Shown here piece by piece: positions 1 to 32,339 of a stretch of DNA of 32,339 bases. Each line of letters opens with the position of its first letter. The stretch's first letter is position 1. Origin of the DNA: Pirellulales bacterium (GTDB taxonomy: Bacteria > Patescibacteriota > Patescibacteriia > JBDRGY01); NCBI GenBank assembly GCA_048633705.1, contig JAIWBS010000029.1, positions 1-32,339 of the forward strand, in the 5' to 3' direction. The position numbers and the translations under genes were made by a program. Under the pieces are notes generated by a model. That model was not told where the DNA came from and did no database searches. It saw nothing but the letters and a program-made list of their open reading frames with translations.

Positions 1-63
1 AAAATTTTGAGAATTATTGGATTTTATTGGGATTGTTTATAAATTCCTAATTGATTTGGCAGC

Positions 64-75
64 TGCCGCGGGAGA
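64..75 (-). repeat. 12-nt exact direct repeat of the tRNA-Leu(TAA) 3' acceptor strand (partner copy at 141-152)
   Basis: tgccgcgggaga occurs at 64-75 and again at 141-152, which is the 3' end of the tRNA on the minus strand. The flanking bases differ on both sides. Confidence 0.6.
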
Positions 76-140
76 TCCTGCCTAATCCTCACTATATTTG
101 GATAAGCTGGGCAAGGACTCTTAATGGTTATAATAATTAA

Positions 141-224
141 TGCCGCGGGAGAGACTCGAACTCTCAAGGTGTTGCCACCACTGGATTTTAAGTCCAGCGC
201 GTATACCGATTCCGCCACCGCGGC
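141..224 (-). tRNA. tRNA-Leu (anticodon TAA), type II, CCA not encoded
   Basis: The reverse complement folds as a cloverleaf. Acceptor GCCGCGG/CCGCGGC, anticodon arm CTGGA-CTTAAAA-TCCAG, long variable arm, T arm GAGAG-TTCGAGT-CTCTC, discriminator A. Confidence 0.9.
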
Positions 225-286
225 TTATTTCTTGCTTGGTTGCCAAAGGTATTTATCCAGATCGGCAAAATAATTTATAAATTTTA

Positions 287-1417
287 CTATTTCTGTTCTC
301 GCATATGAACTGATATTCCTTTAGTAGTTCCTTCATAAATCCTATACAATATCTGATTATTAGGATTTCTGGTCATTGCCTCATTCCATCCTTTATATTT
401 TCCTACTTCTTTACCCTTACTATCACTGCGTTTTAAGTCAGCTGCTGCTTCTATGTGTTTTCTCAATCTATAATCAAAATTAGAGGGAATATGGACATGT
501 CTTCCTAAATCTTCAATCTGATCAACTCTATCTTGATATTCCCAGGCTTTCCCAATGATTTCCCGATAACGTTCTGGGAAGCCAGCAATTGTTGGTTCGA
601 TTTCTTCTAATCTTTCGTTTAAATTTACCAGTTGTTGTTCTTGCTCCCTGACTTCGCTAAATATTGATTCCTGGGAAATTATCACATCTAAGGCTTTTCT
701 TTCCGTGCCTTTGAATCTGCCAAGGGAGCTACGTCTGTCTTGAACTTTTTCTAAAAATTCGTCTACTGTCCTACTATCGCTAAGATCTTGTTTTAATTGA
801 GCTTCTAACTCTGACTTTTTTAAACCTCCTACCACCTGTCGGATTATGCCCTCAATCCTCTGGCGAGTATTACCCATTTTTTCACGTTGTTTTTCAATAT
901 ACCTTGCGAAATCACTTTTACCCTTTGCCGCTACTTTTATTTCTTCCGCTAATTGATCAATTTGGGGATCTAGTTCGCCATGAGCTTCTTTTTCAATCAT
1001 GGTTGCTTCCCTTTCTTTGTCTTCTTGACCAGCTTCTTCTTGTAGTTTACCGGCTACTTCAGGCTTTTCAGCTATATCAGCAATCCGACGATTAATCTTT
1101 CCGATTTCTTCTTGTAGAGTTGCCACAGTTCCTCTTAATTCCTCTATTTCCTCGGAAACATCGACTTGACCTTCAGCTTGAACTTCTTCGTGCTCTGTCA
1201 GGGTAGTTTGAGCTTCCTCAAGTAATCTTTGCCTTTCAGCGGCTTGGGTTAGCAATGAATCATGACTGACTATCTCTTCCCTAATACCTTCTTCTCTTTC
1301 TCTTTCAGCTGCATCCGCTTTTTTTTCAAGCTCCTCCCTTAATCCTTTTAAACGCTCAATACTCGCAACTTTCCCCCTTGCTTCTTTGGGTATATCTCTT
1401 TCGTTTGTTTCTGGCAT
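287..1417 (-). CDS. Hypothetical Glu/Lys-rich coiled-coil protein (376 aa)
   Basis: Long ORF. Most of its length has heptad-like charged composition, and the C-terminal ~80 aa are non-repetitive. I recognise no family motif. Confidence 0.6.
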   Translation of the reverse strand: MPETNERDIPKEARGKVASIERLKGLREELEKKADAAEREREEGIREEIVSHDSLLTQAAERQRLLEEAQTTLTEHEEVQAEGQVDVSEEIEELRGTVATLQEEIGKINRRIADIAEKPEVAGKLQEEAGQEDKEREATMIEKEAHGELDPQIDQLAEEIKVAAKGKSDFARYIEKQREKMGNTRQRIEGIIRQVVGGLKKSELEAQLKQDLSDSRTVDEFLEKVQDRRSSLGRFKGTERKALDVIISQESIFSEVREQEQQLVNLNERLEEIEPTIAGFPERYREIIGKAWEYQDRVDQIEDLGRHVHIPSNFDYRLRKHIEAAADLKRSDSKGKEVGKYKGWNEAMTRNPNNQILYRIYEGTTKGISVHMREQK

Positions 1418-1470
1418 ATGTTTTAAAACTAATAGTTATCGGATTATTATAATTCAAAATTTGCCAATTG

Positions 1471-1797
1471 TCAAGATTTCCATTGATACCTTTTCAAATC
1501 GACAAAATAATTATCATCAATCTTTTTTATTTCAACGCCTTCACTTTTCAAAAGAAAGGTTTGTTCTTCAGTCGGATGAGCTAAATTGACTATACTAATC
1601 CGTCCTTCTCTGTTAATTACTCTCTGCCAAGGTATTGCTTCGGCCTTTTCTCCCACTACTTCATGTAAAGCCCAACCGACCATTCTTGCAGCCCTGGGAG
1701 AACCAATTAAAGCAGCAATTTGCCCGTAAGTGGCCACTTTGCCCCTGGGAATCTTTTTTACCCGTTGATAGACCTGTTGATAAAAGTTAACGGCCAT
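1471..1797 (-). CDS. Alkyltransferase-like (ATL) protein: MGMT/Ogt DNA-binding domain without the catalytic Cys
   Basis: 108 aa with the motifs IPRGKVATYGQIA and PRAARMVGWAL. The active-site PCHRV is replaced by PWQRV. Size and motif match ATL proteins such as S. pombe Atl1 and E. coli YbaZ. Confidence 0.8.
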   Translation of the reverse strand: MAVNFYQQVYQRVKKIPRGKVATYGQIAALIGSPRAARMVGWALHEVVGEKAEAIPWQRVINREGRISIVNLAHPTEEQTFLLKSEGVEIKKIDDNYFVDLKRYQWKS

Positions 1798-1806
1798 ATT
1801 TTTATC

Positions 1807-1882
1807 TGGTCGGGGTGAGAGGATTCGAACCTCCGATCTCGTGCTCCCAAAGCACGCGCCTTAGCCACTAGGCTACACCCCG
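1807..1882 (-). tRNA. tRNA-Pro (anticodon TGG), CCA encoded
   Basis: Reverse complement: CGGGGTG TA GCCT..AGGC G CGTGC-TTTGGGA-GCACG AGATC GGAGG-TTCGAAT-CCTCT CACCCCG A CCA. Confidence 0.92.
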
Positions 1883-2248
1883 TTATTTCTTATATCGTTT
1901 TTCGTTGGTTTTATATCCAGTGTCAGAAGTCCATTTAAGAAATATTTTCTTTTTGAAGCCGCCTTTTTTTCTCATGTTCTTTTTTCGAGCTATGGCGATC
2001 TGCTTATTAGAAACTTTCTTAATTTTCTTAATTTCTTCAATCACCTCAATTACATCAGCTAATTCATCAATCAATTCTTTTTTAGATCGGGTAGCGGTCA
2101 AGCCACTAGCTTCCTCCTCTACTTTCTGAATCAACTTCTTTTCAAATTCTTTACTGTTTAATATTCTATAAGAACCTATGCCTCCAGAATTTTCAATCCT
2201 ATCAGGAATTCTATCTCGGATTAACTTATTGTAGTAAATGCGTTTCAT
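1883..2248 (-). CDS. MazG-like / phosphoribosyl-ATP pyrophosphohydrolase-like NTP pyrophosphatase (121 aa)
   Basis: The N-terminal YNKLIRDRIPDRIE motif and the later EELADVIEVIEEI helix are typical of the small MazG-like all-alpha NTP-PPase family. The stop codon abuts tRNA-Pro position +1. Confidence 0.6.
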   Translation of the reverse strand: MKRIYYNKLIRDRIPDRIENSGGIGSYRILNSKEFEKKLIQKVEEEASGLTATRSKKELIDELADVIEVIEEIKKIKKVSNKQIAIARKKNMRKKGGFKKKIFLKWTSDTGYKTNEKRYKK

Positions 2249-2254
2249 AATTAA

Positions 2255-2330
2255 TGGTGCCGAGGGGCAGAATCGAACTGCCGACGCAAGGATTTTCAGT
2301 CCTTCGCTCTACCACTGAGCTACCTCGGCC
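2255..2330 (-). tRNA. tRNA-Phe (anticodon GAA), CCA encoded
   Basis: Reverse complement: GGCCGAG GT AGCTCAGTGGTAGAGC G AAGGA-CTGAAAA-TCCTT GCGTC GGCAG-TTCGATT-CTGCC CCTCGGC A CCA. Confidence 0.92.
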
Positions 2331-2347
2331 TATTTTAAAAATCTGAC

Positions 2348-2440
2348 TGGTGGGTACGGTCCCGCCGTTGGCGGGACGACCTCGCTCGCCTCGCTTCGCG
2401 TGAGCGAAGCGGGTCATTACCTACCCGCCGTACGGATACC
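2348..2440 (-). ncRNA. GC-rich tRNA-sized structured element ending in a tRNA 3'-half-like module (AGGTC, GTCCCGC-CAACG-GCGGGAC, CGTACCC, ACCA)
   Basis: There are three perfect hairpins: 2359-2377, 2392-2411 and 2410-2427. The 3' module at 2348-2382 mimics the adjacent tRNA-Ile(GAT) 3' end: same AGGTC, and CGTACCCACCA versus CGTGCCCACCA. GC content is far above the flanks. It does not fit a canonical cloverleaf. Confidence 0.4.
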
Positions 2441-2459
2441 TATTCTATTCATCTGTTGC

Positions 2460-2536
2460 TGGTGGGCACGGAAGGATTTGAACCTTCGACCTCGTCATTA
2501 TCAGTGACGCGCTCTAACCAACTGAGCTACGTGCCC
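2460..2536 (-). tRNA. tRNA-Ile (anticodon GAT), CCA encoded, downstream of 16S
   Basis: Reverse complement: GGGCACG TA GCTC AGTTGGTTA GAGC G CGTCA-CTGATAA-TGACG AGGTC GAAGG-TTCAAAT-CCTTC CGTGCCC A CCA. Confidence 0.92.
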
Positions 2537-2674
2537 GTAAAACCTATAAAAAGAAGTTCAATGTCAACAAGTATATACTAATTTACCAGAAATATTTGAA
2601 TTTGACAAGGGTCTTTTCTTTTATTTTTACAATTTTATTGTAACAAAAAAACCAATTATTAAAATCGGTTTTTT

Positions 2675-2702
2675 GTCTTTAACAACCAAACAGTGACAGA
2701 AG
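2675..2702 (-). promoter_or_regulatory. 3' arm of the 16S rRNA processing stem (probable RNase III substrate)
   Basis: Plus-strand gtctttaacaaccaaacagtgacagaag is nearly the reverse complement of 4347-4374 on the other side of the 16S gene. In the minus-sense transcript the two arms pair over ~28 nt, and the T/C differences become G-U pairs. Confidence 0.7.
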
Positions 2703-2801
2703 AAAAACGTTCTCCCCGATATTATCGGGGTCGACCCATCTCTAGGTAAAGAGATTGGATAAAGTGCCGAATTCGGACACTCTATCGGAAATTCTCCCTA
2801 G

Positions 2802-4286
<1,485 letters not shown>

Positions 4287-4346
4287 AGTTGACGATAGTT
4301 TTTAAAGGGAAACTATCAAACCAAAAATTTTTGTTTGACGAATCCC

Positions 4347-4374
4347 TTCTGTCACTATTTAGTTGTTAAAGAAC
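4347..4374 (-). promoter_or_regulatory. 5' arm of the 16S processing stem, containing a boxA-like antitermination motif
   Basis: Minus-sense GTTCTTTAACAACTAAATAGTGACAGAAG begins with GTTCTTTAACAA, which resembles the rrn boxA consensus TGCTCTTTAACAA. It is complementary to 2675-2702. Confidence 0.6.
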
Positions 4375-4540
4375 TTTTTCCTCACATTTGGGTGAAGAAA
4401 AAACAGGGAGCTCCAAATTCATTTAGAAATCACTGTTTTTTCTCCAGTTAATTAAATGGACACTTTAGGCGATAGGCTTTATCTCCTTATTTTAATGCTT
4501 ATTTTAGCCAAATTTTGGCTTTTTCTCTAGAACTACTACT

Positions 4541-4569
4541 ATAATATACCCAAATAGCTGAGCTGTCAA
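4541..4569 (-). promoter_or_regulatory. Sigma70-type promoter for the 16S rRNA transcription unit
   Basis: Minus-sense TTGACA (4569-4564), a 17-nt spacer, then TATTAT (4546-4541), about 255 nt upstream of the mature 16S 5' end. Confidence 0.6.
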
Positions 4570-4620
4570 CCCCGTTCTGTGGCCACAGGACAGGGGAAGT
4601 TTTTGGCAAAAATACTGGTT

Positions 4621-5274
4621 TCATTCTCCTCGTCTTCGTTTTACTTTCTTTTTCCTCCACTCGGCAATTTCTCGATGATTTCCTGATAATAGTATCTTGG
4701 GTACTGACCATTTATTAAATTTGGCCGGACGGGTATATTGGGGATATTCAATATAATCTAAATCTTTAGTATATGTTTCATCCTGAACTGAATGTTGATG
4801 ACCCAAAACCCCCGGTAATAACCTAGTAACTGCATCCAACACCACCATAGCTGGAATTTCCCCCCCGGTTAAAACATACTGGCCGATAGATATTTCTTCA
4901 TCAACCAATTTTCTCACTCTTTCATCGAAACCTTCATAATGTCCACAAATCAGTATCAAGTGTTTGTATTTAGTGTAAGCTTGGGCAACTTTTTGGGTAA
5001 AATGTTTTCCTTTTGGTGTTAATAATATTATTCGCGATTCTTTTTGTCGTTTTATTTTCTTTAAAGCCTTGGCAATCGGTTCAACTTTTAAAATCATCCC
5101 AGGACCTCCACCGTATGGTTTATCGTCTACTGTTTTATGCCTGTCAGAGGTAAACTTTCTTAAATCGTGAATTTTAATTTTAATTTTCTTTTTGGTCTGA
5201 GCACGTCTAATAATACTCTCATTGAAATAAGAGTCAAAAATCTCGGGGAAAATTGTGATGATTTCAAATCGCAT
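4621..5274 (-). CDS. trmD: tRNA (guanine37-N1)-methyltransferase TrmD
   Basis: MRFEIITIFPEIF..., DDKPYGGGPGMILKVEP and ICGHYEGFDERV are classic TrmD motifs. Confidence 0.93.
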   Translation of the reverse strand: MRFEIITIFPEIFDSYFNESIIRRAQTKKKIKIKIHDLRKFTSDRHKTVDDKPYGGGPGMILKVEPIAKALKKIKRQKESRIILLTPKGKHFTQKVAQAYTKYKHLILICGHYEGFDERVRKLVDEEISIGQYVLTGGEIPAMVVLDAVTRLLPGVLGHQHSVQDETYTKDLDYIEYPQYTRPAKFNKWSVPKILLSGNHREIAEWRKKKVKRRRGE

Positions 5275-5337
5275 AATAAATACAAAAGCCGTAAATTCAT
5301 TTTAGCAGATTCTACGGCTTTTGTCTTAAGTTTTTGT

Positions 5338-5679
5338 TTATAGTTTTAGGTCATCTACGCCAGCATCATCAGCTGGTGCGCTAACTCCTCGCGGAGTTCG
5401 ACTACGACCTTCAGGTCTTTCACGCCCTTCAGGTTCGTGGATTTTTAGGTTAACTCGTGCCTGATTTTTGGCACCAACCACGCGCAACAGAGTACGGATC
5501 GATTTGGCAGTTTGACCTTGACGGCCGATTACCTGACCCAGGTCAGATTGATTGACATGGAGAGTGATTAATACTCCCATCTCATCCACTGACCGCTCTG
5601 ATTTGACGTCACTGGGATTGTCAACCATCGCTTTGACGATGTACTCAACAAATTCTTGATCTCCGAATGATTTTGCCAT
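5338..5679 (-). CDS. KH-domain RNA-binding protein (YlqC/UPF0109 family) with a charged C-terminal tail
   Basis: The motif VIGRQGQTAKSIRTLL is a GXXG KH core. The gene lies between rpsP and trmD, as in many bacteria. Confidence 0.85.
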   Translation of the reverse strand: MAKSFGDQEFVEYIVKAMVDNPSDVKSERSVDEMGVLITLHVNQSDLGQVIGRQGQTAKSIRTLLRVVGAKNQARVNLKIHEPEGRERPEGRSRTPRGVSAPADDAGVDDLKL

Positions 5680-5793
5680 CTTTATCGTGTTTACGGATTA
5701 AATCTAGATTTAATAAGCAAACAGCCTTTTCCTTCTTACGACCTTTCTGTACTTTGAAAAATCAGCTGCTACTAACTAAAAACAATAATATAT

Positions 5794-6327
5794 CTATTTA
5801 TTTTCTTTGTCAATCGGTTTCTTTTCTTGTTTATCATCTTCAGATTTTTCTTCCTTCTTCTCCTCAGATTCTTTTTCAGACTTTACTTCGGGTTTCTTTT
5901 CCTTCTTCTCTTCAGCTGGTTTAGCTGGTTTTTCAGCTTCTTGCTTATCTTCTTGCTTGGCTGCCGGTTTTTCTTCCTTTTTTTCTTCTTTTTTTTCTTC
6001 AGCTGGTTTTGTTTCCGGTTTAGGGGCTTCTTCTTCACCTTCTTTTTTCTTTTTCTTCTTAGGTTTCCAAACCTTTTTCTTCTCGCCTTTTATAATACCT
6101 TTTTCTACTAACAAATTATAAACCGTGTCAGAGGTCTGGGCACCTTTTGATAACCAGTGTTTAACTCTGTCTTCTTTCAATTCCATTTTGGAAGGAGAGG
6201 GGTGAGGGTCATAAAAACCCAGGTCTTCCAAAAAATCACCTTTGGTATCCTTGGTCTTTTCGGAAATAATAAAGCGAAAAGTGGGGTGATGTTTTTTACC
6301 AATTCTTTTCAAACGAATTACTAACAT
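5794..6327 (-). CDS. rpsP: 30S ribosomal protein S16 with a ~90-aa Lys/Glu/Pro-rich C-terminal extension
   Basis: The N-terminal ~85 aa (MLVIRLKRIGKKHHPTFRFIISE...DRVKHWLSKGAQTSDTV) are S16. The remainder is a low-complexity KE-rich tail. Confidence 0.92.
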   Translation of the reverse strand: MLVIRLKRIGKKHHPTFRFIISEKTKDTKGDFLEDLGFYDPHPSPSKMELKEDRVKHWLSKGAQTSDTVYNLLVEKGIIKGEKKKVWKPKKKKKKEGEEEAPKPETKPAEEKKEEKKEEKPAAKQEDKQEAEKPAKPAEEKKEKKPEVKSEKESEEKKEEKSEDDKQEKKPIDKENK

Positions 6328-6396
6328 TCAGAATTTTGTTAATTATTTAAGTAATATGGATATTATCGGAAATAACCGATTTTGTCAACCAATTGA

Positions 6397-9063
6397 CTAT
6401 TCTGCGTAGCCAATCACTTTTTCTGCTTCGTCCATTTTTACACTTAAAAGCCGGGAGATGCCGTCTTCACCCATCGTTACTCCGTAAAGAATTTTGCCGA
6501 TGTGCATAGTGGCTCTATTGTGAGTAACCAAGATAAATTGGGTTTTTCTGGACAGTTCGTTAATAATAGCAGCATATCTTTCGGAATTAGCTTCGTCCAG
6601 GGCTGCATCAACTTCATCTAAAATCACAAAAGGAGAAGGGTTGTTGGAAATTATAGCACAAAGAAGGGCAATTGAAGTCAAAGCCTTTTCCCCACCGGAA
6701 AGCATATTTATACTTTTTAACCTTTTACCTGGCGGCGTTGCGTAGATTTCCACTCCCGCGATTACTTTTTCCGTCTTCTTTCTAGCCTGACTTTTTTCTT
6801 TTTTCTGGTCAGGTACCTCTTCCTCATCTAATTCTTCCCCTTCCTCATCACCCTGAATAACCGTTCTTTGTAATGATAATTTGGCTTGCCCACCTTTAAA
6901 AAGAGTTTTAAAATACTGGCCGAATTGCTCGTTTATTTTTTTAAAAGTGGCATCAAATTGTTTTTTAATTGTTTCATCTAATTCTCCAATGGCTTGAGCC
7001 AAATGATCAATTGCCTTGTTTAAATCATCCGATTGGGTCTTTAAATGGTTATGACGCGATTTAGTATCTTCATATTCCTTGACAGTCTCTGGATCGATAC
7101 CGCCGATCAATTCAATTTGGTTTTTTAATTTATGGATTTTTTCCGACAGTTCTGACCTGGACCAATCGTCTTGAGAATAGTCCGTTTGGGTTAACTTAAT
7201 AACTTGGTCCTGTAATTCTTCTGCTAACTCATCTTTCATTTCAATTTCTAAATCTTCTTTTTTGGTTTCCGCTCTGGCCAGGTTTACTTTGATTTCATTC
7301 AAATGTCGGGCTACTACATTTAATTCTGCTTGTTTCTCCTGAAATTTTCTTTGCCAACCTATTAATTCATCTCTTTTCTGCTGCTCCACTTTATTAAAAT
7401 TGGTAATTTTTACTTTGGCTATATCTAATTGCTTGTCCAGATTTTTGATTTGTTCCACAATCACCTGGTTTTGGTTTTCAGCATAGATCAAGGCTAATTT
7501 CTGGTCTGTTGGCTCACCTTTGATCTGGGCCAATTCTTGCTCGATCTTTTGGTGGTCCTCTCGCAATTTATCCAGATTTTTGCTCTGTAATTTATGTTTT
7601 TCTTGCTTCAACTGCAACGAAATCCTCAGGTAATAGATTTCGTTGACCAAATTGTCTTTCTTCTTGAAAAATAAAGTTAAATTATCCTGAATTCTCAAAA
7701 TTTCTTCGGGATCAGCAGATATACTGTTTTTTCTCAAACGGTTTTTTAACTCTTCTAAACGGCTTTTTAACTTCTCGGCCCTAATTTTGATCTTATCAAT
7801 ATCCTTAATGTCCTCCAGGTGGTTCAATTCGTGAATAATCTTTTCTTGGTCTTCGAATATAGAGTCAATTTCTTCCCTGATTTCAGGAATAGGCAGGGTT
7901 TTACTGGATAACTTTTCTTTGGCGGTAATTAGTTCATCCTCCAGTCGTTTAAACTCGTTAACCACTCTATCCTGTTTATGCAACTTGGAGTCGAGCTGCT
8001 GAGATTTTTCTTTAATTAATCCGTCTAATTCAATAAGTTCCTTTTTTATTTTTGTTTTTTCCGAATTTAATTCCTCTTTCCTTCTTTCCAAGAAAACTAG
8101 GTCATAACCGCCTGCTTTTTGTTGCTCCACCTCTAACTTGCCTTTCAAAGAGGCTTGTTGTTGCAACAAAGAATTTTTCTTTTCCAGCAGTTCTTCGTGT
8201 TGTTTCTGTAAATCCTGAAAAACTTCCTGCCGGGTGGCGCTTTTGGCCATTCGATTGATTTCTTCTTGAATTTTTTCTACTTCTTTTTCAACTATCCTTT
8301 TTTTGTCGCCCTCTGATTGACTTTTTTCTTCCAACTTTTTATGTTCGCAGAGAATCTCCTGCCAGAGATGGCCATAATATTGCAGCTGGAGGTTTTTTAA
8401 TTCTTCCTCAATCACTTCTCGTCTTTCCAATCGACGTACTTGCCTGGTCAGAGATCTTAACCTCGGTTCAATTTCCTGCATCAAAAGTTCGGCTTGGTGC
8501 AAATTCTCTTTGGTATGCTCTAACTTTTTTAATGCCTCTTCCTTTTTAATCTGGTATTGTTTTACTCCGGTCGCTTCATCAAAAAAATCTTTTCTTTCAT
8601 AGGGCGTAGCTGACAAAATTTTATCAACTGATCCCTGGCCAATCACCGAATAAGACCGCTGACCGAAATTGGCTCTAGCCAGCAATAATATGATATCTTG
8701 CAACCTGACTCGGTTTTTGTTTATTAAATATTCTGATTCCCCATCACGATAAAGACGCCGGGAAATTACCATCTCGGAGTAATCAATGGGGGCTGACCGA
8801 TCTTCGTTGTTTAAAAAAAGATCCACCTGAGCAAAACCTAATCTTGTTTTGGTCTTGGATCCGGCAAATATTACATCTTGAGCCTTTTTGCCTCTTAACA
8901 GTTTTAAACTTTGTTCACCCAATACCCATCTGACCGCATCGGCAATATTGGATTTTCCAGAACCGTTGGGCCCAACAATACAAGCAACCCCCCGGTTAAA
9001 CTCTAGGGTGGTTTTATGGGCGAATGATTTAAAACCTTGAATAACTAATTTCTGAAGATACAT
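6397..9063 (-). CDS. smc: SMC chromosome-segregation ATPase homologue, short (888 aa), no recognisable hinge domain
   Basis: The N-terminal head reads QGFKSFA...GPNGSGKSNIADAVRWVLGEQS. The C-terminal head reads LSGGEKALTSIAL...ILDEVDAALDE...THN. The ~520 aa between the heads read as continuous coiled coil. Confidence 0.88.
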   Translation of the reverse strand: MYLQKLVIQGFKSFAHKTTLEFNRGVACIVGPNGSGKSNIADAVRWVLGEQSLKLLRGKKAQDVIFAGSKTKTRLGFAQVDLFLNNEDRSAPIDYSEMVISRRLYRDGESEYLINKNRVRLQDIILLLARANFGQRSYSVIGQGSVDKILSATPYERKDFFDEATGVKQYQIKKEEALKKLEHTKENLHQAELLMQEIEPRLRSLTRQVRRLERREVIEEELKNLQLQYYGHLWQEILCEHKKLEEKSQSEGDKKRIVEKEVEKIQEEINRMAKSATRQEVFQDLQKQHEELLEKKNSLLQQQASLKGKLEVEQQKAGGYDLVFLERRKEELNSEKTKIKKELIELDGLIKEKSQQLDSKLHKQDRVVNEFKRLEDELITAKEKLSSKTLPIPEIREEIDSIFEDQEKIIHELNHLEDIKDIDKIKIRAEKLKSRLEELKNRLRKNSISADPEEILRIQDNLTLFFKKKDNLVNEIYYLRISLQLKQEKHKLQSKNLDKLREDHQKIEQELAQIKGEPTDQKLALIYAENQNQVIVEQIKNLDKQLDIAKVKITNFNKVEQQKRDELIGWQRKFQEKQAELNVVARHLNEIKVNLARAETKKEDLEIEMKDELAEELQDQVIKLTQTDYSQDDWSRSELSEKIHKLKNQIELIGGIDPETVKEYEDTKSRHNHLKTQSDDLNKAIDHLAQAIGELDETIKKQFDATFKKINEQFGQYFKTLFKGGQAKLSLQRTVIQGDEEGEELDEEEVPDQKKEKSQARKKTEKVIAGVEIYATPPGKRLKSINMLSGGEKALTSIALLCAIISNNPSPFVILDEVDAALDEANSERYAAIINELSRKTQFILVTHNRATMHIGKILYGVTMGEDGISRLLSVKMDEAEKVIGYAE

Positions 9064-9135
9064 AATGTGATTTTAAAACCCCTAAAGACTAATTTGGGGC
9101 TTTATCTTTTTTTGAATTTTTTGACAATTTAATAA

Positions 9136-9627
9136 TTAACTAAAAATCCTAACGACAAAAGTTTCTATGATGGCTACCCCGACTGCGATTTTAATAATAG
9201 TAGTTCCCAGGTATAGTATTACCTTGTAATCTTTGGTCTCAACAGAAAAAACTGGGTCTCGGCCGGATAAAATTACCCCAAAGGCTGCTCCGGCGATTGT
9301 CCCAATAATCATCATACTGGTTGACCCCGAGGTACCTCCGATTATCCCTCCCAAAACAGCACCAATAATACCTCTGGTCCCCAGGTTTATCTTTTTCTTT
9401 CCCCAAATAACCTGCAAATAATCCACCAAAATGGCAAAAAGAGCTATTGAGGTAATAAACAGAATATAATTTTTGTCCAGAACCTCGAATTTGGTCAAAC
9501 TGCCGTAAAAGAAGACCCCGGTCCAAATCAAAATGATACCTGGCAAATTAGGGACAACAATTCCCATCAAGCCAACTAGCATGATTAGTAACGAAATCGT
9601 TAAAACGCAAATTTCGACGAGGGCCAT
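9136..9627 (-). CDS. Small multi-pass membrane protein, DUF456-like
   Basis: 163 aa with four hydrophobic segments and a Gly-rich segment, GAVLGGIIGGTSGS. The family assignment is from memory only. Confidence 0.5.
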   Translation of the reverse strand: MALVEICVLTISLLIMLVGLMGIVVPNLPGIILIWTGVFFYGSLTKFEVLDKNYILFITSIALFAILVDYLQVIWGKKKINLGTRGIIGAVLGGIIGGTSGSTSMMIIGTIAGAAFGVILSGRDPVFSVETKDYKVILYLGTTIIKIAVGVAIIETFVVRIFS

Positions 9628-9628
9628 T

Positions 9629-10321
9629 TTACCATTGATAATTATTTAGGGCATCCTGGGCAGCTGCCAACTGAGCTTCTTGTTTAGAACTGCCTTTGCC
9701 TTGACCGGCAGATTTTTCTTCTAGATATACTCCTATTTTAAATACTTTTTTATGATCAGGGCCTTTTTCTGAAATTACTTTATAGACCGGGGTAATATTT
9801 AGTTTTTCCTGGCTCAATTCCTGAAACTTACTCTTGGGATCCAAGTATGACTGATCGGCTAATATCTGATCGAATTTGATTAAAAGATTATCGTGGATAA
9901 ACTTGATACAGGCCTCTATCCCTTGATCTAGATAAATCGCTCCAATTAGAGCTTCAGAAACATTAGCCAAAATCATTTGTCTGGCTTTACTATTATTATC
10001 TTTTGATTCACCTTTACTAAGATAGAGATAATTCTCCATTCCCAACTCTTTCGATAACTCTGAGATTATTTGAGAATTAACCAGGCTGGCCCGCCAATTG
10101 GTCAGATCTCCTTCTTCCGACCTGGGGTATTTTTTAAAAAGCCATTCGGTGGTAATTAACTCCAAAACCGCATCACCTAAAAACTCTAATCGTTCATTGT
10201 GCCCTAATTTAAAATTAGGATGCTCATTCAGATAGGAACGGTGAATAAAGGCTTTCTTCAATAAATCCTTATTTTGGAAACTAATACCTATCTTTTTTTC
10301 AAATTTTGAGAAATCACGCAT
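9629..10321 (-). CDS. rnc: Ribonuclease III
   Basis: Contains the signature NERLEFLGDAVLE and a C-terminal dsRBD (GPDHKKVF...GSSKQEAQLAAAQDAL). Confidence 0.93.
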   Translation of the reverse strand: MRDFSKFEKKIGISFQNKDLLKKAFIHRSYLNEHPNFKLGHNERLEFLGDAVLELITTEWLFKKYPRSEEGDLTNWRASLVNSQIISELSKELGMENYLYLSKGESKDNNSKARQMILANVSEALIGAIYLDQGIEACIKFIHDNLLIKFDQILADQSYLDPKSKFQELSQEKLNITPVYKVISEKGPDHKKVFKIGVYLEEKSAGQGKGSSKQEAQLAAAQDALNNYQW

Positions 10322-10743
10322 TATTGTTGAGATTCCTGCATATCTTTAAATATTGCTCCTAATACCCCGTTGACAAACTTACCCGACGACTCACCACCGA
10401 AGGTCTTGGCCAATTCAATAGCTTCATTTATTGCCACCTTTGGCGGTATATCATCATCGAACCTCAATTCATAAACTCCGATCCGAAGAACATTTCTGTC
10501 AACAACGGTAATTTGCTCAATCGGCCACTCTGGTGCATATTTGGTAATCAACCGGTTTATCTCTTTGATATTTTTTTGAACGCCTAATACCAAATTATCC
10601 GAAAAATTCTCATCATCAAAATCCGGAGCAAACTCCTGCAAATTATGTGCAACAATTTCTTTAAGGTCTTCCTTCCCTTTGCTGAAATCCCACTGATACA
10701 GACTTTGCATGGCAATAGTACGGGCGAGGTGACGATTGGACAT
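10321..10743 (-). CDS. nusB: Transcription antitermination factor NusB
   Basis: [17 protein letters not shown]..., [12 protein letters not shown] and [11 protein letters not shown] are NusB motifs. The stop codon overlaps the rnc start (TAATG). Confidence 0.9.
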
Positions 10744-10763
10744 ATTAAAGTACTATTACTTAA

Positions 10764-11003
10764 TTATTTCCTTTTTTCAGTCTTGGCTTTGGCTTTAGCG
10801 TCCTTGGCCTTTTTCTTCTCTTCTTTAGTCAAAACTTTGAATACTTCCTGACCTTTATAATGGCCACAAAAGGGGCAAACTCGATGAGGAGGGATCATTT
10901 TATTACAATTGCTGCATTTGGTTAAAGCGAGTTTTTTCAAAGCAAAATGAGAAGCTCTGGACTTCTTGCAATGACGAGTTGATTTTTTAGATGGTACTCC
11001 CAT
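10764..11003 (-). CDS. rpmF: 50S ribosomal protein L32 with a Lys-rich C-terminal tail
   Basis: Contains MGVPSKKSTRHCKKSRASH and a CxxC...CxxC zinc-ribbon (CSNCNK...CPFCG). Confidence 0.88.
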   Translation of the reverse strand: MGVPSKKSTRHCKKSRASHFALKKLALTKCSNCNKMIPPHRVCPFCGHYKGQEVFKVLTKEEKKKAKDAKAKAKTEKRK

Positions 11004-11027
11004 ATCTTCTTAAATTATATAAGTAAT

Positions 11028-13541
11028 CTAGATTAATGTCACGGAGGCCACTTGATCAGACTTATCGGAAAAACGCATCAATCTCACCCCCTGGGTGGCT
11101 CGACCCGAAGTGGAAACCGATTTAAGGGGCAGGCGTATCACCTGACCTTTTTTGGAAATAATTATTAAATCCTTTTCTTCAACTTTTGGGTTCATAATTC
11201 TACCCCAGATAATATGACCAGTTTTGGGAGTAATTTTGGCCGTCTTGATACCAGAACCAGCTCGGCTTTGCAATCGATAAAACCGCAGGGAAGTTCTTTT
11301 ACCAAAACCATTGGCCATCACAACTAGAAACTGCAACTGGTTATACTGATTATCTTTTTCGATCACATCCATACTAACCACCTGATCATCTTTTTTCAAC
11401 CTTATCCCCTTAACACCAGTGGCGTTTCGTCCCATCACCCTTATTTGTTTTTCGGCAAAACGGATTGATTGACCATTTTGAGTACAGAGGATTATCTCGT
11501 CTTTGCCAGATGAGGCTTTTACCCATTGCAATAGATCATCTTTTTTCAGGCGAATGGCAATTAGACCAGACTTTCTCACTTTTTGGAAACTAGCGATATC
11601 CACTTTTTTAATAACACCTTTTTCTGTCACCATTACCAGATACTTACATCTTCCTTTGATCAAATCAGTTAAATCATGAACTGCGGAAATTTTCTCATCC
11701 GGGCCCAACTGCAGAAAATTTACAATAGCCTGGCCCTTGGCCGTTCTGGAAGCAACCGGGATATCGTAAGCTTTTAACTGAAAAACCCGGCCGGCTGTAG
11801 TAAAGAAAAGTAAGTCGGCGTGAGTATTGGTGGAGAAAAATTGTTCGACCGTATCCGTCTCTTTGGTAGTTAAACCAATTACTCCCTTACCTCCTCGTTT
11901 TTGGGTACGGAAAGTTTCAGGAGTCGCTCTCTTTACATAACCATCCTTGGTGACCACCACAATCGTTGGTTCCTTGGGGATTAAATCTTCCTGGGTAAAT
12001 TTGCCAATCGGCTGTTGATTGACGGTTGTCCTTCTATCATCTCCAAATTTTTCTTTCAAGGCACCCATTTCATCTTTAATCACTTTCAATATCCTTTTGG
12101 GAGACGACAAAACTAATTTCAGGTTTTTAATCAATTGCAGTTTTTCTTTTAATTCATCCTCGATTTTTTTTCTTTCCAGGTTAGCCAATTGATGTAATCT
12201 CATTTCCAGAATAGCTACGGTTTGAATTTCTGTAAATTTAAATTTTTTCATCAAGTTCTTTTTAGCATCATCCTTATCTTTTGATCTCCTGATTGTCTTA
12301 ATAACTAGATCCAATTGATCCAGCGCCTTTTTTAACCCTTTTAACACATGTGCTCTTTCTTCGGCTTTTCTAAGATCAAACTCAGTGCGCCGCCGCACCA
12401 CTACCTGACGGTGTTTGATAAACTCTTCCAAGACACTCTTTAAAGTCAGCACCCGAGGCTGAACCCCCTCAACCAAAGCCAACATGTTCATGTGAAAATT
12501 GTCTTGGAGCTGAGTATGGGAATACAGGCGGTTTAAAATCTTATTAGGGTAGGCCTCCTTTTTTAAATCAATAACAATCCGCACTTCTCCCTTGGATGAT
12601 TCGTCGCGAATGTCCCTGATGCCGACTAATCTTTTTTCCTGGATCAAATCAGCTATTTTGCTGATTAAATTTGCCTTATTAACTTGATAGGGAATTTCGT
12701 TGATAATTATCTGATAAAAACCGGTTTTGGCTTCAATAATCTCGGCTTTGCCTCTCATCACAATTCGTCCCTTGCCGGTAGCGTATGCTTGTTTAATTTC
12801 AGCAATATCAAAAATTTCTCCTCCAGTGGGAAAATCAGGTCCTTTGATAAACTGCATCAAATCTTCAACGTTTGCTTCTGGGTTATCTATCAAATGAATG
12901 ATTCCATCAACTAATTCGCTCAAATTATGAGGAGGGACGGCAGTAGCCATACCCACTGCAATACCGACTGTACCGTTTAACAACAGTTGGGGCAGCTTGG
13001 AAGGTAAAACCAGCGGTTCTTTTTGAGTCCCATCATAGTTGGGAAGAAAATCAACCGTATCTCTCTCGATATCATGGAGAGCTTCTTCTGATATCCGTTG
13101 CAATTTGGCTTCGGTATAACGCATGGCCGCTGCGTTATCACCGTCCATCGAACCAAAATTTCCCTGACCGTTAATCAAAGGATAGCGCAAAGAAAAATCC
13201 TGGGCCATTCTGACCATGGAATCGTAAACCGCCATGTCGCCATGGGGATGATATTTGCCTAAAACTTCACCGACCACTGCGGCTGATTTCCTGTGCTTGG
13301 CACCGGAACGCAATCCCATTTGCCACATAGCGTAAAGAATTCTGCGGTGTACCGGTTTTAAACCATCACGTACATCTGGCAGGGCTCTAGCTACAATCAC
13401 CGACATGGCATAATCCAGATAGGACGTCTTCATTTCCTCTACTATAGGTTGTGGCTCGACTCTACCTGTTGTAACTGGTTTTTGGTCAGTTGTTTCGGTT
13501 TTCGGCTTTAGTTTTATAGGTTTTTTCTTTTGACTAGCCAT
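11028..13541 (-). CDS. gyrA: DNA gyrase subunit A
   Basis: Contains [19 protein letters not shown], active-site [10 protein letters not shown] and C-terminal beta-pinwheel repeats. The N-terminal ~35 aa are a Lys-rich extension. Confidence 0.95.
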
Positions 13542-13546
13542 ATTGT

Positions 13547-14011
13547 TTAATCTTTTTCTACAAACTGAGGAAAGACTCTTTTCTCGACCTCTTCTAAATT
13601 TTGCTCGGATGAAGATTCGATATTATCTACATTTTGAATATTGGAAAAAACTTGACCGGCTCCTTGAAAAACATTGGTTAATTTCTGACCTGCTTCTTGC
13701 AAAAGAGTAATATCGGGGCCTGATCTGATAATCATCCCTTTAAAGTAAAAAAGCCAGCCGGTAAAGATTAACACTACCATCACTGTCACCCAAACAAATA
13801 ACTGTTTCTTTTGTTTACTGGTACCGAGAGATTTAGGCTGTCTTTTTTTTGCCGCCAATTTACGGTTAGCTGTTTTGCCCTTTTTTTTGTCAGGTTCAGT
13901 TTTGGTCGGTTTAAATTTCTCGTCTTTGGCATCCTCTACCGTTACCTCGCTTTTAGCAATAATGCGAACGGGGATTTTGGCTTCTTTCTTACCTTTTTGG
14001 GGATTGGGCAT
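13547..14011 (-). CDS. Hypothetical single-pass membrane protein with a Lys-rich N-terminus (154 aa)
   Basis: The ORF is tightly packed between gyrA and the MBL hydrolase gene. It has one hydrophobic helix, [20 protein letters not shown]. Confidence 0.55.
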
Positions 14012-14013
14012 AA

Positions 14014-14658
14014 TTATGATCTTAACAATACCACTTGGGTTTCTTCTTGCGGCAAATCCTTCTTGGTCACTTTTAATTTATCTTGAAAATTATTCTCTTT
14101 TAACCCCATCTCTAAAGCAAATTTTTTAAGCCCTTGAACTTCCACTTTTAATCCAGGAACTTTGTAATGCATAGGGATAACAATCCGTGGCTCAATCTGA
14201 CTAATTACCTGGCTGGCAACTTTGGCGTCTATGGTATAAACTCCGCCAACTGGAATCATTAATATATCTACTTCACCCAAACGATCCAACTGATCGTCAG
14301 ACAATTTGTGGCCCAAATCTCCCAGGTGAGCGATTTTCAAACCGTCGATATTAAATAAAAATATTAAATTGGTACCCCGATCTTTTCCCTCTTTCTCGTC
14401 ATGATAAGTTGGTATACCCCAAACAAAAGCTCCCTTTATTTCATATTCACCGGGTCTTTTTATAATTTGAGGATTGCCGTTAACTTCTTTGGCCGCGTTA
14501 TGATCTAAATGATCATGACTGATTGTCACAATGTCTGCTGTCACTTTTGGCAGCCGAAATCCGACTTTCTTCTTTTCGTAGGGGTCTGTTACTACCACTA
14601 CCTTGCTTCCTTCGATTTTAAAACAGGAGTGTCCTAACCAATAAATATTCATCTGCAA
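14014..14658 (-). CDS. MBL-fold metal-dependent hydrolase (UPF0173-like)
   Basis: Contains the HxHxDH motif ISHDHLDHN, and later HLGDLGH and PMH. Confidence 0.8.
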   Translation of the reverse strand: MQMNIYWLGHSCFKIEGSKVVVVTDPYEKKKVGFRLPKVTADIVTISHDHLDHNAAKEVNGNPQIIKRPGEYEIKGAFVWGIPTYHDEKEGKDRGTNLIFLFNIDGLKIAHLGDLGHKLSDDQLDRLGEVDILMIPVGGVYTIDAKVASQVISQIEPRIVIPMHYKVPGLKVEVQGLKKFALEMGLKENNFQDKLKVTKKDLPQEETQVVLLRS

Positions 14659-14758
14659 TCATTAATTTTTTCTGCTTCAAGCTTAGCATGTTTTATGGCA
14701 AAAGTAAAGTTCTTTTTGGGACAAAAAAATAGCTATTCTTAGCCATTTTTTAGGGTTA

Positions 14759-15577
14759 TTAGAAGGGGAGATTCTCGTCAATATCTGGTTCTTCCGATTG
14801 AACCGGTTGTGGGGTTTCCGAAGCTGATCCTTGAGATCTTTTTTCAGGAGTTTTTTCTTCTGAAGGCACTTCAATGCTGCGATGTACTTCAGGCTCATTG
14901 CCTTCTGGAAATGACTGTTCTTGGTTCCCAGGAGACTGACCTTCCAAAGAAGAAGTGCGGCCTTTATCTCCCTCCAAAGCCGATGTTCGGATTTCATTAT
15001 TCTGATTTTGTTCTGTTTGTTTGGTAATTTCGCTTATTCTTTGTTGGGCTTGCTGACGTTGGCTGCCCGGAGCCCTAAATGCTTTGGCTTTTTCAGACGC
15101 TCCGCTCCGCCTCTCTTTAGCTCTGCCCCTTCGGCCAGGTATGCTGGTTCCGTATCGACTTTGCTCAAAAGCGTATAATTCAGCCTCCTTTTCTCTCCCC
15201 ACCTCTTGTTTTCTTTCAGCTCTTAATCTATCTCTAAATCTTTTGGCACCCTCAGTATAAACGCCACGGGCTGTTCGGTGGTGAACATTCTTAACATCAA
15301 TTTTTAAACCTTTGGGGCGATCTTCTCCTCTGGCTGCTTCTTGAAAAGCTCTAATAATTTTTTCAGCTCTTTTTGCAGGAATTCTGGCTACATCAGATGC
15401 TGCTTTTTCTTTTAAATAATCGTAATGTCCGGTCGCTTTAGCAATTTTTCGAAATTTAGTATTTTTTAAGATATCAGCGGGGCCCTTATTTTCCATCTTA
15501 AACATGCCACCTAGGGTCTTGGTAAATAATTTGCCTCCCATATCTTTAGGAGGAGTAAAAGCGGGTGTCTTGGCCAT
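14759..15577 (-). CDS. Hypothetical basic, largely disordered protein (272 aa), locally GC-enriched
   Basis: This is the longest ORF in the interval. It is Arg/Lys/Gln/Glu-rich and has no recognised motif. The overlapping 14683-14997 ORF is judged spurious. Confidence 0.55.
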   Translation of the reverse strand: MAKTPAFTPPKDMGGKLFTKTLGGMFKMENKGPADILKNTKFRKIAKATGHYDYLKEKAASDVARIPAKRAEKIIRAFQEAARGEDRPKGLKIDVKNVHHRTARGVYTEGAKRFRDRLRAERKQEVGREKEAELYAFEQSRYGTSIPGRRGRAKERRSGASEKAKAFRAPGSQRQQAQQRISEITKQTEQNQNNEIRTSALEGDKGRTSSLEGQSPGNQEQSFPEGNEPEVHRSIEVPSEEKTPEKRSQGSASETPQPVQSEEPDIDENLPF

Positions 15578-15636
15578 ATATTTTTTTATTCTTCCCTAAT
15601 TTTAGCAAAAAAACAGCTGAAAGTCAACTAAAACCC

Positions 15637-15665
15637 TTGCCAAAAAATCAATTATTATCTATACT
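15637..15665 (+). promoter_or_regulatory. Candidate sigma70 promoter for rpsA
   Basis: TTGCCA (15637-15642), a 17-nt spacer, then TATACT (15660-15665), about 80 nt upstream of the rpsA ATG. Confidence 0.45.
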
Positions 15666-15745
15666 GCTTATACATCTAATCCATCTGTCGCTACAAACGA
15701 CAGGGCTTACTGCAAATAAGTGGGCTAACTATCTAATAATTAATT

Positions 15746-17089
15746 ATGACAACTAAAACCAAGGCCAGCCCTAAAACTGAGACCACATCAGAAAGTAAAA
15801 TGGAAAAACTGCTGGCTGAATATGAGTCTTATAATATCCCCAAAGTTGGGGATTTAATTGAAGGTACAGTAATTTCTGTTTCCAAATCAGAGGTTCATTT
15901 AGACATCGAGGGGTTGGGCACCGGAGTAATCAGGGGAAATGAATTAATCGATGAATCAGGTGAGTGTTCTGATCTTTCAATCGGTGATAAAGCTCAAGCT
16001 ACTGTTTTTGAACTGGAAAATGAAAATCGTCAAATGGAGCTATCTTTTCGCTCAGCTGGACATCAAAAAGCCTGGGATGAATTAGAACAATTGTATAAAG
16101 ACAAAAAAATTGTAGAAGCTAAAGTGACTGACGCTAATAAGGGCGGGCTAATGGTCAGAGTGAAAAGAATCGAAGGGTTTCTACCGGTATCTCAACTAAC
16201 TACTGAACATTATCCTAGAGTAGAAGGTGGAGATAAAAATAAAATATTAGAAATACTAGCTAAATTCGTTAATCAAAAATTCAAAGTCCGCCTGATCGAC
16301 CTGTCCGAATCAGAAAACAAGCTGATTGTTTCTGAAAAGGCCGCCCATGAAGAAGAACAAAGCAAGGTATTGGAAAAATACAAACTTGGCGATAAAGTTG
16401 AAGGTCAAATTTCCGGAGTAGTCGACTTTGGCGCCTTTATCGAATTCGGTGATAGATTGGAAGGCCTAATTCACATCTCAGAATTAGCCTGGCAAAGAAT
16501 TGAAAATCCTAAAGACATTGTCAAAGTTGGTCAAAAAGTAAAAGCCGAAATTATTAGTATCGACGATGGCCGAGTTTCTCTTTCTATCAAGAAACTGAAG
16601 GACGACCCCTGGAAAAAATCAGTTGAAAAATACAAGGTCGGACAAACAGTCAAAGGCACTGTTTTGAAAATAAATCCTTTTGGCGCCTTTATTGAGTTAG
16701 ATAAAGACATCCACGGCCTTGCCCATATTTCTGAACTGGCCCACCATAAAATATCCGACCCTTCAGAAATCGTTAAAGTGGGAACAAGCCATAACTTCAA
16801 AATCTTATCAATAGAGCCTAATAATCATCGATTAGGTCTGTCTTTAAAAGCTTTACAAAAAAAGAGGTCAGAGGCAAATACTATCTCTGATAAAGAAGAG
16901 ACAAAATCAGGGGAAAAAGAAAAGTCCGTCTCTGGCGGAAAAGAAGAAAAAAAGGAAGAAGCCGAAAAACCAGCCAAACCAGTTGAAGAGAAAGAAGAAG
17001 AGAAGTCCGAAGTAAAGTCTGAAAAAAAATCTGAAGCGAAAAAAGAAGAAAAACCAGCTGAAGTTAAAGAAAAAAAATCAACAGCGTAA
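15746..17089 (+). CDS. rpsA: 30S ribosomal protein S1 (four S1 domains) with a Lys/Glu-rich C-terminal tail
   Basis: Four repeats of the S1 OB-fold pattern are present, for example GDKVEGQISGVVDFGAFIEF...GLIHISEL and GQTVKGTVLKINPFGAFIEL...GLAHISEL. Confidence 0.9.
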   Translation: MTTKTKASPKTETTSESKMEKLLAEYESYNIPKVGDLIEGTVISVSKSEVHLDIEGLGTGVIRGNELIDESGECSDLSIGDKAQATVFELENENRQMELSFRSAGHQKAWDELEQLYKDKKIVEAKVTDANKGGLMVRVKRIEGFLPVSQLTTEHYPRVEGGDKNKILEILAKFVNQKFKVRLIDLSESENKLIVSEKAAHEEEQSKVLEKYKLGDKVEGQISGVVDFGAFIEFGDRLEGLIHISELAWQRIENPKDIVKVGQKVKAEIISIDDGRVSLSIKKLKDDPWKKSVEKYKVGQTVKGTVLKINPFGAFIELDKDIHGLAHISELAHHKISDPSEIVKVGTSHNFKILSIEPNNHRLGLSLKALQKKRSEANTISDKEETKSGEKEKSVSGGKEEKKEEAEKPAKPVEEKEEEKSEVKSEKKSEAKKEEKPAEVKEKKSTA

Positions 17090-17146
17090 CCTCATTGTCG
17101 ATTTGCCATATCTTAGTTATAATTAAGCTGTTTTTACAGAGACATT

Positions 17147-18967
17147 ATGAAAAACGTCTTTAAAAATTTCATTATCTTTTTTCTGATTTTTTTGGTGTTG
17201 GCTGGTATACTCAGCGCCTATTCCACTTCCTGGGATGAACCAACCAGTATTAGCCTAGGTCAATTAGTTGAACAAATCGAAAACGAGGAAGTAGAAGGAA
17301 TTACGGTCAAGGGAGATGAGATTAATATTGTCCTAAAAAGTGGTCAAGAACAAATCACTCGCAAAGAACCAAATGAATCTTTATCTACCCTTTTAAAAAA
17401 TTACCAAGTCGACCCGGCCAAGATTAAAGGTGTCAGTATCGCTGTAGAAACCAATACCGGCGCTGCCTTTTGGCTAGGCTCTATTTTGCCTTTTCTAATT
17501 CCCTTCTTACTGATTGGTGCAATTATTTTCTTTATGTTCCGTCAAGTCCAGGGCACTAATAAAAGGGCTATGTCATTCGGCAAATCACGGGCCAGGGAAA
17601 CTACAGCCAAAGATAAAAATAAAGTAACTTTCAAAGATGTAGCCGGTGTAAAAGAAGCCAAAGAAGAATTGAAAGAGGTAGTCGATTTTTTAAAGTACCC
17701 TAAAAAATTCATTTCCTTGGGCGCTAAAATTCCCAAAGGGGTTATGTTGATCGGGGCACCAGGAACCGGCAAAACTTTACTGGCTCGGGCTGTAGCCGGT
17801 GAGGCCAATGTTCCCTTTTTTCACATTTCCGGTTCTGAATTCGTTGAAATGTTTGTTGGAGTAGGGGCTTCTCGGGTCCGTGATTTATTCAAAAATGCTA
17901 AAAAGAATACCCCTTGTATTGTTTTCATTGACGAAATCGACGCAGTCGGCAGACAAAGGGGTGCCGGCCTAGGCGGTTCTCATGACGAACGTGAACAAAC
18001 GCTCAATCAGATACTGGTTGAATTAGACGGCTTTGACACTGACACCAGGGTTATAGTAATAGCAGCCACTAACCGACCAGATATTTTAGACAAGGCCCTC
18101 TTGCGTCCTGGCCGCTTTGACCGCCGGGTAACTTTGGACCTTCCTGATATTGATGACCGAGAAGGAATCCTAAAAGTCCATATCAAAGAAAAGCCATTAG
18201 GCAAAGATGTTAACATAAGAAGTTTGGCAGAAAGAACTCCTGGTTTTACCGGGGCTGATTTAGCCAACCTGCTCAACGAAGCAGCAATTTTATCGGCTAG
18301 GCGTAACAAAAAATATATTGGTATGTCTGAATGTTTAGAAAGTATCGAAAAAGTTTTGTTGGGACCCGAGCGCAAATCAAAATTACTGTCCAAAAAAGAA
18401 AAAGAAATAACTGCCTGGCACGAAGCCGGCCACGCCTTAGTGGCCCACCAATTACCCAATACTGACCCGGTTAGAAAAGTTTCCATAATATCTCGAGGCA
18501 ATGCTGCTGGCTATACTCTAAAGTTACCAAAACGGGATAAATATCTGAAAACAAAAACTGAATTCTTGGAAGAATTGGCTGTATTAATGGCTGGTCAAGT
18601 TGCGGAAAAAGAGATATTTAATGAAGTGACAACTGGTGCCACCAACGACATCAGAGAAGCAACCAAATTGGCCCGCCGCATGGTCACTGAGTTTGGAATG
18701 AGTGAAAAATTGGGACCACGTACTTTTGGTGAAAGAGAAGAGCTAATCTTTCTGGGCCGAGAGATTCATGAAGAGCGCGATTATTCAGATAAAGTAGCTC
18801 AACAGATCGACAGCGAAGTTTCCAGCTTTATTGACAATGCTTACAAAAAAGCTAAGAATATAATCATTAGGGCTAAACCGATGCTGAAAAAGATAGCTGA
18901 TACTCTTATTAAAAAGGAATCTATTGAACAAGAAGAATTTAACGCCCTGTTTAAAGCCACAACCTAA
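17147..18967 (+). CDS. ftsH: ATP-dependent zinc metalloprotease FtsH
   Basis: N-terminal TM segments, Walker A GAPGTGKT, Walker [13 protein letters not shown] region [19 protein letters not shown] and zinc motif HEAGHAL. Confidence 0.95.
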
Positions 18968-19007
18968 ACTTATTGATTCTTTATTTTATTAATAAATTGG
19001 GGGAAAT

Positions 19008-20000
19008 ATGAAAATCTATCGACCGATTTTGCAAAAAGCTTGGGAAATTACCCGTCGCTACAAATTTTTGTGGTTTTTTGGTGCTTTTGCCGCCATTTTG
19101 GGAAATGGAGGAGAGGTGGAAATTGTCTACAACAACATCACCAGTTTTCCGGAAGTATCAAATAATCTATCTTTTCTCAAGGAACTCTATAAGGCGGGTC
19201 GTTTGGAAGAACTATTCAACTTCTTCTCGCAGTATTTTAGCACCGGCACTCCAATTGCTATTATCAATTCTATTCTCATAATTCTGATTTTTCTCTTATT
19301 TATCTGGTTAATTGTTATCTCCCAATCTGCCATTATCAACAAGGTGTACAAACAGCAAAAAGGAGAATTGGTGGGATTTGACGAAAGTTTCCGAGTGGGG
19401 AGAAAGTTTTTTAAACCAGTCTTTTTAATCACCCTGATTTCTCGCTTAATTATCTACGGTCTTTATGCTGTAATTGGAGGCCCCCTTCTCTATTTCTATC
19501 TAAAATCAGCAGACGCTTCTTGGAGAATCGTCGCCACTTACATGACCGTTTCTTTTCTAATCTTTGTGCCAATCAGTTTCATTATCGCTTTCATTGCCAA
19601 ATACGCAATTTCTTTTGTGGTGATAAAGGGGATGAAAATTGGCAAAGCCATGAAAGAGGGTTGGCGCTTGTTTGTCAAAAATTGGTTGATTAGCTTAGAA
19701 ATGTCGGTTGTCATTTTTCTGATCAATATTCTGGTTGGCCTGGCTTTTCTGGTCGCCTCTGTCTTGATTTCACTCCCCCTTCTTCTATTGTCATCTTTCT
19801 TCGTCACCGTCGCCGGTTCAATGGGCGGAACTTTTATCAGTGTGTTCGTTAGCGCCATAATCTTTGTTGGACTAGTTCTGATGGGATCGGCCTTGGCGGT
19901 ATTCCAATTCTCCTCTTGGACAATGTTATTCCTAAAATTAACTGAAGGCAAAGTGTTGAGTAAATTGGCCAGATTATTTGCCCCCATTAAAGTAAAATAA
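19008..20000 (+). CDS. Hypothetical polytopic membrane protein (330 aa)
   Basis: Long ORF with 6 or more hydrophobic segments. No recognised motif. Confidence 0.6.
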   Translation: MKIYRPILQKAWEITRRYKFLWFFGAFAAILGNGGEVEIVYNNITSFPEVSNNLSFLKELYKAGRLEELFNFFSQYFSTGTPIAIINSILIILIFLLFIWLIVISQSAIINKVYKQQKGELVGFDESFRVGRKFFKPVFLITLISRLIIYGLYAVIGGPLLYFYLKSADASWRIVATYMTVSFLIFVPISFIIAFIAKYAISFVVIKGMKIGKAMKEGWRLFVKNWLISLEMSVVIFLINILVGLAFLVASVLISLPLLLLSSFFVTVAGSMGGTFISVFVSAIIFVGLVLMGSALAVFQFSSWTMLFLKLTEGKVLSKLARLFAPIKVK

Positions 20001-20079
20001 CTTATTGACATCACTTTTCCGATACCGTAAAGTAAAAACACTGAAGTCAGTGATTGTTTTTAGATTTTTATGATTTCTA

Positions 20080-20155
20080 GCGCGTATAGCTCAGTGGTTA
20101 GAGCACCACTCTTATAAAGTGGGGGTCGATGGTTCAAGTCCATCTACGCGCACCA
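20080..20155 (+). tRNA. tRNA-Ile (anticodon TAT), CCA encoded
   Basis: GCGCGTA TA GCTC AGTGGTTA GAGC A CCACT-CTTATAA-AGTGG GGGTC GATGG-TTCAAGT-CCATC TACGCGC A CCA. Confidence 0.88.
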
Positions 20156-20168
20156 GACCACATTTTTC

Positions 20169-20245
20169 GGGGGCGTAGCTCAGTTGGTTAGAGCGTTTGC
20201 TCGACACGCAAAAGGTCAGAGGTTCAACTCCTCTCGCTCCCACCA
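20169..20245 (+). tRNA. tRNA-Val (anticodon GAC), CCA encoded
   Basis: GGGGGCG TA GCTC AGTTGGTTA GAGC G TTTGC-TCGACAC-GCAAA AGGTC AGAGG-TTCAACT-CCTCT CGCTCCC A CCA. Confidence 0.9.
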
Positions 20246-20250
20246 TGTAG

Positions 20251-20284
20251 AGGTCGTCCCGCCAAGGCGGGACATCACCCACCA
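20251..20284 (+). other. tRNA 3'-half-like module 1: AGGTC, GTCCCGC-CAAG-GCGGGAC, ATCACCC, ACCA
   Basis: It starts 5 nt after the CCA of tRNA-Val(GAC). It has a perfect 7-bp hairpin where a T arm would be. No complementary 5' acceptor strand (GGGTGAT) is found nearby. Confidence 0.5.
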
Positions 20285-20313
20285 CTATCCCAAAATCACA
20301 CGGGTCAAACAAG

Positions 20314-20348
20314 AGGTCACCCCGCCAGAGGCGGGGTCGCTTCCACCA
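20314..20348 (+). other. tRNA 3'-half-like module 2: AGGTC, ACCCCGC-CAGAG-GCGGGGT, CGCTTCC, ACCA
   Basis: The last 12 nt, TCGCTTCCACCA, differ at one position from the tRNA-Val(GAC) 3' end TCGCTCCCACCA. Same architecture as module 1. Confidence 0.5.
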
Positions 20349-20385
20349 TTTATTATTGCTCCTTTTGAGCATTTTTTTATAACTT

Positions 20386-21078
20386 ATGCCGGATAAAATT
20401 GACCCAAAAATTATCAGGGAAACTAATGACTTTTTGGTATTAATTAAACCATCGGGCTTAATTGTCCACCCCAATGTTCACCAAAAGGCCAATACTTTGG
20501 TTGATTGGTTATTGGCTAAATACCCGGCCATAGCCGATGTCGGAGAGAATCGCTTGCGTCCCGGGATTGTTCATCGATTAGACCAAGACGTTTCAGGTTT
20601 AATGGTAATCGCCAAAAATTCCAGAATGTTCCAACATTTAAAAGAGCAGTTTCAAAATCGTCGAGTTAAAAAAAAGTATTTTGCTTTAGTTTTCGGCACC
20701 CTGGATCAAAACAAAGGTGAAATAACGCTTTCGGTTGGACGCTCAAAAACAGAACCAGGTAAAATTAAGATTAAACATGACCAAAGCGGTAAAGCAGCCA
20801 TCACCCTTTATAAAGTAATAAAAAAAATCAGTAAATACTCTTTTGTCGATATTGAAATTAAAACCGGTCGTACCCACCAAATTAGAGTGCATTTCAAAGG
20901 TATCGGCCATTCTATTGTTGGAGATAAGCTGTATAAGACGAAAGGGGTAAAATCAGATTTATCCAGAATATTTCTACACGCCTACCATTTGGGATTTTCT
21001 GACATTAATAATAAATGGCAGCAGTTTACCATTGATCTTCCACAGGAATTAAGAAGCTATTTAGATCAATTGGAATAA
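20386..21078 (+). CDS. RluA-family pseudouridine synthase
   Basis: Contains the catalytic motif HRLDQDVSGLMVIAK, plus GRTHQIRVH and IFLHAY. It lacks an N-terminal S4 domain. Confidence 0.88.
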   Translation: MPDKIDPKIIRETNDFLVLIKPSGLIVHPNVHQKANTLVDWLLAKYPAIADVGENRLRPGIVHRLDQDVSGLMVIAKNSRMFQHLKEQFQNRRVKKKYFALVFGTLDQNKGEITLSVGRSKTEPGKIKIKHDQSGKAAITLYKVIKKISKYSFVDIEIKTGRTHQIRVHFKGIGHSIVGDKLYKTKGVKSDLSRIFLHAYHLGFSDINNKWQQFTIDLPQELRSYLDQLE

Positions 21079-21129
21079 CCTTGACTTTTTGCTAAAATAA
21101 AATTAAGATTATCAAGTTAACCAAAAATT

Positions 21130-21441
21130 ATGGATAAAGAGAAAATCAAAGCACTCAGGTCCGGCCAAACGGTCCGAGTGCATCAAAAAATCAAAGAAGG
21201 AGATAAAGAAAGAATTCAGATTTTTGAAGGCATAATTTTGGCTCACAAGGGAGGCGTCCAACCAGGAGCAACTATTATGGTTAGGAAAATTTCTAAAGGG
21301 ATTGGCGTCGAAAAAATATTTCCCCTTCATTCTCCAACAATCTCAAAAATCGAATTGGTCAAAACTGCCAATACCCGTAAATCTAAATTATATTACCTAC
21401 GCACCTACAAAAAAAAGTTAAAGGAAAAAAAGGCAAAATAG
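21130..21441 (+). CDS. rplS: 50S ribosomal protein L19
   Basis: [33 protein letters not shown]...[19 protein letters not shown] is the L19 core. Confidence 0.92.
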
Positions 21442-21541
21442 GCGGGGCGTGGCGGAATTGGTCCATCTTGCCGAGACGCCAAGTTGAGGCCGGTATACTT
21501 GCCCGCTGAATTTGCCGAAACAATAATAGGGCAGAAAGTAT
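21442..21541 (+). other. GC-rich leader containing a tRNA-Leu-like 5' fragment, function unknown
   Basis: It starts directly after the rplS stop codon. GTGGCGGAATTGGT and CAAGTTGAGG resemble GTGGTGGAATTTGGT and CAAGCTTGAGG of the adjacent tRNA-Leu(GAG). No matching 3' acceptor strand is present. GGGCA (21530-21534) can pair with TGCCC at 21499-21503 or at 21541-21545. Confidence 0.3.
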
Positions 21542-21626
21542 GCCCAGGTGGTGGAATTTGGTATACACACAAGCTTGAGGAGCTTGGCTCTATTAGAGCG
21601 TGCGGGTTCAAGTCCCGCCCTGGGCA
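21542..21626 (+). tRNA. tRNA-Leu (anticodon GAG), type II, CCA not encoded
   Basis: GCCCAGG TG GTG..CAC A CAAGC-TTGAGGA-GCTTG, variable arm GCTCTATTAGAGCGT, GCGGG-TTCAAGT-CCCGC CCTGGGC A. Confidence 0.9.
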
Positions 21627-21644
21627 TTATTTTGTTTATTTATT

Positions 21645-21721
21645 GGGCGGTTAGCTCAGCTGGCTAGAGCGCTTCGTTTACACCGAAGAGGTCGGGGGTT
21701 CGATTCCCTCACCGCCCACCA
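21645..21721 (+). tRNA. tRNA-Val (anticodon TAC), CCA encoded and followed by a second CCA
   Basis: GGGCGGT TA GCTC AGCTGGCTA GAGC G CTTCG-TTTACAC-CGAAG AGGTC GGGGG-TTCGATT-CCCTC ACCGCCC A CCA, then CCA. Confidence 0.9.
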
Positions 21722-21744
21722 CCATATAATTAATTTCTATTAAA

Positions 21745-21984
21745 ATGAACTATGTTTATGGAATCCTTTGTATCTTAGGTGGAATTTGGTTGATAGTCGG
21801 TACTCAAAGCATCTTGAGAATGTTCGGCAGCAATGAATGGGCCGAGGAACATCTGGGCATGTGGGGAGGCTCAAGAACTTTTACTAAGTGGATTGGCCTT
21901 GGCTTAATACTCCTTGGCTTTATATTTATGGGTGGTTGGTTCGGCCCAATAGTTAGAAAAATATTTTCATCCACTGGTCAATAA
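21745..21984 (+). CDS. Hypothetical small membrane protein (79 aa, two hydrophobic helices)
   Basis: The ORF fills the gap between tRNA-Val(TAC) and the tRNA-Ala complex. It has two clear TM-like segments. No known motif. Confidence 0.5.
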   Translation: MNYVYGILCILGGIWLIVGTQSILRMFGSNEWAEEHLGMWGGSRTFTKWIGLGLILLGFIFMGGWFGPIVRKIFSSTGQ

Positions 21985-21986
21985 GA

Positions 21987-22021
21987 GGGCCCTTAGCTCA
22001 TTTAGTAGAGCACCTGTCTTG
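21987..22021 (+). other. Outer tRNA-Ala-like 5' half (acceptor, D arm, 5' anticodon stem, loop positions 32-35)
   Basis: GGGCCCT TA GCTC ATTTAGTA GAGC A CCTGT CTTG matches the first 35 nt of the intact tRNA-Ala at 22082 at 30 of 35 positions (hand count). Confidence 0.55.
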
Positions 22022-22081
22022 TCCCGATGTACATAATAAAATTACGGCAGTGCGCATCGAGAATCCACGATAGCCTCTGGT

Positions 22082-22157
22082 GGGCCTTTAGCTCATTTGG
22101 TAGAGCGCCTGCTTTGCATGCAGGAGGTGACCGGTTCGATCCCGGTAAGGTCCACCA
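22082..22157 (+). tRNA. tRNA-Ala (anticodon TGC), G3:U70, CCA encoded
   Basis: GGGCCTT TA GCTC ATTTGGTA GAGC G CCTGC-TTTGCAT-GCAGG AGGTG ACCGG-TTCGATC-CCGGT AAGGTCC A CCA. It is flanked by the perfect 14-nt complement cgatagcctctggt (22068-22081) / accagaggctatcg (22154-22167). Confidence 0.92.
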
Positions 22158-22170
22158 GAGGCTATCGGAA

Positions 22171-22212
22171 CATGTAGGAGGTGATCCCGCGTCCGCGGGA
22201 TAGGGTCCACCA
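22171..22212 (+). other. Outer tRNA-Ala-like 3' half with a hairpin in place of the T arm
   Basis: CAT GTAGG AGGTG ATCCCGC-GTCC-GCGGGAT AGGGTCC ACCA. AGGGTCC pairs with GGGCCCT at 21987-21993 with a G3:U70 wobble. GTAGG pairs with CCTGT at 22013-22017. Confidence 0.55.
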
Positions 22213-22241
22213 GAAAATTTTTTTGATAATTTTTTACACAT

Positions 22242-22273
22242 AAAAAACCCGAGAAACCGTCTCGAGTTTTTTT
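22242..22273. terminator. Bidirectional intrinsic terminator between the tRNA cluster (+) and the amidase gene (-)
   Basis: Hairpin CGAGA-aaccg-TCTCG (22250-22264) is flanked by an A-run upstream and a T-run downstream. Confidence 0.55.
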
Positions 22274-22287
22274 GTTGTTAATCTGAC

Positions 22288-24123
22288 TTAATCCACCCGG
22301 GTAATCAGACTAAAATTGCCATTTTGGATAGTTATATTTCTACTAGTTGATTCTAGACGGAAAATCTGTTTATAGATACCAGTTTGGCGGTTGCGATAAA
22401 CAAATTCGAAAGTACCCGTTTCCCCAGGGGCCACCGTTGATTCTTTTAACCTAAACTGGCCGCTAGAACTGGGCCAGCTGTTATCGACAAATCTGCTTGG
22501 TTGATAACTTAAATCATAAACGTTAAGCCGTAAATTCTGATCCCAAGTAGCTATTCCGGTGTTTTTGAATTTTATTGTGGCTTTAGGCTTCCAGATTGAT
22601 AAGATGGCAGGAGGGATGTTATGTTCGATCAACTCCGCTTGATAATGAGAATCCACTCTGGTAATAAAATTTACCCTACCGTTGATAATTTCCTCACCTT
22701 CACAAAATAGTTTGAAAATTTGTTTATAAAGACCCGGGCTGCTGGGTGATTTGAGATAAAAAACAAAAGTAGCTGTTTCACCATTTTTAACACTATCCTC
22801 AACTTGCCTAATTTCCCCATCTTGAGTAACCCAAGACGAATCACGGTAGGCAGAAGGATTCAGGTTAAGATCATAGATATTTAAATAACTGTTCTCTTTG
22901 GTCCAAGTTTTGACACCTTTATTAACAAAACGAAAAGTTGTTCTAATCTTGGCTCCCACAAAACTAGCCGGCAATATATCGTCCATAGATAAATCAGCGG
23001 CATATTCCAAACCAACCACTTCAACTTCTACCGTAAAACGGGAACCGGGAATCTCTTCACCATCATAGACCAAATAAAAAGTTTCGGTAGCCAACAACTG
23101 ATCAATAGGTGCTTTGATTGTAAAGGAAACTCGGCCGGTTTCTTGAGGGGCGATATTGCCTTCTTCAAAGTCAACCTGGTTTTCGCCGATTGAAGAAAGC
23201 TGGAGAAGGCTGTTTTTATCATAATTTGCCGAAACTAAATAAACCGTATCTTCAAAATATCTTCGCCAAGTGAAATTGCCGGTATTTTTATAATCAGCCC
23301 AAATCGTGGCTGTTTGACCAGTCCTTAACTCCAACTCTGTGGCACTTTGTTCGATCAGCTTGGCTTTTACCACTGGCACAAAAGATGCGCCGGTATCTTT
23401 TAGTCTGGTGTATTTCACTTGAACATCTGATCTTATGCTTTCTAACTTGGCTTCTAAATTCTCACCAGGGCACAAGGTGCAGTCAACATCTTGATGACCA
23501 ATAATATTAGGCAAATCCTCCAAATCTTGAAAATCACTTTGACCTTTCGGGCTAATCCCAAAATCGACGGCTTTATGGGCAATCAAATTAACCAGAGCGA
23601 CTAAGGCTTTCTGACCGGGTGAATTTTCTTCATAATTACCCAGTAGAGCTATCCCTATTGTTCCCGCATTAAAATCAAAACCTTCATCTTCCCCGCCAAA
23701 ACGAATTACGTTACATCTTGAGTCTCTATAAGCATGGGCGCCAATTGCCCCATCCCCGCCTTTTCTGCCTTGGTAAATATTACCCTCACCATCAATTAGA
23801 TAATTATAGCCGATGTCGCCCCAACCCAGAATTTGGGCATGATAGTAATAAATAGCTCTAATTGTCGCTTTAGGGTCATTCCCTCCATTAGAACCGGCTG
23901 TATGATGGATAATAAACTTTTTGGGTCTCTGATACTGAACCGGCCAAATTGTTTCTCTTTCTGAATCTAAAAGGTAATCACTATCAGCTTTCCATTCAAG
24001 ACGGGAAATAATTACCAAATCGTCTGAAGCAGAATAGACGAACTTTGGGCATAAAAAAACCGCTAATACAATAGCGGTAAAAATTACCAAAAATAACCTA
24101 AATTGGCTAAGTGCTTTTTTCAT
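22288..24123 (-). CDS. Secreted N-acetylmuramoyl-L-alanine amidase (Amidase_2/PGRP domain) with ~4 C-terminal Ig-like (NBR1-like) repeats
   Basis: Signal peptide MKKALSQFRLFLVIFTAIVLAVFL. Amidase_2 motifs IIHHTAG, GWGDIGYNYLIDGEGNIYQGR, GAHA and GHQDVDCTLCPG. The C-terminal repeats carry the KNTG..TW motif. Confidence 0.88.
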   Translation of the reverse strand: MKKALSQFRLFLVIFTAIVLAVFLCPKFVYSASDDLVIISRLEWKADSDYLLDSERETIWPVQYQRPKKFIIHHTAGSNGGNDPKATIRAIYYYHAQILGWGDIGYNYLIDGEGNIYQGRKGGDGAIGAHAYRDSRCNVIRFGGEDEGFDFNAGTIGIALLGNYEENSPGQKALVALVNLIAHKAVDFGISPKGQSDFQDLEDLPNIIGHQDVDCTLCPGENLEAKLESIRSDVQVKYTRLKDTGASFVPVVKAKLIEQSATELELRTGQTATIWADYKNTGNFTWRRYFEDTVYLVSANYDKNSLLQLSSIGENQVDFEEGNIAPQETGRVSFTIKAPIDQLLATETFYLVYDGEEIPGSRFTVEVEVVGLEYAADLSMDDILPASFVGAKIRTTFRFVNKGVKTWTKENSYLNIYDLNLNPSAYRDSSWVTQDGEIRQVEDSVKNGETATFVFYLKSPSSPGLYKQIFKLFCEGEEIINGRVNFITRVDSHYQAELIEHNIPPAILSIWKPKATIKFKNTGIATWDQNLRLNVYDLSYQPSRFVDNSWPSSSGQFRLKESTVAPGETGTFEFVYRNRQTGIYKQIFRLESTSRNITIQNGNFSLITRVD

Positions 24124-24147
24124 TTTTATTTTTGTTTTACTGTATAC

Positions 24148-24176
24148 ATTATAGCGTATTTTTGGTTTTTTGTAAA
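24148..24176 (-). promoter_or_regulatory. Candidate sigma70 promoter for the amidase gene
   Basis: Minus-sense TTTACA (24176-24171), a 17-nt spacer, then TATAAT (24153-24148), about 25 nt upstream of the ATG. Confidence 0.5.
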
Positions 24177-24249
24177 GGTTTTAATCCTTCTGAAGTTACA
24201 ATTATCCTCGTAGCCGAAGCTTCCACGCTTCGGCTACTTAATAGAAAAA

Positions 24250-24275
24250 CCGCACAGAAACCTTGTTCTGTGCGG
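24250..24275 (-). terminator. Intrinsic terminator downstream of the small GC-rich ORF
   Basis: 10-bp hairpin CCGCACAGAA-n6-TTCTGTGCGG, followed on the minus strand by TTTTT. A second 11-bp hairpin lies at 24210-24237. Confidence 0.6.
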
Positions 24276-24308
24276 CAAAAAGACCAAGACAAGGTACACA
24301 TTTTAGGC

Positions 24309-24584
24309 TCAACCACCGCCTATTGGCCCTCCTTGTGGAGAACCATCTTCATCATCGTCTTCTAGACCTGAATCTGGATCATTGCCAGTAAGGGCAACCG
24401 CCTGCCCTGACGCGCGTGGAGTAAACAAGAGGTCCAAGAGCGGCAACAAGACATTGCTGATGAAGTTGGGTCTGCCATAGCGTCTGTCACGTTCTCTGAT
24501 AAGCTCGGCAGGGTCACAATCTCCCCGGATTATCCGGTCGACCAAAGGCTCATCCAACAACGGGTTTTCACATTGTGTGACCAT
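24309..24584 (-). CDS. Hypothetical small protein (~91 aa) with an acidic Gly-rich C-terminus, in a GC-rich islet
   Basis: The ATG at 24584 is preceded by AGGAGG with a 7-nt spacing. The ORF ends ...DDDEDGSPQGGPIGGG. Local GC is about 50 percent by hand count of one 60-nt stretch, against roughly 30-40 percent in the flanks. It has its own flanking hairpins. Confidence 0.5.
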   Translation of the reverse strand: MVTQCENPLLDEPLVDRIIRGDCDPAELIRERDRRYGRPNFISNVLLPLLDLLFTPRASGQAVALTGNDPDSGLEDDDEDGSPQGGPIGGG

Positions 24585-24672
24585 CACTAAACCTCCTGTC
24601 TGGAGCCTGAATACTGGGTTGTTTGGAATCTTCCCTCTAGCCCAAAGATCACGGTTTGATTATATAACAAAT

Positions 24673-24736
24673 AGAGCAGGCTAGAAAGCCTGCTCTACGT
24701 ATTCCCTACGGAGCTCATACTTTCTAGTATGAGCTT
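24673..24736 (-). terminator. Two tandem hairpins directly downstream of the O-antigen-ligase-like gene
   Basis: AGAGCAGGC-tagaaa-GCCTGCTCT lies at 24673-24696 and GAGCTCATAC-tttcta-GTATGAGCTT at 24711-24736. The loops are reverse complements of each other. The T-tracts are weak. Confidence 0.4.
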
Positions 24737-24742
24737 CCAAAC

Positions 24743-26002
24743 TTAATGAGGCAAAGGCTTTTGATGCCACTTGAAGACTACGACCATCATACCAAAAAAC
24801 ACCCAAAACAAAACAGCTAAATCATTTTTAAAGTAAGGAACGTCTACTATGCCATGGCCTAATAAACAAACCATGGCTGTCATTATAGCGATTGCCCAGT
24901 TGAATTCCGTATTTTTGGTTTTTAACAGCTGATAACCTTGGCGAAAAAACTTAATCATTAACCCAACAAATACAATCAAACCGAACAAACCTAATTCTAC
25001 CCAGAAATTCAAAATGACATTATGCGGATATAATAAAAATTCCGTGTGTTTTATCAACCGGTACTGCTCGTAGTAATGAGAAAAACCAGCTAAGCCCGAT
25101 CCTAAAATCGGTCTGTCTTTTAATAAATTCCAGGTGCCTTGCCACATCACTTTACGGACATCACCAGAAACATCGGTCAAAGTAACAAGGGGCATAATGT
25201 AATCTTTGGTCTGGGGAACGGCAAAGACAAAAATAATTAATAATAACCAAAATAGCAATACTTTTTTCCAAGGGAATAAAAAGAAGCTTAAAAAAACCAT
25301 AGCCAGGCCCAAACCCAACCAGGCTCCCTGGGAAACGGAAGTCAACAAAGAAAAACAGCCCAACAGAATTATAATAAAACCCCACCAAAAAGTTTGGCGG
25401 GTGAAAAATTTGACCCTGGCTATCAAGGCAATAAAAAAAGCAATGACAGGGGCAATAATCAAGCCCAGGGCATTAGGGTACTGATAAACTGAAACGATTC
25501 GGCGAGTTTCTTCAACTTGCCAAGGCTCCGGAATGCCCACTCCGGTAAAATATTGAACAATTCCATAAATTGACAGCCAGACAACCAAAAGACCCAGGGC
25601 CCAGCCAATTATTTTCAACTGTCTTTTTTCCCTTATTACATTAACAAACACCAGATAGAATAAGGCCGGTTCAAAAAAGTAGGCTTTTAATATCCCCAGG
25701 GCTGATTTCGTATCTGGAGAAAAAAAAGTAGAAACAGAAGCAGCCAACAAGAAAATGGAAATCAATAACCAATTAGGCCAAACTATTTTTTCTTTATTTT
25801 TTATAGTCTTAAATAGCCAGATTAAAAATAACAACAAAATCATTACCTCCAACAAAGTAAAAGGGAAAATGTCGTTGGAATAACGAATTAAATATGCCGG
25901 TAATAGTAAAATAACAATGCCAACCGCCCAAACAGTCCGCCTGAAGGCAATAAAACCGTAACAAAGCGAGAAGATTAGTAATAATAGTATTTGACTAGTC
26001 AT
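24743..26002 (-). CDS. O-antigen ligase / Wzy-like polytopic membrane protein
   Basis: 419 aa with about 10-12 TM segments and the characteristic periplasmic-loop region ...SQGAWLGLGLAMVF.... It is the last gene of the flippase-GT operon. Confidence 0.7.
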   Translation of the reverse strand: MTSQILLLLIFSLCYGFIAFRRTVWAVGIVILLLPAYLIRYSNDIFPFTLLEVMILLLFLIWLFKTIKNKEKIVWPNWLLISIFLLAASVSTFFSPDTKSALGILKAYFFEPALFYLVFVNVIREKRQLKIIGWALGLLVVWLSIYGIVQYFTGVGIPEPWQVEETRRIVSVYQYPNALGLIIAPVIAFFIALIARVKFFTRQTFWWGFIIILLGCFSLLTSVSQGAWLGLGLAMVFLSFFLFPWKKVLLFWLLLIIFVFAVPQTKDYIMPLVTLTDVSGDVRKVMWQGTWNLLKDRPILGSGLAGFSHYYEQYRLIKHTEFLLYPHNVILNFWVELGLFGLIVFVGLMIKFFRQGYQLLKTKNTEFNWAIAIMTAMVCLLGHGIVDVPYFKNDLAVLFWVFFGMMVVVFKWHQKPLPH

Positions 26003-26022
26003 TCTTGTTTATTTTAATAAAT

Positions 26023-27444
26023 TCAATTAGTTTTTTCATCTCGTCTCAAAATTATATTTTGACAAGCGATTATCAGGCCAAATAAAAACCAGACATGCAT
26101 GATATAAAAAGTAGAAAAAGTCTGGTATTGAACCACCACTCCAATAAAGGCGCCCAATAAACCAATAATGATCGCTTTGAGAAAATTGTCCTTAGTCTTT
26201 TTGATGGCTTTAATTGATCTAACAAAAATAATTACTAAAATAACCAGTACGGATAAAAACCCCAATAAACCGGTTTCAGTTAATAATTCCAAGAATTCAT
26301 TATTTACTATCTGCCAGCCCCCCTCCGGCATAATATGGGTAAAAGTGGCCACATACGGACCAAAAGAGCCTGGCCCGATACCAAAAATCGGATTGTCAAC
26401 AAAGGCCTGGTAAGCTTTTTCAAAAGTGTCTATCCTTTCTACAAATGAAGGGCCGCTGAACACTCCGCTAACGTGCCGGGTAAAGGTTTCCCAGTTTAAG
26501 GCACCGCCGCCGATTTGTAAAAACTGTACTCCCAAATAATACAAAACCAATACAATAACTATAAACAGAACAATTTTCTTCCAAGTAAAAAAATTACGGA
26601 AATACAAAAAGGTAATAACTAAAAAGGCGGCCAGGAGAGCCAGATAACCGCCTCTGGAGATAGTTAAGAATAAATTTATACCTAAAAGCAAAATCAGAAT
26701 CACCATCAACCACTTTTTAGTCTGCCAAAAACGACTTAAAAATAACGCATAAATAACCGACAAAGGAATCAGTAAATAATTGGCAAAATACAGCGGTTCT
26801 AGGGCAGTTGATTGAATCCTGGTAAAACCCAAAACATCTTTGGTATAATGCTGTCTCAAACCAGTTATGGTATGAGGTAATCCCATCATATCTCCCATAA
26901 ATTGGTACAAACCAAAAATACTGACCAGAGTGGAGCTGACTAAAATAATAATAATTATCTTTTTCAATTTTGCTTTATCTGTTACTAGATTTGTTACCAG
27001 CCAAGCAGACAAGGCGGTGAAAGCGGTAACAGCTAAAACAAAAAATGAACGCAACAAGTTTTCGGCCCAAATCAAGCCGACAATATTCACCAGTATAAAT
27101 ACGGTCAGGGGAAGTAAAATGGGAAACTGCTTAAAAACTATTTTCTTTCTGACTAACATCTGCCAAAGCCAGGCGATTAAAGTAACTGCCAAAAAAACTT
27201 GCGATAATCTCAAAGTGCCCCAATCAGTCTCGTAAGCTCCTAGACGTTCAAGGGGCAAGAAAAAGGCTATTAATAAAATTCCCAAAAACGGTTTCTTGAA
27301 TATTTGCCAAATTAAAACCAAGGCCACTAAGCCACCTACTATCAAAAAACTCCGAGACACGGTAGACATAAAACCCAATAAGATAACCAAAAGAGTTGCA
27401 ATCAAGAAAAGCCAGTTATTATACTTTTTAGAATTATTATCCAT
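26023..27444 (-). CDS. O-antigen ligase / Wzy-like polytopic membrane protein (second paralogue)
   Basis: 473 aa, multi-TM, with a Wzy_C-like segment ...ISRGGYLALLAAFLVI.... It shares one nt with the upstream GT gene. Confidence 0.7.
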   Translation of the reverse strand: MDNNSKKYNNWLFLIATLLVILLGFMSTVSRSFLIVGGLVALVLIWQIFKKPFLGILLIAFFLPLERLGAYETDWGTLRLSQVFLAVTLIAWLWQMLVRKKIVFKQFPILLPLTVFILVNIVGLIWAENLLRSFFVLAVTAFTALSAWLVTNLVTDKAKLKKIIIIILVSSTLVSIFGLYQFMGDMMGLPHTITGLRQHYTKDVLGFTRIQSTALEPLYFANYLLIPLSVIYALFLSRFWQTKKWLMVILILLLGINLFLTISRGGYLALLAAFLVITFLYFRNFFTWKKIVLFIVIVLVLYYLGVQFLQIGGGALNWETFTRHVSGVFSGPSFVERIDTFEKAYQAFVDNPIFGIGPGSFGPYVATFTHIMPEGGWQIVNNEFLELLTETGLLGFLSVLVILVIIFVRSIKAIKKTKDNFLKAIIIGLLGAFIGVVVQYQTFSTFYIMHVWFLFGLIIACQNIILRRDEKTN

Positions 27445-28586
27445 TATTTCTTTATTTGACGAAAAAATAATTTATAATGCTCCTCAATCATGGTATCTAG
27501 GCTGAATAATTTCTCTGATTTTTTGCGACCGTTTCTGGCTGTCTCTTCGGCTAATCGATAATTTTTATAAACGTGGATTATCTTCTCACTTAAGGCCTTG
27601 TGGTCTCTGGGCTGAATCAAATACCCGGTTTTAGTGTCTTCAACAATTTCTCCTACTCCTCCAATTTGCGAAGCAATCACAGGCACCTCAAAGGATAGGG
27701 CTTCTACCAGGACAATACCAAAAGATTCTCGTATAGCCGAAGGTAAAACAAATAGGTCAAAAAGTGGATACCACTTGGCAATCGCTTTTTGGAATCCCAC
27801 AAATTGGGTAAGATGATCAATCTCCAGTTTTTTGGCCAACCATTCTAAATTATGTTTTAGGCTGCCATCACCGACTATTACCAAGGATAAATTTGGAATC
27901 AAAGGAAGGGCTAGTTTTACAGCCTGTAGTAAATATTCAATTCCTTTTTCTTTCTCCAATCGAGAAATGGTTCCTATTATAAATTTTTCCTGAAATTTCT
28001 TTTGAAAATTTCGTCTAATTATATCAAATTTTCCCAAATCAACTCCGGGGTAAATAACTTTTGTATTTTTTCCGGCCACGCCTAATTTGGCAAGTTGCTT
28101 ATTAACCGCTTGGGAAATAGGAATAATTGTAACAAAATTTGACTGCCAAACATATAAAAACCTCCATGGGTTTTTGGTTAACCAGCGGTCTAATAAATTA
28201 TGTTCCACCCAATATACTCTCATGCCTAACAACTTTGCCCCTAAACCAATCAGTAATTTTTCAGTCAAAGATTGGCAATAGACAATTTTAGTCTTTTTGA
28301 CGAGACGATAATAAAAAAGCAGCCAAGCCAACCGCAGACAAACAAAGGGGGCTAAAAAGGGAAAGGCTAAAACACTTCCTCTACTGACCGGTTCGATACC
28401 CGCCCAGACTTTTTGATAATGCCAACCTCTTTTTTTAAATTCTCTGATTAATACTGGGCAACTGGTCGCTAAATAAAAATTAAAACCGTGCGGTTGTAAG
28501 CCTCTGACCAAAGAGATAGTATGCCTTTCTCCACCGCCGAATGAAGAAGAGTAAGGAAATTTTAAAAGCAGAATATTAGTCATCAT
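27444..28586 (-). CDS. Family 4 (GT-B) glycosyltransferase
   Basis: The C-terminal Glycos_transf_1 pattern is present: EKGIEYLLQAV, LVIVGDGS, FVLPS..ESFGIVLVEALSFEVPVIAS..GG..EIV. Confidence 0.88.
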   Translation of the reverse strand: MMTNILLLKFPYSSSFGGGERHTISLVRGLQPHGFNFYLATSCPVLIREFKKRGWHYQKVWAGIEPVSRGSVLAFPFLAPFVCLRLAWLLFYYRLVKKTKIVYCQSLTEKLLIGLGAKLLGMRVYWVEHNLLDRWLTKNPWRFLYVWQSNFVTIIPISQAVNKQLAKLGVAGKNTKVIYPGVDLGKFDIIRRNFQKKFQEKFIIGTISRLEKEKGIEYLLQAVKLALPLIPNLSLVIVGDGSLKHNLEWLAKKLEIDHLTQFVGFQKAIAKWYPLFDLFVLPSAIRESFGIVLVEALSFEVPVIASQIGGVGEIVEDTKTGYLIQPRDHKALSEKIIHVYKNYRLAEETARNGRKKSEKLFSLDTMIEEHYKLFFRQIKK

Positions 28587-30004
28587 TGTCTAAATTTAAT
28601 AATCTCTAACACTGTTTCTTTGGTAAATCCTTTAAATATATAGAGAAAAAATAGATATATCGCCGACCCTAACATCAAAACGATTAGCCAATGCCAAGCA
28701 GGCAATAGAAATAAAGCTAAGGCAGTTAAACCAATCGCCGCTATTGCTTTACCCATGGTTTTCAATTCCAGCTTTATCTTACTATATTTCAAAACCATCC
28801 AAACACTACCCAAGCAAATAAGAATTTCGGAAACAACTGTCATCCAGGCCGCTCCAAAATAGGAAAAACGGGGAATAAAGATCAAATAACCAATCGCGGC
28901 AATTATAGCCACTCCGGCATAAATTTTGATCATTCTTTTTTGCTGACCAATGGCCACTACCGCATTGCCAAATAAGTTACCTACAAAAATCGAGGCAGCC
29001 GCAATTATCAGAATACGCAAAACCGGACCTGAGGCCACAAAATCCTGACCAGCGATCAAAACCATTACATCCTTGGCAATAAAGGCGGTTAGAACAATCA
29101 TGGGAAGGGCAAGCATGGCCATAAAATTAAAAGATTTGGTTAAAACTTTTTTAAAACGGTCTATATTCCTATCAGCATAAGCTTTAGCCAAAAAGGGAGT
29201 CACCAATCCGGCAAACATGGCTGGCAGAGTTATTAAAACTTCCAATATCTTGTAAGGGGCGCCGTATATTCCCACGTCGGCTGCTGGTTTAAATATGGAG
29301 AGTAATATAGTATCTGCTTTAAAATAAATCAAATTCAGGGCGATAGAAATGGCAATCGGCCAGCTCTCCTTCATTATCTGTTTCCAATACGAAAAATCGA
29401 ATTCTAAACGAAATTTTACGTGGCGGCGAGCCATTATCAAAGTAGTTAAGAAATTTACCATACTGCCCAAAACCACTGCCGCCAAGATCGCCAGGAGATT
29501 CATTTTCTGACTTATTGCCAAAAAAACTAAAAGCAGTAAAACTGCTTTGCCCAATACTTCAGCCAGGGCTACCAGATGCATCTTTAGCTTTTTTTGGAAC
29601 ACCCCTATCAAGACCTGATTTAAAGTAATGAACAAAATTGATAAGGTAGTAATCAATACTCCCCATTTTACAATAGACGGGTAAGGGAAAAATAAAATTA
29701 TGATCGGCGCTAAACCCAAGAAAAAAATGGCTGATATCAATCTTAAGGTAAAAATGTTCGATATCACTTTTGTTTCATCCGTCCCTGATTCAGAAATTTT
29801 CTTCAACAAAACAATATATAAACCCATGTCTACCAAAATGCCAAAAAATTGCAGATAAGCAATTACGGTAATATATTGACCATAACCTTCCTGACCTAAG
29901 TAACGGGTCATTAAAGCCACGGCTAAAATGCCTAAAATGGTAGATAACCCCTTGCCAATCATTTGGTACAAAGTGTTATGGGCGATTTTACGGGTTAATG
30001 ACAT
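28583..30004 (-). CDS. Polysaccharide/oligosaccharide flippase (Wzx, MOP superfamily)
   Basis: 473 aa with about 12-14 TM segments and N-terminal ...NTLYQMIGKGLSTILGILAVALMTRYLG, typical of polysaccharide biosynthesis protein flippases. It overlaps the GT gene by 4 nt. Confidence 0.8.
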   Translation of the reverse strand: MSLTRKIAHNTLYQMIGKGLSTILGILAVALMTRYLGQEGYGQYITVIAYLQFFGILVDMGLYIVLLKKISESGTDETKVISNIFTLRLISAIFFLGLAPIIILFFPYPSIVKWGVLITTLSILFITLNQVLIGVFQKKLKMHLVALAEVLGKAVLLLLVFLAISQKMNLLAILAAVVLGSMVNFLTTLIMARRHVKFRLEFDFSYWKQIMKESWPIAISIALNLIYFKADTILLSIFKPAADVGIYGAPYKILEVLITLPAMFAGLVTPFLAKAYADRNIDRFKKVLTKSFNFMAMLALPMIVLTAFIAKDVMVLIAGQDFVASGPVLRILIIAAASIFVGNLFGNAVVAIGQQKRMIKIYAGVAIIAAIGYLIFIPRFSYFGAAWMTVVSEILICLGSVWMVLKYSKIKLELKTMGKAIAAIGLTALALFLLPAWHWLIVLMLGSAIYLFFLYIFKGFTKETVLEIIKFRQ

Positions 30005-30082
30005 AAAAAAAGAAATTAGTTAATGTATCAATTTTATCAGATTTAACCTTATTTGAAAATGCTATTTCTGTTTAATTAAAGA

Positions 30083-30111
30083 TTGACTTTTTGGCTAAAA
30101 TATGCTAATAT
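30083..30111 (+). promoter_or_regulatory. Candidate sigma70 promoter for the SpoIID-domain gene
   Basis: TTGACT (30083-30088), a 17-nt spacer, then TAATAT (30106-30111), 66 nt upstream of the ATG at 30177. Confidence 0.5.
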
Positions 30112-30176
30112 AACTACAGAATTGAATATTCGGGGTGATAGCAAAAACGCGTCCATTTGGGGCGCTATTTTTATCT

Positions 30177-30284
30177 ATGAAAACCAAAAACAAAAGACTA
30201 AATTTATTTGCCCTACAGATTCTGCAAGTCTGTCTTTTGATCCTGATTGTCATGGCTTTGGCTGGACTATTAAGGTTAGTGTAA
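30177..30284 (+). CDS. 35-codon signal-anchor ORF, in frame with the downstream SpoIID ORF and ended by TAA
   Basis: It translates to MKTKNKRLNLFALQILQVCLLILIVMALAGLLRLV then TAA (30282-30284). The same reading frame stays open from 30285 through the annotated ATG at 30438. Confidence 0.5.
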   Translation: MKTKNKRLNLFALQILQVCLLILIVMALAGLLRLV

Positions 30285-30437
30285 ACTATTCTTACCAAGG
30301 AGCAGGTAATCGCTTTAGAGCCAACCCAATCAATCACTAACCATACTCAAATCGGCTATGTCGGCTACGGACCATATTTACCCCTACCTCAAAATAGCCG
30401 GTTTGTTGATCAGAAAACAGAACCTCAAGTTTTAGGC

Positions 30438-32120
30438 ATGACCTTTACCAGTTCTGTAACTGAAAGGCCTTTTTGGCAAGCCCAGAAGGTTGATCAACTA
30501 TCTCCCACTGTAAAAATCACCGCGGGTAAAAGTCTAACTTTTTGGGTTGACTTCAAAAATACCGGAACAACTAGCTGGCACAATGACGGTACCCATTTTA
30601 TCGCTCTAAATGTAGATGGGGCTAATAATACTCAAAGCCCTTATCGTCACGATTTCTGGATTGAAGATTACCGTCCCTGCAAAATGTCTAATCAGCAAGT
30701 TGATCCTGATGAAACTGCTCGTTTCCGTTTCGCTCTAACCGTGCCCGACCAACCCGGTTCCTACACAGCTGAATTTGGTCTGGTGGCCGAAAATTTGATC
30801 TGGATTCCTGGCGGTAAGATAAAATTACCAATCACTGTTTTGGAACCGCCTCCTGCCTGGCAAGCTGAACAAATTTCTAAGTCTTTTGAGGAAATCGAGA
30901 TAGCTCCGGGTGGGGCATTTACCTTTGAAGTGAAATTCAAAAATACCGGAACCGCCACTTGGCGCAATAACGATAATCATTTTATTGCCTTAAATGTGAC
31001 TGGTCCACCTGGCCGCCAAAGTGCCCTGCGACATGATTACTGGCCGGCTGATTATCGCCCCTGCGTTATGTTGACAGATCAAGTTGAACCTGGAAAAACT
31101 GGTCTATTTCGCTTTGCCCTCCAAGTACCGGATGAAGCTGGTTTTTATTTCGAAGAATTTAACTTGGTAGCTGAAAATCTGATTTGGATTCCCGGTGGTT
31201 ACCTGACCATACCAATTACTATCAAAAATCCCACCACTCCGGAAAATACCAACCCTGAGCAACAAGATATCAGAGTCGGCCTTTATAACACTGACGACTC
31301 AACTCAAATAACCGCCAACAAACAATACCAAATAACCAATAGCGATGGCCAAAGTTATGGCACGTTGGCTGGAGGGAAAGTTACCACTGTCAGTTTTGCT
31401 GATAACAAATATATTATAGAGCTTCCCGGCCCAGCCACACATACTTCTGACTATCCAGTAATTTTTTCACCGGTCAAAGTTGAAACGATTTTCGAAATTG
31501 TTAATTTTGACAATGCCACTGCCTGGAACAGTCAAATTAACGACAATCGCTACCGAGGAAAATTGGAAATTAACCATTCAGATACAACTAATAAAACTTG
31601 GTTAATAAACGAGCTGCCACTCGAACTCTATTTGCGCGGGGTGGCTGAATCTGGCAATGAGGATCCAGTCGAATACCATAAGGCCTTAATTATCGCTGAG
31701 CGAACCTATGCTCAATATCATATCAACACTGGTACCAAACACGCCGATGAGAATTTTACTGTTAATGCGACTAATGATCAGGTTTATCGAGGATATGGGT
31801 TTGAGGAGAGAGCCCATATAGTCGTCGCTATGGTGGAGGCCACCGAAGGTAAAATGATTACTTATGATGACGAGATTGTGGTCACCCCCTATTTCTCCAG
31901 CACCGACGGCCGAACCAGATCCTGGGAAGAAGTCTGGTCGGGCGATCCTAAACCCTGGCTGGTTTCTGTACCAGATCCGCACTGTGAAGATCGCGAATTA
32001 CACGGCCATGGGGTAGGTATGTCCGCCTACGGAGCCAGAGCCATGGCCGAAGAAGGATCAACTTATGCTGAAATTCTCCAATATTATTACACTGGTGTAA
32101 AAATCGAAGACTTTTATTAA
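30438..32120 (+). CDS. SpoIID/LytB-domain cell-wall protein with two N-terminal Ig-like (NBR1-like) repeats; as annotated it lacks a signal peptide
   Basis: There are two ~120-aa repeats carrying FKNTGT..W...HFIALNV...YRPC. The C-terminal SpoIID motifs are ELYLRGV.E, ALIIAERTYA, NDQVYRGYG and TPYFSSTDGRT. Confidence 0.85.
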   Translation: MTFTSSVTERPFWQAQKVDQLSPTVKITAGKSLTFWVDFKNTGTTSWHNDGTHFIALNVDGANNTQSPYRHDFWIEDYRPCKMSNQQVDPDETARFRFALTVPDQPGSYTAEFGLVAENLIWIPGGKIKLPITVLEPPPAWQAEQISKSFEEIEIAPGGAFTFEVKFKNTGTATWRNNDNHFIALNVTGPPGRQSALRHDYWPADYRPCVMLTDQVEPGKTGLFRFALQVPDEAGFYFEEFNLVAENLIWIPGGYLTIPITIKNPTTPENTNPEQQDIRVGLYNTDDSTQITANKQYQITNSDGQSYGTLAGGKVTTVSFADNKYIIELPGPATHTSDYPVIFSPVKVETIFEIVNFDNATAWNSQINDNRYRGKLEINHSDTTNKTWLINELPLELYLRGVAESGNEDPVEYHKALIIAERTYAQYHINTGTKHADENFTVNATNDQVYRGYGFEERAHIVVAMVEATEGKMITYDDEIVVTPYFSSTDGRTRSWEEVWSGDPKPWLVSVPDPHCEDRELHGHGVGMSAYGARAMAEEGSTYAEILQYYYTGVKIEDFY

Positions 32121-32132
32121 TTTTAAATAATC

Positions 32133-32205
32133 GTAATGGGTAACGCGTAACGAGTAATGTGAATTCTTTATTTATTCGCATTACGCATTACTTATTACGC
32201 ATTAC
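32133..32205. terminator. Long imperfect hairpin built from inverted heptamer repeats, between convergent genes
   Basis: The left arm has 4 units of GTAAYGN (gtaatgg gtaacgc gtaacga gtaatgt). The right arm is the inverted set (cattacg cattact tattacg cattact). About 28 of 37 positions pair by hand count. It overlaps the queA stop codon. Confidence 0.45.
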
Positions 32206-32339
32206 TTAATAAACATGGCGTCACCGAATGAATAAAACCGGTATTTTTTTCTAACAGCAATTTTATAACAATTTTGGATAAACTGGCTGCCGGCTAAAGC
32301 CGATACCAACATCAATAAAGTGGACTTGGGTAAATGAAA
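32202..32339 (-). CDS. queA: S-adenosylmethionine:tRNA ribosyltransferase-isomerase QueA, C-terminal 45 codons (5' part lies outside the window)
   Basis: The minus-strand translation [45 protein letters not shown] contains the [13 protein letters not shown] and YRF.S.GDAM motifs of the QueA C-terminus. Confidence 0.75.

What the first reader, a model, noticed from the sequence alone, without database searches (positions are those of the whole stretch)
21987..22212. tRNA-Ala-like gene split in its anticodon loop by a 149-nt insert that carries an intact tRNA-Ala clamped in a 14-bp helix
What the sequence shows directly:
- Positions 21987-22021 read GGGCCCT TA GCTC ATTTAGTA GAGC A CCTGT CTTG. 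This is a tRNA 5' half and matches the neighbouring tRNA-Ala at 30 of 35 positions.
- Positions 22171-22212 read CAT GTAGG AGGTG ATCCCGC-GTCC-GCGGGAT AGGGTCC ACCA.
- Joined, the two halves give a 7-bp acceptor stem with the Ala identity pair G3:U70.
- They also give an anticodon stem CCTGT/GTAGG (3 Watson-Crick and 2 G-U pairs) and a 7-nt loop CTTGCAT, which is anticodon TGC.
- The T arm is replaced by a perfect 7-bp stem with a tetraloop, so there is no T-loop.
- The intervening 149 nt (22022-22170) contain a canonical tRNA-Ala(TGC) at 22082-22157.
- That inner tRNA's leader cgatagcctctggt and trailer accagaggctatcg are perfectly complementary. They extend its acceptor stem through the CCA into a continuous 21-bp helix.

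I do not know of a described bacterial arrangement like this. At 149 nt, half of it tRNA, the insert is too short for a group I intron.

Hypotheses (inference only):
1. It is a nested or split tRNA-like RNA. Excising the inner tRNA (by RNase P/Z, or by RNase III acting on the long helix; rnc is in this window) would leave two outer halves able to anneal.
2. It is the scar of a tRNA-carrying mini-element inserted into an older tRNA-Ala.
3. It is the decayed remains of tandem tRNA-Ala copies. This does not explain the perfect 14-nt flanks.
Basis: partly seen in the sequence, partly recalled or inferred. Interest (0 to 1): 0.75.

Follow-up and report, generated by a model that had tools for sequence, protein, structure and literature searches.

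The report
Old tRNA gene split by tRNA cassette
The resident alanine-tRNA gene has been broken open by a short insert that carries its own working alanine tRNA, and this is one copy of a widespread, apparently undescribed kind of tRNA-replacing genetic element in ultra-small (Patescibacteria) bacteria.

Summary
An intact tRNA-Ala(UGC) at 22082-22157, held in a 21-bp helix, sits inside the anticodon loop of a second tRNA-Ala-like sequence. That outer sequence has a 7-bp/tetraloop hairpin in place of its T arm.

The arrangement is not unique, and it is probably not a designed nested RNA.
- The syntenic locus in a related genome has a plain, intact tRNA-Ala with exactly the outer acceptor stem. 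The outer halves are therefore the old resident gene.
- The 3' module (AGGTS, RY-CCCGC-N4-5-GCGGG-RY hairpin, acceptor 3' strand, ACCA) occurs four times in this window. It also occurs in about 60 low-GC loci, mostly Patescibacteria, nearly always just downstream of an intact tRNA of the same isotype and often with a matching outer 5' fragment.
- In several such nests the insert also encodes an ~80-aa stand-alone GIY-YIG nuclease. All seven contexts of homologues of that nuclease that I fetched show an intact tRNA abutting the ORF, flanked by tRNA pieces with a CCCGC hairpin in place of an arm.

Best reading: this is an ORF-less copy or relic of a tRNA-carrying, nuclease-associated cassette that invades a tRNA gene of the same isotype. 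How the cassette moves, and whether the outer RNA retains any role, remain unproven.

The parts
21987..22021 (+). Outer 5' half (psi-tRNA-Ala positions 1-35): acceptor 5' strand GGGCCCT, D arm, anticodon-stem 5' strand, and CTTG of the loop. This is a relic of the resident tRNA-Ala gene.
   Evidence: Matches the inner tRNA at 30 of 35 positions. The acceptor strand is identical to the intact tRNA-Ala at the syntenic site in L123/L124. The conserved G18 is changed to A (alignment A1).
22022..22067 (+). Left spacer of the insert. It forms a small side hairpin and has no homologue among the fetched loci.
   Evidence: Fold. blastn against all fetched loci finds only the tRNA parts.
22068..22081 (+). 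Clamp 5' strand (leader cgatagcctctggt).
   Evidence: Inverted repeat I1. The sequence is unique in the window. Comparable clamps of 11-15 bp occur around inner tRNAs in L002, L008/L130, L030, L127, L037 and L176.
22082..22157 (+). Intact tRNA-Ala(UGC), the cargo or replacement copy, and the only tRNA-Ala in the window.
   Evidence: ARAGORN. Rfam tRNA, 65.3 bits.
22158..22170 (+). Trailer gaggctatcg plus gaa. Together with ACCA it forms the clamp 3' strand (22154-22167).
22171..22183 (+). Outer 3' half, first part: CAT of the anticodon loop, anticodon-stem 3' strand GTAGG, and variable loop AGGTG.
   Evidence: Matches the inner tRNA at 13 of 14 positions (D2).
22184..22201 (+). Family-specific hairpin ATCCCGC-GTCC-GCGGGAT, which stands exactly where the T arm (positions 49-65) should be.
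   Evidence: The same CCCGC...GCGGG hairpin occupies the same position in three other modules of the window and in about 60 loci elsewhere.
22202..22212 (+). Outer acceptor 3' strand AGGGTCC plus ACCA. It pairs 7 of 7 with 21987-21993, including G3:U70.
   Evidence: Identical to the 3' end of the intact L123 tRNA-Ala.
22240..22275 (+). Intrinsic-terminator-like hairpin and T run that close the transcription unit after the outer 3' end.
   Evidence: stem 22250-22264 followed by a T run. Weak Rfam terminator-type matches.
20246..20284 (+). Sister module B, directly after tRNA-Val(GAC): TGTAG AGGTC GTCCCGC-CAAG-GCGGGAC ATCACCC ACCA. It is the relic of the tRNA-Val allele that is still intact in L121 and L123.
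20314..20348 (+). Sister module C: AGGTC ACCCCGC-CAGAG-GCGGGGT CGCTTCC ACCA.
2348..2426 (-). Sister element A: a stand-alone psi-tRNA-Ile after 16S and tRNA-Ile(GAT). GGGTAGG ... GCTTCGC-tcac-GCGAAGC ... AGGTC GTCCCGC-CAACG-GCGGGAC CGTACCC ACCA.

Best explanation
The outer halves are the former resident tRNA-Ala gene of this locus. It was inactivated when a short cassette entered its anticodon loop between positions 35 and 36. The cassette brings a complete tRNA-Ala(UGC) flanked by a leader/trailer clamp. The resident T arm is replaced by a CCCGC-type hairpin.

This is an ORF-less copy or relic of a recurrent family of tRNA-replacing cassettes found mainly in Patescibacteria. In full form such a cassette carries three things:
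- an intact cargo tRNA;
- an ~80-aa stand-alone (Slx1/UPF0213-like) GIY-YIG nuclease gene abutting that tRNA;
- CCCGC hairpins standing in for an arm of the invaded tRNA.

Proposed mechanism (inferred, not shown):
1. The nuclease breaks a resident tRNA gene of the same isotype.
2. Repair from a cassette-bearing copy installs the cargo tRNA, so translation is not harmed.
3. The old gene survives as a 5' fragment upstream, a 3' fragment downstream, or both. The arm that was the target is replaced by the hairpin, so the relic is no longer a target or a usable tRNA.
4. Repeated rounds give Russian-doll nests and tail arrays.

In the window the whole nest is transcribed as one unit. The inner tRNA is the functional product. 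The clamp probably keeps it folding independently of the near-identical outer halves.

Shown: the ancestry of the outer halves, the recurrence of the architecture, and the physical link to GIY-YIG genes. Inferred: cleavage by the nuclease, repair-mediated copying, and the roles of the hairpin and the clamp.
For: **1. Empty site.** L123/L124 share the order RluA, L19, Leu(gag), Val(tac), 79-aa ORF, Ala(tgc), amidase. They have a plain tRNA-Ala with acceptor GGGCCCT/AGGGTCC, identical to the window's outer stem, directly after the ORF stop. It has a normal T arm.

**2. Serial replacement at the neighbouring Val(gac) locus.**
- L121 has a plain tRNA with acceptor GGGTGAT/ATCACCC.
- L123 has the same tRNA nested between an outer 5' fragment (GGGTTCG...) and a hairpin module ending CGAACCC ACCA.
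- The window has a different tRNA-Val followed by module B, which keeps the GTAG and ATCACCC of the L121/L123 tRNA.

**3. Recurrence of the module.**
- It occurs four times in the window.
- Across loci with GC at or below 0.56 there are 66 non-redundant instances. Of these, 44 have a same-strand tRNA within 700 nt upstream, and most of the rest sit at locus ends.
- In 26 of the 44, the acceptor 3' strand fits that tRNA's own 5' strand.
- In 15 there is a separate outer 5' fragment that pairs 7 of 7.
- Outer and inner are always the same isotype but often differ at several acceptor pairs, all compensatory (L030, L075, L008, L123).

**4. Nuclease link.**
- GIY-YIG ORFs (Pfam PF01541, E = 1.5e-17 and 7e-12) lie inside nests with the T-arm-type hairpin: L037, L111 and L136 (tRNA, ORF, module) and L071 (outer 5' fragment, ORF, tRNA, module). 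L096 has fragments.
- I fetched seven contexts of homologues, chosen by protein similarity alone: L111, L112, L114, L115, L173, L175 and L176. All seven have an intact tRNA abutting the ORF. All have at least one copy of that tRNA with an arm replaced by a CCCGC hairpin.

**5. The clamp is a cassette feature.** Leader/trailer helices of 12-13 bp flank the cargo tRNA in the ORF-bearing L176 and L037. Helices of 11 bp or more occur in 12 of 116 tRNAs surveyed, against a background mode of 5-7 bp.

**6. Loss of a tRNA-specific feature.** The outer half has lost the conserved G18, and ARAGORN does not call the joined halves a tRNA.
Against: - No GIY-YIG ORF or remnant is detectable anywhere in the 32-kb window. 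The link to the nuclease is therefore by family resemblance only.
- Most T-arm-type modules (roughly 9 in 10) have no ORF nearby.
- The nuclease belongs to the stand-alone Slx1-like lineage. It has no DNA-binding domain, and I found no report that it acts as a homing enzyme. Its target is unknown.
- It is unexplained why the cargo tRNA, which keeps a normal T arm and anticodon arm, would escape cleavage.
- How an arm is exchanged so exactly for the same CCCGC hairpin in independent events is not explained by any step I could test.
- Three features look like constraint on the transcript, which a pure relic would not need. First, G-T outnumbers A-C by 19 to 4 in the two outer hairpin pairs. Second, the left junctions fall in cloverleaf loops. 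Third, clamps recur with unrelated sequences.
- The window's inner and outer copies are each other's closest relatives in the anticodon arm. An in-situ copy cannot therefore be told apart from import from a close strain.
Confidence: 0.68

Rival explanations
1. The nest is a functional RNA design. The outer tRNA-like shell (acceptor stem, D arm, inert hairpin instead of the T arm, ACCA end) would be kept by selection. It could serve as a processing or stability scaffold for the inner tRNA, with end maturation by RNase P and exonucleases and release of the inner tRNA after RNase III cuts the 21-bp clamp. Alternatively it could act as a two-piece tRNA-like RNA with a role of its own, for example as a decoy or a non-ribosomal Ala acceptor through G3:U70.
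For: - The whole unit lies between an ORF stop and a terminator.
- The fold is far more stable than shuffles, and the nested topology is the minimum-free-energy structure here and in 9 other loci.
- The hairpin's outer pairs covary (GT/AC, AC/GT, AT/AT, GC/GC) and show G-T 19 times against A-C 4 times on the tRNA strand.
- Clamps recur with different sequences, one of them with a U-G pair (L127).
- Insert junctions fall in loops, not helices.
- rnc is present.
Against: - Close relatives have a plain tRNA-Ala at this site, so the shell is not needed for tRNA-Ala production.
- The outer shell varies freely between loci: 5' fragments of 10 to 38 nt, or none at all.
- Val, Ile and Met shells lack the anticodon those synthetases need, so a charging role cannot be general.
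- The G-T excess could come from C-to-T bias on the non-template strand of a highly transcribed gene.
- Acceptor pairing is inherited from a real tRNA and is not evidence of ongoing selection.
Confidence: 0.2
2. The duplicated tRNA pieces are attachment-site scars of an integrase-type element (phage or genomic island). Such an element recombines in the anticodon loop, and here it would have been almost completely deleted since.
For: The module's homology to the upstream tRNA starts in the anticodon loop (positions 33-38), which is a classical crossover site for tRNA-targeting integrases (integrase sublocation preference is from my own knowledge). One locus (L175) has a serine recombinase gene next to the GIY-YIG gene.
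Against: - No integrase lies in or near the nests.
- Spacers are only 8-380 nt.
- Integration gives hybrid tRNA, island, then a 3' copy. It does not give a nested 5'-half/full/3'-half order.
- An att copy keeps the native T arm, whereas here it is replaced by a specific hairpin.
- The module pattern is nearly absent from viral contigs (2 hits).
Confidence: 0.04
3. The insert is an intron of the outer tRNA-Ala: a degenerate group I intron or an archaeal-type bulge-helix-bulge intron. It would be spliced out to give a T-loop-less tRNA.
For: The position, inside the anticodon between positions 35 and 36, is typical of bacterial tRNA group I introns (PMC3984707).
Against: - No group I or any other ribozyme family matches, even at E up to 10.
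- At 149 nt, of which 76 are a tRNA, there is no room for a catalytic core.
- The junctions form a symmetric internal loop, not a bulge-helix-bulge (fold, read directly).
- Relatives have the uninterrupted gene with a normal T arm.
Confidence: 0.02
4. The locus is the chance decay of ordinary tandem or local duplications of tRNA-Ala.
For: The inner and outer copies are very similar (30/35, 13/14, 13/14).
Against: The order is nested, not tandem. The T arm is swapped for a hairpin shared with about 60 other loci. There are perfect 14-nt complementary flanks. The same architecture occurs with other isotypes and in other phyla.
Confidence: 0.02

Closest known systems
Free-standing GIY-YIG homing endonuclease SegB in the phage T4 tRNA gene cluster (PMC2330249; also PMC13096335)
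   Same: A GIY-YIG nuclease gene sits among or next to tRNA genes. It cleaves a related genome's tRNA gene region and drives preferential inheritance of its own tRNA region by break repair, with no intron involved.
   Different: SegB is a phage protein of the I-TevI/Seg lineage. The nuclease here is an ~80-aa catalytic domain of the bacterial Slx1/UPF0213 lineage, found in cellular Patescibacteria genomes. T4 shows no nested tRNA-in-tRNA, no hairpin-substituted arms and no clamp. Nuclease activity is untested here.
Mobile GIY-YIG ORF in Allomyces mitochondrial atp6 that brings a replacement gene end and displaces the resident end (Paquin, Laforest and Lang 1994; recalled from memory, not read here)
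   Same: An endonuclease-bearing insert disrupts an essential gene but carries a functional substitute for the disrupted part. The resident part is left behind as a nearby pseudogene fragment.
   Different: That case is a protein-coding gene in a fungal organelle, with no RNA-structure features. Here a whole tRNA is supplied and the relic's arm is replaced by a specific hairpin.
tRNA-gene att duplications made by integrases of phages and genomic islands
   Same: A partial 3' copy of a tRNA, beginning in the anticodon loop, lies downstream of an intact tRNA.
   Different: No integrase and no island are present. The T arm is replaced. 5' fragments occur as well, in nested order.
Group I introns in bacterial tRNA anticodon loops (PMC3984707)
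   Same: An intervening sequence lies inside the anticodon loop of a bacterial tRNA gene, sometimes with a GIY-YIG homing endonuclease ORF.
   Different: No ribozyme is present. The host tRNA is not restored by splicing but replaced by a second, complete tRNA.
Intervening sequences of bacterial rRNA excised by RNase III without religation (from my own knowledge)
   Same: A long helix inserted at a loop of a structured RNA.
   Different: In rRNA the fragmented host RNA is the functional product. Here the host shell has lost its T loop and G18, and relatives do without the insert.
Repeats of the tRNA-Tyr 3' end downstream of E. coli tyrT (from my own knowledge)
   Same: Short copies of a tRNA 3' end, including CCA, are repeated downstream of the intact gene, as in the tail arrays of L100, L156 and L076.
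   Different: The tyrT repeats have no hairpin substitution, no nested 5' fragments and no nuclease link.

Membership tests
Canonical bacterial tRNA (outer sequence) | Cloverleaf with a T arm and T loop (GTTCRANYC), G18/G19, detectable by tRNA models. | tested here: not met
   The T arm is replaced by a 7-bp/4-nt hairpin and G18 is changed to A. There is no Rfam tRNA hit for the halves. ARAGORN does not call the joined halves, even at relaxed settings.
Group I intron in tRNA | Conserved ribozyme core (P3-P9), usually longer than 200 nt. | tested here: not met
   cmscan of 21900-22300 at E up to 10 gives no intron or ribozyme family. The insert is 149 nt, of which 76 are a tRNA.
Archaeal-type intron or split tRNA | Bulge-helix-bulge motif at both junctions (two 3-nt bulges separated by a 4-bp helix). 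| tested here: not met
   In the fold the junctions lie in a roughly symmetric 6/5-nt internal loop between the anticodon stem and a CCGA/UCGG helix, so there are no staggered bulges. Presence of a splicing endonuclease was not tested.
tmRNA (one- or two-piece) | tRNA-Ala-like domain with a T arm, plus a tag reading frame and pseudoknots. | tested here: not met
   ARAGORN tmRNA search is negative. The only hit is an 11-bit chance-level match to permuted tmRNA.
Integrase att-site duplication at a tRNA gene | Integrase gene and an element body between direct repeats, with the displaced 3' copy keeping the native sequence. | tested here: not met
   No such ORF is present. The gaps are 13 and 60 nt here and 8-380 nt elsewhere. 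The T arm is replaced.
Free-standing homing-endonuclease cassette | An endonuclease gene within the mobile segment. | tested here: not met
   The window has no GIY-YIG ORF or remnant of 20 aa or more. The feature is met in the related nests L037, L111, L136, L071, L112, L114, L115, L173, L175 and L176.
Free-standing homing-endonuclease cassette | Presence/absence polymorphism at an otherwise conserved site in relatives. | tested here: met
   The Ala site is filled in the window and L170, and empty in L123/L124 and L121/L122. The Val(gac) site is plain in L121, nested in L123 and replaced with relics in the window.
Free-standing homing-endonuclease cassette | Site-specific cleavage of the empty allele by the encoded enzyme, followed by break-repair copying. 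| not testable with these tools
   Needs biochemistry or genetics. The enzyme belongs to the stand-alone Slx1-like lineage (1zg2, 1ywl), for which I found no report of homing.
MITE-type non-autonomous transposon | Terminal inverted repeats shared by many copies, plus a target-site duplication. | tested here: not met
   The 14-nt inverted repeat is unique in the window and has no match in viral contigs. Clamps in other loci have unrelated sequences. No target duplication is present: the outer halves abut at positions 35/36.
Hairpin-substituted psi-tRNA module family (defined here) | AGGTS, RY-CCCGC-N4-5-GCGGG-RY in place of the T arm, 7-nt acceptor 3' strand, ACCA, lying downstream of an intact tRNA of the same isotype. 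| tested here: met
   22179-22212 matches the pattern and lies 21 nt after tRNA-Ala.

The most novel reading that the evidence does not exclude
Patescibacteria, and some Omnitrophota and other small-genome lineages, host a previously undescribed class of selfish tRNA-replacement cassettes. Each has a minimal Slx1-like GIY-YIG nuclease gene fused end-to-end with a clamp-flanked cargo tRNA. The cassette invades a resident tRNA gene of the same isotype and substitutes the attacked arm with a CCCGC hairpin. It leaves Russian-doll psi-tRNA shells and so drives continual horizontal turnover of tRNA genes. The window's nested tRNA-Ala is an ORF-less product of this process.
Probability: 0.5. Interest if true: 0.8.

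Novelty: new variant of a known kind. Interest (0 to 1): 0.66.

Why it matters
If this reading holds, essential tRNA genes in the most reduced bacterial genomes are not static. They are repeatedly overwritten by mobile copies that bring their own replacement.

- That would explain odd tRNA-like fragments that annotation pipelines skip or mis-call.
- It would give a route for horizontal exchange of tRNA alleles between lineages.
- It would assign a first biological context to the very widespread but uncharacterised stand-alone GIY-YIG (UPF0213/Slx1-like) proteins.
- The hairpin-for-arm substitution and the leader/trailer clamp are concrete, testable sequence features. They bear on how a structure-specific nuclease might recognise a tRNA gene, and on how a cell keeps a tRNA folding correctly next to near-identical decoy halves.

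If instead the shell is functional RNA, it would be a new kind of bacterial pre-tRNA architecture.

Tried and rejected
- **Rfam on the window.** Gathering thresholds on the window, and E up to 10 on 21900-22300, gave only the inner tRNA and chance-level sRNA or miRNA matches.
- **Rfam on 14 related loci.** Only tRNAs and rRNAs were found. Two psi copies scored weakly as tRNA.
- **Literature.** I found no paper on nested tRNAs, on hairpin-substituted tRNA relics, or on GIY-YIG genes next to tRNAs in Patescibacteria. One search failed on syntax.
- **Phage link.** The module pattern has only 2 hits in viral contigs and the clamp sequence has none.
- **Exact look-up of the 79-aa ORF.** It is not on record. 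Exact L19 worked instead.
- **First regular expression for GIY-YIG.** It was too strict and missed L071. I replaced it with HMM searches.
- **Homology of the insert's spacer or clamp to other loci.** None was found.
- **Promoter inside the insert.** None was predicted.
- **Ideas considered and dropped:**
  - A CRISPR-repeat-like or Cas6 site: there is only a loose resemblance of the hairpin to type I-E repeats.
  - A terminator: no T run follows the hairpin, and true terminators lie further downstream.
  - An HDV-like tRNA-associated ribozyme (PMC10879173): no model match.
  - A tRNA-dependent cell-wall or lipid aminoacylation donor: the Val, Ile and Met shells lack an anticodon.
- **Nested versus tail-only.** Whether nested nests more often hold a foreign allele than tail-only ones gave only a borderline result (6/16 against 20/28 with an identical acceptor, Fisher p = 0.054).
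Full report
**Observation**

- ARAGORN and Rfam find one tRNA-Ala(tgc), at 22082-22157.
- Positions 21987-22021 repeat its first 35 nt at 30 of 35 positions. Positions 22171-22184 and 22201-22214 repeat its anticodon-stem/variable region and its 3' end at 13 of 14 positions each.
- Between those two 3' pieces, exactly where the T arm should be, stands ATCCCGC-GTCC-GCGGGAT.
- The leader cgatagcctctggt and the sequence ACCA+gaggctatcg extend the inner acceptor stem to a 21-nt inverted repeat.
- The minimum-free-energy fold of the 226 nt has the nested topology at -103.5 kcal/mol, with z = -6.3.
- An independent assembly of the same species carries the identical structure: L170, 99.67% identical, with no SNP in the element.
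- rnc is in the window.

**It is one of a family**

A structural scan of the window finds the same 3' module four times. The module is the variable loop AGGTS, a 7-bp hairpin with a CCCGC...GCGGG core and a 4-5-nt loop, a 7-nt acceptor 3' strand, then ACCA.
- One copy follows 16S and tRNA-Ile(GAT), at 2348-2382 on the minus strand. It is part of a stand-alone psi-tRNA-Ile with a second hairpin.
- Two copies follow tRNA-Val(GAC), at 20246-20284 and 20314-20348.
- One copy is the finding itself.

Scanning one genome per species with this pattern returned 110 stretches. The high-GC ones are chance. About 22 low-GC ones, mostly Patescibacteria, are real. A stricter pattern in metagenomes gave 43 more stretches.

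Across loci with GC at or below 0.56 there are 66 non-redundant instances.
- 44 have a same-strand tRNA within 700 nt upstream. Most of the others sit at the edge of the fetched DNA.
- The module copies that tRNA's 3' half from the anticodon loop onward, except for the T arm.
- In 26 cases its acceptor strand fits the tRNA's own 5' strand.
- In 15 cases a separate outer 5' fragment (acceptor 5' strand plus TAGCTC...) lies 30-380 nt upstream of the intact tRNA and pairs 7 of 7 with the module.

The minimum-free-energy folds of nine such nests all form the outer acceptor stem. Outer and inner are always the same isotype. They often differ at several acceptor pairs, and every such difference is compensatory. 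In L030, for example, the inner stem is GGGGATA/TATCTCC and the outer is GGGCTGT/ATAGTCC, and both keep G3:U70.

**The outer halves are the old resident gene**

Homologues of the 79-aa ORF that ends 2 nt before the element led to syntenic loci.
- In L123/L124 the site holds a plain tRNA-Ala(tgc). Its acceptor stem, GGGCCCT/AGGGTCC, is identical to the window's outer stem, and it has a normal T arm.
- In L121/L122 there is a plain tRNA-Ala followed by two short hairpin + GTCCACCA tails.
- The neighbouring Val(gac) site shows three states. It is plain in L121 (GGGTGAT/ATCACCC). The same tRNA is nested in an older shell in L123. In the window a different tRNA-Val is followed by module B, which keeps the GTAG and ATCACCC of the L121/L123 tRNA.

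Alleles that are functional in one genome are therefore relics in another, and replacement has happened repeatedly. In the window, the inner and outer Ala copies share the CCTG(C/T) stem and GCAT loop, against CCGCC and GCAA in L123. The donor was therefore a close relative or the locus itself. The outer copy has lost G18, and ARAGORN does not recognise the joined halves as a tRNA.

**Link to a nuclease gene**

In L037 the 239-nt gap between tRNA-Pro and its module encodes a 78-aa GIY-YIG protein. In L071 an 89-aa one lies between the outer 5' fragment and the inner tRNA-Ala. The Pfam PF01541 E-values are 1.5e-17 and 7e-12. An HMM built from 120 homologues also finds one between tRNA-Val(gac) and its module in L136. 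It finds another next to a tRNA in L127, and fragments in L096.

The L037 protein has more than 300 homologues, mostly from Patescibacteria. I fetched seven contexts chosen only by protein similarity. All seven show an intact tRNA (Pro, His, Ile, Thr, Gly, Gly, Pro) abutting the ORF. In four of them the ORF starts 1-12 nt after the tRNA. In three it ends at the tRNA. All seven also have copies of that same tRNA in which an arm is replaced by a CCCGC hairpin. The replaced arm is usually the anticodon arm, in L111 also the D arm, and in L111 and L037 the T arm of the downstream piece. These copies typically sit on both sides of the tRNA-ORF pair.

The general architecture is therefore psi-5', then {tRNA, nuclease gene} in either order, then psi-3'. 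The window has the same architecture without the ORF. No GIY-YIG remnant is detectable in the window.

The protein's nearest solved relatives are the UPF0213 proteins 1zg2 and 1ywl. A superfamily analysis places these in the stand-alone bacterial Slx1-like group, the minimal GIY-YIG domain (PMC1564403).

**The clamp**

Leader/trailer helices of 11-15 bp flank the inner tRNA in the window, L002, L008/L130 (Ala), L030 and L127. They also flank the cargo tRNA in the ORF-bearing L176 and L037. In L037 the 3' strand of the clamp covers the nuclease start codon. Their sequences are unrelated. Among 116 tRNAs in the fetched low-GC loci, 12 have such a helix of 11 bp or more, against a background mode of 5-7 bp. 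The clamp is thus a feature of the cassette, not a peculiarity of this locus. Its role is inferred. It may insulate the folding of the cargo tRNA from near-identical shell halves, control processing or translation, or act as a DNA hairpin for a structure-specific nuclease.

**Most likely mechanism, and what is not shown**

What is shown:
- the ancestry of the shell;
- the recurrence of the architecture, restricted to the same isotype;
- serial replacement;
- the physical link with the GIY-YIG gene.

What is inferred: the nuclease breaks a resident tRNA gene, and repair from a cassette-bearing copy installs the cargo tRNA, the ORF and the hairpin. The hairpin would then render the relic uncleavable and unusable. 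The variable left junction (positions about 10 to 38, in loops) and the constant right junction (hairpin, then position 66) would reflect asymmetric repair. Nests with a separate 5' fragment more often hold a divergent allele than tail-only ones, but only at p = 0.054.

What is unexplained:
- how the same hairpin is installed so precisely;
- why the cargo tRNA is immune;
- why G-T pairs (19) far outnumber A-C (4) in the hairpin's outer pairs. This points to constraint, or to mutation bias, on the transcribed sense strand.

A functional RNA shell therefore remains a live rival, at about 0.2.

**Comparison with known systems**

No group I or other ribozyme is present, there is no bulge-helix-bulge, and there is no tmRNA. 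No integrase or island is present. The clamp is not a multi-copy terminal repeat.

The closest precedents are free-standing GIY-YIG homing genes in tRNA clusters (T4 SegB, PMC2330249) and endonuclease inserts that carry a replacement for the gene part they displace (Allomyces atp6, recalled from memory). Neither shows a tRNA inside a tRNA, arm-for-hairpin substitution or clamps. I found no paper describing these features.

**Verdict**

The feature is real and correctly observed. It is best explained as the ORF-less product of a tRNA-replacing cassette family that appears to be undescribed. I rate it a new variant of a known kind (homing-type gene replacement), with interest about 0.66.

Noticed in passing
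window 2348-2426 (-): A stand-alone psi-tRNA-Ile lies between tRNA-Ile(GAT) and tRNA-Phe, downstream of the 16S gene. It has an acceptor-like stem GGGTAGG/CGTACCC, a 7-bp hairpin GCTTCGC-tcac-GCGAAGC where the anticodon arm would be, and the CCCGC hairpin where the T arm would be. It folds with z = -2.95.
   Followed up: partly
window 2460-4286 (-) and 1807-2329 (-): The 16S gene is followed by tRNA-Ile(GAT), then tRNA-Phe and tRNA-Pro. There is no tRNA-Ala and no 23S, so the rRNA operon is unlinked. The only tRNA-Ala(UGC) in the window is the nested one.
   Followed up: no
window 20246-20348 (+): Two hairpin modules sit in tandem after tRNA-Val(GAC). Their acceptor strands are ATCACCC, the allele still intact in relatives L121/L123, and CGCTTCC, one transition from the current tRNA. 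The order suggests two successive replacements, with return to a near-original allele.
   Followed up: partly
L121 1700-1830, 1973-2070 and 2411-2470: In the closest syntenic relative, tRNA-Leu(gag), tRNA-Val(tac) and tRNA-Ala each have tails that repeat the tRNA 3' end from the T loop onward. Each tail is preceded by a hairpin. Two of these are not of the CCCGC type (GCGCCATGTC-ggat-GACATGGCG and CACGTCGCTC-gc-GAGCGACGTG). A second junction type and other hairpin sequences therefore exist.
   Followed up: no
L100 (minus-strand coordinates 6662-6746), L156 145-229, L076 about 2087-2600, L154 8-297: Tandem arrays of 2 to 6 or more nearly identical hairpin modules follow a single tRNA (Pro, Val, Ala).
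   Followed up: no
L111 1997-2001, L114 2000-2001, L115 1997-2001, L037 402-407: The GIY-YIG start codon lies 1-5 nt after the discriminator base of a tRNA that does not encode CCA. 3' processing of the tRNA would therefore leave an essentially leaderless mRNA. In L037 the start codon is also buried in the leader/trailer clamp.
   Followed up: no
L008 5677-6000 and L136 1380-1489: Some relics also carry a 35-41-nt hairpin-forming insertion in the anticodon loop, in addition to the T-arm hairpin. Several loops of one old tRNA can therefore be occupied.
   Followed up: no
L071 (Omnitrophota MAG), L002/L075 (MAGs labelled Gammaproteobacteria), L076 (MAG labelled Bacteroidetes): The module and nests also occur outside Patescibacteria, according to the record titles. 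This could reflect true horizontal spread or mis-binned contigs.
   Followed up: no
L175 1465-2625 (-): A large serine recombinase gene lies immediately next to, and overlaps the end of, one tRNA-linked GIY-YIG gene.
   Followed up: no
L042 (minus-strand coordinates 6384-6456): A tRNA-Ala(cgc) is flanked by a 16-bp leader/trailer helix that itself contains GTCCCGCAC/GTGCGGGAC. This links the clamp and the CCCGC motif.
   Followed up: no
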